Positions 1-64,000 of a stretch of 64,000 bases of DNA are shown one piece after another. A program made the translations under genes and the position numbers. Source of the DNA: an uncultured Eubacteriales bacterium. GTDB taxonomy: Bacteria > Bacillota > Clostridia > Christensenellales > UBA1242. The notes beneath the pieces were generated by a model. It saw only the letters and a list, made by a program, of their open reading frames with translations. It made no database searches and was not told the DNA's origin. Numbering within the stretch: the stretch's first letter is position 1; each line of letters opens with the position of its first letter. The stretch spans positions 24,002 to 88,001 of the forward strand of contig CAOQYA010000002.1 of assembly GCA_948514155.1 (NCBI GenBank), written 5' to 3'.

Positions 1-20
1 GTTTTTTCTGTATACCTGGA

Positions 21-43
21 CTATTATGTCATAATACACACAA
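21..43 (+). repeat. Copy 1 of dispersed motif CTATTATGTCATAATACACACAA (palindromic core TATTATG-N-CATAATA)
   Basis: Read directly. Near-identical copies at 12041-12063 (+) and 25431-25450 (-). Confidence 0.7.
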
Positions 44-161
44 CATATTGAATTTATAGGGCTTTTCTACTGTATTAATAATAGTAGGTAAAAATGCCAA
101 ATTGTTTTTTTAATCATCCTTGTTCTATTTGAACGCTATCTAGTGATAACAAAAATAGCCT

Positions 162-188
162 AAAAAAGAGGGGCAGGCCCTCTTTTTT
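162..188. terminator. Bidirectional rho-independent terminator downstream of pepC
   Basis: Stem AGAGGG (167-172) / CCCTCT (178-183) flanked by an A-run and a T-run. Confidence 0.65.
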
Positions 189-224
189 ATTGCATTGTTT
201 TCGCATACATGCAAAGCAACAAAA

Positions 225-1550
225 TTAAATGCTGTCGCTGTAGCCGTATAAAATCGATTTTTTATTATTCAGTTTTAGGATATGCTCTGGGATAAATTTT
301 TTATGTATCCAAACATTAAACACGCATTTTTCAAAGAAATTATTGTTCATAACATAGTAGCCCGAAAACCCGTTTTCATCGCCTTTGCTGTCTTCAACTT
401 TCCACCTAATTGGATGCTTGTTTTCTACATGCACGCCTCTAAAGATCATCCAGTGTCTAATAATCGAGTCAAAACAATCCATGGCTTGCTGTTTGTTTAA
501 GTCCTCAATGTTCAGTATTTCTTTGAGGCCTAATAATCTTGTGTCTAAAACCTTGTTGTCGCTGGCACGATATTTTCTGTTGTCGCACGAGAAACAAACG
601 GGTAAGCCTGACTGCAACTGTTTCACGCATAAATCAGACACCGTGTCAATAGGCAGGTTGACGAATTGAGAGTCTGCTCGGTCAATAATGTTGCACTTAT
701 ATAACTTCCTGTATTTCTTAAAAAATGGTTTGCTGGTCTGTGGCACATTCCCAAGTAAAACAAAATCGTCAAGATTGATTGAGCAAAACTTTTGATAGAA
801 CTCAATTGGCGTGATGTTTCTGAGAGTGTGTTTTTTGCCGTCTTTGGAAAAATAAGAGAAATTGAAAGTTTTTGGTGGCTGACCAAATAGGGTGCTCAGC
901 AATACGTAGTTCTCTTCCAGCATGCGATTTTTTATTTCGTAAAGTTCCCGTTTTTTTTCTTTTTTTGCTGCGATAAGTTCGTATAGGTCGCAGCGAACTT
1001 TCTGTGAAAACGCTTTTATTAAGGTTTCGGAATTAACGCTGTCTGGTGTTTCCGGCATGACCTCATAGGGAACGAGTCCATATTTTTTTATCAGTTCGCG
1101 AGCATATTCCAGTCTGCCGTTTTCTCTAACTGGGTCTTTTAGATATTCGGCTAAAAACCTATCTTTCATTTTGACGATGTCAAGATTTGTTTTGTGCTCA
1201 ATGATTGTTTGATATGTGAAATTGGACTTTTCAAGTTTGTCATAAAATGATAAGAAATTAGCAGAGAGTTCAAAGTCTTTTAAATTCATGTCGAGATTAT
1301 GAGCAACGTCATTTTTAATCAAATTCAAACATGAGAATAGCCAACATCTTAAAGACGCTCGCTGATTATAAACTTTTCCTTCTTCAAGATCAATATTGAA
1401 TTCGAATTTGTTTTCATCAAAGATTTTTTTATTAAAGCAAACATCAACAATAGGGCGAGTTTTAAAACTATTTTCAAGTTTTGTGTTCCTAACATTGTCA
1501 TATTTTTCTCTAAAATTTTCTAGTTGTGCGCTAGTAATTTCTCTTTGCAT
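225..1550 (-). CDS. pepC: Aminopeptidase C / bleomycin-hydrolase-like cysteine peptidase (C1 family)
   Basis: Active-site context QRASLRCWLFSCLN and the overall PepC-like length. Start moved to ATG 1550 (MQREITS), which follows AGGAGA. The longer track ORF has no RBS. Confidence 0.8.
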   Translation of the reverse strand: MQREITSAQLENFREKYDNVRNTKLENSFKTRPIVDVCFNKKIFDENKFEFNIDLEEGKVYNQRASLRCWLFSCLNLIKNDVAHNLDMNLKDFELSANFLSFYDKLEKSNFTYQTIIEHKTNLDIVKMKDRFLAEYLKDPVRENGRLEYARELIKKYGLVPYEVMPETPDSVNSETLIKAFSQKVRCDLYELIAAKKEKKRELYEIKNRMLEENYVLLSTLFGQPPKTFNFSYFSKDGKKHTLRNITPIEFYQKFCSINLDDFVLLGNVPQTSKPFFKKYRKLYKCNIIDRADSQFVNLPIDTVSDLCVKQLQSGLPVCFSCDNRKYRASDNKVLDTRLLGLKEILNIEDLNKQQAMDCFDSIIRHWMIFRGVHVENKHPIRWKVEDSKGDENGFSGYYVMNNNFFEKCVFNVWIHKKFIPEHILKLNNKKSILYGYSDSI

Positions 1551-1558
1551 TGTCTCTC

Positions 1559-2104
1559 CTAAGTAAACAGATTTTTTATAAAAGTGTCTCCGTCGCAAAT
1601 GTGAATGGTCGAGTTGTGTGAGGTTTTCATGAAAGGTTTAAGCTTAAGTATTCTTTGAGTGATTTTTTGACCCTCTTTTGTGGAGCAGTCCGCCATGACC
1701 TCGATGATTTTGTGTTTAATTAAAATCGTTTGCATATGCTCTTTAGTTGCATTCAACAAGTTTCTCAACGTTTTAATGTTTCTATGTTGTTTGTCGATTA
1801 CTATAACTGGGAAGTAGATGTAATTGAAATATTTGTCGCCTCTTAGCTCCAAATCTTCAACCACGATTTCGCTTTCGTTCATTTTATTAAATTTCACTTT
1901 GTTATAGATTTCTTCTTTTAAAGACAAAATGTTTATGTATGCGATAACCTCGTCGCTCTCTTTTACGACAACACAGGAATTGGGGTTTGCAATATACCAC
2001 TTGTAAGATTCTTCAGCGGGTGCAATATTCTCGATAGGGAAATATTGTCGGTCGATTTGTTCCATTTTTTCAAAATCTTTAAATTCAAGTTTCATGACAT
2101 TCAA
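1559..2104 (-). CDS. Putative GNAT-like acetyltransferase (weak)
   Basis: 181 aa with a GNAT-like size and beta/alpha pattern, but a degenerate acetyl-CoA motif. AT-rich codon usage. Confidence 0.4.
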   Translation of the reverse strand: MNVMKLEFKDFEKMEQIDRQYFPIENIAPAEESYKWYIANPNSCVVVKESDEVIAYINILSLKEEIYNKVKFNKMNESEIVVEDLELRGDKYFNYIYFPVIVIDKQHRNIKTLRNLLNATKEHMQTILIKHKIIEVMADCSTKEGQKITQRILKLKPFMKTSHNSTIHICDGDTFIKNLFT

Positions 2105-2416
2105 CCTCTTTTGCTTAGAATTTCAGCTTCGCAGAGAGTCGTGGCAAAATGCTTTAGCATTTTTGTTTGGCCGCGAAAAGGGAAATTTCAAGCGTAAAGG
2201 CGCAGATTTTTGAGTCTACTCAAAAACAAGCAAAAGCGCAGAAATTTCCTGTGGTCGGAGTGGCGGGATTTGCTCCGCTGTGAAGTTTGCGCGAAGAGGC
2301 TTGTGCGGCTATCACGCCGGGGCGGGAAAAACTTGCGCACAGGCAACTTTTTCTGCCGCCCGTTCAAATCCACGTTTTCACTTTTATAATTTTCAACTTT
2401 TGCTTAGAATTTCCCA
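2105..2416. repeat. GC-rich structured intergenic element(s) with nested direct repeats, including a 21-nt copy of the tRNA-Pro 3' end
   Basis: TGGTCGGAGTGGCGGGATTTG at 2252-2272 equals 2417-2437. CTTTTGCTTAGAATTTC at 2108-2124 equals 2397-2413. Hairpins at 2139-2176, 2181-2249 and 2207-2226. Homologous to 19863-19990 in inverted orientation. Confidence 0.7.
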
Positions 2417-2492
2417 TGGTCGGAGTGGCGGGATTTGAACCCACGGCCTCTTGGTCCCGAACCAAGCGCGCTACCAACTGCGCTACACCCCG
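2417..2492 (-). tRNA. tRNA-Pro (anticodon CGG), CCA encoded
   Basis: The reverse complement reads CGGGGTGTAGCGCAGTTGGTAGCGCGCTTGGTTCGGGACCAAGAGGCCGTGGGTTCAAATCCCGCCACTCCGACCA. The cloverleaf arms pair and the anticodon loop is TTCGGGA. Confidence 0.9.
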
Positions 2493-2515
2493 TTGTTGAA
2501 GGCATGATATGCCTT

Positions 2516-3922
2516 CTATTGCATAAATACATCTTTGTCGCCGTGTTCAAGAAAAGTTATATAATGATTTATCTCTTTTTCACTGAAAGGCGCGAAATTA
2601 TTGTAATTGCAACAAACATTAAAACCTGCTTTTTTGATTGGCGAAAGTTCATGAATGTGCCCAAACAAGTTTATGCGCCCTTTCTTACAATTAGTAGGCT
2701 TGTGAGTTAAATACACACTTTTTTTAAGCAAGGGAGAGTTTAACTCTATGCCGCCTTTGACGACGTTCTTAAAGCCTAGTGACAAAAGTTTTTGTCTGAA
2801 AAGTTCAACATCTTTGCCTGCATCGCGCTCTTCGTAGTTGCCCATGATAAGCACAATTTTTCCATTAAGTTTTTTTACGAAGTTATAGTCGCCGAAATCG
2901 CCCATGTGATAGACTGTGTCGTTTTTGCCAACAACGCCATTCCAGCGCTTGACGAGTTCATAGTCCATTTGCTCGACGCTATCAAAAGGGGTTAGGGTGA
3001 AATTTAATTTTCTTTTGGATGAAAAGTGAGTGTCTGAAATAAAGAAGATATGCGTCTTTGATGCAAGGTCCAGTGCTTCAATTTTGGAGACAAAATCAAG
3101 CCAAATCTCTGTTCGGCAATTTGTTTCATAGACATATTTTATCATTTGCTCTTGGCTTACTTTTGGCTGCTCTTTTAAAATTTCGTTTACAGGCAAAACT
3201 TTTTCTTTAAACCATTCTTTATGCAGAAGATATGCAATCGGGGCAAGGTCTTGCACAATTTTGATGCCGCGGCTAGGAATGAGAAACTGAGAATTTTTAA
3301 GTGTTTGATAGAGATATCTGCCCACTTTATTCACGCAAAGATGTGCACGGGCTTCATATATGCTGGTTACAATTTGCTTAACTGAAGAACTTGGAATGAT
3401 GGTGAAATTAACTCCGCTTTTAGCCACGATTTCAAATGCGCGCTTGTCTTTTGAGTAGTTAAAATCAGTGAATTTGTCATTAAAAATATGCTGGGTGCCT
3501 AGAAAAACCACATCCAATTTTTTTGCGATTTTTGGCTCCTTAAGAAGAGCGGAAGCAAGATTTGTAAGAGGCGCGATTGCAATAAAAGTTGTGTGCTTGT
3601 TTTTCTTGGCAATTCTGATTATTTCTTCGCTTGCCGGCGAGGATAATCCTCCTTCTGCGGGAAGAAAATCTGTGCTGCCGCGCTTGATTATGCTGAAATC
3701 TTTTTTATCAAATTTCATAAAAATGCGCTTTGCTTCCAGTTCGGCGTCTATCATTGCGTCTTTCAGTGAAAGCCTTTTAAAATTGGCAGAAAAAGGGGCA
3801 AGGCTTACAAGTTCAAGATTGATTTCAGGAGTTGATAAAACATAGGCAAGGGCGAATGCGTCGTCAACATCGTTGCAAAGGTCTGTGTCGATAATTGCAT
3901 TTATCGTGCGTTTCATATTCAA
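2516..3922 (-). CDS. Fusion protein: N-terminal inosine/uridine-preferring nucleoside hydrolase domain plus C-terminal calcineurin-like metallophosphoesterase domain
   Basis: N-terminus has DTDLCNDVDDAFALAYVL and IAPLTNLA (IUNH signatures). C-terminus has FFISDTHF, GDFGDY, GNYEE and GHIHE (metallophosphoesterase motifs). Confidence 0.75.
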   Translation of the reverse strand: MNMKRTINAIIDTDLCNDVDDAFALAYVLSTPEINLELVSLAPFSANFKRLSLKDAMIDAELEAKRIFMKFDKKDFSIIKRGSTDFLPAEGGLSSPASEEIIRIAKKNKHTTFIAIAPLTNLASALLKEPKIAKKLDVVFLGTQHIFNDKFTDFNYSKDKRAFEIVAKSGVNFTIIPSSSVKQIVTSIYEARAHLCVNKVGRYLYQTLKNSQFLIPSRGIKIVQDLAPIAYLLHKEWFKEKVLPVNEILKEQPKVSQEQMIKYVYETNCRTEIWLDFVSKIEALDLASKTHIFFISDTHFSSKRKLNFTLTPFDSVEQMDYELVKRWNGVVGKNDTVYHMGDFGDYNFVKKLNGKIVLIMGNYEERDAGKDVELFRQKLLSLGFKNVVKGGIELNSPLLKKSVYLTHKPTNCKKGRINLFGHIHELSPIKKAGFNVCCNYNNFAPFSEKEINHYITFLEHGDKDVFMQ

Positions 3923-4017
3923 GATTTTAGTCTAAAATGCAGTTGTTGTCAAATAAAATGATAAAAACCTTTGAAAAAAAATATATTTATGTTAGAATAG
4001 ACTAACATGGAGGGAAA

Positions 4018-4839
4018 ATGATAAAAATTATTGTAGACTCAACCGCTTACATCCCTAAAGAGTTTATAGAGGAAAACGATATTGCAGTGGTGCCACTGCG
4101 CGTGTTATATTTAGATAAAGAGTTTGAGGAGGGTCTCCCGGGCTCTTTTGACGAGTTTTTTGCTTCTTTCACAAAAACAAAAATCTTCCCAAAAACATCG
4201 CAGCCGTCGCCTGAGGCGTTTATCGCCGCATACAACAAGGTGATAGACGAGGGCAACGAGGCGATTGTGTTCACAATTTCTGCCTCGCTTTCGGGAACAA
4301 ACTCTGTTGCAAATCTTTCTCGCGAAAGTTGCAAAGACCCAAGTAAAATAACCGTTATGGACTCTAAGTCGACCGGCCAAAACATTTGGGGCTACTGCAT
4401 GGAAGTGATTGAAAAGGCAAAAGAAGGCTGGAGTAGGGCGCAGATTGTCGAATACATTGAAACCTTGCAAGTGAACAGCCAAATTTGTTTTGTGCCAGAT
4501 AGTCTCGATTATCTTAAGAATGGCGGACGCATTGGCAAAGTGAGTGCTGTTCTTGGCTCGCTTTTGCAAATTAAGCCAATTTTAACTTTTAAGCAGGGAA
4601 CACTGCTTTGCGCAAAGAAGGTCTTTGGCGTGGCGAAGGCAATCACAGAACTTATCACAATGATACCAAAAAATGTGAAGCGTCTTTTCGCCATTCACAT
4701 TGCGAACACTAAATATTTTGATATGCTTCATGAAAAAATGAAAGAGTCTTTCCCTGATGCAACAATATATGAGGGTGAACTTGGTCCTGTTGTGGCTGCG
4801 CATATCGGTCCGGCAATCGGAGTTTGCTATATATGTTAA
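4018..4839 (+). CDS. DegV family fatty-acid-binding protein
   Basis: MIKIIVDSTAYIP... and a DegV-like profile throughout. RBS GGAGGG lies upstream. Confidence 0.85.
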   Translation: MIKIIVDSTAYIPKEFIEENDIAVVPLRVLYLDKEFEEGLPGSFDEFFASFTKTKIFPKTSQPSPEAFIAAYNKVIDEGNEAIVFTISASLSGTNSVANLSRESCKDPSKITVMDSKSTGQNIWGYCMEVIEKAKEGWSRAQIVEYIETLQVNSQICFVPDSLDYLKNGGRIGKVSAVLGSLLQIKPILTFKQGTLLCAKKVFGVAKAITELITMIPKNVKRLFAIHIANTKYFDMLHEKMKESFPDATIYEGELGPVVAAHIGPAIGVCYIC

Positions 4840-5540
4840 GAAAACTCGCTTTAGTCGTTGGCGCGACGGGTGATATTGGAAAAGTTGTAGCCGAAAAGTT
4901 ATCACTAAATGGCTACAATCTTCTTTTATGTGGGCATGTAGGCAAATTTTCGCTAGATAACATTTGCACCGAGCATAGGGAAATGCGCTTTGATATATCT
5001 TCGCCAAAAGAAGTTGAAGAGACCTTTGACCATATCAAAGCTTCTGCTTCCCAAGTTGACCTCGTTGTTAATTGTGCCGGAATTGCGGAAAAAGAAGGGA
5101 TGCTTATCGACCGCGCGGACGAAGAGATTGAAAGGGTGATATCTGTTAATTTGAACGGAACAATCTTTGTTAACAAACATGCTCCGTCAGTTCTCAAAAA
5201 AGGCGGATGCATTATTAACATCTCCTCATTTTTGGGAGTTCAAGGCTGCAGTTGTGAAGCCGTGTATGCTGCGTCAAAAGGTGGGATAATCACTCTTACA
5301 AAGTCGCTCGCAAAAGAATATGCGCCAATGGGAATAAGAGTTAATTGCATCAGCCCGGGCTACATAAACACAAAAATGAACGCCGAGTTCTCGGAAGAGG
5401 AAAAAGCGTGGCTTGTCAAAAAAACTCCGCTCTCAAGAATGGGTGAGCCTGTCGATGTTGCAGAGGTAGTTTTGTTTCTTGCAGAGAACTCGTATATCAC
5501 AGGTGAAAATCTTGTTGTCAGCGGCGGACTGCTTATTTAG
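4824..5540 (+). CDS. SDR family oxidoreductase (FabG-like)
   Basis: Motifs VVGATGDIG (Rossmann), NISS and YAASKGG (catalytic Y-x3-K). Confidence 0.8.
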   Translation: MLYMLRKLALVVGATGDIGKVVAEKLSLNGYNLLLCGHVGKFSLDNICTEHREMRFDISSPKEVEETFDHIKASASQVDLVVNCAGIAEKEGMLIDRADEEIERVISVNLNGTIFVNKHAPSVLKKGGCIINISSFLGVQGCSCEAVYAASKGGIITLTKSLAKEYAPMGIRVNCISPGYINTKMNAEFSEEEKAWLVKKTPLSRMGEPVDVAEVVLFLAENSYITGENLVVSGGLLI

Positions 5541-5578
5541 CGAGTATTCTTTCATAAAACGCACAATATATTGGCAAA

Positions 5579-5601
5579 AGCAGCAAATTCGCTGCTTTTT
5601 T
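5579..5601 (+). terminator. Rho-independent terminator after the SDR gene
   Basis: AGCAGC-aaattc-GCTGCT followed by a T-run. Confidence 0.65.
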
Positions 5602-5711
5602 CATATATTTTTGATAATAACTTGCATTCGGCATAAAAGGCTTCTTTTCGCTAAAAGAGGCTGTTTTTTTTGATTTTACATGCTTTAAAATTGTGTGCAA
5701 GGAGGCAAAGC

Positions 5712-6020
5712 GTGAAACTTAAATCAAGAATATATAATGGCAGTTTGTATGTGCTTTTGTGTGGTGAACTTGACACCTGCTCGGCCGGTTATGTAAGAGA
5801 AGAACTGGACAAAGTCTTTGGAAGCGGCATTTTTAAGCAAGTTATCATTGACCTGTCTGAACTGCAGTTTATGGACTCGACGGGTATAGGAGTGCTTATC
5901 GGTCGATATAAAAAACTAAAGGACAGGGAAATTCCAATTTTTATCTGCAATCCGTCTTCACAAGCCGAAAAAATATTTAAATTGTCGGGGCTGTATGAAC
6001 TTATGCCCAAAATTGTTTAG
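5712..6020 (+). CDS. spoIIAA: Anti-sigma-F factor antagonist SpoIIAA (STAS domain)
   Basis: STAS motif FMDSTGIGVLIG and a position upstream of spoIIAB-sigF. GTG at 5712 follows AAGGAGG (5699-5705). Confidence 0.85.
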   Translation: MKLKSRIYNGSLYVLLCGELDTCSAGYVREELDKVFGSGIFKQVIIDLSELQFMDSTGIGVLIGRYKKLKDREIPIFICNPSSQAEKIFKLSGLYELMPKIV

Positions 6021-6028
6021 GAGGAAAA

Positions 6029-6508
6029 ATGAAAAAGAATAATGAAAATTATTTTGAAATGAAGATAAAAGCGCTGCCTGAAAATGTGCCTTTTGTGCGC
6101 TCTGCGATTGCCACTTTTGCTTTGCCGCTTGGGCCGACGCTTGACGATATTCAAGATTTAAAGACCGCTGTTTCGGAGGCATTCACGAATGCTGTTGAAC
6201 ACGCTTATCCCGAAAAGTGGGGAGATTGCGAGGTTGATATCAATGTTTCGCTTGATAAATTAACGAATAAGATTTCGGTCGTTATCGGCGACCACGGCGT
6301 GGGCATCAAAAACTTTGATAAGGCACGCGAACCCTTCTTTTCGACCGCAGATAATCTTGAGGAGCACAGCGGCATGGGCTTTACAATCATGGAGACTTTT
6401 ATGGACTCTCTCATGCTTGAGAATAACGAAAATAAAGGCGTGAAACTGACCATGACCAAAACGATTGGGAACTCTAAATCTTGCGCACAAGCCGAGCGCT
6501 CGTGTTAG
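6029..6508 (+). CDS. spoIIAB: Anti-sigma-F factor SpoIIAB (serine protein kinase)
   Basis: HATPase-like motifs EAFTNAVEHAY, DHGVGI and GMGFTIM, plus operon context. Confidence 0.9.
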   Translation: MKKNNENYFEMKIKALPENVPFVRSAIATFALPLGPTLDDIQDLKTAVSEAFTNAVEHAYPEKWGDCEVDINVSLDKLTNKISVVIGDHGVGIKNFDKAREPFFSTADNLEEHSGMGFTIMETFMDSLMLENNENKGVKLTMTKTIGNSKSCAQAERSC

Positions 6509-7224
6509 ACTCGGAAAAGGTTAGAGAGCTGGTCAAAGAGGCGCAAGCGGGCAGCGAAGAGGCAAAGAGTGCGCTGATTGCCGAAAATTCGCCGCTAATA
6601 AAAAGCATAATAAAAAGATTTCAGGGCAAAGGTCTTGAATATGACGACCTCTATCAACTTGGCTGTCTTGGCTTTGTTAAAGCCATAAAAAACTTCAATC
6701 CCGACTTTAATGTCAAGTTTTCAACATATGTTGTGCCTATGGTGATTGGAGAAATTAAACGATATATGCGTGACGACGGAGCAATCAAGGTCTCTCGCGC
6801 AATCAAAACGCTAAATCTTAAAATCAACAAATTTGTTGACTCTTATTACATGGAGAAAAAAGAAAAGCCGTCGGTGGCAGAAATTGCAAAGCATTTTTCG
6901 GTGGACGAGGGCGATGTTGTTATGGCAATGGACTCTGCGCGCATGCCAGTTTCGCTATATGCGCCGTTTGAGGAGGGCGAGAGTGACAGTCTGCTTGTGA
7001 TTGACAGGGTGGACAGCGAGCATAACGACGACAGCCTTCTCGATAAAATCACCATTCGCCAAATGCTGCGCGACCTTTCTAAACGCGACCGCACAATAAT
7101 TCTGATGCGATATTTCTACGATAAAACGCAGAGTGAAATCGCGTCGATGCTTAAAATCTCTCAAGTGCAAGTCTCCCGACTTGAAAATCGCATCCTCGAC
7201 GGCTTAAAGAAGAAACTTTCATAA
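6502..7224 (+). CDS. sigF: Sporulation sigma factor SigF
   Basis: Sigma-70 regions 2-4 (DLYQLGCLGFVKAIKNFN, the YVVPMVIGEIKRYMRD region, SQSEIASMLKISQVQVSRLE). GTG 6502 overlaps the spoIIAB stop. TTG 6481 is an alternative start. Confidence 0.9.
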   Translation: MLDSEKVRELVKEAQAGSEEAKSALIAENSPLIKSIIKRFQGKGLEYDDLYQLGCLGFVKAIKNFNPDFNVKFSTYVVPMVIGEIKRYMRDDGAIKVSRAIKTLNLKINKFVDSYYMEKKEKPSVAEIAKHFSVDEGDVVMAMDSARMPVSLYAPFEEGESDSLLVIDRVDSEHNDDSLLDKITIRQMLRDLSKRDRTIILMRYFYDKTQSEIASMLKISQVQVSRLENRILDGLKKKLS

Positions 7225-7240
7225 ACAGATAAAAAAGAAA

Positions 7241-7261
7241 AGCCCCGTGAGGGGCTTTTTC
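7241..7261. terminator. Bidirectional terminator between sigF and a convergent membrane-protein gene
   Basis: AGCCCC-gtga-GGGGCT flanked by A and T runs. Confidence 0.75.
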
Positions 7262-7269
7262 TATTCAAT

Positions 7270-7680
7270 CTAAAACACTTTAAGAAGTAGCAGTGCGGCA
7301 ATAATTGCGCCGACAAATGAGACTATCAAGATTGCGAGCGCCACCCAGCCGATTGGCTTTTTGTTGAGGCGCAGTTGATAGACGGTTGAGATAAGCGCCG
7401 ATACAAAGCCGTTGCAAAGCGCCGTGAAGGTGATAACAGCAAGCAGCACAATGAAAACCCAAGCAACTATGGCGTTAAGGCTATCGGCGTTCATTGCATT
7501 GGAGCAGGCAAAGATGCCCCAAACTGAAAGTGCAATAACAATTGCACTGAAAATGGAGGAAATGATTGACCTTACTCCGAAATAAATCGATTTTTCTTTT
7601 CTTTCTGGGTCTTTGGCGATTGTGTCATATCTAAATCTAAGATTAGCCCAAAAATTGAGCACTTTAAATATTCCTTTCAT
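7270..7680 (-). CDS. Hypothetical integral membrane protein (about 4 TM)
   Basis: Hydrophobic segments throughout. No recognisable family. Confidence 0.5.
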   Translation of the reverse strand: MKGIFKVLNFWANLRFRYDTIAKDPERKEKSIYFGVRSIISSIFSAIVIALSVWGIFACSNAMNADSLNAIVAWVFIVLLAVITFTALCNGFVSALISTVYQLRLNKKPIGWVALAILIVSFVGAIIAALLLLKVF

Positions 7681-7773
7681 ATTTTTTCTCCCTTAATTTC
7701 AGTGTAACAGAAAAATCTGATATAAACAAACGATTTTCAAAAATTAAAATGTTTGTTTTTTAAGAATATTAGC

Positions 7774-7801
7774 AAAAAAGCCCCATGCGGGCTTTTTTTT
7801 G
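7774..7801. terminator. Bidirectional terminator downstream of the lipoprotein gene
   Basis: AGCCC-catgc-GGGCT with flanking A and T runs. Confidence 0.6.
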
Positions 7802-7802
7802 T

Positions 7803-9206
7803 TTATTCTTTTATAAGTTTTTCAATCGTCTCGTTTACGTCGGCAAGAGAGGAGACTGTTTGGGTGTGGCCTTTAACTTTCTCTTCGCCGTTAGTTTCGT
7901 TGTCCGCTTGCACCGACTTAACTTTTAAATCTTTGTCCATTTTCTTATCAAGCGCTTTTGAAGGCACAATTGGCTTTTCTGTAGGGGAAAGCGTTCTGTT
8001 TTCTTTAATTGGCTTTTTGATATCGAAAATCTTGGCTGCTTGAACTTCTGTTTTATCGTGCGCCATGTTTTGAGCCTCTTTAAGAGCGTTTTCGATAGGC
8101 TCTTCCATCGTTGCTGCCGCAATTTCGGTCGGCTCCTCGATAGCGATAGGCTCTTCTTTTATCTCCGGCTCGCTCATACTATTAACGCCGTTCGACCCGC
8201 CAAAATGTCTGCCGTTTCCATAGCCTTGCACACCATTTCCATACATGCCGTTTCCAAAGTTTCTGTAAGTGTCGATGTTGGTTATTCCAGGACCATAAGT
8301 GTCGGTGTTGCGATTGGGGTTAAACACGCCATTGCCATATGCGCCGTTGTTGTAGCCGTTATAGCCCCAGCCGTTATTTGGATAGCCGTTCCGGCCGTTT
8401 GCGCCATTCATGTTGTAGCCCGGCTGCATTGCAGGCTGAGGAACTTCGGCGCTGATGTCTCCGGTTTCGCCGTCGTGGCGGTCGAGGAAATTGCCGTCGT
8501 CGTGAATATCGAGATAGTCCTTGTTCTCGTCCATAGGTTTTTTCTCGATTGGTGGCTCGATTTTGTCTTCCGCCTCATTTGGCACTTCAACTTTCTCATT
8601 AGGCGCCTCTTCTTCGTTGTCGAGTCCGTCAAGAATGCTCTGAATGTTGTTAAGGGTTGAAAGGATGTTGTTCATATAGCAGTCGCGCGCCTCCATACAG
8701 CAACTTAGACGGGTGATTTTTGCGTCGATTTCGCTGCCTTCGAAATTTGAAAGTTTGGAGATGCTGCGCACGGTGTTGCGATAGTCACTCTTTGTTTTGT
8801 TGAGATTTGTTGTGTAGCGCTGCATCGCGCTCGTCAGTTCGGAAATTGCGCGTGCGTTTTCATTTCCAAGTTTCACTCCGCCGGCGATGTCTCGCTTAAT
8901 CATTTTGACTTTTTTAAGCACAGACTGCTTGTTTGTTTCGATGTTAGACGAGATGCGCTTTGCCGACTGATATGCTCCGGAGAGTTTGGAAAGTGAGATA
9001 TTGTTTGTCACTTTTTTAGAAACATTGTCAACGGAAATGTCGCCTTCCTTAAAGGTTGTGACCGCGCTCACGGTGTTAACAACTCTGTCAAGCTGCCCCG
9101 AAAGTTTGTCAATGACCGCCGCGTCATTTGAGGTGTTGTTTCCACAGCCGGTGAGAGTGAGAATGGCTGCTAGGCTAAGGCCGATAATAAAAGGTGATTT
9201 TTTCAT
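7803..9206 (-). CDS. Putative lipoprotein with a helical N-terminal half and a Gly/Asn/Tyr-rich low-complexity region
   Basis: Start set at MKKSPFIIGLSLAAILTLTGC (lipobox LTGC) after AGGAGG. Low-complexity stretch GYNMNGANGRNGYPNNGWGYNGYNNGAYGNG... Confidence 0.6.
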   Translation of the reverse strand: MKKSPFIIGLSLAAILTLTGCGNNTSNDAAVIDKLSGQLDRVVNTVSAVTTFKEGDISVDNVSKKVTNNISLSKLSGAYQSAKRISSNIETNKQSVLKKVKMIKRDIAGGVKLGNENARAISELTSAMQRYTTNLNKTKSDYRNTVRSISKLSNFEGSEIDAKITRLSCCMEARDCYMNNILSTLNNIQSILDGLDNEEEAPNEKVEVPNEAEDKIEPPIEKKPMDENKDYLDIHDDGNFLDRHDGETGDISAEVPQPAMQPGYNMNGANGRNGYPNNGWGYNGYNNGAYGNGVFNPNRNTDTYGPGITNIDTYRNFGNGMYGNGVQGYGNGRHFGGSNGVNSMSEPEIKEEPIAIEEPTEIAAATMEEPIENALKEAQNMAHDKTEVQAAKIFDIKKPIKENRTLSPTEKPIVPSKALDKKMDKDLKVKSVQADNETNGEEKVKGHTQTVSSLADVNETIEKLIKE

Positions 9207-9247
9207 AGTTCCTCCTAAAGTAAACTTAGTTTGAGCAATAAAAGGAT

Positions 9248-9276
9248 GTTTATTCTCCTGCAATTTGGAAAAAATA
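9248..9276 (+). promoter_or_regulatory. Candidate forespore (sigma-F/G type) promoter for the spoVA operon
   Basis: GTTTA (9248-9252), a 14-nt spacer, then GGAAAAAATA (9267-9276). This resembles the GYATA / GGnnAnAnTA consensus. Inspection only. Confidence 0.35.
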
Positions 9277-9318
9277 GGGTTGTGTGAAGGCGCATTTTTC
9301 AGCCTATCAGGAGAAAAG

Positions 9319-9774
9319 ATGAACAACAATCAGCGAAACGAGGCCTACAATCAATATGTTGAAGCCAGAATTCCACGAACAAAGCCGTGGCCGTCACTTT
9401 TTAATTCCTTTTGGGTGGGCGGCGTGATTTGCCTTTTGGGGCAGGCGATTGACACACTAATTCTCTATTGGTTCCCCTCGATATCGGAGCAAAACGCTTG
9501 GGCGTGGACGCTTATTGTGCTTATTTTCCTCGCTTCCTTTTTAACAGGCGTGGGTGTGTATGACAAAATCGGCAAGTTTGCAGGCGGCGGAAGCATTGTG
9601 CCAATCACCGGCTTTTCCAACTCCATTTCTTCGCCCGCAATCGAGTTTAAGCACGAGGGCATCATATATGGCACATGCGTCAAAATGTTCACTATCGCAG
9701 GGCCGGTTATTGTTGTCGGCGTCGTCGCGAGCGTGGTGGTGGGAATAATTTATTGGATAATAGGACTTTTTTAA
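9319..9774 (+). CDS. spoVAC: Stage V sporulation protein AC
   Basis: SpoVAC-like membrane protein (PITGFSNSI...) followed by spoVAD and spoVAE. ATG 9319 follows an AGGAGA-type RBS. Confidence 0.9.
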   Translation: MNNNQRNEAYNQYVEARIPRTKPWPSLFNSFWVGGVICLLGQAIDTLILYWFPSISEQNAWAWTLIVLIFLASFLTGVGVYDKIGKFAGGGSIVPITGFSNSISSPAIEFKHEGIIYGTCVKMFTIAGPVIVVGVVASVVVGIIYWIIGLF

Positions 9775-9775
9775 A

Positions 9776-10777
9776 ATGAAGCAGACGATAGAATTTCGCA
9801 ATAGACCAAAAATAATTGGCAGCTACTCGATAGTCGGCCCCAAAGAGGGACAAGGGCCATTCGGGGAGTATTTTGACTATGTCATGAAAGACGACAGCTT
9901 CGGCGAGAAGACATATGAACTTGCCGAGCGCAAGATGTTCGAGCACGCTATCACAGGCGCAATCGAAAAGGCGGGGCTAAACACCGGCGATATCAATCTG
10001 ATGCTTGCGGGGGATTTGTTAAATCAGATTATATCCTCCTCATACACGGCGCGAGATATGAACATTCCATATCTCGGGCTTTTTGGCGCTTGCTCCACTA
10101 TGGCAGAAACTTTGGCTGTGGGCGCAACGCTTGTAAACGGCAAACATTTTCGAAATGTGATTTGCGCAACGGGCTCGCACTTTTCGACGGCCGAGAGACA
10201 GTTCCGTTTCCCTCTCGAACTTGGCAATCAGCGTGTGCCGACATCGCAATGGACGGTGACCGCCGCCGGAGCGTCGGTGCTCTCGCTGGAAGGCGAGGGT
10301 CCCGAAATAACAATGGCCACCTTTGGCAAGGTGGTCGACTTTGGCATTGTGGATGTCAACAACATGGGCGCCGCAATGGCGCCGTCCGCCGCTTCTGTTA
10401 TTCACACGCATTTTGAAGACACCGGCCGCAAGCCGACCGACTACGACCTTATCGTCACCGGCGACCTCGGCAAACTCGGGGCGGAAATCTTGGTGGATCT
10501 GCTGGAAGATAAAGGCATCAAACTGGGGCCGAGTTACAGCGACTGCGGTCACAGCTATTTCACCCGCAATCAAGACACGATGTGCGGCGCCAGCGGCTGC
10601 GGAGTTAGCGCGTCGGTGCTGAATTCCTACATTGTAAAGAAGTTGAATAAAGGCGAATACAAACGAGTACTGTTCGTGCCGACGGGTGCGCTGATGTCGA
10701 CTACTGCCTCGCAGCAGGGCGAAAGTATTCCGGGTGTCAGCCATGCAATAGTTATCGAAGCGGGAGGAAGGAAATAA
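9776..10777 (+). CDS. spoVAD: Stage V sporulation protein AD (thiolase-like fold)
   Basis: 333 aa with a SpoVAD-like sequence (GACSTMAE...). Operon context. Confidence 0.9.
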   Translation: MKQTIEFRNRPKIIGSYSIVGPKEGQGPFGEYFDYVMKDDSFGEKTYELAERKMFEHAITGAIEKAGLNTGDINLMLAGDLLNQIISSSYTARDMNIPYLGLFGACSTMAETLAVGATLVNGKHFRNVICATGSHFSTAERQFRFPLELGNQRVPTSQWTVTAAGASVLSLEGEGPEITMATFGKVVDFGIVDVNNMGAAMAPSAASVIHTHFEDTGRKPTDYDLIVTGDLGKLGAEILVDLLEDKGIKLGPSYSDCGHSYFTRNQDTMCGASGCGVSASVLNSYIVKKLNKGEYKRVLFVPTGALMSTTASQQGESIPGVSHAIVIEAGGRK

Positions 10778-11136
10778 TGGGAATTGATTTTCTTTGGGCG
10801 TTTTTAATAGGCGGCGCGATATGTATGCTCGGTCAGGTGCTGATTATAACAACAAAAATCACCTCTGCGCGCATTCTCGTCACCTTTGTGCTGATTGGTG
10901 TTGTGCTGCAAGCGTTTGGACTTTTTGAGCCAATTTCCGGCTTTGCAAAAGCAGGAGTAAATGTGCCGATTATCGGCTTTGGCGCGTCGCTTGCAAAAGG
11001 AGCAATGGGCGCGGTGAAGTCGGTTGGCCTTCTTGGCGCGTTCACCGGCGGATTGCAAGCCACAGCCGGAGGAATAGCCGCCGCCGTCGGCTTTGCCTTC
11101 CTCTTCTCGCTTATCTTCAAATCAAGGACGAAATAA
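10777..11136 (+). CDS. spoVAE: Stage V sporulation protein AE (SpoVAEB-like)
   Basis: 119-aa membrane protein resembling SpoVAC/AE, overlapping the spoVAD stop. Confidence 0.85.
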   Translation: MGIDFLWAFLIGGAICMLGQVLIITTKITSARILVTFVLIGVVLQAFGLFEPISGFAKAGVNVPIIGFGASLAKGAMGAVKSVGLLGAFTGGLQATAGGIAAAVGFAFLFSLIFKSRTK

Positions 11137-11141
11137 AAAAA

Positions 11142-11164
11142 AGTTGTCGTTTGACAACTTTTTT
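11142..11164. terminator. Bidirectional terminator between spoVAE and the XRE gene
   Basis: AGTTGTC-gttt-GACAACT with A and T runs. Confidence 0.7.
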
Positions 11165-11366
11165 AATCTTCTAAGCCCAAAATATAATCGCTTGAAACTT
11201 TATAGAATTTTGCAAGTTTTATTATCATTTCAGCATCTGGATAACTTTTGTTTCTTTCCCATAAAGAAATTGTGTCTTGCGACACGCCTAACTCTTTAGC
11301 AAGTTTTGTTTGAGATAGCCCTAACTCTTTTCTTAATTCAATCAGTCTTTTCGATATTATTTCCAT
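11163..11366 (-). CDS. XRE-family helix-turn-helix transcriptional regulator (67 aa)
   Basis: LRKELGLSQTKLAKELGVSQDTISLWERNKSYP is a classic Cro/C1 HTH. Confidence 0.85.
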   Translation of the reverse strand: MEIISKRLIELRKELGLSQTKLAKELGVSQDTISLWERNKSYPDAEMIIKLAKFYKVSSDYILGLED

Positions 11367-11425
11367 AGTTTAATTTTAAAGAAACAAGCCCATAAAAATT
11401 CAATTACGAAAAAATCGCGTATTTT

Positions 11426-11632
11426 TTACCATTTAACCCTGCCAAGAAGTTCGTCAGCCGAAACATCAAAGAGGTCGCAAAGGACAACAAGACTTTCAAG
11501 GCTAGGATGTATTTTTTCGCATTCCCACAACGACACAGTGTCCTGAGAAACAAACAAAGCATCGGCAACTTCTTGCTGTGTGAGGTTGCATTGTTTTCTG
11601 AGTTCTCTGATTTTCTTTCCAATTTCTATCAT
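11426..11632 (-). CDS. XRE-family helix-turn-helix transcriptional regulator (68 aa), paralog of the neighbour
   Basis: LRKQCNLTQQEVADALFVSQDTVSLWECEKIHP. Confidence 0.85.
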   Translation of the reverse strand: MIEIGKKIRELRKQCNLTQQEVADALFVSQDTVSLWECEKIHPSLESLVVLCDLFDVSADELLGRVKW

Positions 11633-11653
11633 GTTAAAATTTTACTAGAAACA

Positions 11654-11694
11654 TTCGTAAATTATTTGACATACGAAATATTTTCGTATAAAAT
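11654..11694 (+). promoter_or_regulatory. Divergent control region: promoter with a palindromic operator
   Basis: TTGACA (11666-11671), 17 nt, then TAAAAT (11689-11694). Palindrome TACGAAA-tat-TTTCGTA (11672-11688) fills the spacer. A third TTCGTA half-site lies at 11654-11659. Confidence 0.55.
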
Positions 11695-11711
11695 TTATTT
11701 GTGGAGGTCAC

Positions 11712-12029
11712 ATGATTTGCGAAATTGTTTTTCTTTTCTTCTATCAGCCTGATTATTATCTTCAACGCAAGGCGGTGAGAAATGAATTAAGGGCATTAAA
11801 GAATGAGTTAATCGGGCAGGGTGTAAAGTTTTTTCAGTATAGGGGAAGGCTTACACATACAAAAGAAGATATTCTATCTTGCTTTGAAACTCAGTTAAGT
11901 GAACTAGAGGCTGAAAAATTTATTGTCATTTACAGCCGAGACGAAGATTTTAAAGAGTTGTATAAATTTGGTCGAGATATTGTTGGATATAAAATAAGAG
12001 AAGCAACGGTTGAAAATTATCCGATGTAA
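11712..12029 (+). CDS. Hypothetical protein (105 aa), divergent from the XRE pair
   Basis: ORF with GGAGGT upstream. No recognisable family. Confidence 0.4.
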   Translation: MICEIVFLFFYQPDYYLQRKAVRNELRALKNELIGQGVKFFQYRGRLTHTKEDILSCFETQLSELEAEKFIVIYSRDEDFKELYKFGRDIVGYKIREATVENYPM

Positions 12030-12031
12030 AT

Positions 12032-12066
12032 ATCTTGTGTCTATTATGTCATAAAACACACAAGAT
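12032..12066 (+). repeat. Copy 2 of the dispersed motif, embedded in a 9-bp-stem hairpin
   Basis: ATCTTGTGT (12032-12040) pairs with ACACAAGAT (12058-12066). The motif CTATTATGTCATAAAACACACAA is at 12041-12063. Confidence 0.7.
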
Positions 12067-12234
12067 GTAGACTAAAATTTAAAATAGCCTTGGTTTTTTG
12101 ATGTTGGCTTGTCCGGCTGCGTCGTAGGTTTTTTATGATAATGGCTATGTTCTAAAATCAAGCATCTTACATGTTATCTTACATGTTTTTAATATTTGTT
12201 CAACAAAAGCGGGGACTGAGCATATAAATTTAAT

Positions 12235-12885
12235 ATGAAAAAAGCCAAGAACAAAAGATTAGGCCTCAAAGCTAAGGCTCTCGTTTGTCTTGGCGTTCTT
12301 TTTTTGATTTTTATTGCTGCATTTTTGCATTTGACTTTGATTGTGGGACCGCTGGTGGTGGAAGTCTCGCATGCACAAGTCGACTCCGTTGCCACAACTG
12401 CCATTAGTGACGCAATCTACAAGGTGATGCTCGAGCAAAATTATAAATATGACGACTTTATCGAAATTAAATATAACAATTCGGGAGATGTTTCCTCGAT
12501 TGCGGCAAAGTCGATTGAGCTTAACAAATTTGCGCGTGAACTTTCCACTGAGGCGCAGATTGAACTTGACTCTATCACAGAACTTGGCATCAATGTTCCG
12601 CTTGGCACTTTCACCGGAATAAATGCGCTTTCCGGCGTCGGCCCAAAAGTTAAAGTTAGAATTATGCCTATCGGCTCGGTGATAACTTCTTTCAGTTCCT
12701 CTTTCACATCAAGCGGCATAAACCAAACAAAGCATGCGCTGTATATCGATGTTAACATCACAATCAGTGTTATTCTTCCGCTCACCACAAAGCATATAGA
12801 CTTTATTACGCAAGTGCTTATTTGCGAGAATATTATCGTTGGCAAAGTGCCAGAAATTTATCTTAATGGCAATTTGTTTGGCTGA
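12235..12885 (+). CDS. yunB: Sporulation protein YunB
   Basis: N-terminal TM segment, then a YunB-like core (VPLGTFTG...GPKVKVRIMPIGSV...GINQTKHALYIDV...IVGKVPEIYLN). Confidence 0.7.
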   Translation: MKKAKNKRLGLKAKALVCLGVLFLIFIAAFLHLTLIVGPLVVEVSHAQVDSVATTAISDAIYKVMLEQNYKYDDFIEIKYNNSGDVSSIAAKSIELNKFARELSTEAQIELDSITELGINVPLGTFTGINALSGVGPKVKVRIMPIGSVITSFSSSFTSSGINQTKHALYIDVNITISVILPLTTKHIDFITQVLICENIIVGKVPEIYLNGNLFG

Positions 12886-13723
12886 AAAACTCTAGAAAAT
12901 CAGCGGGAATGGGGGCGGTGATTGCCAGTTTTTCCTTGTTTGCCAAGACGATATCCGCTTTCCAAGCATGCAGCATGGTGCGCGGCGCACCGCCGCTGCC
13001 GTAGACGCTGTCGCCCACAAGCGGGTGTCCGATTGAAGCAAGATGCACTCGAATTTGATGTGTGCGCCCTTGCTCGAGAGAGATTTCAAGTAAACTCTTA
13101 TCTTCTTTTCTTTCAAGAACTTTAACAAAAGTCTTCGCGCTCTTTCCGTTTTCTGAAAGAGTGCGTTTTCTTTCGTTTATTCCGTCTTTTTGATCTGTTG
13201 AAATAGACGCGTCAATGCAAAATTCGTTTTTTTCGATTGTGTCTTCGCAAATGGCAAGATATGTCTTTTTAAAAGTGGTCATGCCGGCAGCATATTGATT
13301 TTTTGCAATAATCACAATGCCCGATGTTTCCTTGTCAAGTCTGCCAAGCGCGCGAAAGACAAAGTTTTCGTTTTTAACATATTTAACAATCGCGCCCGCC
13401 AAGTTTTCTGAAAAATGGCTGCGAGAGGGAATTGTCGCCAGTCCCGACGGCTTGTTGACAACTAAAATATCTTCATTCTCGAACAAGATTTCGAGCGGGG
13501 TGTCGCACGGCTCCACCTTTGTTGCCACTTGGTCGCGAAAAAATATTTCTACAATGTCGTTGTTTTTCACTAGGCTGCGCATGTTTGCCGGCGCGCCATT
13601 TATTTTCATTGCGTCCTTGTCTTTTCGCAGCGAAGAAATCAGGCTTTCGGAAAAGCCTTCGTCCTTTAAGAGGAAATATAGTTTTGTATAGTCCTTTTTT
13701 GGCAATAAAGTTAAATGTTTCAC
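12863..13723 (-). CDS. RluA-family 23S rRNA/tRNA pseudouridine synthase (RluD-like)
   Basis: Motifs HRLDKETSG-like (GRLDKETSGIV) and HQIRVHLASIGHPLVGD. Start uncertain: GTG 13723 was chosen because the longer ORF runs into the pheS leader region. Confidence 0.8.
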   Translation of the reverse strand: MKHLTLLPKKDYTKLYFLLKDEGFSESLISSLRKDKDAMKINGAPANMRSLVKNNDIVEIFFRDQVATKVEPCDTPLEILFENEDILVVNKPSGLATIPSRSHFSENLAGAIVKYVKNENFVFRALGRLDKETSGIVIIAKNQYAAGMTTFKKTYLAICEDTIEKNEFCIDASISTDQKDGINERKRTLSENGKSAKTFVKVLERKEDKSLLEISLEQGRTHQIRVHLASIGHPLVGDSVYGSGGAPRTMLHAWKADIVLANKEKLAITAPIPADFLEFFSQTNCH

Positions 13724-13825
13724 GCAAAAAGTATAGCATATCGTTTGACAAAAAGAAAAGAAATGTGCTAGAATTTTTATAGTTTTAAAAAGCAATGACG
13801 AAAGAACATGGCCGAGTGTTTGCAA

Positions 13826-14026
13826 ATTCAGAGAGGTTTAGGTTGGTGCGATAAACTGTTGCAATTTCGGTGAATTCACTTTCCGAGCTGTCCGGCTGAA
13901 AATTTAAGTAGGCTGGGTCGGGTGCGACCGTGATATCGCAACTTGAGGGCGCAACAAAAAGCGCTGAAATTAGGTGGTAACGTGAAAGAGAACTCTTTCG
14001 CCCTAATGTGGCGGGGGAGTTTTTTT
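13826..14026 (+). promoter_or_regulatory. T-box leader (tRNA-Phe-responsive) with terminator/antiterminator, upstream of pheS
   Basis: T-box sequence AAATTAGGTGGTAACGTG (13967-13984). Terminator CTCTTTCGCC-ctaatgt-GGCGGGGGAG plus a T-run (13993-14026). UUC triplets are present in the upstream stem region. Confidence 0.8.
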
Positions 14027-14039
14027 AAAAGGAGAGAGC

Positions 14040-15059
14040 ATGATAGAAAAATTGCAGAAAATTAAAGAAAATGCGAGTGCTGAACTTTCGGGTGTTTCCG
14101 ATAAGGCGACGCTTGCCGCTTACAAGGTTAAATTTCTGGGCAAGCAGGGTGCTTTGACCGAAGTTTTGAGGGGGATGCGCGAAGTTTCGCCGGAGGACAG
14201 GCCTAAAGTTGGCGCACTTGTCAACGAAATTCGCGATGCAATCGAAAGTGCTGTTGCGGCAAAAGAAAGGGAGTTTGAAAGGGCAGAACTTGAAAAAGAA
14301 CTTGCAAGTTCTTTCATTGACATTTCGGAGCCTTCAAAAGGTCATGAAAAGGGCGCTCTGCATCCTCTTTCTCGCGTTTATGAAACTCTGATTGACGCTT
14401 GTGTGAACATCGGCTTTAAAGTTGTTGACGGACCAGAGGTGGAACTTGATTATTACAACTTTGAAGCGCTCAATGTGCCAAAAAATCACCCGGCGAGGGA
14501 TATGCAAGACACTTTCTTTATCTCCGACAATCTCCTTCTTCGCTCGCAGACATCTTCTGTGCAGGCGCGTGCAATGAAGTCGCTCACTCCGCCGTTTAAG
14601 ATAATTTCACCCGGTCGAGTTTACAGAAATGATAGCGACGCCACACACTCGCCGGTTTTTCACCAAATGGAAGGGCTTGTTGTGGACGAAAATGTGTCTA
14701 TGGCCGACCTTAAGAGCATGCTGACTTCGCTGATGCGCAAAACTTTTGGCGAAAACACTGAGCTTCGCTTCCGTCCGTCCTTCTTCCCATTCACCGAGCC
14801 GTCTGTCGAGGTTGATGTAACTTGCCCAACTTGCCACGGCGAGGGCTGCCGCATTTGCAAGGGAACCGGCTTCTTGGAACTGCTCGGAGCGGGAATTGTC
14901 AACCCAAAAGTGCTTGAAATGGGCGGAATAGACAGCAAGAAATATCGCGGCTTTGCTTTCGGCTTTGGAGTTGACCGTGTGGCAATGGTCAAAGACGGAA
15001 TAGGCGATATCCGCTCGATGTTTAGAAATGATATTCGTTTCTTAAAACAAATGAAATAG
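14040..15059 (+). CDS. pheS: Phenylalanyl-tRNA synthetase alpha subunit
   Basis: Class II aaRS motifs (FRPSFFPFTEPS, GFAFGFGVDR). Confidence 0.95.
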   Translation: MIEKLQKIKENASAELSGVSDKATLAAYKVKFLGKQGALTEVLRGMREVSPEDRPKVGALVNEIRDAIESAVAAKEREFERAELEKELASSFIDISEPSKGHEKGALHPLSRVYETLIDACVNIGFKVVDGPEVELDYYNFEALNVPKNHPARDMQDTFFISDNLLLRSQTSSVQARAMKSLTPPFKIISPGRVYRNDSDATHSPVFHQMEGLVVDENVSMADLKSMLTSLMRKTFGENTELRFRPSFFPFTEPSVEVDVTCPTCHGEGCRICKGTGFLELLGAGIVNPKVLEMGGIDSKKYRGFAFGFGVDRVAMVKDGIGDIRSMFRNDIRFLKQMK

Positions 15060-15142
15060 TATTCTGTTATTAAATTATAACAAAATAGACTTTAAAAAAT
15101 GCTATTATGTTATATAAGCATAATTAAATTCGAGGAGAAAAT

Positions 15143-17530
15143 ATGAAAGTAACATATAAATGGCTGAAAGATTTTGTGGATATTGAAGACTCTGCGCAAA
15201 TCTTGGCTGAAAAATTGACAAGTGCTGGCTTTGAGGTGGAAGAACTTATCTATCAAAACGAGCATCTTCATGATGTTAAGGTGGGAAAGATTGTCAAAAT
15301 CGAAAAACATCCCGCAGCTGACAAGTTGCAGGTGTGCAAGGTTGATTTGGGCGGCGAGTTTGTTCAGATTATAACCTCGGCAACAAACATCTTTGAGGGT
15401 GCGGTTGTGCCAGTGTCTTTGCCGGGCGCTGACCTTGTTAATGGCGTTAAAATTCAAAAATCTAAACTTCGCGGCGTGGATAGCGACGGAATGTTCTGCT
15501 CGGGTGAAGAACTTGGCATTGACGATAGTTATGTCGAAGGAGCGTCGGTGAACGGCATTCTCATTTTGCCGGAAAATTTCACGCTTGGCGAGAATATTGA
15601 TGTAGCACTCGGACTCGACGATGTTATTTTAGATATCGGCATCACTCCAAACAGGCCGGATTGCATGAGTGTGATTGGAATTGCGCGTGAGGTGTGTGCT
15701 ATTTATGGTAAAAAGTTCAAAGAGCCAAGCCTTGATTATTCTACATCGCAAGATAAAGTGACTGACTATATTTCAGTCGAGCGCAAATCGGATGCTTGCC
15801 CAAGATATATGGCGGCAGTCGTTAAAAATGTTAAAATTGCAAAATCGCCGGACTTTATCAGAAGAAGGCTGTTTGCCGTTGGCATTAAATCTATCAGCAC
15901 AATTGTCGATTTAACAAACTATGTGCTAATCGAAATGGGACAGCCGATGCATGCCTTTGATAAGAAAATGATTGAGGGGGATAAGATTGTCATTCGTCAG
16001 GCTAATGAGGGTGAAAGGCTGGAAGTTTTAAATCATAACGCCTATTCACTAAGCCCAAGCGACCTTGTGATTGCGGACGCTAAAAAAGCGATGGTAATAG
16101 CCGGAGTTATCGGTGGAATGGGATCTTGCATCACAGACGAGACCAAAGACACTGTTATTGAGTCGGCGGTTTTTGACCTTAAATCAATTCGCCTCACAAG
16201 CAAGAAAATTGGCGTGAGAACGGACTCTTCTGCACGCTACGAAAAGGGCGTGTATTTCTCCGGCGCCGAAAATGGAATTAAGAGATTTTTGCATTTTGTG
16301 AGCGCGCTTAAACTTGGCGATATTTGCCGGGGGCTTATCGACGAGCATCTGCCTGCGCCAAAAGCGCGAGTTGCCATATGCGAAGTTAAAGAAATTGACG
16401 ATATTTTAGGCGTGAAAATTCCTGAAAAAGAGATGTCGCGCATTTTGAATGGTCTTGGAATTGAAACAACAATCGAGGGTGGAAAAATTACTGCTCTTGT
16501 TCCGCCATATCGCGAGGATATCGAAAACGCATATGACCTTGCTGAGGAAATAATCAGAATTTATGGCTACGATGTTTACGATAAATCGGAAACCAAACTT
16601 TTTGAAAATTCCACGGTCACAGAGGGTGGTTTAGACCCAAGAACGGCGCTTGAGCGCAAACTTAAAAACTCGCTGATGCACAATGGCTTTTTTGAGGCAC
16701 TTAATTTTTCCATTTGTCCGCCGGACATCTGCGAAAAACTTAACATCAGTGATAATCGCCGCTTTATGGTGAGAATTGCAAACCCTATAAGCGAGGAAGT
16801 TGCATGTCTACGCAGCGCAATGGCGCACTCGCTGCTTTCAAATGTGGCATATAACGAAAGCGTGGGCAACAAGAATATAAATCTTTTTGAGGCGGGAAGA
16901 ACTTATCAGCCTAAGTCTCTGCCAATGGCTGAACTTCCAGTTGAAACAAATTATATTGCGCTTGTTTCCACTGAAATGGACTTTGCAGAATTTAAGGCGT
17001 GCGTGCTTGCTATGCTTGCCGAGACTGGGCTTAAATATAAACTTGTCCGCTCGAAGGAGGGATATCTGCATCCTGGTATTTCGGCTGATATTGTTGACGA
17101 CGAGGGAGAAGTTTATGGAAGTTTTGGTCGCATTCACCCGATTGTTGCAAAGAACTATGATATCTCCAAAAACACCTGCTATGGCGAGGTGAATGTTGAT
17201 AAAATTCTGCCTTTTGCCGAGAAGAAATTTAATGTTAAGCCAGTTTCCAAGTTCCCAATCGTGGAAAGAGATTTGGCTGTTGTTGTTAAAGAAGAAATCT
17301 CTAATGGCGACCTTATGGCAGCAATTAAATCGGCTTGCGGCAAACTTTTCTATGAGGTGAGACTATTTGATATCTATAGAAGTGCTTCGCTTGGCCAAGG
17401 GGTAAAAAGCATGGCATATAACATCAAACTTTCGGACGAAAACAAAACGCTTACAGACGAAGAAGTGACCGATGTTATGGCAAGAGTGCTCAAAGCGCTC
17501 AAGTTTAGATATGGGGCAAGTTTAAGGTGA
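15143..17530 (+). CDS. pheT: Phenylalanyl-tRNA synthetase beta subunit
   Basis: 795 aa with a tRNA-binding N-terminal domain (MKVTYKWLKDFV) and B3/4, B5 and FDX-ACB-like regions. Confidence 0.95.
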   Translation: MKVTYKWLKDFVDIEDSAQILAEKLTSAGFEVEELIYQNEHLHDVKVGKIVKIEKHPAADKLQVCKVDLGGEFVQIITSATNIFEGAVVPVSLPGADLVNGVKIQKSKLRGVDSDGMFCSGEELGIDDSYVEGASVNGILILPENFTLGENIDVALGLDDVILDIGITPNRPDCMSVIGIAREVCAIYGKKFKEPSLDYSTSQDKVTDYISVERKSDACPRYMAAVVKNVKIAKSPDFIRRRLFAVGIKSISTIVDLTNYVLIEMGQPMHAFDKKMIEGDKIVIRQANEGERLEVLNHNAYSLSPSDLVIADAKKAMVIAGVIGGMGSCITDETKDTVIESAVFDLKSIRLTSKKIGVRTDSSARYEKGVYFSGAENGIKRFLHFVSALKLGDICRGLIDEHLPAPKARVAICEVKEIDDILGVKIPEKEMSRILNGLGIETTIEGGKITALVPPYREDIENAYDLAEEIIRIYGYDVYDKSETKLFENSTVTEGGLDPRTALERKLKNSLMHNGFFEALNFSICPPDICEKLNISDNRRFMVRIANPISEEVACLRSAMAHSLLSNVAYNESVGNKNINLFEAGRTYQPKSLPMAELPVETNYIALVSTEMDFAEFKACVLAMLAETGLKYKLVRSKEGYLHPGISADIVDDEGEVYGSFGRIHPIVAKNYDISKNTCYGEVNVDKILPFAEKKFNVKPVSKFPIVERDLAVVVKEEISNGDLMAAIKSACGKLFYEVRLFDIYRSASLGQGVKSMAYNIKLSDENKTLTDEEVTDVMARVLKALKFRYGASLR

Positions 17531-18645
17531 TTTATTTAGATAACGCGGCGACAACGCCACTAAGTGAAAATGCGGCAAAAGAGTTTGTGAAATATTCCTG
17601 CTCTGACTTTTTTAACCCTTCCGCCACATATGTGCAAGCGGTGGAGATAAAAAATAAACTTTCTGAGGTGAGAGAAAACTTGAAAAACCTTCTCGGCGCG
17701 AGAAAGGGTGATATTGTTTTTACCGGCGGGGCGACCGAAGCCAATAATCTTGCAATTCTAGGCAGTGCGCGCGAGGGAAAGTGGGAATATATTTTCTCGG
17801 CAGGCGAACATGCGTCGGTGATAGAACTTGCCCATGCGCTCGAAAAAGAGGGCAAGACCATTTCAATTATTCCGCTGCAAAAGACGGGAGAAATTGACTA
17901 TGTAGCACTTGAAAAAGCGCTCACTCCAAAGACGAGACTTGTTAGCGTGATGTTTGTCAATAATGTTACTGGCGCGATAAACGATATTGCAAGAGTTTCG
18001 AGAATAATGAGGAAGAAGTCGCCGACTGCGCTTTTGCATGTGGACGGCGTGCAAGCGTTTGGAAAACTTGAATTCTCGCTTGATAGACTGGATGTTGACC
18101 TTTTCTCGATAAGTGCGCACAAGTTCCATGGCCCGAAAGGTGTTGGCGCGCTGTATGTGAAAAATAAGGCGGCGCTTAAAAATATCGTTTTTGGAGGTGG
18201 GCAGGAGTTTGGTGTTCGCTCGGGAACGGAGAATGTTGCCGGCATTATGGCAATGAACGAGGCGGCAAATGAAATGAAGCCGCGACAGAATTTTGAAAAA
18301 GTGTCAAATCTTAAAGGTATCTTCATGAAAGAACTTGAAAGCGTGAAGGGAATTCGTTTTGTGGGCGAAAACACTTCGCCTTACATCTTGTTAATGATAT
18401 TTTCGGGCATTAACGGTGAAACACTTGTTAGAGTGCTGGAAAATGAGGTTGTTGTCGGTCGCGGCAGTGCTTGCTCTTCTAAAAAATCGGGTAATCATGT
18501 GCTGGAGGCTATGGGGATAAGACTGGAAGATATTAAAGGTGCAGTTCGGGCGAGTTTTGACCCGATGCAGGCAGAAGAAGAAATTTTAAAAGCGGCAAGA
18601 ATAATAAAAGAGCGTTATCTTGAGCTGCTTGAGAGGTTAAAATGA
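17527..18645 (+). CDS. Cysteine desulfurase (NifS/IscS family, class V aminotransferase)
   Basis: PLP lysine context SISAHKFHGPKGVG and C-terminal GSACSS. Overlaps the pheT stop and precedes thiI. Confidence 0.85.
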   Translation: MIYLDNAATTPLSENAAKEFVKYSCSDFFNPSATYVQAVEIKNKLSEVRENLKNLLGARKGDIVFTGGATEANNLAILGSAREGKWEYIFSAGEHASVIELAHALEKEGKTISIIPLQKTGEIDYVALEKALTPKTRLVSVMFVNNVTGAINDIARVSRIMRKKSPTALLHVDGVQAFGKLEFSLDRLDVDLFSISAHKFHGPKGVGALYVKNKAALKNIVFGGGQEFGVRSGTENVAGIMAMNEAANEMKPRQNFEKVSNLKGIFMKELESVKGIRFVGENTSPYILLMIFSGINGETLVRVLENEVVVGRGSACSSKKSGNHVLEAMGIRLEDIKGAVRASFDPMQAEEEILKAARIIKERYLELLERLK

Positions 18646-19796
18646 AAAAAATTGTTTTGCTTAGGCTTGGAGAACTTTTCCTAAAAGGCGAGAACAGATA
18701 TGTTTTTGAAAATGTGCTTTTAACAAATATTCGCCGCAAATTGTCGGGGTTGAATTTCAAAATCGAGCGCACTCAAGGAAGGGTGCTTGTCACGAGTTTT
18801 GATAATGAAGACGAAATTGTTGAAAGGCTTTCAAAAGTTTTTGGGCTGACTTCTTTAAGCGTTGCTGACGAAGTTGAGGCAAGTGTGGAGGCGCTTGAAA
18901 AATACTTTGAAAAATATACAGATGTTGTTGGCGCGTTTAAAGTTGATGTTAATCGCGCGGACAAGCGTTTTCCTGTGACTTCAATGGAAATGGCGGCGAG
19001 ACTTGGTGGCGTTATTTTAGATAATAACAAAGACGCGTTTGTTGAACTATATAGGCCTCAACATATATATAAGGTTGATATTCGCCAGAACGGAAAGGCA
19101 TATGTTTTTGATAAGGTCATAAAAGGCCAAGGCGGGCTGCCGCTCGGGACATCGGGAAGAGCGCTGCTGCTTCTTTCTGGCGGAATTGATAGTCCGGTGG
19201 CCGGCTATATTATGGCAAAGCGAGGGCTTAAACTTGAGGCGCTGCATTTTCACAGTTACCCATACACTTCGCCGGAGGCAAAGCAAAAGGTGCTGACGCT
19301 TGCAAAAAAACTGACGCCATATGTTGACGAAATAAAAGTGCATTGCATTTCTTTTACGAAAGTTCAAGAGACAATTCATGCTAACTGCTCGCCGGAGTTT
19401 ATGATAACAATTATGCGCCGCATTATGATGCGCATTGCTGAGAGGCTTTGCCTTACAAATAATCTTGGTGCAATTGTCACCGGTGAAAGTTTGGGGCAAG
19501 TTGCAAGCCAGACAATGCAAAGTATGACTGTCACTGAGAATGTGGTGGAGAGTTTGCCTGTGTTTAGACCTTGCATAGGAATGGACAAAGAAGATATTGT
19601 TAAGATTGCGAAGGAAATTGACACTTTTGAGACTTCCATTTTGCCATATGAAGACTGCTGCACTGTATTCTTGCCAAAGAACCCAGTAATCAAGCCAAAA
19701 CTTGCAAAAGCCGAGCAGGAGGAAAGGAATCTCGATATTGAAGCGCTTATCGCAGAGGCAATGGCAGGCGAGGAGGTTGTTGATATTAAATTTTAA
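18642..19796 (+). CDS. thiI: tRNA uracil 4-sulfurtransferase ThiI
   Basis: THUMP-like N-terminus and PP-loop LLLSGGIDSPVA. Confidence 0.9.
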   Translation: MKKIVLLRLGELFLKGENRYVFENVLLTNIRRKLSGLNFKIERTQGRVLVTSFDNEDEIVERLSKVFGLTSLSVADEVEASVEALEKYFEKYTDVVGAFKVDVNRADKRFPVTSMEMAARLGGVILDNNKDAFVELYRPQHIYKVDIRQNGKAYVFDKVIKGQGGLPLGTSGRALLLLSGGIDSPVAGYIMAKRGLKLEALHFHSYPYTSPEAKQKVLTLAKKLTPYVDEIKVHCISFTKVQETIHANCSPEFMITIMRRIMMRIAERLCLTNNLGAIVTGESLGQVASQTMQSMTVTENVVESLPVFRPCIGMDKEDIVKIAKEIDTFETSILPYEDCCTVFLPKNPVIKPKLAKAEQEERNLDIEALIAEAMAGEEVVDIKF

Positions 19797-19810
19797 TCTT
19801 TAATTGTTAA

Positions 19811-19835
19811 GCCGCAAATTCTTGCGGCTTTTTTT
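19811..19835 (+). terminator. Rho-independent terminator of the pheST-nifS-thiI unit
   Basis: GCCGCAA-attc-TTGCGGC followed by T7. Confidence 0.8.
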
Positions 19836-19990
19836 GCGCCAAAAATTTTTTTTGGCGCGCTGGGCGAACATGAACTTGTTGCTTGTTTTCGAAGGGGCTC
19901 GAAAAGCTGCGCGCGGGCAGTTCATGTTCGCCTACTCGCGGCCAAACGAAAATCGCCACGCGATTTTGCCGCGGCTCTCGTGCGAAGAGG
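19836..19990 (+). repeat. GC-rich hairpin-dense intergenic element (type 1)
   Basis: Hairpins at 19836-19858. A 13-bp inverted repeat at 19863-19875/19920-19932 encloses 19886-19905. A further hairpin spans 19937-19973. Block-wise homologous to 2131-2250 on the opposite strand. Confidence 0.7.
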
Positions 19991-20119
19991 GGCGATGTTT
20001 TTAATATCAAAATTTTTGGCACATTCTCTTTATTTTGGGTTGGGTGAGTGCTATCATTAAATCTGCGCCGAAATTAGGCTTATGCATACTCGTTTATATT
20101 TATAAAAACGAAATTTATA

Positions 20120-20251
20120 ATTTTGCATAAACCTAAATTGTTATAAAAATTCGGTGAATAAATATTCAAAAAACACTTGCATAAATATAAATTATGTTGT
20201 ATAATAATCGAAACTCGACTTATAAATATAAATTTATAAATATTCAAAAAC
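20120..20251 (+). promoter_or_regulatory. argR control region: sigma-A-type promoter with ARG-box-like operators
   Basis: Perfect ARG-box core TGAATAAATATTCA (20155-20168). TTGCAT (20177-20182), 17 nt, then TATAAT (20200-20205). Partial boxes occur around 20175-20194 and 20231-20251. Confidence 0.6.
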
Positions 20252-20299
20252 GCTACATCCCTTTATTTTAAAGGAGAATAGCCGCTGAGGAGGAAGAGC

Positions 20300-20752
20300 A
20301 TGGCACGCAGTGCAAGACAATCGAAAATCTTGGAACTTATCTCCACAAAGGAGATTGAAACGCAGGACGAACTTGCTAGAGAACTTCGCAATGCAAATTT
20401 CGAGATAACTCAAGCCACTATTTCAAGAGACATCAAAGAACTTGGCCTGACCAAGATTTTAACTTCTTCGGGCAAATATAAGTATGCGATTGTTGGCTCG
20501 GACGAGCAGCAGATTTCGAATAAATACATAACAATCTTCCGCGAGGCAGTGATTTCTGTTAAGGCGGTGCTTAACATTGCGGTTGTTAAAACACTTAAGA
20601 GCATGGCCGGCGGCGTTTGCGGCTTTATCGATAAACTAAATCTCACAAACCTTGTTGGCGTTGTTAATGGTGACGACACGGTGATGTTAATCTTCCCAAC
20701 AGCCGGCTCTGCTTCAGATGCTGTGCAAGCACTTAGCGAAATGCTGAGTTAA
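20300..20752 (+). CDS. argR: Arginine repressor ArgR/AhrC
   Basis: RQSKILELI...TQATISRDIKELGL winged-helix and a C-terminal oligomerisation domain. Synteny with recN. Confidence 0.9.
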   Translation: MARSARQSKILELISTKEIETQDELARELRNANFEITQATISRDIKELGLTKILTSSGKYKYAIVGSDEQQISNKYITIFREAVISVKAVLNIAVVKTLKSMAGGVCGFIDKLNLTNLVGVVNGDDTVMLIFPTAGSASDAVQALSEMLS

Positions 20753-20760
20753 GGTGGAAA

Positions 20761-22416
20761 ATGCTTAGAACTCTTTCGATAAAAAATCTTGCCCTTATTA
20801 AGAGTCAAGAAATTGAGTTTGACAAGGGGCTGAATATTATTTTGGGAGAAACGGGCGCAGGAAAAAGCTTAATCTTTGACGCTCTCTTTTTTGTTTTGTC
20901 GATTAGGACGGATAAATCGCTTCTGAGAACTGGAGAAGAGACTATGCGTGTTGACGCTGAATTTTCTCCGCTTTCGGAAGAGGTGAAAAATCTTCTTAAA
21001 GAACTTGAACTTGAAGATGACGAACTTATCATATCTCGCATTCTTCATTCTGACGGGCGCACTTCCACAAAACTTAACGGCTCGCCGTGCCCACAGGCAG
21101 TTGTTAAAAAACTTGGAGCCATGCTTGTTGATAGCCTAATGCAGCATGAGAGTGTTGACATTTTAAAAAGCAAAAATCACCTTTCATATCTTGACAAGTT
21201 CTGTAGGTTGGAAGGAGAAAAGGAAGAGCTGGGCGTCAAACTTTGCGATTTGAAAGAACTTAGAGCCCGTGTTAGCGCGCTTGGCGGAAGCGAAGAGGAG
21301 CGCGAAAGGCGCAAGGATATTTTGCTGTATCAAATCTCTGAAATTGAAAAGGCTGAGATTAAACTTGGCGAAGATGAAGAACTGGAAAATAAGATTAAAC
21401 TGCTTGAAAGCAGCGAGCAGATTGCTGAAGCGTTAGGTGAAAGTTCGCTTCTTCTTGACGGCGGCAACGGGGTGATTAGAAATCTTGCTGTGTGTGAGAG
21501 GCTGCTTTCCAAACTATCGAATATAGGCGAACTTGACACTCTTGCTGAGCGCATGATAAGCGCACGAATTGAACTTGATGATATTGCTTCTGAAATTAAA
21601 GAGTTTCTTGCAAACGCTGAAGCCGACCCAATCGAACTTGAGCGCCTTAATGAGCGCAAGGAAAAAATCAAAAGTCTGAAGCGCAAATTTGGCGGCTCGA
21701 TAGAGGCTGTGCTTGAAAGTCTGCAAAACATGAGAAATGAATATGACGAGTTGTGCGACAGTGGCGATAAACTTGCCAAACTTCAAAAACAGATTGAAAA
21801 GTGCAATGGCGAGATTATTAGCGTCTGCTCGAAAATTCGCTTAAAGCGCGAAGAGGGCGCAAAACTTGTGAAATCTGGGCTTGAAAGAGAACTTTCCGAC
21901 CTTGGCATGAAAGGTGTTAGATTTGAAGTGAACTTTGCTTCGAAAACGCCAAGTGCGGACGGCGCGGATGAAGTTAGTTTCGTTTTCTCTGCAAATAAGG
22001 GGCAAGAACTTAAAGACCTTTCCAAAACTGCCTCTGGCGGTGAAAGCAGCAGAATTATGCTGGCCATGAAAAACATGTTTGCTAGGCCGGACGACCAAAA
22101 GACGATGATTTTTGACGAAATTGACAGCGGAATAAGCGGCGAAGTTGGCAACATGATGGCAATCAAACTTCAAAGCATTTCCGCTCGCGACCAAGTGATT
22201 GCAATCACGCATCTTCCGCAAGTTGCAAGCGCTGGCGATCGCTTCATAAAAGCGGAAAAATATGTTGAAGGCGGAAGCACATTCAGCAAGGCAACGCCTA
22301 TTTGCGGCGATGAGATAATAAAAGAAATCGCGCATATGATTGGCGGCAAAGATTTAACAAGTGTTATGCTTGAAAACGCCCACCAACTTTACAATCGCGG
22401 CAGAAGAGACGCATAA
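20761..22416 (+). CDS. recN: DNA repair protein RecN
   Basis: Walker A GETGAGKS, long coiled coil, and C-terminal signature ASGGESSRIMLA with FDEIDSGISG. Confidence 0.95.
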   Translation: MLRTLSIKNLALIKSQEIEFDKGLNIILGETGAGKSLIFDALFFVLSIRTDKSLLRTGEETMRVDAEFSPLSEEVKNLLKELELEDDELIISRILHSDGRTSTKLNGSPCPQAVVKKLGAMLVDSLMQHESVDILKSKNHLSYLDKFCRLEGEKEELGVKLCDLKELRARVSALGGSEEERERRKDILLYQISEIEKAEIKLGEDEELENKIKLLESSEQIAEALGESSLLLDGGNGVIRNLAVCERLLSKLSNIGELDTLAERMISARIELDDIASEIKEFLANAEADPIELERLNERKEKIKSLKRKFGGSIEAVLESLQNMRNEYDELCDSGDKLAKLQKQIEKCNGEIISVCSKIRLKREEGAKLVKSGLERELSDLGMKGVRFEVNFASKTPSADGADEVSFVFSANKGQELKDLSKTASGGESSRIMLAMKNMFARPDDQKTMIFDEIDSGISGEVGNMMAIKLQSISARDQVIAITHLPQVASAGDRFIKAEKYVEGGSTFSKATPICGDEIIKEIAHMIGGKDLTSVMLENAHQLYNRGRRDA

Positions 22417-22433
22417 TTTTGGCAATATGAAAG

Positions 22434-22462
22434 AAACTATTTCCTAGCGAAATAGTTTTTTT
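22434..22462 (+). terminator. Rho-independent terminator after recN
   Basis: AAACTATTTC-ctagc-GAAATAGTTT followed by a T-run. Confidence 0.75.
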
Positions 22463-22473
22463 ATGGAGGGAAA

Positions 22474-23688
22474 ATGAAGCGTAAAGTTATGTGGGTCGCG
22501 GGGCTATCGCTTACAATAGTGATGTTGATTATCGGCAACATTGGCTTTAAACAAATTTTCTCGCTTCCGGAGGGCTTTCTGGCCACATATGACGAGATTG
22601 AGAGTGCGAACAACAATCGCATTTTTGGTTCCTTAGTTTCCGCCCAGATGCAGCGCTCCTCCCAAGAGGCGGCCACTAATTCGCCGTCTGAAGGAACAAT
22701 CGTGTTCAAACTTTTCGGCTTTATTCCAATCAGAAAAATGAGCGTTATCTGTTCGAATGAAGACGAAGTATATGTTGGAGGCGTGCCGATTGGACTCTCC
22801 ATTTCAACTTCTGGTGCAATTGTCATAAACGAAAAAATGGTGGAAACAGAGGAAGGCTTTAAAGACACTCATAAAAGCGAAAGATTTCGTGAGGGCGACC
22901 TTGTGACCGCTGTTAACGGGGTGAAAGTTTCCTCTTTAGACGAGCTGTGCGAAGTGATTGAAAGTAGCGAAAATGAAAACTTCGAAATAACTTACAAGAG
23001 AAAAAATAAACTCCACAAAGCCATTATTAAAGGCGAGAGGGATGTCGCGACGGGTAAATTCAAGTTGGGTCTTTGGGTGCGCGACGATGTTTCCGGTGTT
23101 GGCACGCTGACATATGTCAATAAAGAAACTTCCGCTTTTGCAGCATTGGGACATGCGATTACAGATAATGACAATAGTGTAGATGTTTTTCAAGGCAAGG
23201 TCTATGATGCGCGGCTGCTTGGAATTGATAAAGGTGAAAAGAATGACCCGGGGCAACTGAGATGCATGTTCTTAACGACCGACGATGTTAAGGGTGAAAT
23301 CTACAAAAACACCAAGTATGGAATATTTGGAAAACTCACAGATAAAGAGGGGCTCGTTGACCAAAATCGACTGCTAAAACTTGGCGGCAGGCTTTCTGTT
23401 AGCCCGGGAAAGGCATATATTGTTTCAAGTGTAAGTGGCATTCGTGAGGAATACGAGATTGAGATTATAAAAGCCTCTTATCAGGCTAAGGCGGACGACA
23501 AAAGCATGGTCTTTCGTGTGAAAGACAAGCGGCTGCTAGAACTAACTGGCGGCATAGTGCAGGGAATGAGCGGCAGCCCAATAATTCAGAATGGAAAACT
23601 TGTTGGCGCGGTTACGCATGTGTTTATGTCCGACCCGACCAAAGGCTATGGAGTCTATTCTGATTGGATGGTCGCAAATGAAGCGTAG
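22474..23688 (+). CDS. spoIVB: SpoIVB peptidase (S55 family, PDZ plus serine protease)
   Basis: GMSGSPIIQNGKLVGAVTHV and GTLTYVN...FAALGH. Synteny argR-recN-spoIVB. Confidence 0.9.
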   Translation: MKRKVMWVAGLSLTIVMLIIGNIGFKQIFSLPEGFLATYDEIESANNNRIFGSLVSAQMQRSSQEAATNSPSEGTIVFKLFGFIPIRKMSVICSNEDEVYVGGVPIGLSISTSGAIVINEKMVETEEGFKDTHKSERFREGDLVTAVNGVKVSSLDELCEVIESSENENFEITYKRKNKLHKAIIKGERDVATGKFKLGLWVRDDVSGVGTLTYVNKETSAFAALGHAITDNDNSVDVFQGKVYDARLLGIDKGEKNDPGQLRCMFLTTDDVKGEIYKNTKYGIFGKLTDKEGLVDQNRLLKLGGRLSVSPGKAYIVSSVSGIREEYEIEIIKASYQAKADDKSMVFRVKDKRLLELTGGIVQGMSGSPIIQNGKLVGAVTHVFMSDPTKGYGVYSDWMVANEA

Positions 23689-23690
23689 TG

Positions 23691-23716
23691 GAAGTTCGAA
23701 AATTCGAACTTCTTTT
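23691..23716 (+). terminator. Terminator after spoIVB
   Basis: GAAGTTCGA...TCGAACTTC followed by TTTT. Confidence 0.7.
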
Positions 23717-23771
23717 GCGTTGACTTTGTTATTCGGGTGTGATATTATAACTTCAAGTGTGGAGGCCTATT

Positions 23772-24242
23772 GTGTATATAGAAGAGAATATAAACAGAGT
23801 TAAAGCGGAAATTGAAAATTTAAACTGCATTGTTTATGAAAAAGACGACTTACTTACAAACTCAAAAGTTGTTGCAAAAATGTCCGGTGGCGAAAAAATT
23901 TTGTTGGATGATAAAGCATATTCTGATACTGAAATATTGTTAAAGGAAACAAATCATGTATTGCAAATTTGGCAAGAAAGATTATCTGATGAGCCTGCGT
24001 TATGGGGCGGGCTTGGGATGCTCTCTGAAACTGTTATAAACCTTCAAAAGTTAAAAAGATTTGAAAGTGAAGATGCTGATTTTTGTGCTAAATTTTTTGA
24101 TGGCTCTTGTCAAAAAATATGCGAATGTGTGGACAGCAATCGTGCTAAATATTATGCCGACAATATGAACGAAGAACTTCTTAAACAAGGTTTTTTTGCT
24201 GAGCAAAAAACGATGCTTGAAGATTTGGCGGCGAAACATTAA
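23772..24242 (+). CDS. Hypothetical protein (about 156 aa)
   Basis: ORF with GGAGG 6 nt upstream of GTG 23772 (track start 23757). No recognisable family. Confidence 0.45.
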   Translation: MYIEENINRVKAEIENLNCIVYEKDDLLTNSKVVAKMSGGEKILLDDKAYSDTEILLKETNHVLQIWQERLSDEPALWGGLGMLSETVINLQKLKRFESEDADFCAKFFDGSCQKICECVDSNRAKYYADNMNEELLKQGFFAEQKTMLEDLAAKH

Positions 24243-24253
24243 AAAACAAAAAA

Positions 24254-24281
24254 AGAGGTCTGATTGAAAAGCCTCTTTTTT
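24254..24281. terminator. Probable bidirectional terminator between convergent genes
   Basis: AGAGG...CCTCT stem with A and T runs. The loop is long, so this is weak. Confidence 0.45.
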
Positions 24282-24346
24282 CGTCTAATGTGAAGCATAT
24301 CTCCTTCACAAGTTTAATATGTGCAGAAGTTAAAGTTTTATTCACA

Positions 24347-25375
24347 TTAGTTTATTTTAATTTTTGTTGCCACATCCTTTCGCATATCTTCGCTGATTGC
24401 TGCATAATGCTTCTTTGTGGTGTTGACGTCGCGGTGACCAAGAACGTCGGCAACGATGTAAATGTCCTTTGTTTCACGATACAAGTTAGTGCCAAATGTG
24501 CTGCGCAGTTTGTGCGGAGAAATTTTTTTGAGGGGAGTTGCTTCTCTGGCAAATTTCTTAACAAGATTTTCAACTGCTCGAGTTGATATGCGTTTCTTTT
24601 GAAGGCTGACAAACATGGCATGCTCAATTTCGTCAAGACCAAGTGTTGCCCGCTTTTTAAGCCAGATTTTAAGCGCATCGGCAACTTCTTCGGAAAAATA
24701 TAGCACTGTTTGATTTCCGCCTTTTCGCGTGACTTTAAAGGCATTTTGTGAAAAGTCGAAATCTTCGATATTCAGGCCGATACACTCGGAAATACGAATG
24801 CCGGTGCCAAGAAAAAGGGTGACAAGGGCGTTGTCGCGTTCTTTTGTGTTTTCATTGTAAGCTTTTTGGCGCTTCGAAAATGTGTTATTCGCAGAAACGG
24901 CGTCAATCATTCTGGAAACTTCGTCGGGCTCAAGGCGAATAATCTCTTTGTTGTGCAGTTTTGGAGTCTGAACTTTGCTCGCCACATTTGAAGAGATAAG
25001 GTCGTGATTGAAAAGATATTTGAAAAGGCTGCGCACAGCTGCGAGCTTTCTTGCTTTGCCGCGTTCGCCATTTTTAATGATTTTCCCTTCCATTTCATAG
25101 TAGGAAAGGTGGGAAAGAAATTGTTCAATTATGTTCGATTTTAGACCGCTAAGGTCATTAAGCGAGATTTCGCTCTTTTTTTTGTGTAAGTTTTCCGCTA
25201 AAAAGTCAAAAAAGATATTAAGGTCCATTGCGTAGTTGAGCCTTGTAAGCGAAGAGGAGTTGTTTTCAATGCCGATAAAGAAGTCATAGCAAAAATCCGG
25301 CAGTTCTGCGGTGCGCTGCCTTATCTTCCTCTGATTTGTTAAATCTCTTTTTTCAAAGTAGGAAAGCGTTTTCAT
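24347..25375 (-). CDS. Tyrosine site-specific recombinase (Xer/phage-integrase family)
   Basis: Catalytic region LRSTFGTNLY...ADVLGHRDVNTTKKHY (R..H-x-x-R..Y) and an N-terminal SAM-like core-binding domain. Start is either ATG 25375 (leaderless relative to the candidate promoter) or ATG 25393. Confidence 0.85.
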   Translation of the reverse strand: MKTLSYFEKRDLTNQRKIRQRTAELPDFCYDFFIGIENNSSSLTRLNYAMDLNIFFDFLAENLHKKKSEISLNDLSGLKSNIIEQFLSHLSYYEMEGKIIKNGERGKARKLAAVRSLFKYLFNHDLISSNVASKVQTPKLHNKEIIRLEPDEVSRMIDAVSANNTFSKRQKAYNENTKERDNALVTLFLGTGIRISECIGLNIEDFDFSQNAFKVTRKGGNQTVLYFSEEVADALKIWLKKRATLGLDEIEHAMFVSLQKKRISTRAVENLVKKFAREATPLKKISPHKLRSTFGTNLYRETKDIYIVADVLGHRDVNTTKKHYAAISEDMRKDVATKIKIN

Positions 25376-25381
25376 GCTCTT

Positions 25382-25410
25382 ATTATACAACATCCACTAG
25401 TTTTTGTAAA
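25382..25410 (-). promoter_or_regulatory. Candidate sigma-A promoter of the recombinase gene (leaderless arrangement)
   Basis: On the minus strand: TTTACA (25410-25405), 17 nt, TATAAT (25387-25382), 6 nt, then ATG 25375. Confidence 0.5.
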
Positions 25411-25430
25411 ATGATTTAATATACAAGATA

Positions 25431-25450
25431 TTGTGTGTATTATGACATAA
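25431..25450 (-). repeat. Copy 3 of the dispersed motif (TTATGTCATAATACACACAA), inverted relative to copies 1 and 2
   Basis: The plus strand reads TTGTGTGTATTATGACATAA. It lies about 20 bp upstream of the recombinase -35 box. Confidence 0.7.
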
Positions 25451-25563
25451 CACTTAGTATTATGTTTAAAAAAATTGTAAATGTATCTCACTTATTTGAC
25501 ATATTTTTTCAATTGTTTTAAACTTTAGTTTAAAGATATAAATTATGGAGGCAAGAAGAAAAA

Positions 25564-26850
25564 ATGATTGATATCAATGTGCTTAGAAACAGCCCGGAAC
25601 TTGTGAAGGAGAATATTAAACGCAAGTTTCAAGACAAAAAACTTCCACTCGTTGACGAAGTTATCGAACTTGACAAGAAAAACAGGCTTTTGAAGAAAGA
25701 GGGCGACGAGCGTAGGAGTAAGAGAAATTCGCTTAGCAGCCAAATCGGGCTTCTTATGCGTGAAGGCAAGAAGGCAGAAGCAGAAGAAATCAAGAAGGAT
25801 GTTTCGGCTAACAATCAAAGAATTGTTGAAATTGAGAAAGAGGAAGAGGAAATTTCTGCTCGCATTAAGCAAATAATGATGACAATTCCTAACTTTGTTG
25901 CGGCTGATGTGCCAGTTGGCAAAGATGACAGCGAAAATGTGCAACTTGAAACATTTCTAGAGGCAAAAGAAAAGCCTTTTGATGTGCCTTATCACACTGA
26001 TATTCTTGAAAAACTGGGCGGAATTGACCTTGACAGCGCCCGCAGAACAAGCGGACAAGGCTTCTATTATCTGACCGGTGACATCGCACGACTGCACTCG
26101 GCGGTGCTGACATATGCACGAGATTTTATGATTGACCGCGGCTTCACATATGTTATTCCGCCTTACATGATAAGGTCTGATGTGGTTAGCGGAGTTATGT
26201 CATTCGACGAAATGGACAACATGATGTATAAAATCGAAGGCGAAGACCTTTATCTTATTGGCACAAGTGAACATTCCATGATTGGCAAGTTCATGAACAC
26301 TATCATTGACGAGAACAAACTTCCGCTCACGCTGACAAGTTATTCGCCTTGCTTTAGAAAAGAAAAGGGCGCACACGGCATTGAAGAGCGCGGAATTTAC
26401 AGAATTCACCAGTTTGAAAAACAAGAAATGATTGTGATTTGCAAGCCAGAAGAGAGCGAATATTGGTATAATCAACTTTGGAAAAACACCGTGGACTTCT
26501 TTGTTTCCATGGAAATTCCTGTCAGAACGCTCGCTTGCTGCACGGGCGACCTTGCAGACCTTAAATACAAGAGCCTCGATGTTGAGGCTTGGAGCCCAAG
26601 ACAGAAGAAATATTTCGAAGTTGGCTCTTGCTCAAATCTCACAGACGCTCAGGCGCGCCGCCTTGGAATTAGATTTAAAACAGCGCAGGGCAATGTTTAT
26701 GCGCACACTTTAAACAACACTGTTGTTGCGCCGCCAAGAATGCTTATTGCGTTTATCGAAAATCACCTTAACGCAGACGGCAGCATATATATTCCGCCAG
26801 TTTTAAGACCATATATGGGCGGGAAAGATAAGATTGAGGTTAAAAACTAA
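25564..26850 (+). CDS. serS: Seryl-tRNA synthetase
   Basis: N-terminal coiled-coil arm and class II motifs (FRKEKGAHG, the RIHQFEKQE region, GSCSNLTDAQARR). Confidence 0.95.
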   Translation: MIDINVLRNSPELVKENIKRKFQDKKLPLVDEVIELDKKNRLLKKEGDERRSKRNSLSSQIGLLMREGKKAEAEEIKKDVSANNQRIVEIEKEEEEISARIKQIMMTIPNFVAADVPVGKDDSENVQLETFLEAKEKPFDVPYHTDILEKLGGIDLDSARRTSGQGFYYLTGDIARLHSAVLTYARDFMIDRGFTYVIPPYMIRSDVVSGVMSFDEMDNMMYKIEGEDLYLIGTSEHSMIGKFMNTIIDENKLPLTLTSYSPCFRKEKGAHGIEERGIYRIHQFEKQEMIVICKPEESEYWYNQLWKNTVDFFVSMEIPVRTLACCTGDLADLKYKSLDVEAWSPRQKKYFEVGSCSNLTDAQARRLGIRFKTAQGNVYAHTLNNTVVAPPRMLIAFIENHLNADGSIYIPPVLRPYMGGKDKIEVKN

Positions 26851-26886
26851 CTCGCAAAGCGGATATGTGAATTAAATGGAGGAAAA

Positions 26887-27849
26887 ATGAAAGGAATTTC
26901 AAAGAAACTTATCGAAGCAATCGCCAAAAGTGAAAATGAACAGTTCGCTGAAGAGACCGAAAAAAAGGTTGCTGCGCTTGTTTCGCTTGCTGTTGAAGAC
27001 CTTTCAAAAACGGTGCCATTTATCAGCGTGCAGAATTGTTTGTTGCAGCCTGTGAACGAAACTTTTAACGGCGCAATAACTCCTGACAGTGAATTTATCT
27101 ATTTTCTTGGCTTTGAAAGCCCTCAAATTGAACTTAACTGCGTTCAATACAACGACGGCTGGAAGAAGTTTAAAGAAAGGCTTATCTACGCTTGGAACGC
27201 CTCAAAACGCAAAAAGAAAAAGAAAAGAAGGAAAAAAGGCGAGCCTCAAGAACTTGCCGTGACTGCATATGAATATCAGGATGCGGGAAAATACAATCTG
27301 GGCGCACTCAAGGAAGATTTGCAAAAAGCGTTTGTTAAAAATTTAACTACAACAAGCATTGTTTACAATCAAGAGCGCTATCTTCGAGTTATCGGTCGAG
27401 ACGAATTCGGCTCGAAGACGCAGATTTACATTTATCCATGCATTATGGACGGCAACGATTTCAAATTTTTCATAAGCCGCAAAAAAGGCTTTTACACAAT
27501 AAACTTTGAAAATCGAGTGAAGTTCCTAAATGAAAAAATGGAGAAAGTGGGTGAGAATTTCCTTTCAATGATTAAAATCTTAAACACCATGTTCAGAAAC
27601 ACGCGCAACAGTTCAATTCCAAATCAGATTTTTATTGAAAGTTTGTTATATAACACTCCGGACGAATTGTTTGAAGGCAGCGACATTTACGAGGTGTTTA
27701 TAAAAATCGTGAATTTCCTTAACATGACTGATGTCAGCCAGTTTAAAAGTATTTTGAATGCAGACATGAAGATATCAGAGGATAAGGCAACAAAATCAAA
27801 TCAAATTGCATTCGTTAAATTCTTAGGTTCTTTGAATGAAATAAATTAG
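26887..27849 (+). CDS. Hypothetical protein with an internal poly-Lys/Arg tract
   Basis: 320 aa with tract SKRKKKKKRRKKGE. The C-terminal IFIESLLYNTPDELF segment is reminiscent of nucleotidyltransferase-fold helper domains, but no clear GS/DxD motif is present. Confidence 0.45.
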   Translation: MKGISKKLIEAIAKSENEQFAEETEKKVAALVSLAVEDLSKTVPFISVQNCLLQPVNETFNGAITPDSEFIYFLGFESPQIELNCVQYNDGWKKFKERLIYAWNASKRKKKKKRRKKGEPQELAVTAYEYQDAGKYNLGALKEDLQKAFVKNLTTTSIVYNQERYLRVIGRDEFGSKTQIYIYPCIMDGNDFKFFISRKKGFYTINFENRVKFLNEKMEKVGENFLSMIKILNTMFRNTRNSSIPNQIFIESLLYNTPDELFEGSDIYEVFIKIVNFLNMTDVSQFKSILNADMKISEDKATKSNQIAFVKFLGSLNEIN

Positions 27850-27919
27850 TTTGTTTCGCTAATCAAATTTAAAAAAAGACATGTTTCATAATACCGGAAA
27901 AAACTTTTATTGAAAAATT

Positions 27920-27965
27920 GAGAGATATTGTAGTTATATAAAAATAACATAATATCTCTCTTTTT
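27920..27965 (+). terminator. Rho-independent terminator after the 320-aa ORF
   Basis: GAGAGATATT (27920-27929) pairs with AATATCTCTC (27951-27960), followed by T5. Confidence 0.7.
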
Positions 27966-27981
27966 CAGAGTATTATATCAC

Positions 27982-28017
27982 TATCTATGCGCAAAACCTG
28001 TCTTTTGCGCATAGATA
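27982..28017. promoter_or_regulatory. Perfect 15-bp-arm palindrome (operator or hairpin) upstream of the PadR-like gene
   Basis: TATCTATGCGCAAAA-cctgtc-TTTTGCGCATAGATA. Confidence 0.5.
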
Positions 28018-28036
28018 CGCGTGTTTTAAAAATTGT

Positions 28037-28097
28037 TATTATGTCTTCATAATACCCCCTAATTTGTTTGACATCGCCTACTCTAATGAGATATAAT
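28037..28097 (+). promoter_or_regulatory. Promoter of the PadR-like gene, preceded by a degenerate copy of the dispersed palindromic motif
   Basis: TATTATG-tctt-CATAATA (28037-28054). TTGACA (28068-28073), 18 nt, then TATAAT (28092-28097). Confidence 0.55.
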
Positions 28098-28117
28098 GCC
28101 TATAGAGGGTGAAAAAT

Positions 28118-29752
28118 ATGGAAGTTTTAGCAAAGGGGCAACTCTCATACATGATACTCTCCTGCCTTAGCGACAGAGACATGTATGGCCTTGAACTTAT
28201 AGATGAAATTAAAGCGCGTTACGGAAGAGAAATTAAACTTCCGAGTTTATATTCTAACATTAACAGAATGAAGGAACTTAAATACATATCTTCATATCTG
28301 AAAGAAAGCACAAAAGGCCCCAAATGCTCATATTCGAGTATCACCGAGGCCGGACGCAAAGAACTGGAAGAACTTGAAAAAGAGTTTAGTGGAATAAGTT
28401 TCTCTCAGCCAGAGTCTAAAAAAGAAGTGGAGCCGGAAGTTGACGATTTTACGAGAGCGCTCTTTGGCGCATATATTCCTCCTGCGTCCCCTATTGAAGA
28501 GGAAAACCCTAGCGACGATTATAACGACTATTTCTCTTTTTCAGACAATGAAGAAGAGGCTAAGCAAGAAGCGCAGGAAGAAAAGGCGCCTAGTTTTGTT
28601 ATGCAAGAAAAAATTGCTGTTGACCAGATTGAACGAGAAGAAAATTCTGTTGAAATAAAAGTTCAGCAACCTCAAGAGGCTGAACTTGACTCTGCACGCG
28701 AAGAGCAGTCGCAAGAAGCCCAGCAATACAATCAGAAAGTATATGCCGCGGCAAAAGATTTTTCTAAGAACAAAAACAAGCGTTCATATTCTGAAAATCA
28801 GATTGAACTTGCTCTTTCTACCTCTCCTGCTCGCTCAGAAGAAGTTGTAAAGCAAGATTTGACAGAACTTAAGTCGGCACTCCTCTCCTCCCGTCAAGGC
28901 CATTATGAAGAAATAAAAGTGCCAGAGCCAAAGCAGACGCTGGTCACAATTGACGAGGCTTCGAAGGAGACTTTGCCTGCTGCTGCGCCTGAAACTACTC
29001 CTATCAAAGAGGAAACACGCGAGGACGACGGCAGATTTATCACTGATAGACTTTCAGAGGACGCCATTCCAAAGCCAAAGCGCATTGACCCGCCAAGACT
29101 TAACATCTTAGTTCAAAATTATGATAGAAAACTGCCAGCGCCGAAGCGAAATGTGGCAGTTGACCCAACTTGCAGTGATGTTAAGGCAAAACTTGAAAGC
29201 CTCTATGCCAAGGCAGAGGTCAAGAAAGAGCCTGTTTATGAGGTTAACGACTTTGAGAACTATGACGACCTTAAAAGATATTTTGCTTCGCAAGAAGTTG
29301 AATTTAAAGTGTATGAAAAAATGGCGAAGCGACCAAAGCATAACACAAACTTCCTTAAACTTTGCATCAGCCTTGCAATGCTTGGCATTGTGGGGGTTGG
29401 CAGCGCGATAATGTATCTCATTTTCAGCCTTTGCGGCCTGACAAGTGCGGCAACAAACTTTGTTTATTATCTCTTCCCTATCATTGCGGCCGTGTTTGCA
29501 CTGTATAATTTCTATAACTATAAAACAACTCAAAGTAAAGTTCCAACTAAGATATGGCATCCGGCGATTGTTTGGAGTATGTTTGCCTGCCTGATTGCGA
29601 TTATCTTCCTTCTTAACTATGTTTGTGGCATGCCGTTTAATGAAATTAACTCCTATTTCTCGACAATCTTAGTTCCGGTGTTTGCAGCCGGCTGCGCGAC
29701 GATTGGAATTTACTACATTCAAATTTTCGCATATAAAAAATGGTGGAAATAG
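28118..29752 (+). CDS. Membrane-anchored PadR-like transcriptional regulator: N-terminal wHTH, long acidic linker, C-terminal about 4 TM
   Basis: N-terminus LSYMILSCLSDRDMYGLELIDEIKARYG...LPSLYSNINRMKELKYI is PadR-like. About 270 aa are E/Q/K/P-rich. The C-terminus has four hydrophobic helices. Confidence 0.6.
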   Translation: MEVLAKGQLSYMILSCLSDRDMYGLELIDEIKARYGREIKLPSLYSNINRMKELKYISSYLKESTKGPKCSYSSITEAGRKELEELEKEFSGISFSQPESKKEVEPEVDDFTRALFGAYIPPASPIEEENPSDDYNDYFSFSDNEEEAKQEAQEEKAPSFVMQEKIAVDQIEREENSVEIKVQQPQEAELDSAREEQSQEAQQYNQKVYAAAKDFSKNKNKRSYSENQIELALSTSPARSEEVVKQDLTELKSALLSSRQGHYEEIKVPEPKQTLVTIDEASKETLPAAAPETTPIKEETREDDGRFITDRLSEDAIPKPKRIDPPRLNILVQNYDRKLPAPKRNVAVDPTCSDVKAKLESLYAKAEVKKEPVYEVNDFENYDDLKRYFASQEVEFKVYEKMAKRPKHNTNFLKLCISLAMLGIVGVGSAIMYLIFSLCGLTSAATNFVYYLFPIIAAVFALYNFYNYKTTQSKVPTKIWHPAIVWSMFACLIAIIFLLNYVCGMPFNEINSYFSTILVPVFAAGCATIGIYYIQIFAYKKWWK

Positions 29753-29794
29753 AGCTGTGGGGGCAATCAACTCACTTAACAAGGAAAAAACTGA

Positions 29795-30286
29795 ATGAGA
29801 AATCTAATCATTGTAGATATGCAAAAAGGACAAATGAGAGAAGGAAATTCTTCCCTCATTTCTTCTATTAACAAATATTTAAATGAAAACAAGTTTGAAA
29901 ATGTTTTTTATACGCGCTATTTCAATCACGAAGAAAGTTTGTTCTACTCTGTTTTGGAATATAAACAAATGCTTAGTGAAGACGAAATTGATATTTGTGT
30001 TGATAGTGTTGAAGATAGTTTTATATTCCCAAAAGAAACATATTCCCTCGCAAAAGAGCAGATTGCATATTTAAAAAACATGGGACTTAAAGAAATGTAT
30101 CTATGCGGCACAGATATAGACGCTTGCATTCTAGCCATTGCATTTCAACTTTTTGATAACGGCATTCGGCCCTACTTTATTTGGCCGCTATGTGCAACGA
30201 AGAATAAAGACAAATCAATAAAAGAAGCAATCAAGCCGCTGTTTCGTCGAAACTTTGGAGAAGATTGCATTGTAGAAAAAATTTAA
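29795..30286 (+). CDS. Isochorismatase-family (cysteine hydrolase) protein
   Basis: LIIVDMQKG and LCGTDIDACILAIAFQLFDNG. Confidence 0.65.
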   Translation: MRNLIIVDMQKGQMREGNSSLISSINKYLNENKFENVFYTRYFNHEESLFYSVLEYKQMLSEDEIDICVDSVEDSFIFPKETYSLAKEQIAYLKNMGLKEMYLCGTDIDACILAIAFQLFDNGIRPYFIWPLCATKNKDKSIKEAIKPLFRRNFGEDCIVEKI

Positions 30287-30380
30287 AATAATGTGTGAAT
30301 AATAGCGCTGAAACTGCACATGATACTAATAGGTCGTGAAAACCGCGGCCATAAATAAAGAGGAAAACGAACCGCTGTTT

Positions 30381-31109
30381 TTAACATTTGACCGTGTTAT
30401 CAACTACATCATTTTCGTTTTCTTCTTTTTTTATAAATTGGCTAAGGTAGTCGTCCCATTCAGGCGTATTCACCTCTATAAAATACTGCCTTAAAAAATT
30501 AACAACGAAGTCATGTCTAATCTTTGCTTCCATTTTGCCAGGTTGTGTCAACATAATATATTTTAATCTAAGGATTTTTTCGAATAAGTGGCAAACAACA
30601 CTTTCTGAACAAGGCCTATTATAAGTGGTTGGGTTTATATCTTCTAATGGCCATGCATCCCTGTTAAAAAAAGGTTTGTCGTGTTTGCTGCAATATTTTA
30701 ATGTTCGAAGTATTCCGTTAGCACCTATTGATTCACACATATCTGCGTCCGAAACAATTTGGCCTTCGATAGAACTAGGGCGACAACCTTTTAAATATTT
30801 TGAATACCCTATTTTAGAAATTTCATTTAGTATTAAATTTTTTGATGTGTTATTGATTTCAATTTGACTTAATATATTATGTGCATTTGTTTGTTGATTT
30901 TGATTTTTAATGCCAAACAATTTGTAGTCATCTACATCATGTAAAAGCGCGATTGCTACGACGAGGCTTTTGTTGCACTTTTCCTCTTTTGCAAATTTAA
31001 GAGATAATGCCATGACATTTTTTATATGTTCCATATCATGACCAGAATTGTCGTTACTTAAAATTTCTGAAACTAATCTTTCGATTTTTGCTAAATCAAT
31101 ATTTTCCAT
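30381..31109 (-). CDS. HD-domain phosphohydrolase
   Basis: HDMEHIKNV...ALLHDVDD (H...HD...D). Confidence 0.7.
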   Translation of the reverse strand: MENIDLAKIERLVSEILSNDNSGHDMEHIKNVMALSLKFAKEEKCNKSLVVAIALLHDVDDYKLFGIKNQNQQTNAHNILSQIEINNTSKNLILNEISKIGYSKYLKGCRPSSIEGQIVSDADMCESIGANGILRTLKYCSKHDKPFFNRDAWPLEDINPTTYNRPCSESVVCHLFEKILRLKYIMLTQPGKMEAKIRHDFVVNFLRQYFIEVNTPEWDDYLSQFIKKEENENDVVDNTVKC

Positions 31110-31145
31110 ATAGAGAGTATAGCATAAACTAACTATTTTTCATAC

Positions 31146-31739
31146 TCAAATACTGTCTCGTTTTGATTTTTTCTTTATCAACCTCACAACCAGTTCGTAA
31201 ATCGCAAACAGTGCGAGCAGACCTACTGAAATATAGAGAATAACAAGTTCACTGCCGGCAAAAAGCAGGCAAACGCCGAGAATAATGCTGCAGGAAATTA
31301 AACTGCCTATCGCGATTGCGACAAGGCTTTGCCAGATTTTGAGATTTGTGCAGCCGGCGACCACGCTCCCCGACCAAACTCCCGTCATTGGCAGCGGAAT
31401 TGCAACGAAGCCGCACAGTAGCGCAAGCTTCTTGAAAGTGGATTTTTGAGTTGAAAGTTTGTTTACCTTATTCATATATCGCTCTTGCACAAAGCCGGTG
31501 AAAAATCGGTTTTTTATTTTCCGTGTTGCCAAAACAACTGGCAGCGCCGGCAAAACGCTGCCGACAAAGGCGCAAATGAGCGCCAAATATGGCGGAAGTG
31601 TGTTATTTTCAAGCAGGCTGACGCTTAGCGCAAATGGCAGTGCAATTCTTCCCTCTAGTGTGGGAATAAGGGAAATTAAAATCACCGCCAGCCAGATATT
31701 ATCAGCGAAAAATTCTGCAAAACTCTCGAGCATAAGCAC
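31146..31739 (-). CDS. Small membrane protein (COG2426-like putative small multidrug export protein)
   Basis: About 5 TM, with EGRIALPFAL and IPLPMTGVWSGSVVA motifs recalled from that family. Confidence 0.45.
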   Translation of the reverse strand: MLMLESFAEFFADNIWLAVILISLIPTLEGRIALPFALSVSLLENNTLPPYLALICAFVGSVLPALPVVLATRKIKNRFFTGFVQERYMNKVNKLSTQKSTFKKLALLCGFVAIPLPMTGVWSGSVVAGCTNLKIWQSLVAIAIGSLISCSIILGVCLLFAGSELVILYISVGLLALFAIYELVVRLIKKKSKRDSI

Positions 31740-31915
31740 CTCTTTTTAACTCTTTAGAGTATGTTTATTCGACATGTTTTGCAAATATGCGCACGAAAAA
31801 CGAGCACAGTGATGACGTCGTGCTTTTAAAAAATTGTAAATCGAAGTATAAATTTAAGATTGAATAATTTTATTAAGTTTTAGTATTTCTCTTTTATTTT
31901 TCTATGTTTTTCGCG

Positions 31916-32770
31916 TTATTTTAAGTTTAGCATATAAAGATTTCTTAAAAAGCCGTTTGCAACTTTTTGTTCATTCACAAATTTTAGCCCAACTTTTTCA
32001 AGTGTTTTGCAACTTCCAATATTGTCGGGATGAGCCATAGAAATAAGATAGTCGAACCCTCGCTCTTTTGCAATGTTAAGTTCCAATTTTTGTAATGTTG
32101 TAGTAATCCCAAGCCCTCTATATTCTGGTAAGACAAGATTTCCTCCTAGTTCTGCAACTTTAATATTTGGCTTCAATCCAAAATCTTTTTTAAAATCCGC
32201 AAGCATATTTTGAGAAACATATAATTGTGCCATTCCTACAAGCTTATCTCCGTCATATGCTCCGTATAATGGGGCATAGTTTTCTTCGTCAAACATACTC
32301 TCATATTCCCACTTTTCATATGGAATAAAATATGCAGGATTTTCTAAATTGTTTAAGACAGTATCAATCAAATCAAACAGTTGTTTGCTATCCTTTTTTG
32401 GAATTTTTTTATATATCAATGAAATTGTGTTGTTGTTTTCGCCTTGTGAAGACGACCATGCAGGATTGCACATGGGCACAAAAACTCCTTTGGTGTTGGC
32501 GTCCCAATAATACCATCTGTTTTTTTCTATGAAAACAGCATCATCTTCTTTCAAATCGTATGCACCATCTTTAAAAATTATCCTGCCCGTTCCGTTTTTG
32601 CAGTATATCATCTCGTCTACTTTAGTATTTCTATACCAGCCACTAAGCGGATGCCTACCTGTTATTTCAACAACTGCGCAATCAATATTTTTTAGGCCAA
32701 ATGGATATTCATAACCTTTACATGTTTTTGTTTCCCATTTTTCTCTTTGTTCACTTTTTACAATTTTCAT
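31916..32770 (-). CDS. Cupin-domain / GNAT acetyltransferase fusion protein
   Basis: N-terminus is cupin-like (EITGRHP...DEMIYCKNGTGRIIF). C-terminus is GNAT (LVLPEYRGLGITTTLQ...). ATG 32770 follows GAGGT. Confidence 0.6.
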   Translation of the reverse strand: MKIVKSEQREKWETKTCKGYEYPFGLKNIDCAVVEITGRHPLSGWYRNTKVDEMIYCKNGTGRIIFKDGAYDLKEDDAVFIEKNRWYYWDANTKGVFVPMCNPAWSSSQGENNNTISLIYKKIPKKDSKQLFDLIDTVLNNLENPAYFIPYEKWEYESMFDEENYAPLYGAYDGDKLVGMAQLYVSQNMLADFKKDFGLKPNIKVAELGGNLVLPEYRGLGITTTLQKLELNIAKERGFDYLISMAHPDNIGSCKTLEKVGLKFVNEQKVANGFLRNLYMLNLK

Positions 32771-32915
32771 ATAGTACCTCACTTGTATTATAGCAAATTA
32801 TATGTTGTTTTGCAAATCAATAACAAAAAAATGAACTTAATAATGAACTTAATATAATTAAGTCCATTTTATAATGCTTAAGTTTAAAATTCAAAAAGGC
32901 ATCTCTGCTCCCCAG

Positions 32916-34502
32916 CTATTTCGCCGTTTCTACAAAGCGGTTTTCGCGGATAACATTAACTTTGATTTGTCCAGGATACTGCATTTCATCTTCTACGCGC
33001 TTTGCAATTTCTTTTGCAAGGAACATTGCGTCGTTGTCCGAAATCTCGTCTGGCTTAACGATAATTCGCACCTCTCTTCCAGCTTGCAGAGCATAGGCTT
33101 TGTCAACACCCTTGAAACTGTTAGAGATTTCTTCAAGTTGTTGCAGACGCTTGATGTATGCGTCAAAACTTTCTCTTCTCGCGCCTGGGCGGCTGGAAGA
33201 AATTGCGTCTGAAATTTGAACGATAATTGCTTCCACTGATTTGAATTCCACATTAAAATGGTGGGCTTCGATACAATGAATAACTGCCGGATTTTCTTTG
33301 TATTTGGTTGCAAGGTCAACACCAATTTGAACATGGGTGCCCTCAATTTCGTGGTCGAGCGCTTTTCCAAGGTCGTGGAGAAGTCCGCCGCGTTTTGCGA
33401 TAACTGGATCTGCGCCAAGCTCTGTTGCAATTTGACCAGCAAGAATTGCTGTCTCGATTGAGTGCTTAAGTGCGTTTTGACCATAACTTGTTCTGAATTT
33501 AAGTCGGCCCAAGATTTTAACAATCTCCGGATGAAGGTTGAAAATGCCAACTTCTTCGCAAGCCTTTTCGCCGGCTTCTTTGATTGCCTTATCTACTTCT
33601 TTGGTCATCTTCTCAACAATTTCTTCAATTCTTGTTGGGTGAATTCTTCCGTCAACAACAAGCTTTTCAAGGCTGAGCCTTGCGATTTCTCTTCTAATTG
33701 GGTCAAATGACGAAACTGTGATGCTTTCCGGAGTGTCGTCAACGATAAGTTCAACGCCGGTCGCGCTCTCGATTGCGCGGATGTTTCTTCCCTCACGGCC
33801 GATAATTCTTCCCTTCATTTCGTCAGTTGGAAGTGGAACAACAGAAACTGTCATTTCTGTGGAAAGGTCGGTCGCGCATTTTTGGATAGCCGAAGCCACG
33901 ATGTTTCTTGCACGCTTGTCGCCCTCTTCCTTAGCCTCGTCTTCAATTCTCTTGATGATTTGGCCTGCCTCTTTCTTGGCATCTTCTGTCATCGAAGAAA
34001 CAAGATTTGCTTTTGCTTCCTGTTTGCTCATGCCGCTAATCTTTTCGAGGCTAGCAAGCATGTCCTCTTTGATTTTTTCTTGCTCTTCAAGTTGTGCAGT
34101 TAATTTTTGTTTGGTCTCATCTATGCGTTTTTTCTCGCTTTCGATTTGCTCACTCTTACGGTCAAGAGAAAGTTCTTTATTTTCAATAAATTTCTCTCTC
34201 TCGGTCAGCCTTTCTTCCGATTTCTGAATTTCATTGCGACGCTCTTTTAATTCGCTTTCAACATCGTCACGATATTTGTGGCTGGCCTCTTTGGCCTCTA
34301 GCGAAGCCTCCTTTTTAATGGTCTTTGCTTCTGCATATGCCTCCTCGATAATGCGAACAGCGTTCGACTTACTTTTACCGAGTTTTTTTGTTGCAATTAA
34401 GATATATAATCCCATTCCGCCGCCAATTCCGACAACGAAACATACGAGTGCAATTACAACGGCAATCGCAGGAGCAATAGCACCGATTATGCTTATGCTC
34501 AT
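32916..34502 (-). CDS. rny: Ribonuclease Y
   Basis: N-terminal TM, coiled coil, KH domain (GRIIGREGRNIR) and HD domain (LLHDLGK). ATG 34502 follows AAGGAG. Confidence 0.95.
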   Translation of the reverse strand: MSISIIGAIAPAIAVVIALVCFVVGIGGGMGLYILIATKKLGKSKSNAVRIIEEAYAEAKTIKKEASLEAKEASHKYRDDVESELKERRNEIQKSEERLTEREKFIENKELSLDRKSEQIESEKKRIDETKQKLTAQLEEQEKIKEDMLASLEKISGMSKQEAKANLVSSMTEDAKKEAGQIIKRIEDEAKEEGDKRARNIVASAIQKCATDLSTEMTVSVVPLPTDEMKGRIIGREGRNIRAIESATGVELIVDDTPESITVSSFDPIRREIARLSLEKLVVDGRIHPTRIEEIVEKMTKEVDKAIKEAGEKACEEVGIFNLHPEIVKILGRLKFRTSYGQNALKHSIETAILAGQIATELGADPVIAKRGGLLHDLGKALDHEIEGTHVQIGVDLATKYKENPAVIHCIEAHHFNVEFKSVEAIIVQISDAISSSRPGARRESFDAYIKRLQQLEEISNSFKGVDKAYALQAGREVRIIVKPDEISDNDAMFLAKEIAKRVEDEMQYPGQIKVNVIRENRFVETAK

Positions 34503-34605
34503 ACTTTTGCTCCTTTTAAAATAATTTGATAGTCGGTTATTCCGCCCTACCTCCAAATTATACCCCATATTCTAAACTAAAGTCAAATGATTTTGTGAAA
34601 GGAGA

Positions 34606-34629
34606 AAATAAAAAAGTGGCTGGGCCACT
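34606..34629 (-). terminator. Terminator after the 329-aa hypothetical gene
   Basis: On the minus strand: AGTGGC-cca-GCCACT followed by a T-run. Confidence 0.7.
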
Positions 34630-34634
34630 TAGAT

Positions 34635-35624
34635 TTATCTGTCAAATGAGGTGCTACCAGGTTTTTTGGTAAGCGAAATTTGCCAGTCGGAGTCCGCAAT
34701 ATCAAAATTGATTGATTTTCCATACTCCATATAGGTTGAGTATTTCTTAAGGCTTTCAGAAATGGCTTCAATATTTGGCTCTATTTCATTGCTGAATGCT
34801 TCTCTCTCCGTTTTGATAAATTGCCCTGGATTTTTAAAAGAGATTTCATCACAATTATAAAGAAGGTTAGATTCAAATTGATTTGTCAAATAGTGGCCTA
34901 ACTCTGTTACGCTCAAATTTCCAGTATATTTTTTACTATCTAGGTAAAGTCCACCAAGAATTATATCGCGAGTTATAGCGAAGTTAAGTTTACTGTCTGC
35001 AAGCCAAACAACTGGTTCCTCTTTAACCCAGTAGCTTTTGCCATATTCCGTTTGTTCTCCGTTAGAAAGTACTGCATTATGATTTGACAAGCATTCAATA
35101 TTAACATAAGTGTTTCCCTTATATGAGAAATGTACGAAAAATCTAGGGTCGTAAAATTGAAAAGTCTCTCTGTTTTGAACGTCGACACTGTCGAATTCAT
35201 AAGCGCCATCTACAATTTCAAGATCATTTTCCCTTTCTGAAAGTTCCTTAGCGATTTCTGGTTCAGCCAGATTTGTTATAAAATTGCCGAGAGTGAAAGT
35301 ATAAACGCCGTTTTTGATTGGTGCTGGGTTTGGAAGATAATCAAGCGATTTAAATTTGATTACAGGTCGTATTCCTGGAACCCTACTTTTAATTGAAAAA
35401 TAACATGCTTCTCCGTTGTTTCCAATGCATACAGTACTCGATTGCGATTTATAAGAAATTGAGCCTGTTCTATATACACAACCTTTATCGTTGTTATTAT
35501 CTAGGGTTCCTACACCTAAGATTTTTGCTGTGTCCGTGGCTTGTGCGCTTGAGCCAAAAAGTTTGTATATTTTAGACTCATATATTTGCCCCATAGTCGG
35601 CAAAGAAAGACTAAAAAATTTCAT
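34635..35624 (-). CDS. Hypothetical protein (N-terminal region resembles DUF6273-type domains)
   Basis: 329 aa. The ...NGEACYFSIKSRVPGIRPVIKF pattern was recalled from memory only. AT-rich relative to the flanking rny and tgt. Confidence 0.4.
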   Translation of the reverse strand: MKFFSLSLPTMGQIYESKIYKLFGSSAQATDTAKILGVGTLDNNNDKGCVYRTGSISYKSQSSTVCIGNNGEACYFSIKSRVPGIRPVIKFKSLDYLPNPAPIKNGVYTFTLGNFITNLAEPEIAKELSERENDLEIVDGAYEFDSVDVQNRETFQFYDPRFFVHFSYKGNTYVNIECLSNHNAVLSNGEQTEYGKSYWVKEEPVVWLADSKLNFAITRDIILGGLYLDSKKYTGNLSVTELGHYLTNQFESNLLYNCDEISFKNPGQFIKTEREAFSNEIEPNIEAISESLKKYSTYMEYGKSINFDIADSDWQISLTKKPGSTSFDR

Positions 35625-35682
35625 TCCTATCTCCTTATGAGATTATATTATCAAAGAGCTGGGTGTTTGTCAATATCTGTTT

Positions 35683-36795
35683 TTAATAGACAAAGTTTTT
35701 TAGGAAGTTATCTTTAAACTCTGGGAAGCGGTCTTCGAGGATCGCTTGGCGGCAATCGGCTGCAAGATGAGTGAGAAAATGCAGATTGTGAATGGAAATA
35801 AGTGTTGCGCCAAGCATTTCGCCGGCGTTCATAAGATGGCGAATGTAAGAGCGCGTGTAATGACGGCAAGCATAGCAATCGCAACCCTCTTCGATTGGGC
35901 GGAAATCTTCCTTATACTTAGCATTTTTTACAACAAGTTTTCCCTCTTTAACGAAAGCTGTGCCGTTTCGCGCAATACGTGTTGGCAGTACGCAGTCCAT
36001 CATGTCAATTCCTCTTGCAAAGCCTTCAACGAGGCAGTCCGGAGAGCCTACACCCATAAGATAGCGTGGCTGGTCGTGTGGGAGAACTGGATGAAGCGTT
36101 TCGAGAATGTCGTACATAACGCTCTTTTCCTCGCCAACAGAAAGTCCGCCGATCGCAATACCGCATTTTGCATATGGAATGCAATCTTTGACACATTTTA
36201 GACGAAGATCTTTGAATACATTCCCTTGAACAATCGGGAAAAGCATTTGCTTAGGGTTCTTTTGATGCTCAAAACATCTTTCGAGCCATATTTTTGTTAG
36301 TCGTTTTGCTTCAACTGCTTCTGCATAAGATGCGCCTGCCTCTGAACAAACGTCAAGTTGCATAACAATATCTGAACCAAGTGCATTTTGAATATCAATG
36401 CATTTTTCAGGCGACATAAATCTTCTCTCTCCGTTTAGGTGTGAAGAAAATTCTACGCCTTCGTCAGTCAACTTGCGAAGTTTGGAAAGCGAAAACACCT
36501 GAAATCCGCCGCTGTCAGTTAGAATTGGTTTATCCCAGTGTATGAATTTATGAAGTCCACCCGCTTTTTTAACAATTTCTTCACCCGGTCGCAAATGTAA
36601 GTGATAGGTGTTTGAGAGAATGATTTGTGCGCCGAGTTCATTTAGCATTTCTGGCGTCACTCCTTTAACAGTTGCTTGTGTTCCAACCGGCATAAAAACA
36701 GGAGTTAAAATGTCGCCGTGCGGCGTGTGGAAAATTCCAGCGCGCGCGCCAGTTTTAGGACATTCTTTGATAAGTTCAAAACTAAATTCTTTCAT
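35683..36795 (-). CDS. tgt: Queuine tRNA-ribosyltransferase (tRNA-guanine transglycosylase)
   Basis: TPVFMPVGT, TDSGGFQVFS, Zn site CDCYAC...H. ATG 36795 follows GAGGT. Confidence 0.95.
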   Translation of the reverse strand: MKEFSFELIKECPKTGARAGIFHTPHGDILTPVFMPVGTQATVKGVTPEMLNELGAQIILSNTYHLHLRPGEEIVKKAGGLHKFIHWDKPILTDSGGFQVFSLSKLRKLTDEGVEFSSHLNGERRFMSPEKCIDIQNALGSDIVMQLDVCSEAGASYAEAVEAKRLTKIWLERCFEHQKNPKQMLFPIVQGNVFKDLRLKCVKDCIPYAKCGIAIGGLSVGEEKSVMYDILETLHPVLPHDQPRYLMGVGSPDCLVEGFARGIDMMDCVLPTRIARNGTAFVKEGKLVVKNAKYKEDFRPIEEGCDCYACRHYTRSYIRHLMNAGEMLGATLISIHNLHFLTHLAADCRQAILEDRFPEFKDNFLKNFVY

Positions 36796-36847
36796 AATAC
36801 CTCTATATCTAGTATGTTTTATTTCGTAATAGCCCACCTATATTGAT

Positions 36848-37873
36848 TTACTTGAAAAGACAAGCGTCGCCGAAACTAAAGAAGCGATATTTTTCTTTCA
36901 CTGCTGTTTCATACACTCGCATTGTCTCGTCCCTGCCGATAAATGCTGAAACAAGCATAATTAGTGTGCTTTCCGGCAAATGGAAGTTTGTTATAAGGCA
37001 GTCAACGGCTTTAAATTTATAGCCAGGATAGATAAAAATTTTTGTTTCCTCTTTCATTGGCATAAATTTACCGTCTTTGCAGCTGCTTTCAAGCACCCTA
37101 ACGCTTGTTGTTCCGACTGCAATAATTCTTCTTCCCTCCGATTTTGCCTTATTTAATATTTCGGCATTCTCTTTGCTCATTTCAAAGAACTCGGAGTGCA
37201 TATCGTGCTTTAAGATGTTATCTTCTTTCACAGGTCTAAACGTGCCAAGGCCAACGTGAAGCACTACTTCAACGATTTGCACACCCATTTTTTTAATTTT
37301 GTCTAGAAGCTCTGGCGTGAAATGCAATCCGGCTGTTGGTGCGGCACTTGAGCCCTCTATTTTAGAGTAAACCGTTTGATAGCGTTCATTATCTTTGAGT
37401 TTTTCTTTGATGTATGGCGGAAGCGGCATATTTCCAACTTCGCTAAGGCGGTGCTCGAACACACCCTCAAACTCGAATTCAACATCCACAAGCCCGTACT
37501 CGCCTATCTTTCTTATGAAGCACCTCAGATGCTCGCTGAATGTGACTTTATCGCCTACTTTCAACCTTTTTGTTGGACGGGCAATGCACTGCCAGTTTTT
37601 TAGGTCTAATCGTTTTTGCAATAAAATCTCAATCTTTGCGCCTGTGTCCTTATAGCCAAAGAGCCTTGCAGGAAGCACGCGTGAGTTGTTGATAACAAGC
37701 ACATCACCTTTTTTGAGATAGTCTGTTATGTCGTGAAAAACCTTATGCTCAATCTTTCCGCTTTCTTTATCGTATACAAGCAGCCGGCTGGAGTCGCGCG
37801 GCTCAAGCGGAGTTTGGGCAATAAGTTCTTCAGGCAAATCATAATAATAAGTTTTTTTATCAAGTAAGTCCAA
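36848..37873 (-). CDS. queA: S-adenosylmethionine:tRNA ribosyltransferase-isomerase
   Basis: YYDLPEELIAQTPLEPRDSSRLLV, AAPTAGLHFT, GTTSVR. Confidence 0.95.
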   Translation of the reverse strand: MDLLDKKTYYYDLPEELIAQTPLEPRDSSRLLVYDKESGKIEHKVFHDITDYLKKGDVLVINNSRVLPARLFGYKDTGAKIEILLQKRLDLKNWQCIARPTKRLKVGDKVTFSEHLRCFIRKIGEYGLVDVEFEFEGVFEHRLSEVGNMPLPPYIKEKLKDNERYQTVYSKIEGSSAAPTAGLHFTPELLDKIKKMGVQIVEVVLHVGLGTFRPVKEDNILKHDMHSEFFEMSKENAEILNKAKSEGRRIIAVGTTSVRVLESSCKDGKFMPMKEETKIFIYPGYKFKAVDCLITNFHLPESTLIMLVSAFIGRDETMRVYETAVKEKYRFFSFGDACLFK

Positions 37874-37895
37874 GTCTTTAACCTTTTAATTTTTC

Positions 37896-37921
37896 TAAAA
37901 GACCCTTGGCTGTGCTCAGGG
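37896..37921 (-). terminator. Probable terminator after ruvB
   Basis: On the minus strand: CCCTGAG-cacag-CCAAGGG (one mismatch), then TCTTTT. A second GC hairpin, ACCCGC/GCGGGT, lies at 37924-37937. Confidence 0.5.
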
Positions 37922-38000
37922 TGACCCGCACGCGGGTTACTTTGGGAAAGTGTCTAGTTACAGACGAAGTCTGCTGAGCTTTAACGAAGAATCTTTTGCA

Positions 38001-39002
38001 TTATTTATTTTGCCCCTGCAAGCCGAGATGTTCGTAGGCCGGAAGCATGGCAACGCGGCCGCGGGGTGTGCGGGAGATAAAGCCAAGTTGAAGAAGATAC
38101 GGTTCGTAAACGTCCTCGATTGTGGATGCATCTTCACTTATGGTTGCAGCAAGAGTTTCCAAGCCAACGGGACCGCCCCCAAATTTGTTTATAATTGAGT
38201 GCAGAATTTTTCTGTCGATGAAGTCGAGGCCAAGGTCGTCGATTTCCATGATGTCGAGTGTTTTATCGGCAATTTGTTTAGTGATTGTTCCACTGCCCTG
38301 CACTTCTGCGTAATCGCGAACGCGTTTCAAAAGTCTGTTTGCAATTCGAGGTGTGCCGCGCGAGCGTTTTGCAATTTCGCGGCTGGCCTCGTCTTCGATT
38401 GCAATATTCAAAATTTTGGCCGAGCGATTAATGATAATTTGCAGTTCCTCCACTGTGTAGAGTTCCAGTCTGCAAATAACTCCAAATCTGTCGCGAAGAG
38501 GATTTGTCAGCATGCCGGCTCTTGTTGTCGCGCCAATGAGAGTGAATGGCTGAATTTTAAGACGCATATTTTTAGCGGACGGGCCCTTGCCGACGATAAA
38601 GTCGAGCGCGAAGTCTTCCATTGCGGGATAGAGAATTTCCTCCACGGTTTTGTGGAGTCTGTGAATTTCGTCGATAAAGAGAACATCATTTTCGTTAAGG
38701 TTTGTGAGAATTGCCGCAAGGTCTGCCGCATGCTCAATTGCCGGGCCGGATGTCACTTTAAGTTGCGAGCCAAGTTCGTTTGCAATAATGTGCGAGAGAG
38801 TGGTTTTTCCAAGCCCCGGCGGCCCATACAAGAGCACATGGTCGAGGCTTTCCTTTCTTGATTTAGCCGCTTGAATGTAGACCGAAAGGCTTTCTTTGAT
38901 TTTGCTCTGCCCCACATATTCGTCTATCGAGGTTGGACGAAGCGAGTTTTCGATTTCCGCATCGGTCAGGTTTTTGGTGCTTGTTATAAATCTGTCTTCC
39001 AT
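38001..39002 (-). CDS. ruvB: Holliday junction DNA helicase RuvB
   Basis: Walker [16 protein letters not shown] and sensor motifs. Confidence 0.97.
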
Positions 39003-39595
39003 TAACTTCTATACCCCCTAAGCGATTTTGAAATGATTTCTTCCGCAGTTGAATTGGCAGTTGCGTTCGATTTTGCCAGCAGATATGCCTCGTTCTTGTT
39101 TATGCCGAGCGCAATAAGTGTTTCGGTGGCAAGCGAAACGGCATCTTCGTTATATTCAAACGTTGCCGCACTTTCACTCGGTGCAAGGCCAAGCATCGAG
39201 ACCTTATCTTTAAGTTCCAGGCATAGCCTTTCAGCCGTCTTTTTGCCAAGGCCTTTGATTGAGCTTAACATCCTAAGGTCTTCGTTAATGATTGCTTTAA
39301 TAAGTTCCGAAAGCGGCAGCCCTGAAAGAATGCCGATTGCAACTTTGGGGCCGATGCCCGAAACTTGAGTGAGTTTCAAAAACATTTCCTTCTCTTCTTT
39401 TGTGGTGAAGCCAAATAGCGACACGCCGTCCTCGCGCACCGACATGTAAGTGAGCAGTTTAACTCTCTCACCTTCTGCCGGAAGCGAGATAAAACTTGAG
39501 TGCGAAATGCCAAGTTCATAGCCCACGCCGTTCACATCGAGCGACACCATGTTTTCGCTTTTCTCTTCTATTATTCCAACTAAAAATGAAATCAT
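39002..39595 (-). CDS. ruvA: Holliday junction branch-migration protein RuvA
   Basis: MISFLVG...VNGVGYEL and HhH motifs ([17 protein letters not shown]). Confidence 0.95.
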
Positions 39596-39604
39596 ATCTT
39601 CTCC

Positions 39605-40093
39605 TTAAAGTTTGTTGGTGTTAAGCATTGGACTTGTTTGCGCGTGAGTGAGTGCCACAGCGAGCGCGTCGGCCGCGTCGTCCGGTTTTGGAATGGCGCT
39701 AAGGCCAAGTATATTTTTAACCATAAACTGAATTTGAGCCTTTTCTGCCCTGCCATGTCCGGTGAGTGCTTGCTTGATTTGCATAGGCGTGTATTCAAAA
39801 ATGTTGCCGCAATATTTTTGCGCCGCAAGCAAAATTACTCCCCTCGCTTCAGCGACAGGAATAACAGTTTTCTGATTTTTGAAATAGAAGAGTTCTTCAA
39901 TAGCAACGGCGTCTGGCTTGTATGTTTCGAAAAGTTCTCTTAAAGCAATTTCGATGTTTGAAAGCCTCACCGCAATGCTATCTTCTTTGGGCGTTGTGAT
40001 AACGCCATAATCAACAACTTGGCGCGCTGCATTTGTGTCGATAATTCCATAGCCGATTATCGCATAACCTGGGTCAATTCCTAAAATTTTCAT
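39605..40093 (-). CDS. ruvC: Crossover junction endodeoxyribonuclease RuvC
   Basis: MKILGIDPGYAIIGYG..., RNase H-like fold, DAADALAVAL. Confidence 0.95.
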   Translation of the reverse strand: MKILGIDPGYAIIGYGIIDTNAARQVVDYGVITTPKEDSIAVRLSNIEIALRELFETYKPDAVAIEELFYFKNQKTVIPVAEARGVILLAAQKYCGNIFEYTPMQIKQALTGHGRAEKAQIQFMVKNILGLSAIPKPDDAADALAVALTHAQTSPMLNTNKL

Positions 40094-40214
40094 GTTTTAA
40101 TTGTAATGTTTTGCAAGAATTTTGTCAAATGAAAACGAGGTGTCAAAAAAAGTTGTTGCGCATTGACAAGTTCTTGATTTTGTGCTAAAATTTACCTAAA
40201 TTAGGGAGTGATAA

Positions 40215-40700
40215 ATGAACAAACAAGAATTTTTGGAAATGCTAGAAAAAGTTAAAATTAGAGAAGGCTTATTAAAAAATGTAGAAAATGCTCAGGCAGT
40301 GCTGAGCAATGCTCAAATGAACCTTAGCGTGGAGATGCACAGAGCCGCTGGAGCGAGATTTAAAACATGTCAACTAAAGGAAAAACTTGCAAAACAAAAA
40401 AGGCCTATTACTCAAAAACAAATAGGTGAACTCATAGCCTGGCAAGAACTTTCTAAAATTGAAACAGACAAAGAAATTGATTTGTGTTTTGCGGAAAACG
40501 ACCTTGTCAAAGCAAAAGAAGAACTTGAGATTTTTGAGCAGGAAGAATTACTCTCCTGTTATGAAGTTGTTGACAAAACTGAAGAAGAGCATTCAAGCGA
40601 AATCACCCCTATCGAAGAAATGGTGAAAGAGGCCGACTGGAACGAAGAAAAGAAAATTGTTAGTATAAAAAAATCTTTTGAAACATTTTTTATCGATTAA
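40215..40700 (+). CDS. Hypothetical acidic coiled-coil protein (161 aa)
   Basis: ORF with GGGAG upstream. No recognisable family. Confidence 0.4.
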   Translation: MNKQEFLEMLEKVKIREGLLKNVENAQAVLSNAQMNLSVEMHRAAGARFKTCQLKEKLAKQKRPITQKQIGELIAWQELSKIETDKEIDLCFAENDLVKAKEELEIFEQEELLSCYEVVDKTEEEHSSEITPIEEMVKEADWNEEKKIVSIKKSFETFFID

Positions 40701-40725
40701 AAAAACGCGTTTGGCGCGTTTTTTT
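40699..40725. terminator. Bidirectional terminator shared by two convergent orphan genes
   Basis: AACGCG-tttgg-CGCGTT with A and T runs. Confidence 0.7.
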
Positions 40726-41113
40726 AATGAAGATATTCCAAACTTTGAACATTGAAAGAGGAAGTTTTTGGAGTTGTTTTCTCTATGTCTGCGTTTAAGA
40801 CAGACATTTCCACATCTGCCAAGTATTTTTTATCAAGCCTATTGAATTGTGCCAGTTCATGAATTTGGCTAACAGCGCTGCATATGCTCAGCACAAAAGT
40901 TTGGCCGCTAAGTTTGTATATATAATCGTTTGAAAACACCTCGTCGCTTGTCACAAGCCTAAAAGTTCGCGCTTGCGGCGATATCGAGATGTTTCGTTTT
41001 AGTTCTATGGCAAAGTGTCTTTCTGGAAGTTCTTGATATGAAACTACTCCGTCCTCGTGCTTAGTTTTTTTCGCTAGTGTAACAATGTAAAGGTCGTTAG
41101 TTTTATAGTTCAT
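40724..41113 (-). CDS. Hypothetical protein (129 aa)
   Basis: ORF immediately downstream of yebC. No recognisable family. Confidence 0.4.
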   Translation of the reverse strand: MNYKTNDLYIVTLAKKTKHEDGVVSYQELPERHFAIELKRNISISPQARTFRLVTSDEVFSNDYIYKLSGQTFVLSICSAVSQIHELAQFNRLDKKYLADVEMSVLNADIEKTTPKTSSFNVQSLEYLH

Positions 41114-41122
41114 ATTCTCCTC

Positions 41123-41863
41123 TTATTCTTCGGCCTCTTCTGGAAGATTTACATTGTGATAAACCTCTTGCACATCGTCGAGGTCTTCCAAAATGCCGAG
41201 CATTTTTGTGAATGTTGCCAGCTTTTGTTCGTCGAGGTCTACATACATGTCCGGCACGAGGCTAACCTCGCTCATGACAACATGATAGCCCGCGTTTTCG
41301 AGAGCGCTCTTTACGCTTTCAGTCTCGTTTGGCTCTGCGATAACTTCAATTTCGTCGTCCTGTTCAATCACATCTTTTGCTCCCGCTTCTAGGGCGTCAA
41401 GCATAAGTGCGTCGCTATCAAGCCCCTCCTCGCGTGGGATAATGATAATTCCCTTTCTCTGGAAAAGATAACTAACGCAGCCCGAAGAGCCAAGTGCTCC
41501 GCCGTGCTTATCAAAAGCATGACGAACATCGCCTGCCGTTCTGTTTTTGTTATCAGTTAAGCAGTCGACAATAACTGCCGAGCCGCCCACGCCATAGCCT
41601 TCATACACGATAGACTCATAGTTAACGCTTCCCAGTTCTCCCGACGCTTTCTTGATACTTCTATCTATGTTGTCGTTTGGCATATTGTTCTGCTTTGCTT
41701 TTGCAACAACAGCGCGAAGTGCTGAGTTAGAGTTAACGTCAGGGCCGCCGAGCTTGACTGCAACAGCGATTTCCCTGCCTATTTTTGTGAATATCTTGCT
41801 TCTTGCAGCGTCGGCTTTGCCTTTCGTTGCTTGAATATTGTGCCATTTTGAGTGACCAGACAT
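41123..41863 (-). CDS. yebC: YebC/PmpR family DNA-binding transcriptional regulator
   Basis: [27 protein letters not shown]... is the canonical YebC N-terminus. Confidence 0.95.
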
Positions 41864-41869
41864 AAAAAC

Positions 41870-42215
41870 CTCCTTGAATTCGCGAAGGACACCAAATTTT
41901 TTAACGCGGACACGCCTAAAGGCTGGCCGCTAAAATTCGGATTTCCCTCGCGGGCTCCCTTCCGCATCACTCGCCGCACCTCGGGTGCTTGCGTCGTGAT
42001 AGATGGGCTAGTCTAACTACGCTCGAAAAGTAAACTTTTCGGCTTTTTGGCCGGGCGAAGCCCTTCCACCAAAAAGTTAGACATACGCTAGATTGGAATT
42101 AGAACTCTCTGCCCTTCCTTCCAAAACCAACTTTTGCGTTTTTTAATTTTAAACTTTTGGTCGGGCACAGCCCTTCCCCTCCAAAACTGGATTTCGCAGA
42201 TTATTGTTAAGAAAG
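41870..42215 (-). repeat. GC-rich structured intergenic element (type 2, long form) abutting the yebC RBS
   Basis: Shared blocks with 56875-57065: TTAACGCGGRCACG, CCGCTA, TTCCCTC, GGGC-NNN-GCCC hairpin units (42044-42075, 42155-42186, half unit 42111-42126) and CTGGATKTCGCA. Confidence 0.7.
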
Positions 42216-42284
42216 TCCGCGATGCTTTCTAATACACTGTCTATTTTATACTGTTTTGTTGAGATTTCAAAGTGATTAGCATGT

Positions 42285-43007
42285 TTAAAGCTTAGTTCTT
42301 CCCAACAAACTCATTACGATAGACCCGCTCACCGCTGCATTCAGGCTTTCAATGCCTTCGTGCATAGGAATTGTTAGCGCAATTTTGGAAATCGCTGTGA
42401 TTTCGTCGCTCACTCCTTGGCCCTCGCTGCCCACAACAATTCCAAGCGGCGTTTTAGGCTTAAATTCGAACACATTTTCGCCTCGCATATCGGTGATTGC
42501 GAGAGTTAAGCCCTCTTTTTTTGCCATTTCGATAAACTCGGAGCGCGAAAGATTGAAAACAGGAATGTTGAACACTGCTCCGGCAGTGCTTCGCACAAGT
42601 TTCGAGTTTGTTTGGCTTACTCCATCTAATATAAACACGCTTTCCATTCCAAAAGCAAGTGCACTTCGAATGAGTGTTCCCGCGTTGCCGGGGTCTTGAA
42701 TTCCGTCAAGCACAAGAAAGTTCCCTTTAGGAATTTCCACAACATGTTGTGTGTATTCTAACATAACAACCACTCCCCGCGGTGTTTTAACATCGGAAAG
42801 CGACTGAATGATATCGAGCGAAGTTAAATATTTTTCGCACTCAACTTCGGGAAGCAGTTCTTCTTTTGTGGCAAGAGCGACAATGGGCCTTGCGCCTTGA
42901 GCGACGGCGTCATTAATGATTTTTTGGTTATCTAAAAAAAGCAAAAAATTGTTTTCTCTTTTTTGCTTTTTAAGTTTTTTAACAAGTTCTCCACTTGCCT
43001 TATTCAC
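42285..43007 (-). CDS. TrmH/SpoU-family RNA 2'-O-methyltransferase
   Basis: SpoU methylase motifs (LDGIQDPGNAGTLIRSA, GSEGQGVS, ESLNAAVS). Confidence 0.85.
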   Translation of the reverse strand: MNKASGELVKKLKKQKRENNFLLFLDNQKIINDAVAQGARPIVALATKEELLPEVECEKYLTSLDIIQSLSDVKTPRGVVVMLEYTQHVVEIPKGNFLVLDGIQDPGNAGTLIRSALAFGMESVFILDGVSQTNSKLVRSTAGAVFNIPVFNLSRSEFIEMAKKEGLTLAITDMRGENVFEFKPKTPLGIVVGSEGQGVSDEITAISKIALTIPMHEGIESLNAAVSGSIVMSLLGRTKL

Positions 43008-43351
43008 TAGGCTTTAACCTCTGCAACAAGTGCTTTGAATGCTTCTGGGTCACGAACAGCGATGTCTGCAAGCACCTTTCTGTTAAGGTCGATGTTTTTA
43101 GACTTAAGTCCGGCAATAAATCTCGAATATGAGATATCGTTAAGGCGGCAAGCCGCGTTAATTCTTGTGATCCAAAGAGCGCGGAAGTCTCTTTTCTTTT
43201 GTTTGCGGCCGATGTAAGCATACATTCCGCTCTTCATAACCTGCTCGCGTGCAGTTCTGTAGAGTTTAGATTTTGCTCCACGATAGCCTTTTGCAGATTT
43301 AAGTATTTTTCTACGCTTTTTAACAGCGTTAACAGTTCTTTTAATTCTCAT
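43007..43351 (-). CDS. rplT: 50S ribosomal protein L20
   Basis: [18 protein letters not shown]...[11 protein letters not shown]. Confidence 0.97.
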
Positions 43352-43363
43352 TTTGCGCTCCTT

Positions 43364-43561
43364 TTACTTTGCACCAAGAAGAGACTTGATGTTGTCAGAG
43401 TTCTTTCCTGCAATGTATGAACCCTTTCTAAGTTTTCTTTTTCTTGCTTGTGATTTGTTGGTCAAGAAGTGACCTTTTGTTGGGCGTGCATATTTAACTT
43501 TGCCAGTTGCAGTGAGTTTAAATCTTTTCTTTGCGCCACTATGTGTTTTTTGTTTTGGCAT
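43364..43561 (-). CDS. rpmI: 50S ribosomal protein L35
   Basis: MPKQKTHSGAKKRFKLTATGKVK... Confidence 0.97.
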   Translation of the reverse strand: MPKQKTHSGAKKRFKLTATGKVKYARPTKGHFLTNKSQARKRKLRKGSYIAGKNSDNIKSLLGAK

Positions 43562-43579
43562 ATTTTTTCTCCTTTTCTG

Positions 43580-44092
43580 TTATGCTTTTTTTGGATTTAC
43601 AACGACGATTATGTTTCGTCCGTTAACTTCCGGCTCTTTATCTGTTGTGCCGGCATCTTCGAGTTTAGAAACGAAGTTTTTAACAACTTCTATGCATGTT
43701 TTGGCATAGGCTTGTTGCCTTCCCCTCATTCTAAGTGAAACCTTAACTTTGTTGCCTTCTGAAAGAAATTTCTTGGCGTTTGTTATGCGATAAGCAATGT
43801 CGTGGTCGCTGATTGTCATTGAAAGTTGAATTTCTTTAACTTCAATAATCTTTTGATTGCGCTTGAGTTCTTTTTCTTTCTTGATTGCATCGAACTTATA
43901 TTTGCCGTAGTCCATAAGTTTGCACACGGCCGGCTTTGAAGAGCCGTTCATAAGCACCAGGTCAAGATTTTTTTGTTCCGCCACGCTAAGCGCTTTTGAA
44001 AGTGACATCACTCCAAGTTGCTCGCCAGCGTCGCCTATCAGCCTCACCTCGTCAGCAGAAATTTGATCGTTGATTAAAAGTTCCTTAAAAAT
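43580..44092 (-). CDS. infC: Translation initiation factor IF-3, with a non-canonical ATT start
   Basis: The track ORF starts internally at GTG 44047. The in-frame upstream reading IFKELLINDQISADEVRLIG begins at ATT 44092, 9 nt after AAGGAG. An AUU start is the known IF3 autoregulatory feature. Confidence 0.85.
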   Translation of the reverse strand: MFKELLINDQISADEVRLIGDAGEQLGVMSLSKALSVAEQKNLDLVLMNGSSKPAVCKLMDYGKYKFDAIKKEKELKRNQKIIEVKEIQLSMTISDHDIAYRITNAKKFLSEGNKVKVSLRMRGRQQAYAKTCIEVVKNFVSKLEDAGTTDKEPEVNGRNIIVVVNPKKA

Positions 44093-44099
44093 GGTCGTT

Positions 44100-44257
44100 G
44101 TCTCCTTTTATAAAAAATTTGGTGAAAGACAAATTGCTTCCACCAAAAAACTTATTTTATTTTGATATAAAGTTTTTTAACACGGCCTAAATCCTAGCGT
44201 TTGACCGGTGAGAAGTGGAAACTTCTGCTTTCGATGTGTTAATATTAGCACACTTTT
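44100..44257 (-). promoter_or_regulatory. infC-rpmI-rplT leader with attenuator hairpin (L20-leader-like)
   Basis: On the minus strand: TTGGTGGAAG-caatttgt-CTTTCACCAA (44119-44146) followed by a T-run, just before the infC RBS. Upstream hairpin AGAAGT-ttcc-ACTTCT. Confidence 0.5.
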
Positions 44258-44860
44258 TTACTTCTTGTCAACTGTTTTTTCAGATTTTTTGCGTTTATAG
44301 AAAAATATTTTATCAAGAATTTTCCCCAGCCTTAATATCAGCCTGTCGGCATTTTTGATTGCCCTGCCTTTCATGAGCGCTTTAAAGAGAATGGTCAGCC
44401 CCGCAATCAACGAACTTACAAGCGTGGAGATAATAATCACAACACTTGGCTGAGAGATGTTTTGTGAGATTGAAAGAATAACACATGCCCCACCCGCGCC
44501 CGACAAAATGCCGCAGATGTCACCCACAACATCGGCACAAAAGGAGCAGACTTTTTCGGAATTTTTTTTGAGCCTTAAAGCCACCTCGCTCCCGGGCTCT
44601 CCCTTTTCGACGGCGCGCTTAAAAAAGTCTTCGTCCGCGCTGGTGACCGCGATGCCTATCATGTCGAACACGACGCTTAGAAAGATAAAGAGTGCAATCA
44701 TTGCGCAGGCCATTATCGCGCCAAGCGAAGAGAGCACGCTGTGGCTGAGAAGTGAAAAAAGCGAAGAGAGACAAATAGAAACAATGAACATCTTAAATGC
44801 CCATCGATAATGCCTAATCTCCACCGCGCTCGCCTTAACCTTGTCCTTTTTACGCTTCAT
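44258..44860 (-). CDS. Hypothetical membrane protein
   Basis: 200 aa, about 4 TM, basic termini. Family not recognised with confidence. Confidence 0.45.
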   Translation of the reverse strand: MKRKKDKVKASAVEIRHYRWAFKMFIVSICLSSLFSLLSHSVLSSLGAIMACAMIALFIFLSVVFDMIGIAVTSADEDFFKRAVEKGEPGSEVALRLKKNSEKVCSFCADVVGDICGILSGAGGACVILSISQNISQPSVVIIISTLVSSLIAGLTILFKALMKGRAIKNADRLILRLGKILDKIFFYKRKKSEKTVDKK

Positions 44861-44924
44861 AGAAGTAGTATATTTTTAAAGTTGAGATTATATGAAAAAA
44901 CCCCGCGGGTGCTGGGGGCTATTC

Positions 44925-45533
44925 CTACCTGTGCAACATCTCGTTTTCGCGCGGGTTGACCGCTAAGTCATTGTCCATTTGGTTTACAGCTTGAAGTTGC
45001 GCCTCAGTAGGTTTTTCTAATGGAGGCAATGTTTCAATTTGCTCTTCTTTTGGCGATTGCTCAGTCTGTTTTTTAAGTTCATTATTTCCAAGTGATAATA
45101 CACGGACAAGACCTAACTCACCTACTACAACTAAAGCAAGGGCAATCAGTGCTTTCTCGGCGTTGCTTTCAGCCTGATTATACAGCGCGGTCAGTTCTGC
45201 ACTATTTTTTTTCATTAAATCTAAAGCGTGCTCATTGCTGTTTGCATATTTTAAGTTGTTTTTATATTCTATTTGCTTTTTATTAAAAAACTCTTGGTCG
45301 GTGTTGATATTAAAATCATATTTTGAGAACTCTTCTTCTATCGATTTAATTTCGCTCTCTATCTGAGTTTTATACATGTCTGTGCTTTTGAAAGTGGTTA
45401 AAGTTTTGTGAGAACTAGAATAATATTTAATCGTAAGTCCTAGTGGCGTTGCGATACTTGCTAGCACAAAGCCAATACTCGCAAGTCTAAAAACAGATTT
45501 TACTTTTAATCGTGTGTTTTGCTTATTCTTCAT
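44925..45533 (-). CDS. Hypothetical membrane-anchored protein
   Basis: 202 aa, two hydrophobic segments, AT-rich. Confidence 0.4.
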   Translation of the reverse strand: MKNKQNTRLKVKSVFRLASIGFVLASIATPLGLTIKYYSSSHKTLTTFKSTDMYKTQIESEIKSIEEEFSKYDFNINTDQEFFNKKQIEYKNNLKYANSNEHALDLMKKNSAELTALYNQAESNAEKALIALALVVVGELGLVRVLSLGNNELKKQTEQSPKEEQIETLPPLEKPTEAQLQAVNQMDNDLAVNPRENEMLHR

Positions 45534-45597
45534 AATATCCCTTTAATTAGATTTATTGTATCAAAAAAAGGGCTTGCTGTCAAGACCTTTTTCTTCT

Positions 45598-47298
45598 CTA
45601 ATACACAATAAGTTCGTCGAGTTTCTTTGAGAGGTTTTGCTCCGAGACGAAGATTTTTTCGCCGGTGGCGCGAATGGTGATTTCAAGCGTGCCGTTTTCA
45701 AGCGTTTTTGGACTGATAACAATGCGCACTGGAATGCCCATAAGTTCGCTGTCTGTAAGTTTAAGACCGGCGGACGCATTTCTATCGTCATACAAAACCT
45801 CAAAGTTTTCGGCAACAAGTTTTTTATACAACTTCTCAGCCGCTTCTCTCACCTTCTCGTCGTCCATTCTGAGTGGGCAAAGATAGATGTGCCATGGCGC
45901 AACGCTCATAGGCCAAACAAGGCCTTTCTCGTCCGAATTCTCTTCCGCAATTGCGGCGATATTTCTGCCAATGCCAATGCCATAGCAGCCCATGATTGGA
46001 TTGAAGAGATTTCCGTCCTTGTCGTGCACCTGCATGCCCATAGACTTTGTGTATTTTGTTCCAAGCTGGAAGATATTGCCGATTTCAATTCCCTTTTTAA
46101 CGAGAAGTTTTGCGCCGCACTTAGGGCAACGCTCGCCTTCTGAAACTTTGGAGATGTCAACAAATTTTTCCGGCTTAACATCGCGCGAGATTGACACGCC
46201 TTGATAGTGGAAGCCTTCTTTGTTTGCTCCGGTCACGAAACTTTCTAAGCCCTCGAGCGATTTGTCAAAATAGATTTCTGCGCCCTCAACACTGAGGTCC
46301 ACGCAGCCGATATTGCCTTTAACAAGGCCGCTGTCTTCGAGATTTTTGATTGCAATGTCGCCGCCAACGAGGAGTTTGAGTTTTGCTTCGTTAACCTCCT
46401 TGTCGCCTCTAAGGAAAGCAATCACAACCCGTTTCTCGTCGCCGATAACAGCATAGCAGACCGCCTTGCAAACTTGAGAAGGCTTTTTATTGAGATTGGA
46501 GCAAACTTCGTCAATAGACTTTGCCTCGCCGGTGAAAACTTCTTGTTTTACTCCGAAGATGTGGTCGTTTTCGTCCATAACTGATGTTGCAACATCGATG
46601 TTGGAAGCCGTGTCGCAGTCTGGGCAGATTATGATTGTGTCCTCGCCTATTTCAGTAAGAAGTTGGAACTCGTCGGCAACCTTGCCCCCCATCATTCCGC
46701 CGTCCGAATGCACAGCAATAACCTTCTTCAGCCCCATGCGGCGATAGATTTTAAAATATGCGTCATAGAGTTTTTTATAATACTCTTCCAAATCTTCTTG
46801 CGTTTCATGGAAGGAATATGCGTCTTTCATAAGAAACTCGCGCACGCGAATAAGTCCCGCTCTTGGACGGGCTTCGTCGCGCACCTTGGTCTGAATTTGA
46901 TAAATCATAAATGGCAGCTGGTCATAACTCTTAATTGTGTCCATGGCTGCATGCACAGACGCCTCTTCGTGGGTCATGCCGATAACAAGGTCGTGACCGC
47001 CCCTGTCTTTAAAGCGCATCATCTCTTGTCCGATTGAAGAATATCTTCCGCTCATGTCCCAAAGTTCGCGAGGCATAACAACCGGGAAAAGACACTCCTG
47101 TCCGCCTACTGCGTCCATTTCTTCGCGAATGATTGCTTGAATTTTTTTGCTAATTCGCTCAGCCGGAGGAAGAAGTGTGAAAATTCCGCCGCCCACTTGT
47201 TTTATGTAGCCCGCGCGCGAAAGGAAGATGTGACTTTTTGCTGTTGCGTCTGCTGGAGGATTTTTAAATCTTTCCCCCAAAAGTTTACTCATTCTCAT
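45598..47298 (-). CDS. proS: Prolyl-tRNA synthetase (bacterial type with INS editing domain)
   Basis: Class II motifs (FRDEARPRAGLIRVREF, GCYGIGIGR) and a C-terminal anticodon-binding domain. Confidence 0.95.
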   Translation of the reverse strand: MRMSKLLGERFKNPPADATAKSHIFLSRAGYIKQVGGGIFTLLPPAERISKKIQAIIREEMDAVGGQECLFPVVMPRELWDMSGRYSSIGQEMMRFKDRGGHDLVIGMTHEEASVHAAMDTIKSYDQLPFMIYQIQTKVRDEARPRAGLIRVREFLMKDAYSFHETQEDLEEYYKKLYDAYFKIYRRMGLKKVIAVHSDGGMMGGKVADEFQLLTEIGEDTIIICPDCDTASNIDVATSVMDENDHIFGVKQEVFTGEAKSIDEVCSNLNKKPSQVCKAVCYAVIGDEKRVVIAFLRGDKEVNEAKLKLLVGGDIAIKNLEDSGLVKGNIGCVDLSVEGAEIYFDKSLEGLESFVTGANKEGFHYQGVSISRDVKPEKFVDISKVSEGERCPKCGAKLLVKKGIEIGNIFQLGTKYTKSMGMQVHDKDGNLFNPIMGCYGIGIGRNIAAIAEENSDEKGLVWPMSVAPWHIYLCPLRMDDEKVREAAEKLYKKLVAENFEVLYDDRNASAGLKLTDSELMGIPVRIVISPKTLENGTLEITIRATGEKIFVSEQNLSKKLDELIVY

Positions 47299-47500
47299 TG
47301 CATTCCTCCATTTTAAGTTGGGACAATTCTTGCTTGATTTGCTTAACTTTGCCCTTTGTCTCTTTCACGAGGCCATAGCAGAATTTGATAAGTTTCATTC
47401 CCTCTTCAAACAGCCCCGAGGCCTCTGCAAGCGGCACAGTTTCGCTTGAAAGCCTATCAACAATTTCGGTCAGTTTTTTTATCGCCTCTTCATATGTCAT
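47285..47500 (-). CDS. xseB: Exodeoxyribonuclease VII small subunit
   Basis: MTYEEAIKKLTEIVDRLSSETVPLAEASGLFEEG... Confidence 0.9.
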   Translation of the reverse strand: MTYEEAIKKLTEIVDRLSSETVPLAEASGLFEEGMKLIKFCYGLVKETKGKVKQIKQELSQLKMEECNENE

Positions 47501-48618
47501 GATTTCACCTCTTTTGCCTCGGCAAGCACAGAGCCGTCGTGGAACTTGATTTCTATCTCAGATTTTAACACAATATTTTGAGCCTTGTCAACAACTTTGC
47601 CCCCTTGCTCGATGCGGGCATAGCCGCGTTTTAAAATGTCGAGTGGATTAAGTTTCGAAAGCGAATTTTCAATCAGCCCAAGCTGATAGTCTTTTTCCGT
47701 GAAGAAACTTGTTGTCAAATTTTCAAGTCTGTTTTCCGCCCTTTCAAGCGGCGAAATTTTGGAAGCGATAAATCTGTTAAGTTCGCTCTCGAACGCGCCT
47801 TCAAGGTGCTTTAACGCGCTCACGCGCTCGCCTTTATTCTTTGTTAGAAGTTCGGCCGCGGCTGACGGCGTTGGCGCGCGCATATCGGAAACAAAATCGA
47901 TAATGGTAAAATCTGTTTCATGGCCGACCGCGCTCATTAAAAACTTCTCGCATGCGGCAGCCGCGCGAGCAACAACTTCGGTGTTATATGCTGCGAGGTC
48001 TTCGAGCGAGCCTCCGCCTCTTGCCACAACTATAACATCAATCTCGTCGAAAGTTGATAGAAGATTTATCGCTTTAGCAATTTCCACTTCTGCGCCATTT
48101 CCTTGCACCTTCACCGGAAAGAGCGCGATGTTTATGCTTGGGTCGCGGCGGGTGGCGACATTTATTATGTCATGAATAACTGCGCCCTCTTTAGAGGTTA
48201 TCACGCCGATTGTTTTGATGTTTTCGGGCATTGGCTTTTTGCGAGACTCGTCGAACAGGCCCTCGCTTTCGAGTTTTTCTTTCATGAAAAGAAACTGCTT
48301 GAACAAATCGCCCTGCCCCGATTTTTCCACTTTTTGAACATTGAAAGATAGCCTTCCGCCCTTGGAATAATAGTTTGGCGAGCCGGTGACGATAATCTCG
48401 TCCCCTTCTTTAATATCCTTCATTGCAAAAGGAATAAAGGTGACGCAAGAAATCATGCCGCCCTCGTCCTTAAGCGAGAAATAGGTGGCGTTCCTTGCGC
48501 TTGACAAGCCAAAAACTTCCCCAACAATTTTTATATTGTGGAGAAGCTCTTCAGCGTCAAATATCTGTTTGATGTAGCCGTTATATTGCGAAACGGTTAT
48601 CGCTTCAAGCATTTTCAC
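47497..48618 (-). CDS. xseA: Exodeoxyribonuclease VII large subunit
   Basis: OB-fold N-terminus and ARGGGSLEDL motif. Overlaps xseB. Confidence 0.9.
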   Translation of the reverse strand: MKMLEAITVSQYNGYIKQIFDAEELLHNIKIVGEVFGLSSARNATYFSLKDEGGMISCVTFIPFAMKDIKEGDEIIVTGSPNYYSKGGRLSFNVQKVEKSGQGDLFKQFLFMKEKLESEGLFDESRKKPMPENIKTIGVITSKEGAVIHDIINVATRRDPSINIALFPVKVQGNGAEVEIAKAINLLSTFDEIDVIVVARGGGSLEDLAAYNTEVVARAAAACEKFLMSAVGHETDFTIIDFVSDMRAPTPSAAAELLTKNKGERVSALKHLEGAFESELNRFIASKISPLERAENRLENLTTSFFTEKDYQLGLIENSLSKLNPLDILKRGYARIEQGGKVVDKAQNIVLKSEIEIKFHDGSVLAEAKEVKS

Positions 48619-48994
48619 TTCCTTTTTTGATTGCGCTGGAAAGCACCCCGTTCAAAAACTTAGGGCTGTCTTCCGACGAATAGACTTTCGCCATTTCCAC
48701 CACTTCATTGATAACAATGGGCGCAGGCGTTTTAATATAGTCGATTTCGGCGATTGCGACAGAAAGAAGAGCGAGGTCGATTTTATGAACTCTGTCGAGG
48801 CTGTAGCCGACCAAAATGCCCTCTATCTTTTTTTCAATATCTTCTCTATGTAAAGAGTATGCCGAGAAGATTTCTTCGGCAAAGGCTCTGTCTTTATCTT
48901 TAATTTGCTCCCACATCTCGTCGTCGCAAGGGCTGGAGTTAAAAAGCCTCTCGAAAGCGAGCGAGAATGCAAGCACTCGTGCGTCTCTTCTCAT
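48605..48994 (-). CDS. nusB: Transcription antitermination factor NusB
   Basis: MRRDARVLAFSLAFE... and INEVVEMAKVYS. Confidence 0.9.
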   Translation of the reverse strand: MRRDARVLAFSLAFERLFNSSPCDDEMWEQIKDKDRAFAEEIFSAYSLHREDIEKKIEGILVGYSLDRVHKIDLALLSVAIAEIDYIKTPAPIVINEVVEMAKVYSSEDSPKFLNGVLSSAIKKGSENA

Positions 48995-48995
48995 T

Positions 48996-49373
48996 TTACA
49001 TTCCTGTGTCTATGCGATTGCAGATTACATTCATGATGTGAACGCTGATGTTGGATGTTTTCATTTCCACCATGCCGGAGAGGTTGTTTTTGATGTTCTC
49101 CTGAATTCTGTATGCAAGATCGGGAGCGGCTTCGCCGATATACACATCCACATACACATCAATTTTCAGTGCGCCATTAGCGTCGAAATGGATGCACACC
49201 CCTTCATAGTCCTGTTTAGATAAAATTTTCTTATGCCAAGGCAGGTTAGCGTTCGAAAGCCTTGCCACACCTTTGATTTCTTTGGTGGCAAGGCTGACGA
49301 TTGAATATAAAATGCTTTTGTCGCAAGTGATTTTTCCGTCTTCACTGTATAATTTTGTGTCTGCCATATTCAC
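48996..49373 (-). CDS. Asp23/Gls24-family envelope stress protein
   Basis: IVSLATKEIKGVA..., size, and a position upstream of nusB as in Bacillus yqhY. Confidence 0.8.
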   Translation of the reverse strand: MNMADTKLYSEDGKITCDKSILYSIVSLATKEIKGVARLSNANLPWHKKILSKQDYEGVCIHFDANGALKIDVYVDVYIGEAAPDLAYRIQENIKNNLSGMVEMKTSNISVHIMNVICNRIDTGM

Positions 49374-49427
49374 TCCTAATTTAAGTTATATATATTAAAT
49401 ATAGCACACTTTTATCTTTTTTAACAA

Positions 49428-49898
49428 CTATTCAACAGGAATTATTTTAATATTTTTAAGTTCTGTGCCAAGTTGCTCTTGAATTATTGCAACAACTTGT
49501 GCAACTTCGTTTTCTGTGAGAACTGCTGCGTCTACAAGCACATTCACATTTGCTGTTGACATGGTGATAACGCAGTCCTTAAAGCCAAGGCCTTTAACCA
49601 GCCCTTCAACAACAAGTTCTTTGTCCATTTGTGCGATAAGATTTATTCTTGCCTGGTCGGCGTTCTTGATTGCTTCTTCTGATGATGACGGACTTTCAAC
49701 TATCGCTTGATAGTAAAGAAGTTCTTGGTCGCGTCTTGCTTCCCTGTCTTGACGATAGGAAGCAAAGTAACTTGCGGTTGTTGTTTGAGTTGGAACATTG
49801 TCTTTCACAGAATTGTTGAGAGCCACATTCAGATAACCTGTCACGCCCAACAGCACCACCATGACCGCAAGAATAATGATTTTTGTTCTCTTTTTCAT
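49428..49898 (-). CDS. spoIIIAH: Stage III sporulation protein AH
   Basis: N-terminal TM, SpoIIIAH-like C-terminus, last gene of the operon. ATG 49898 lies 7 nt after AAGGAG. Confidence 0.8.
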   Translation of the reverse strand: MKKRTKIIILAVMVVLLGVTGYLNVALNNSVKDNVPTQTTTASYFASYRQDREARRDQELLYYQAIVESPSSSEEAIKNADQARINLIAQMDKELVVEGLVKGLGFKDCVITMSTANVNVLVDAAVLTENEVAQVVAIIQEQLGTELKNIKIIPVE

Positions 49899-49911
49899 TT
49901 TCATTCTCCTT

Positions 49912-50442
49912 TTATGCACCTGTTAATATCAAAATATCTTCATTTGCAATGTCGACCACAGTTTGTATGGCTGTGACGAGGTTGAGCCTCACCGAAATGT
50001 TGTCTGCTCCACTCGCCGACACCAGCACGCCCTTAATTTCGGGATATATCTCCTTCACAAGCACAGGTTTGCCCGAGACGAGGATAATGCTGCTTGTCGT
50101 TGTTGAGCCGGACGAGTTTTCTTTGACCGTCTCTTCGGTGGCGTAGACATATTCAAAGCCGCTGCCGAGAGTGACCAGCACACTCACATTGCCAGCACCC
50201 TTGACTTGGCTGAGAATGCCCTCAAGCTTGTCCTCCAAGCCTTTGGCGTAAGCCTCGGCGTCAGAGGCTGATATTGATGTGTCGGTCTCTTTTTGCGGGC
50301 TTTTCGCCGGAGTGCGAATGAAAAGGAAATAGCATAATATCAACATTCCTATAACTAGGATGGCCAGTCCTATTTGTAGTTTTCGATTTTCCTTTATGCT
50401 TCGCCCAAGATTTTTAAGCTTGTCCAAAAACTCACCTTTCAA
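49912..50442 (-). CDS. spoIIIAG: Stage III sporulation protein AG
   Basis: TM segment plus the conserved C-terminal GVLVSASGADN... Probable TTG start at 50442 after GGAGGTG. Confidence 0.8.
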   Translation of the reverse strand: MKGEFLDKLKNLGRSIKENRKLQIGLAILVIGMLILCYFLFIRTPAKSPQKETDTSISASDAEAYAKGLEDKLEGILSQVKGAGNVSVLVTLGSGFEYVYATEETVKENSSGSTTTSSIILVSGKPVLVKEIYPEIKGVLVSASGADNISVRLNLVTAIQTVVDIANEDILILTGA

Positions 50443-50932
50443 AATGCACCTCCGACGCCTCGACTTTTGCATGAGCAATCACTATCTCTAGTATTTCGTG
50501 CTCGATGTCTAAAATATCTTTATGTTTGGCATTCTCTGTTATGACTAAATTCCTTAGTTCGACATATATCGCATTAATCTTAAAGTTTGTGGAGAAGTTT
50601 TCGGCTGAAACTGACACTTCAACATTATTGTAACCACTTTTTTTTATGTCGAGTGAAATGCCCTCTTGTATCGCTTTCGTCTTATATACATTCATTTGAT
50701 AGATGTAGTCTTCTTGGAGCGTGTAGTTATCTGATATGGAAATGTCGGAAAAGGAGAAGTTTTTGCCAATTAGGCCAGGGAGCGGCGCGATTATAACAAG
50801 CACAACAATGAATGAAAATATGCTGCGAATATATTTGTTAAGTTGACCTTCCGGCAGCATCAGTTCCACAATGACCGATAGGCTGATTATGCCGGCGATT
50901 GAAAGTATCCACGCAGAAACAGAGCCAAACAT
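50432..50932 (-). CDS. spoIIIAF: Stage III sporulation protein AF
   Basis: Two N-terminal TM segments (WILSIAGIISLSVIVELMLPEG) and operon position. Confidence 0.8.
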   Translation of the reverse strand: MFGSVSAWILSIAGIISLSVIVELMLPEGQLNKYIRSIFSFIVVLVIIAPLPGLIGKNFSFSDISISDNYTLQEDYIYQMNVYKTKAIQEGISLDIKKSGYNNVEVSVSAENFSTNFKINAIYVELRNLVITENAKHKDILDIEHEILEIVIAHAKVEASEVHFER

Positions 50933-50973
50933 CTTTTCGTCCTCCTTTTTTGTTAATTAGATTTTTCTTGAAC

Positions 50974-51100
50974 GGGGCGACGCAATCGGCGCGCGCGTAG
51001 CGCGCGCCCCCGCCCTCGGGCGCCAAGCGCAAAAAGTATTTTTGCGAGCCGCCCGAGGGCTGTAAATTTCGCCTCCGGCGAAATTTGCTTGCGTCGCCCC
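50974..51100. repeat. GC-rich perfect four-way-junction (cloverleaf-like) palindromic element between spoIIIAE and spoIIIAF
   Basis: Outer 12-bp stem 50974-50985/51089-51100. Arms: 50988-51008 (9 bp); 51012-51022/51050-51060 (11 bp) enclosing 51028-51046 (8 bp); and 51064-51086 (10 bp). All pairs are Watson-Crick. Confidence 0.8.
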
Positions 51101-51120
51101 ACTTGTCCTTGCCCCGAGTG

Positions 51121-52329
51121 CTATAGGATGTTCGCACTGCACATCACAAGCCCAGTTAAAATCACATACATGAACGACACAGCCACAATCATGGAAATAA
51201 GCATAGTCATGTTTTTGGAAAGAGTGCTCACAAACGAGGCAATCTTTCCGTCGCCTAGCGGCTCGATAATTCCCGCCATAAGTTTAAGCGCAAGCATGAA
51301 GATAATCAGTTCTATCACCGGTGCGATAATCGTTCCTGCAAGCAGCAGCATTCCGCACGCGCCGACAGCGTTCTTGATAAGGCTTGACGAAGCCAGCACA
51401 ATATATAATCCGTCTGAGATATAGGACCCGACAATAGGCACATAACTCTTAATTGCAAACTTGGCCGTTTTTATCGAAAGCCCGTCAATCGAGCCGGCTG
51501 CAATTCCTTGAATGGATGCAAAGCCGATAAACACAGTAAACACAAGCCCAATCACCCACTTGAACATTGAGTTGATAAAGGAAATAAATTTGTCAAGTTT
51601 GACATTGTTGGAAAGATTGCTCACAAGTGACAAGACTGTGGAAATAAGAAACAGCGGCATAAGAAAGATTGTAAAAATGTTGATAATAAGGCTGGCAAGA
51701 AGAGCCATTGCCGTCTGATAGACAGACACGGACACGCTGCCACCGACCGCAGTCAGCATTGTTAAGAGAATTGGAAACACGGCATCCATTTGAGCCTTGA
51801 TTGAGCCAATCGTCGAAGTTGTGACCGATATCATGCGCATTATCACCGAGAAAATGAGAATGACCACCACTCCATATGTGACAAAGTGAATAATTGAGCC
51901 CATCGACTTGTTTCCGAAGTTGGGCTTCAAGTTCTGCATCATTCCCCCTAGAATTGCAACGGCAATAACGGTGGCAATAATCGGCAAAAATGAAAGCAGA
52001 TTATCAAATATGAGATTGAGCAGCGCCTGCCAAATGGAAGTTGAGTCATTTGCAAAATCGCCGCTTATTATCGAGGCCAATTTTTCAAGAAAACTCTTGC
52101 CCTGAAAAAGGTCGGCCGCATTTCCGGAATTATTTAAAATGTCTTCAAGGTCGGAAAGGTCGAGGTCGCCAAGTTGGTCACCAACGGCATCGTCAAGTTT
52201 GTCTGAAAGGTCCTCTTCTGCACTTGCCGCAAAACAAATTTGTGGCAGCGTATAGTTTGCCGCTAAAATGGGAGACAGGCAGATTAGCAGCATAAAGATT
52301 GATAAAACAAGAACTTTTAACTTTCTCAT
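51121..52329 (-). CDS. spoIIIAE: Stage III sporulation protein AE
   Basis: 402 aa polytopic membrane protein with signal peptide. SpoIIIAE-like. Confidence 0.9.
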   Translation of the reverse strand: MRKLKVLVLSIFMLLICLSPILAANYTLPQICFAASAEEDLSDKLDDAVGDQLGDLDLSDLEDILNNSGNAADLFQGKSFLEKLASIISGDFANDSTSIWQALLNLIFDNLLSFLPIIATVIAVAILGGMMQNLKPNFGNKSMGSIIHFVTYGVVVILIFSVIMRMISVTTSTIGSIKAQMDAVFPILLTMLTAVGGSVSVSVYQTAMALLASLIINIFTIFLMPLFLISTVLSLVSNLSNNVKLDKFISFINSMFKWVIGLVFTVFIGFASIQGIAAGSIDGLSIKTAKFAIKSYVPIVGSYISDGLYIVLASSSLIKNAVGACGMLLLAGTIIAPVIELIIFMLALKLMAGIIEPLGDGKIASFVSTLSKNMTMLISMIVAVSFMYVILTGLVMCSANIL

Positions 52330-52718
52330 GTCGGCAAGAGTTCCATAACAATGTTAAGAATGCTTGTCACGATAGGCAGCGACATGACAAGAATTATTAT
52401 CTTGCCGCCAAGGAGGATTTTGTCTCCCAGTCCCCCATTTCCCGTGTCGGCGCAAAGGCTGGCGGTGAATTCGGTCAGATATCCCACTCCAATTATCTTA
52501 AACACGACGGCAATAAGATTTCCATTTAGCCCCGTCTTGTTTGCAAGCGAGCCCACAAGAGAAAGCACGCCGGAAATCGAAGACAGCACCATGATTAAAA
52601 TCACAATGCCGCCCACCATGGAAATAATCATGGCAAAATCACTGCGCACCGGTTTAACAATCAGTGCGGCGATGCAGGTTATCAGCCCTATTCCCATGAT
52701 TTTGAAGATTAGTTCCAT
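52326..52718 (-). CDS. spoIIIAD: Stage III sporulation protein AD
   Basis: 130 aa, 4 TM, MELIFKIMGIGLIT... Confidence 0.9.
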   Translation of the reverse strand: MELIFKIMGIGLITCIAALIVKPVRSDFAMIISMVGGIVILIMVLSSISGVLSLVGSLANKTGLNGNLIAVVFKIIGVGYLTEFTASLCADTGNGGLGDKILLGGKIIILVMSLPIVTSILNIVMELLPT

Positions 52719-52736
52719 GCTCTCTCCCTACTCTAT

Positions 52737-52937
52737 CTACAGCCCAAAGTCGAACATTTTTTGAATGGTGCCGAACAGGTCGCCAATCAGCGACAGCACC
52801 ATAACGATAACGATTATCAGCCCTGCAAGTGTGGCAAATGTGCCAATTTCTTCCTTTCCGGTCTGTTTAAGAATTTGTGTGACGACGGCGGTAAGCAGTC
52901 CGATTGCTGCAATTTTAAAAATTATTTCCACTCCCAT
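52737..52937 (-). CDS. spoIIIAC: Stage III sporulation protein AC
   Basis: 66 aa, 2 TM, IFKIAAIGLLTAVVTQILKQTGKEE. Confidence 0.9.
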   Translation of the reverse strand: MGVEIIFKIAAIGLLTAVVTQILKQTGKEEIGTFATLAGLIIVIVMVLSLIGDLFGTIQKMFDFGL

Positions 52938-52947
52938 AGCCCCCTCC

Positions 52948-53442
52948 TTAAATTAAAATCACAATGGCAAAGAGCCCAGCGATAATTCCCAGTTTGAAGC
53001 ATAGAGAGCCATATTTTTTGTTTTCTGCCGCGCATTTAGAAAGGCTGTCGTCGAAGCGCTTTAGAAAGTTTTGAATTTCTTTGGTCTGCCCCAGCACATC
53101 GCTGCGTCCCAGACTTTTGAAAAACAAAAACACCATTTCCTTCTCTTCGCTTTTAAGAAGCGGACAGTTTTTGAAAAGTTTTTCCTCGCTAAGTTCCTCA
53201 GTTCCTTCCAAATAACTGAGAAAGTTCTTATCAAGCCCAAACAAACTTTTCTTTGTCTTTTCGTCCATGCCCTCAATAAGTTTTTTCAGCCGCTCGCGTG
53301 AAAAGTTGATTTCAACATCCAGTTTCTGTGCAAAGAGGATAAGCGCCGAATAGAACTGCACTCGGCGTTTATATTTGATTGAAAAAACATATCCAACTGT
53401 CACGCACGCAATGAATAGCGCTGCCAAAATAATCCATTTCAT
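52948..53442 (-). CDS. spoIIIAB: Stage III sporulation protein AB
   Basis: 164 aa, N- and C-terminal TM segments, operon position. Confidence 0.85.
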   Translation of the reverse strand: MKWIILAALFIACVTVGYVFSIKYKRRVQFYSALILFAQKLDVEINFSRERLKKLIEGMDEKTKKSLFGLDKNFLSYLEGTEELSEEKLFKNCPLLKSEEKEMVFLFFKSLGRSDVLGQTKEIQNFLKRFDDSLSKCAAENKKYGSLCFKLGIIAGLFAIVILI

Positions 53443-53443
53443 A

Positions 53444-54346
53444 TCACCACCTCATAAGTCTTGAAAAGTTTTCGTCATAAATTCCTTCAAGTGTGCCCGG
53501 CCCTTCGCGCATCGAAAGCACAACATATCGGGAAAACACTTTTTCGTCGATAAGTTCCCTAAACGCCGCTTTTTTAAGGAAACTCTCGATGCTGTCAGAG
53601 TGAGTTGAAGCAATTATTCTAACACCCGAATTGCAGGCGAACTTTACCGCTTCCACATCCTCCCATTCGCTTAATTCGTCGGTGACGATTATGTTCGGAG
53701 CAAGCGAGCGGATGCCGTTTTCAAAGCCGATTTTCTTGGAGGCAAAACTGATAATGTCGCTAAAATTACCTAGACCTTTTCCGATGTTCAGTTCGCCTCT
53801 CTCGTCAAGCACAAGCACATTGAAAGCAAGATTTCTCTCCGAAAGTTGGCAGACAAAATCTCTTAAAAATGTGGTCTTGCCTGCGCCCGGCGGCGAGATT
53901 ATCAGCGTGCTGTAAACGCCGTCCTCTTTCACGATGCTGGAATATGCTTTCAGCGAGCAGTTTTTCACCTCGTGAGGAATTCGGATGTTGACCGAGGAAA
54001 AGCCAGTCATAGTTTTAACTTGTCCCGCCTCTTCAATCATGTTGCCGCCAATGCCGATGCGGATGCCGTTTGGAGTGGCGATGTAGCCCTTTTTGATTTG
54101 CTCGTTGACAGAATAGATGGAGCATTCGCTCGCGCGGAAGATAATCTCTTCAATCATTGACGCGGTGGCATATATTGCGCCCGAAAGATTGCGGGATTTT
54201 CCCTCGTCATTAAGAAAAAACTTCTGCCCCATGCAAGAGAGAAGCACCGGCTTATCGGCGCGCAGTCTAATTTCGTTAAGCGCCCCAAAGCCCACCCTGT
54301 TTTTGATTGGAAGAAAGATTTTATCGGGCAATATTCCCTCAAGCAT
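53444..54346 (-). CDS. spoIIIAA: Stage III sporulation protein AA (AAA-type ATPase)
   Basis: Walker A ISPPGAGKTTFLRD, Walker B VLVLDE. Confidence 0.9.
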   Translation of the reverse strand: MLEGILPDKIFLPIKNRVGFGALNEIRLRADKPVLLSCMGQKFFLNDEGKSRNLSGAIYATASMIEEIIFRASECSIYSVNEQIKKGYIATPNGIRIGIGGNMIEEAGQVKTMTGFSSVNIRIPHEVKNCSLKAYSSIVKEDGVYSTLIISPPGAGKTTFLRDFVCQLSERNLAFNVLVLDERGELNIGKGLGNFSDIISFASKKIGFENGIRSLAPNIIVTDELSEWEDVEAVKFACNSGVRIIASTHSDSIESFLKKAAFRELIDEKVFSRYVVLSMREGPGTLEGIYDENFSRLMRW

Positions 54347-54441
54347 AGCCGCCTCCTTAGCAAAATATATGCCCTGGCTTTATTTGCGCATGAGAAGAAA
54401 AAGGAGGAATTATGCCGATAAAAAAAGTGGCGGCTGCCACT

Positions 54442-55314
54442 TCATATGGAAACAACATTTTCTAATATTGTGCTTTTAGAAAAATTCTCCATGTCCAAAT
54501 ATTGATCAAATGATATGTTGCTATTGACTGTGGAAGGTGTGTTTAAAATGTTGAAGTCGCCTTTATAGTTTTCTATAGAAATTCTTCCAAAAACTTTTTC
54601 AAGCGGACAGTCTTGACAAATATGCTGCGAAATTAAATCGCCAACAACAAATCTCACACCCTTGCAATTTCCATTGTATTTTCCCACTTGCAGTTCGCTT
54701 GTCCTGCAGCCTAAATGCTCTGCTAACAGCGGCTTCAGCATCGGCTCAGATAAGAGTTCACGCTTGGCAGCCGGATAGTAAATCGTCTTAACATTTTCAA
54801 GGTCATTTCTTCCTTCAAAAAGCAGGTCATATCCGTTATATGAAAGATCATCAATCAGTTTTTGTGGCGAGATTTCTGCATATCGCTTTTGCTGGAATAA
54901 TGCTTTGGTTTGCCTCAAACTTTCAAGCCATTCAACTTGTTTTTTCCAGTTGGCAGATTTGTAAAGTTGAGAGTTATTATCGAAGAACTCTTTTGCAACA
55001 TCAAAGAATGCGCTTTCAATGTTTTGCTCCTTGCCGTCCGATAAGCCTCTAAAGCCGCAAAGCGCTCCAACGCCGCTGCAGTGGCCGACAATCTTCAACT
55101 GATTAAAGTTGTCAACAAAAATAAACACAACATTTGCATTTAGTAAGTCCTCGACCATTGCCATTTTGTTAAGGCATATGTAAGTGTTTTTTGTGTATGA
55201 AAAAAGCCTTGCGCAGTTCTCTTCAAAATGAAGAGGTTCAAGTTCTTTGGACGCAAAACTGAGCCAGCGACCTTTTCCAAAAGTGTTTAAATTTTCTAAT
55301 TCAATTTTAAACAT
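54442..55314 (-). CDS. Hypothetical protein (about 290 aa), possibly translated from a leaderless mRNA
   Basis: ORF between efp and spoIIIAA with no recognisable family. ATG 55314 lies 7 nt after a consensus -10. Confidence 0.45.
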   Translation of the reverse strand: MFKIELENLNTFGKGRWLSFASKELEPLHFEENCARLFSYTKNTYICLNKMAMVEDLLNANVVFIFVDNFNQLKIVGHCSGVGALCGFRGLSDGKEQNIESAFFDVAKEFFDNNSQLYKSANWKKQVEWLESLRQTKALFQQKRYAEISPQKLIDDLSYNGYDLLFEGRNDLENVKTIYYPAAKRELLSEPMLKPLLAEHLGCRTSELQVGKYNGNCKGVRFVVGDLISQHICQDCPLEKVFGRISIENYKGDFNILNTPSTVNSNISFDQYLDMENFSKSTILENVVSI

Positions 55315-55321
55315 GGCTTTC

Positions 55322-55350
55322 ATTATATCACTCTTGCGCCGCATTTGCAA
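55322..55350 (-). promoter_or_regulatory. Near-consensus sigma-A promoter
   Basis: On the minus strand: TTGCAA (55350-55345), 17 nt, then TATAAT (55327-55322). Confidence 0.55.
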
Positions 55351-55363
55351 GATGTAAAACAAA

Positions 55364-55395
55364 AAAAGGCGGCAAGTTTGCCGTCCGATTTTTTA
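55364..55395 (-). terminator. Rho-independent terminator after efp
   Basis: On the minus strand: GGACGGCAA-ac-TTGCCGCC followed by T7. Confidence 0.75.
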
Positions 55396-55398
55396 AAC

Positions 55399-55956
55399 TT
55401 ATGCTCTACTCATGTAAGAGCCGTCGCGGGTGTCAATTCTCACGCGCTCGCCTTGGCTGATAAAAAGTGGAACATTGATAACATATCCCGTCTCAAGTTT
55501 AGCCGGCTTTGTGGCAGCCTTTGAAGTGTCGCCCTGCACTGCCGGCTCGCAGTCAACAATTTCAAGTTCAACAAATGTTGGAGGATAAACTGAAAATGGA
55601 GTTCCTTTGTAGAAATACATTGTTGCGTTCATGTTCTCCACCATAAACTTAAGCGCTTCCTCAACAGCGTCATAGTTAAGTGGAATTTGCTCGTATGTTT
55701 CTGCGTCCATGAAGTAGTAAAGTTCGCCGTCGCTGTAAAGATAGGTCATTTCCTTTTTCTCGATAACTGCAACTTGGAATTTATCGGAAGGGTTAAAAGT
55801 GAGTTCCTTCACTTGACCTGTCATAACATTTTTGATTTTTGCTCTCACGAATGGTGAGCCTTTGCCCGGCTTAACATGCAAAAAGTCGATAACAGTGTAA
55901 ACTGCACCGTCCATTTCAAAAGTTGTGCCTTTTCTAAATTCTCCAGCTGTAATCAT
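55399..55956 (-). CDS. efp: Elongation factor P
   Basis: [17 protein letters not shown]...[16 protein letters not shown]. Confidence 0.97.
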
Positions 55957-56000
55957 GTATAGTCTCCTTAAAATAATTTTACTTTGCTATTCTAGCACAA

Positions 56001-56867
56001 TTATTGCGTCTTAGCAAGCAATTTTTTGTAAATTCTTTTCATTTCTGCGGCGTCTTTTGCCATATGCCCTGCCGACTCCGAAATTATTCGCGGATGCAGG
56101 TCAAGTTCGACAAGAGCCTCGGCAAGCGGCTGAAAGTTTGGGCCATAGATTTCGTCGTCAAAATTCAGGTGGCGAATTTCGCCTTTCTCGCCAAATTGAA
56201 TTTTGGAAAAGTGGATGTGTGCGATGTTTGTTTTCTCATAGCCGATAACATCAATCGAGCGCTGCAGAATTTTCTTGAAATCGTCCTTAGTTTTCAGCGA
56301 GCCCTGAGTGAGCGCGTTGATGTGTCCAAAATCGAAGGTCGGAATAAGGTGGGCGTTGCCGGCGCAGATTTCAAGCACTTCTTCATATGTGCCAATTTGC
56401 ATCTGCTTGCCCATTGTCTCAGGGCAGAGATAAATTCCCTCCAAAAGCCCTTCACTATCAAGTGCGTTCACAAGTTCTGAAATGCGCTCCTTTGCGATTT
56501 TGAAGGCATCGCTCCTTTCGGCTTTGCCGCAGGAAGCCGGGTGAAAGACCAGCCTGTCAGCCCCAAAAGCCCTCAAAAATTTAATGCCCGTCGTGATGTA
56601 GCCCCTGGTTTTTCCCAGCAGCACTTCGTCAGGCGAGGCAAAATTGATAAAATATGGCGCGTGCAGAGAAAGCGCAATGCCTTCCTCCTTAAACGCATCG
56701 CCAATCTTTCTTGCAGTCTCAGTTGGCATGATGTAGCCGCGGCCGAAAGAATATTCGAATGCGTCAAGCCCCCTTGCCTTCAGCCATTTAGGGGCCTGCA
56801 AGGTTGTTTTGTTGCCTTCAGCATGAAAACTTTCGCTGTTGCCCGCAGGGCCGAAAAGTGTTTGCAT
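56001..56867 (-). CDS. TIM-barrel protein of the endonuclease IV / xylose-isomerase-like superfamily
   Basis: LHAPYFINFASPD, FHPAS, CPETMG, FDFGH (metal-ligand pattern of the Nfo-like family). ATG 56867 follows AGGAGG. Confidence 0.55.
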   Translation of the reverse strand: MQTLFGPAGNSESFHAEGNKTTLQAPKWLKARGLDAFEYSFGRGYIMPTETARKIGDAFKEEGIALSLHAPYFINFASPDEVLLGKTRGYITTGIKFLRAFGADRLVFHPASCGKAERSDAFKIAKERISELVNALDSEGLLEGIYLCPETMGKQMQIGTYEEVLEICAGNAHLIPTFDFGHINALTQGSLKTKDDFKKILQRSIDVIGYEKTNIAHIHFSKIQFGEKGEIRHLNFDDEIYGPNFQPLAEALVELDLHPRIISESAGHMAKDAAEMKRIYKKLLAKTQ

Positions 56868-56874
56868 AATTCCT

Positions 56875-57065
56875 CCTGGGGAGGCACCGACCTCGTTTAA
56901 CGCGGGCACGGTGCTTTGCTAACCTAACCGCTACTCGGTCGGTTCCCTCCCAATCTCCCTCCACTGGCGGGGCTCACCCAGCTTTCCCTCAAGCAAATTC
57001 ATGAATGAATTTCTTTCGGTTGTCGCTGGGCAAAGCCCTTCCCCGACAAAGCTGGATGTCGCATA
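56875..57065 (-). repeat. GC-rich structured intergenic element (type 2, short form) abutting the RBS of the TIM-barrel gene
   Basis: Same blocks as 41870-42215: TTAACGCGGGCACG 56897-56910, CCGCTA 56928-56933, TTCCCTC 56943-56949, hairpin unit 57020-57049, CTGGATGTCGCA 57052-57063. Confidence 0.7.
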
Positions 57066-57078
57066 TTTTAATCAATAT

Positions 57079-57918
57079 TTAATTTAGCCTTATTTCGAGT
57101 TTGAGTTTGCCCTCTCTTGCGTCCGCCAAGCCAAGAAAGGTGCTGCCAAAAAGATTATATCGTCCGTCTTTTAACTTGCATGGCAAAATCTGACCATTCA
57201 AAATTCTTATTTCATTTTCCTTCGAAACTTCCACTTTTTCAAAACTAAAAAGGTCTTCGGGCGCAATAACGCTGAATTTGCCTGCCTTCACATCTTCAAG
57301 CGAGAATGCATCTTTAAGTTTAAAATCTCCACATTTTGTGCGTATTATATCATAACACACGCCACATGTTGATAAACTCGCCGCAAGATCGCGACAGAGC
57401 GCACGAATATATGTGCCCGACGAACACGCAACTTTGAAAACAAAGAGGTTTTTTTCTTTCTCTTCGATAAGTTCAAAATTGTATATTTCAATTTCTTTAG
57501 GATTGAGAGTTGGCTCTTTCCCCTCCCGAGCAAGTTCATATGCTTTTTTTCCATTTATCTTTTTTGCTGAATAAGCCGGCGGCATCTGACTAAGCTTGCC
57601 TAAAAAGGTTGGCAAAATTTTTAAAATGTCTTCTTTTGATATTTTTTTATCGTCAGTTCTTGTTATTTGCCCTTCAAGGTCGAAAGTGTCGCGCTCCTCG
57701 CCGAACTTAAAGGTTGTGATGTATTCTTTATTCTTATTAAGATAAATGTCAAACAGCTTTGTGCAAGAGCCGAGCGCTATTGGCAGCAAGCCCTCCGCTT
57801 CAACATCCAGCGTGCCAAGGTGGCCGGCTTTGCTTGCGCCCGCCGCCCTCTTCACGATATTGACAGCAGTGTTGGAAGAAAGACGACGAGGTTTATTTAA
57901 AAGAACAATTCCGGTCAT
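57079..57918 (-). CDS. truB: tRNA pseudouridine(55) synthase TruB
   Basis: GIVLLNKP...SSN...KAGHLGTLD (catalytic Asp context). Confidence 0.9.
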   Translation of the reverse strand: MTGIVLLNKPRRLSSNTAVNIVKRAAGASKAGHLGTLDVEAEGLLPIALGSCTKLFDIYLNKNKEYITTFKFGEERDTFDLEGQITRTDDKKISKEDILKILPTFLGKLSQMPPAYSAKKINGKKAYELAREGKEPTLNPKEIEIYNFELIEEKEKNLFVFKVACSSGTYIRALCRDLAASLSTCGVCYDIIRTKCGDFKLKDAFSLEDVKAGKFSVIAPEDLFSFEKVEVSKENEIRILNGQILPCKLKDGRYNLFGSTFLGLADAREGKLKLEIRLN

Positions 57919-58886
57919 TATTTTAACTCCCTAATCGCTTTGAGCACAAGTTGTTTAACTTGTTTTTCGCTGCCCTTTAAGTTTCTGCAAGCGGCCGCTT
58001 GAACATGCCCGCCCCCGCCAAAGTGCGCTGCTATTTTTGAAACATCATAGCCTTGCCTGCATCTAAACGAGCAAGAAAAAGTGTGTGGCTCTTGCTGCTT
58101 GATAAGGCAGGAAATGTTTACTCCGTCAATTGACAGAAGTTTGTTGGAAAGGCCTTCAGTGGTGTAGTTATCCATTCCCGCTTGCTTAAAATCTCGGGCA
58201 TTGAGCGAAGAGATAATGATATCGTCGCAGATTTCCAGTTTTTCAATCATGCGGCCTTGCAGTTTAAACATTGATAAAGATTGTGATTTAAGTAAAACAT
58301 TGTTGGCCTCAACGGTGTCTGCCCCGCATTCGATAAGTTTAATTGCATTTTTGAAAGTGTCTGCATTAACCGAGTCGATTGTAAAGGCTGCGCTATCTGT
58401 AAGCAGCCCGCCATACAGGATTTTGGCCTCAGTTTTGTCTGGCTTTTTGCCCATAAATTCGATAAACTCCAAAATCACCTCACAAGCCGAAGTGTATGGA
58501 AGAGTCAGTTCAAGTTTTGCGTCATTGAAAATGCCTGGGTGGTGGTCAAGCCTCATTGTGTTTGGGTGGTTTTTAAAAGCGGAGCAATATTTGCCCAGTC
58601 TTGCGGCTGTGGAGTTGTCCACCATGATTAACAGGTCGTAGTTTTCGGAAATAATTTCATTTTTTATTTTATCGGTCTCAAAAAATCGAGCGTCTGAACT
58701 TGTGATTTTGCTATCGAGAAAATAATCGACCTTTTTGCCCTGTCTTTCAAGAAAATGCCCAAGTCCAAACATGGAGCCAAGTCCGTCCGGGTCGTGGTTT
58801 ATATGACTAAAAATCGCAATTGTTTTTGCGGCTTTAATCTTGTCTGAAATTTTTTGAAACTTAGTCGTTTTCTGGGTCGCTGTCAT
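57918..58886 (-). CDS. nrnA: DHH/DHHA1 phosphoesterase (NrnA-like oligoribonuclease / pAp phosphatase)
   Basis: Motifs HINHDPDGLGS, DHH-like (LDHHP) and GGGGH. Confidence 0.85.
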   Translation of the reverse strand: MTATQKTTKFQKISDKIKAAKTIAIFSHINHDPDGLGSMFGLGHFLERQGKKVDYFLDSKITSSDARFFETDKIKNEIISENYDLLIMVDNSTAARLGKYCSAFKNHPNTMRLDHHPGIFNDAKLELTLPYTSACEVILEFIEFMGKKPDKTEAKILYGGLLTDSAAFTIDSVNADTFKNAIKLIECGADTVEANNVLLKSQSLSMFKLQGRMIEKLEICDDIIISSLNARDFKQAGMDNYTTEGLSNKLLSIDGVNISCLIKQQEPHTFSCSFRCRQGYDVSKIAAHFGGGGHVQAAACRNLKGSEKQVKQLVLKAIRELK

Positions 58887-59256
58887 TTTCTGTATCCTCT
58901 TGAGGTGGAATGTCCAGCCCTTTTAAAATTTCTTCCACTCTGATTGCATTTTGCATGTTTTTGTCAAACGCAAAATCGAGTTTTGGCATATGCGGCAGGT
59001 CGAGTTTTTCAGCAAGTTTTGCCTTGATAAAGCCCTCGGACCTTTTCAGCACCTTCATAACTTCGGGTGCACGCGAGTAGTCGCCATCGGTTAGCGCGAT
59101 TTTGACTTTTGCATATCTGAAGTCTGGCGCAACTTTAACATCATTAACGCCAACAAAGGCGTCGATGCGAGGGTCGTTCATTTCAAACGCCACAATCTCT
59201 TGCAGCGCTTTTTGGAGTTTTGCATTTGCTCTGTCTATTCTGTTTGACATTTTCAC
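58861..59256 (-). CDS. rbfA: Ribosome-binding factor A
   Basis: RIDRANAKLQKALQEIV..., KH-like fold size, position after infB. Confidence 0.9.
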   Translation of the reverse strand: MKMSNRIDRANAKLQKALQEIVAFEMNDPRIDAFVGVNDVKVAPDFRYAKVKIALTDGDYSRAPEVMKVLKRSEGFIKAKLAEKLDLPHMPKLDFAFDKNMQNAIRVEEILKGLDIPPQEDTENDSDPEND

Positions 59257-61763
59257 CCCCTATTGATTGGAACGCTGATATAGAATTCGATTATATCGCC
59301 CTCTTTAAAGTCAAGGTTGTCGTGCAGTTTAATTCCGCACTCATAACCTTTAACAACTTCTGCTTTCTCGTCCTTGAGAATTTTGAGGCTTTCAACGGTC
59401 GTTGCTCCAATCTCTTCTTCGCCGCGTTTAACTTTGGCGATGCAGTTTCTGGTGGCTTTGCCGTCTTTCATCATGCAGCCTGCAACTTTTCCGGCTGTGG
59501 AGAGTTTGAAGACCATGCGAATTTCAGCGTTTCCGATATATTGCTCTTCATATTTAATCGAAAGCATGCCGCTGATTGCACGAGTGATGTCGTCAACAAC
59601 TTCATATATGATTTTATATTCCTTAATCTCCACCTTTTCTCTGTCAGCAAGAATTTTTGCCTTGCCGCCCGCTTTAAGGTTGAAGGAAATAATAACTGCC
59701 TTTGTTGTTTCAGCAAGCACAACATCGCTTTCGGTGACAGGCCCTGCTGCAGCATGAACAACATTGACCTTTGCCTCCTCGTTCGAAATTGGCGTGAGTG
59801 TGGAAACAAGCGCTTCCACTGAGCCTTGAGTGTCGGCTTTAATGATAACATTAAGATTTTTGAGTGTCCCCTCGTGAACTCTGTCCATGAAGCCGTCAAG
59901 GCTGACGCCAGAGGTCTTAAGCGCTTTTTCTTTCTTGATTTTGTCAATTCTCTCTTCGATAACCTGTTTCGAAAGGCTTTCGCTCACGGCATAGAACTCG
60001 TCGCCCGAAGAAGGAACTTCATAGAAGCCGAGAACTGAAATTGGAGTTGACGGCGCTGCCGATTTAACAGGTTTTCCGTGCTCGTCGAACATAGCTTTAA
60101 CTTTTCCATAGGTTATGCCGGCAAGGAAACTGTCGCCCACCTTAAGTGTTCCGTTTTGAACGAGAACTGTGGCAACAGGTCCGCGATTTTTGTCAAGTTC
60201 CGCTTCCAAAATAACGCCGGTCGCGGTGCGGTCCGGGTTGGCTTTAAGTTCTTCCATGTCCGCAACAAGAAGTATCATAGACTTAAGTTCGTCCATGCCA
60301 AGTCCGGTCTTAGCCGAAACAGGCACAACAACGGTGTTTCCGCCCCACTCTTCAGGCAGCACATCGTGCTCGGCAAGTTGCTGTTTAACGCGGTCGATAT
60401 TCGCTTCCGGTTTGTCGATTTTGTTGATAGCAACAATCATAGGCACGCCGGCCGCTTTAATGTGATTGATAGCCTCAATGGTCTGTGGCATGATGCCGTC
60501 GTCTGCGGCAACAACAAGAATTGCGATATCGGTCGCTTTCGCCCCCCGCGCGCGCATCTGAGTGAATGCCGCGTGACCAGGAGTGTCGATAAAGGTTATT
60601 TTTTCATTGTTGAAAACAATTTGATATGCGCCGATTTTCTGAGTGATGCCACCCGCTTCGCTTGCAACAACATTGCTCTTTCTAAACGCATCGAGAAGTG
60701 ATGTTTTTCCGTGGTCGACATGGCCCATAACTGTAACAACTGGAGGACGCTTCCTGAGATTTTTCTCGTCGTCTTCGTGGCTTATGTCAATAAGTTTTTC
60801 TTCCATGGTCTTATCAAGCTTAAGTTCCAAGGTTATTCCAAACTCGCTGCACACAAGTTCAGCGGTGTCGAAATCGATGTTTGAGTTGATTGTTGCCATA
60901 ATGCCAAGTATCATAAGTTTTTTAACAATTTCAACAACAGCCTTGCCCGTCTTTTCGCTGAGTTCTTTAACAGAAATTTCTTTCGACGAAAGAACAACAT
61001 GTGTGATTTTTGGCGCGATAATTGTATCTTGCTTTTTCTTATTCTTGTTTGCAAGTTTTCTTGAGCCCATGGTGGTCTCTTCAAAGCCGTCCTCGCTCAT
61101 TGTGATTATGCTGCGGCGATTGTCAAGCCCTTTCTTAGGTGTTGGGCGTGCTTTTTCCTCCACAATGTTTTTCTTTGGCGATTTGTTCTTATTGCCAAAG
61201 TTTCTTTCCGGCTGCGCAATGATAGGCTCCGGCTCATTACCCGCGAAAGAGCGGAAGTTGTTAACTTTTGTGGAAACAAAGTTTGTTTTATTCTGACTAA
61301 AGCCCGGCCTGTTGTTGTTTGCAAAAGGCGGCTTTCTATTAGGGTCAAAATTAGATTGTCTGTTGTTATTAAATGGCCTCTGCCCATTGTTTGGGCGTTG
61401 CTGTTGAAAGTTCGTGCCATTTGTTCTTCTGAAATCTTGATTTGCTTTTCCGGTTGCGCCAATTTGATTTTGGTCAAATCTGCGGAAGTTGTTTTGTGGC
61501 TGTGAAGGAGAATTTGGACGAGAAAAACTCTCCGGCTTCTTGTTTTGTGAAGTCGGCGCTGCAGCGGCAGCCTCTTTTTTCTCCTCTTCCTGCTTCAATC
61601 TGGCCGCCGCAATCTCGGCTGCTTTTTTTGCAGTTTGCATATTGCGTGCCAGTTCGTCGAGTTGAGTCTTGAGCGCTCTAATCTCACGAAGTTGCTCGAG
61701 AATGCTTCCCTCTTTTTGCAGATTATGAATTGTTTTAAGATTGTTAAGTCCTGGGTTTGCCAA
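59253..61763 (-). CDS. infB: Translation initiation factor IF-2 (TTG start)
   Basis: G domain [26 protein letters not shown]-rich N-terminal region. AAGGAG lies 6 nt upstream of the TTG. Confidence 0.97.
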
Positions 61764-61780
61764 ATTTTTCTCCTTACTAT

Positions 61781-62062
61781 CTAATCAAGATATTTTTTTA
61801 TTTCTTCGCTTAGTCCTTTGTTTTTAATTCCGATAAGTTTATATGTTTTTTGATTGAGCGTGCCAAGCCCTTCAACCTCTCTGCCCTCAATTCCCTTTTC
61901 TACAAGGCGGTCATATATCTTTCGGCTGCTCTTGCCGGCAAGGGTGTCGATAAGCACAAGATAGAGTTTCTTGTCATAGCCCGAAAGTTTGTCGCTGCCT
62001 TCGATAACATATCCTGCTTGCAGTGCAATGCCAATATATGATGCAAGTTTATCTTTTTGCAT
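61781..62062 (-). CDS. ylxQ: L7Ae-family RNA-binding protein YlxQ
   Basis: 93 aa, L7Ae-like, canonical position between ylxR and infB. Confidence 0.8.
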   Translation of the reverse strand: MQKDKLASYIGIALQAGYVIEGSDKLSGYDKKLYLVLIDTLAGKSSRKIYDRLVEKGIEGREVEGLGTLNQKTYKLIGIKNKGLSEEIKKYLD

Positions 62063-62309
62063 GCTCCCTTAACTCCTCATAGATTTGTTCGGGCACGGCG
62101 CACTTAAACGCACGATTAAGCCCTTTAGCTTTCTGCAGATTTTTAAGGCACTGTTCATTCTTGCAAATGTAGGCGCCGCGGCCGGCAAGTTTTCCGGTCT
62201 CGTCCACAAAGAACTGTCCCTCTTTATTTTTCACCACGCGAACAAGTTCTTTCTTGTCGAACATCTCTCGGCAAACGATGCACATTCGCTTTGGGCTGGG
62301 CTTATTCAT
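62049..62309 (-). CDS. ylxR: YlxR (DUF448) RNA-binding protein
   Basis: RMCIVCREMFDKKELVRVV...GRGAYIC. ATG 62309 overlaps the nusA stop. Confidence 0.85.
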   Translation of the reverse strand: MNKPSPKRMCIVCREMFDKKELVRVVKNKEGQFFVDETGKLAGRGAYICKNEQCLKNLQKAKGLNRAFKCAVPEQIYEELREHAKR

Positions 62310-63459
62310 TTTCCTCTCCCGAAATTTCTTCGAGGTCGTCAAAACTTGCAAATGACTCTTCGTCCTCAAGTTCGGTCAGTTCATATTCAGGCTCTTTAGG
62401 CGCCTCTTCAATTGGCTTTCCAAGAGACGACTCTGGCTTAACTTCAATCTTCCAGCCTGTAAGTCTTGCAGCAAGACGAACATTTTGTCCGCTCTTGCCG
62501 ATCGCAAGTGAAAGTTTGTCGTCTGGCACAATAACGCGAGATGCGTTAAGACTTTCGTTGGTCTCCACGCTGAGCACTTTTGCTGGGCTAAGTGAGCGAG
62601 CGATGTATTCAAGTGGGTCTTCGCTGTAAAGAATGAGGTCAATCTTCTCGCCATTGAGTTCGGAGACGATTGTGTTAATTCTTATTCCGTGATTTCCTAC
62701 GCACGCGCCGATTGGGTCGATGTTCGGCTTCTCGGTGTAAACTGCAACTTTGGAGCGATTGCCCGGGTCACGCGAGATGTTTTTGATAATCACATCGCCG
62801 CTTGCGATTTCAGGAATTTCAAGTTCGAAAACTTTTCTAACAAAGCCAATATTGCTTCTTGTCACCTGAATTTGCGGGCCGCGGAAGGAGTCTTTAATCT
62901 TTTTCACATAAACTTTAATTCTCTGCCCTATTTCGTATTTCTCGCCGGGAATTTGGTCGGTTGGAAGCATGATGCCTTCAACATGCGATCCGGAAATCTG
63001 AACATACACTGTGCCATTGTCAATTCTGCGAACAATGGTGGTGAGAAGTTCGTCCTCTTTCTCGGAGATTTCAGAAACTGCCATATCGCGCTCGAGTTCT
63101 TTAAGGCGCTGCATAACAACCTGCTTTGCTGTCTGTGCGGCAATGCGGCCGAAATCTTTAGTCGACTCCTCGGTCACAACTTCGTCGCCAAGTTTATAAG
63201 ACTTCTTGATAAGTCTAGCCTCTGCAAGAGAGATTTCTTTATCCGGGTCGGTCACTTCGTCAACGATTGTCTTAAAAGAATAAATTCTAATCGTGTTTTT
63301 CTCTGGGCTGAGTTTAACGCTTGCCGATTTAGCCTCGCCATACATTTTCTTGTATGCGGATGTGAGAGCAAATTCGAGCGCTTCAATAAATTTCTCCTTA
63401 TCAATTTTCTTTTCTGTTTCCAAGTCTTCAAGTGCTTGGAAGAAGTCTTTATTTATCAT
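62302..63459 (-). CDS. nusA: Transcription termination/antitermination factor NusA
   Basis: S1 and KH domains (GACVGNHGIRINTIVSELNGEKIDL), acidic C-terminus. Confidence 0.97.
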   Translation of the reverse strand: MINKDFFQALEDLETEKKIDKEKFIEALEFALTSAYKKMYGEAKSASVKLSPEKNTIRIYSFKTIVDEVTDPDKEISLAEARLIKKSYKLGDEVVTEESTKDFGRIAAQTAKQVVMQRLKELERDMAVSEISEKEDELLTTIVRRIDNGTVYVQISGSHVEGIMLPTDQIPGEKYEIGQRIKVYVKKIKDSFRGPQIQVTRSNIGFVRKVFELEIPEIASGDVIIKNISRDPGNRSKVAVYTEKPNIDPIGACVGNHGIRINTIVSELNGEKIDLILYSEDPLEYIARSLSPAKVLSVETNESLNASRVIVPDDKLSLAIGKSGQNVRLAARLTGWKIEVKPESSLGKPIEEAPKEPEYELTELEDEESFASFDDLEEISGEENE

Positions 63460-63470
63460 TTTTTTCTCCT

Positions 63471-63929
63471 TTAAAATTTGATTACTGGCACAATGTGTGC
63501 AATTTTGTTTCTTTGAAGTTTGATGCTGCCCTTTTCGGTCTCGATTTCAATTTCGTCCTCCGAATAGGCTTTTAACAGACCTTTGAAATTCTTTTTTCCG
63601 TCAAGTTTTTGAAAAAGTGTGATTTCAATTTCGCCATTAAGATTGCGCTTGAAATCGCGCTCCGTCTTAAGCGGCCTGTCAATTCCCGGAGAAGAGACGG
63701 ACAGAATGTAAGGCTTGTCGTCTGTTGGGTTAATTTCGTCTAAGATTGGGTCGATAATCTTGTGAATTTTCTCGCAGTCTTCAATCGTCACGCCATTGTC
63801 GCAGTCGATAGTGAACACAAGGTTCATGCCGGTGCTTTCCTTTTGATAGGAAACTTCCAAAAGTTCGTATCCTTCATTTTCGATAACCCCGCGAAGTTTT
63901 TCCTCGCAGATTTCTTTGACCTTAGCCAT
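63471..63929 (-). CDS. rimP: Ribosome maturation factor RimP
   Basis: 152 aa, SSPGIDRPL motif, upstream of nusA. Confidence 0.9.
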   Translation of the reverse strand: MAKVKEICEEKLRGVIENEGYELLEVSYQKESTGMNLVFTIDCDNGVTIEDCEKIHKIIDPILDEINPTDDKPYILSVSSPGIDRPLKTERDFKRNLNGEIEITLFQKLDGKKNFKGLLKAYSEDEIEIETEKGSIKLQRNKIAHIVPVIKF

Positions 63930-64000
63930 TTATCCTCCTTCTACAAAGAAAGTGAGCAATCGCTTGCTCACTCCCCGCATCTTCTAGTCATTTTGAGTAT

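Follow-up and report, generated by a model that had tools for sequence, protein, structure and literature searches.

A modular structured repeat of an apparently undescribed family probably occupies the truB–TIM-barrel gene spacer of an uncultured gut Clostridia bacterium

The 64,000-nt stretch of genomic DNA analyzed here (the window) has a 211-nt spacer between truB and a xylose-isomerase-like TIM-barrel gene. We conclude, with a probability of about 0.72, that this spacer holds a member of a modular, non-coding interspersed repeat family that belongs to a clade of uncultured gut Clostridia and is apparently undescribed, and that this copy (el2) is an insertion of ~200 nt into a 10-nt spacer, where it is carried as a compact passenger. 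The element is neither a dedicated regulator of the TIM-barrel gene nor the mark of a rearrangement.

The genes of the locus all lie on the minus strand in the order infB (59253-61763), rbfA, a gene encoding a DHH/DHHA1 protein, truB (57079-57918; PF01509), the 211-nt spacer, the TIM-barrel gene (56001-56867; PF01261) and then efp. The sense strand of el2 is also the minus strand, and el2 features are given on that strand unless the plus strand is named. The complete inserted element spans 56876/56878-57078, between the truB stop codon (57079-57081) and the Shine-Dalgarno (SD) sequence of the TIM-barrel gene, and is 201 nt long if it ends in ...CCUCCCC or 203 nt if the terminal AG is counted in. 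The span given for it in the earlier note falls short of the insertion only by its first 13 nt (57066-57078), which are AT-rich. Downstream of the element is host sequence (56865-56877) composed of the SD AGGAGG (56872-56877), a spacer AAUU and the ATG (56865-56867), an SD arrangement like that at empty sites; the sense-strand sequence just 5' of the ATG (56867-56865) is GCCTCCCCAGGAGGAATTATG. The blocks named in the earlier note were all found where it had placed them on the plus strand: TTAACGCGGGCACG at 56897-56910, CCGCTA at 56928-56933, TTCCCTC at 56943-56949, TTGTCG/CGACAA (57020-57025/57044-57049) flanking GGGC-aaa-GCCC, and CTGGATGTCGCA at 57052-57063. The el2 spacer is identical across nine independent assemblies of the same species and hence el2 is not an assembly artefact. 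A promoter and terminator scan of the el2 sense strand predicted neither. A small open reading frame in el2 (AUG at 57064) was rejected as a coding sequence because el1, the sister copy described below, has CUG at that position and the start is not conserved.

To the earlier note, the element replaced what normally follows truB and marked a rearrangement junction. Homologues of the TIM protein were taken, and their loci were fetched and compared with the window. The gene order infB-rbfA-DHH-truB-TIM-efp-spoIIIAA is kept in loci from four lineages (L040-L045; TIM protein 73-77% identical), in which only 10-11 nt of the form TTAAATTAA|AGGAGnnnnATG separate the truB stop codon from the TIM ATG and the element is absent. 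The filled site of the window, with its 211-nt gap, reads TAA|ATATTGATT...GGTGCCTCCCC|AGGAGGAATTATG, such that the 201-203 extra nucleotides begin right after the truB stop codon and end right before an SD that is unchanged. As relatives keep the truB-TIM-efp order with a 10-11 nt spacer, el2 is an insertion, and the synteny comparison refutes the rearrangement junction. A closer relative (L046; TIM protein 85% identical) has the same element at the same site, again in a 211-nt gap, with few substitutions, some of which are compensatory. Another locus (L047; TIM protein 89% identical, 11-nt spacer) was excluded as an empty site because the end of its upstream open reading frame was not TruB-like. 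The filled and empty sites were compared between species rather than within a population and provide one clean junction for el2. At that junction pair (filled TAA|ATATTG...CCUCCCC|AGGAGG; empty TAA|AGGAG) no target-site duplication is seen, with a possible ambiguity of 2 nt (AG). No terminal inverted repeats were found within 56840-57110, where the only inverted repeats are internal helices and the ends of the element do not match.

The sister copy, el1, is longer (about 41872-42198, minus strand) and sits in the spacer between a SpoU-type methylase gene, which comes after rplT, and yebC. The proposal that el2 is a shorter homologue of an element at 41870-42215, lying in the same orientation relative to its downstream gene, was borne out on both counts. 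The two copies are built of the same modules, a 5' block (TGCGAMATCCAG), hairpins with the tip GAAGGGC-NNN-GCCC, and a 3' core region having the plan GGGAA-N9-10-TAGCGG-N17-22-GTGYCCGCGTTAAA, and their likeness exceeds chance. The hairpin motif GGGGAAGGGCTNTGCCC occurs three times in the 64-kb window, each time within el1 or el2, versus 0.2 occurrences expected. A covariance model of the core (R1, described below) matches only two places in the 64 kb: the el2 core, of subtype A (56874-56972; 78.5 bits, E=2e-18), and the el1 core, of subtype B (41878-41973, minus strand; 70.8 bits, E=3e-16). For el1 there is a promoter-like sequence (TTGAAA-16-TAAAAT) upstream. Both window copies lie upstream of operons that contain either yebC (41123-41863) or efp (55399-55956). 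Proteins of the YebC/TACO1 family and EF-P are both reported to rescue ribosomes stalled on polyproline.

The site occupied by el1 is itself polymorphic. The spacer between the SpoU-type methylase gene and yebC is 9 nt in one relative (L050), and 139 nt without the element in another (L049); in the window and L048 it is filled. At this site L001 and L048 carry an A-type, el2-like core, where the window carries a B-type core. Over its first ~115-130 nt their spacer is near-identical to that of the window, with three substitutions in L001 and more in L048, and beyond this shared first part the remainder of the element is replaced (window 41864-42284, minus strand, versus L001:2647-3000 and L048:770-1122). 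The YebC protein of L001 is identical to that of the window. This exchange of cores suggests recombination or replacement between copies of the family.

The conserved unit of the family is the 3' core of ~100 nt, which forms four helices (P1-P4). Subtype A cores have the plan GGAGGGAGAUUGGGA-GGGAAC ... (G/U)UAGCGGUUAG-hairpin-CGUGYCCGCGUUAAA ... GGUGCCUCCCCAG, with (G/U)UAG preceding the GC-rich P3 helix. In el2 the core contains the inverted repeat I1 (56877-56892/56937-56952). RNAalifold analysis of 20 cores gave a single irregular hairpin consisting of the closing helix P1, a variable P2, P3 (GCGG/CCGC) and a variable terminal hairpin P4. The internal loops, (G/U)UA...GUUAAA and UUA...CGUGY, are near-invariant. 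In a 29-sequence model alignment, which was fitted to R1 itself and is thereby biased towards the structure, 93.2% of the cells were paired, as compared with 74.3% in shuffles and 43-56% when the partners were slid, and 13 of the 20 core pairs had changed on both sides; an independent MAFFT alignment gave 11 compensated pairs. The third core subtype (L023, L039) keeps P3 by a change of GCGG/CCGC to GCUG/CAGC. G.U pairs outnumber A.C mismatches in the core (51 versus 9), and thus the sense strand is the strand under selection to fold.

Upstream of the core, el2 has a 5' domain that folds into a three-way junction (56975-57058), as indicated by inverted repeat I2 and by compensatory changes. Its helices are Pa (57048-57058 with 56975-56985), Pb, which is the GAAGGGC-UUU-GCCC hairpin (57022-57047), and Pc (56995-57012). 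All three are kept by compensatory changes among el2, L046 and L048/L001, and the junction sequences are conserved. Comparison of el2 with L048 shows five or more double changes in this domain with pairing maintained; the Pb pairs of L048 were checked explicitly because the automatic alignment of the 5' domain was mis-registered there. Covariation support for the fold of the element is therefore present in both the 3' core and the 5' domain. The 5' block TGCGACATCCAG (57052-57063), the 3' half of which is the 5' strand of Pa, has its el1 counterpart in TGCGAAATCCAG (42187-42198, minus strand) and was seen only in the window, L001, L046 and L048, which form one species group. GAAGGGC-NNN-GCCC hairpins vary in number, with one in el2 and two or three in el1, L001 and L048, and always lie 5' of a core in constant orientation. 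Three resemblances to known motifs were considered and set aside. A K-turn at the GGAA/GA internal loop was rejected by eye since the 3' strand varies among AG, GA and G in different copies. A retron msr-like branching G in UUAGCG was rejected because only ~50 nt lie between the P2 strands and there is no adjacent reverse transcriptase gene, and an attC-like GTTRRRY was dropped given that there is no cassette context.

A search pattern drawn from the shared 3' region was run on the GTDB representative genomes and gave 18 genuine core copies, all in metagenome-assembled genomes (MAGs) of uncultured Clostridia, Christensenellaceae or Eubacteriales from mouse, rabbit, deer and other guts. One further match (L024) was dropped as a chance hit because it had no other features of the family. 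R1 was built from the copies found by the pattern and gave 29 matches in all across the fetched loci. The copies are found in varied contexts. The rpsG|fusA spacer holds up to four units in tandem (L023, L025, L039), and copies also lie in the fusA|tuf (L027), rpoB|rpoC (L026) and secY|adk (L020) spacers. Others are located past an rRNA methylase gene and ahead of a sigma-factor gene (L038), upstream of dnaJ (L029), past a gene resembling that of the CCA-adding enzyme (L032), within a tRNA gene cluster 6 nt ahead of the next tRNA (L021), and immediately 5' of the 5' end of 16S rRNA (L030; located by eye as AGAGTTTGATCCTGGCT). T-box leaders are a further site (L022; L031, with two tandem copies; and L033:4534-4882); those of L031 and L033 are tyrS leaders, and the element replaces stem III. 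In L033 the full length of the Rfam T-box model can be aligned with the leader, which has a 130-nt insertion at the stem III position, and the score is 59 bits versus a gathering score of 93. Such leaders are therefore missed by standard annotation. Translation or transcription loci account for about 13 of the 18 distinct sites, a bias that could be due to a target preference for highly transcribed DNA, to selection or to sampling bias.

Both orientations relative to the host operon are found, and about half of the copies are antisense. The subtypes have opposite preferences. A-type cores (GGAGGGAGAUUGGGACGGGGAAC...GGUGCCUCCCCAG), the type of el2, are mostly sense, whereas B-type cores (GGAAAGGGGYCCGCG-GGGAAAAC...GGUUGUCCCCGCG), the type of el1, are mostly antisense with the 3' end abutting the stop codon of a convergent gene. 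The third subtype (UAGCUGUUAG...CGUGUCAGCGUCAAG) forms tandem units of ~245 nt that are antisense in the rpsG|fusA spacer (L039:480-1040 and L023:4100-4420). By eye, the element strand of each unit shows a promoter-like TTGACT-N17-TAAACT close to consensus, and independent transcription of these copies is therefore conceivable. At another locus (L037:6126-6152) a convergent open reading frame extends 26 nt into the element, where the repeat appears to supply the last residues (...TWGGTKQV*) together with the stop codon. A second accessory hairpin with the conserved tip AGAACUGCGUUCG lies 5' of the core in two unrelated loci (L020:1060-1125 and L032:262-330, minus strand) and adds to the modular picture of the family.

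Copy number is modest, with two copies in the 64-kb window. No transposase or other partner gene was seen beside any copy; the flanking open reading frames of 15 loci are housekeeping genes. A distant-mode blastn search of plasmid and phage collections gave no match to el2, the pattern had no matches in viral contigs, and in metagenome contigs it was found at one locus only. When the whole window was searched with Rfam 15 at gathering score, neither element was matched, and at E<=10 el1 and el2 gave only noise, with no ribozyme or guide-RNA family among the hits. No earlier description of the el1/el2 repeat family was found in a literature search. The only Rfam matches in the window are an intact T-box leader (13786-14008, plus strand; 107 bits) upstream of an open reading frame at 14040-15059, and one tRNA gene (2420-2492, minus strand). 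The window also contains a 188-nt spacer (50933-51120, minus strand) upstream of the gene at 50432-50932, which has 59% GC versus a window average of 42% and is full of long GC-rich palindromes such as GGGGCGACGCAA...TTGCGTCGCCCC and GCGCGCGCTACGCGCGCGC. It is unrelated in sequence to el1 and el2 and is probably the element called type 1 in the earlier note.

Other small interspersed repeats that fold extensively are already known, and some of these are modular (PMC3049150; PMC2267715). The BOX (boxA-boxB(n)-boxC), RUP and SPRITE repeats of Streptococcus pneumoniae are likewise small, non-coding, intergenic and extensively structured (PMC3049150). BOX resembles the present family in being built of modules with internal hairpins that vary in number, in its location within or between operons where it is co-transcribed with its neighbours, and in its low rate of movement; one BOX element also forms a composite with T-box riboswitches, as is seen in L031 and L033 (PMC3049150). 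However, the terminal inverted repeats of BOX and RUP are linked to insertion sequence elements (PMC3049150), whereas the el1/el2 family has no terminal inverted repeats. The host clade also differs, and the el1/el2 core has much stronger covariation, invariant loops and strand-specific folding; the analogy with BOX is one of kind only. REP/BIME, ERIC and Correia elements are also structured extragenic repeats of short operon spacers, located immediately past stop codons in both orientations and at times clustered (PMC2267715). A REP is a single imperfect palindrome of 20-40 nt, in contrast to a ~100-nt four-helix core with accessory domains, and Correia and ERIC elements have terminal inverted repeats and TA duplications that are absent from el2. 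REPs are associated with a RAYT and are headed by GTAG, of which the (G/U)UAG before P3 is reminiscent. Non-autonomous elements derived from IS200/IS605 (PATEs) move as single-stranded DNA. The likeness of el2 to PATEs lies in the absence of terminal inverted repeats and target duplication, in strand-specific folding and in insertion into a very short AT-rich intergenic target; however, the folded unit of the el2 family is far larger than a TnpA-binding hairpin, and neither a conserved target tetranucleotide nor a consistent orientation could be made out. The presence or absence of the element differs between related genomes, and the copies are short, non-coding and multiple, as are those of a MITE; given that both terminal inverted repeats and target-site duplications are missing, the family is not a classical MITE. 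The best-supported assignment is that the el1/el2 family is of the same kind as BOX, REP/BIME and other stem-loop repeats and is a member of none of those families.

The sequence CCUCCCC at the 3' end of el2 (56878-56884) lies 0 nt from AGGAGG and had been read as an anti-SD able to occlude the ribosome binding site. This raises the explanation that el2 regulates the TIM-barrel gene in cis from its 5' UTR in the manner of a riboswitch or thermosensor, with CCUCC pairing either internally or with the GGAGG of the ribosome binding site. The CCUCC:GGAGG pairing can indeed be drawn and is cheap, since enforcing that hairpin costs only +1.1 kcal/mol in the model. Moreover, the fold is conserved and el1 also lies in the sense orientation 5' of its gene, the SD of which has an AAGG that can pair with CCUU. 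A pyrimidine-rich CCUCC beside the SD in a structured 5' region is also what SD-sequestering riboswitch and RNA-thermometer leaders have. However, CCUCCCC is the 3' strand of P1, an internal helix strand, in every A-type copy, antisense copies included, and it is conserved whether the next feature is an SD, a tRNA, 16S rRNA or a T-box antiterminator, whereas B-type copies end in GUCCCCGCG instead. In a Boltzmann ensemble of el2 plus the gene start CCUCCCC pairs with GGGAGG (56946-56951) with a probability of 0.63-0.79, and the SD bases of the TIM-barrel gene are unpaired with probabilities of 0.28-0.52 per base. The enforced alternative hairpin destroys the covariation-supported helices P1-P3. 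In addition, no single gene family goes with the element, and the orthologous 5' regions of the TIM-barrel gene and of yebC in relatives have spacers of 9-11 nt without it. Modelling thus makes SD occlusion by el2 physically conceivable, but evolutionary comparison does not support it; nor is it supported as the purpose of the element, because CCUCCCC serves P1 whatever lies downstream. The cis-regulator explanation is already disfavoured and we regard it as very unlikely. A function as an intercistronic transcription terminator or attenuator that parts truB from the TIM-efp genes would accord with the very stable predicted structure between the two cistrons (-80 kcal/mol, z = -3.6), but no sense-strand helix is followed by a U-tract, the terminator scan was empty, the SD follows directly and no promoter was detected that could re-initiate transcription for the TIM-barrel gene. 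We give this explanation almost no credence.

The remaining alternative, which we consider unlikely but retain, is that the family is a multi-copy functional RNA module: a self-cleaving or processing ribozyme, a guide or scaffold RNA of omega-RNA-like or retroelement-like type that serves the protein of a mobile element, or a protein-binding stabilizer or insulator recruited by the host in highly expressed operons. The invariant internal loops (UAGCGGUUAG and CGUGYCCGCGUUAAA) combined with freely covarying stems across many species resemble a functional RNA more closely than a typical MITE or a decaying parasite. The strand-specific folding, the conserved junction sequences of the 5' three-way junction and the maintenance of P3 in the third subtype point the same way, and the enrichment in translation and transcription operons is not obviously predicted by a purely selfish element. 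The opposite orientation preferences of the A and B subtypes are a further oddity. In its mobile form this alternative would make the core and accessory junction domains a new class of functional mobile RNA, either a self-processing ribozyme or a guide/scaffold RNA for a protein of the element or of the host, with the loops as active or binding site, that spreads preferentially into highly transcribed translation operons, tRNA clusters and T-box leaders; this too we consider unlikely. Against a functional RNA are the antisense copies, from which a sense RNA could be made only with a promoter of the element itself (for el2 the scan detected none), the failure to match any ribozyme or guide-RNA family in Rfam, the lack of an associated protein gene beside the copies and the absence of the element from close relatives without visible consequence.

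We therefore favor the interspersed repeat insertion, for which the following course of events seems most plausible. A copy of ~200 nt, having the ~100-nt core with its strand-specific four-helix irregular hairpin and, 5' of it, accessory hairpin modules of the kind that vary in number among copies, would have entered a spacer of 10 nt that ran from the truB stop codon to the TIM SD in an operon whose order was otherwise conserved. The distribution of the family suggests that it is mobile. Once inserted, el2 is most likely co-transcribed with truB, the TIM-barrel gene and efp as a compact passenger structure, in which its own P1 helix would tie up the CCUCCCC tail and leave the SD available. 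Should the TIM-barrel gene be affected at all, for example through the loss of close coupling to truB or through changes in mRNA processing or stability, this would be a side effect of the insertion. It is probably for the propagation or maintenance of the element itself that the fold is conserved, either as single-stranded DNA or as RNA, and recombination between copies and tandem duplication would also take place.

For annotation, the analysis removes one false riboswitch candidate and one false rearrangement call, and it contributes the R1 covariance model of a repeat that interrupts T-box leaders, tRNA clusters and core operons in many MAGs of gut Clostridia. With its invariant loops, covarying stems, strand-specific folding, subtype orientation preferences and bias towards translation operons, the family is unusually well suited to the study of how structured repeats persist. 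If the core proves to be catalytic, or to be a protein or guide scaffold, the family would constitute a new class of mobile RNA element from uncultured organisms.
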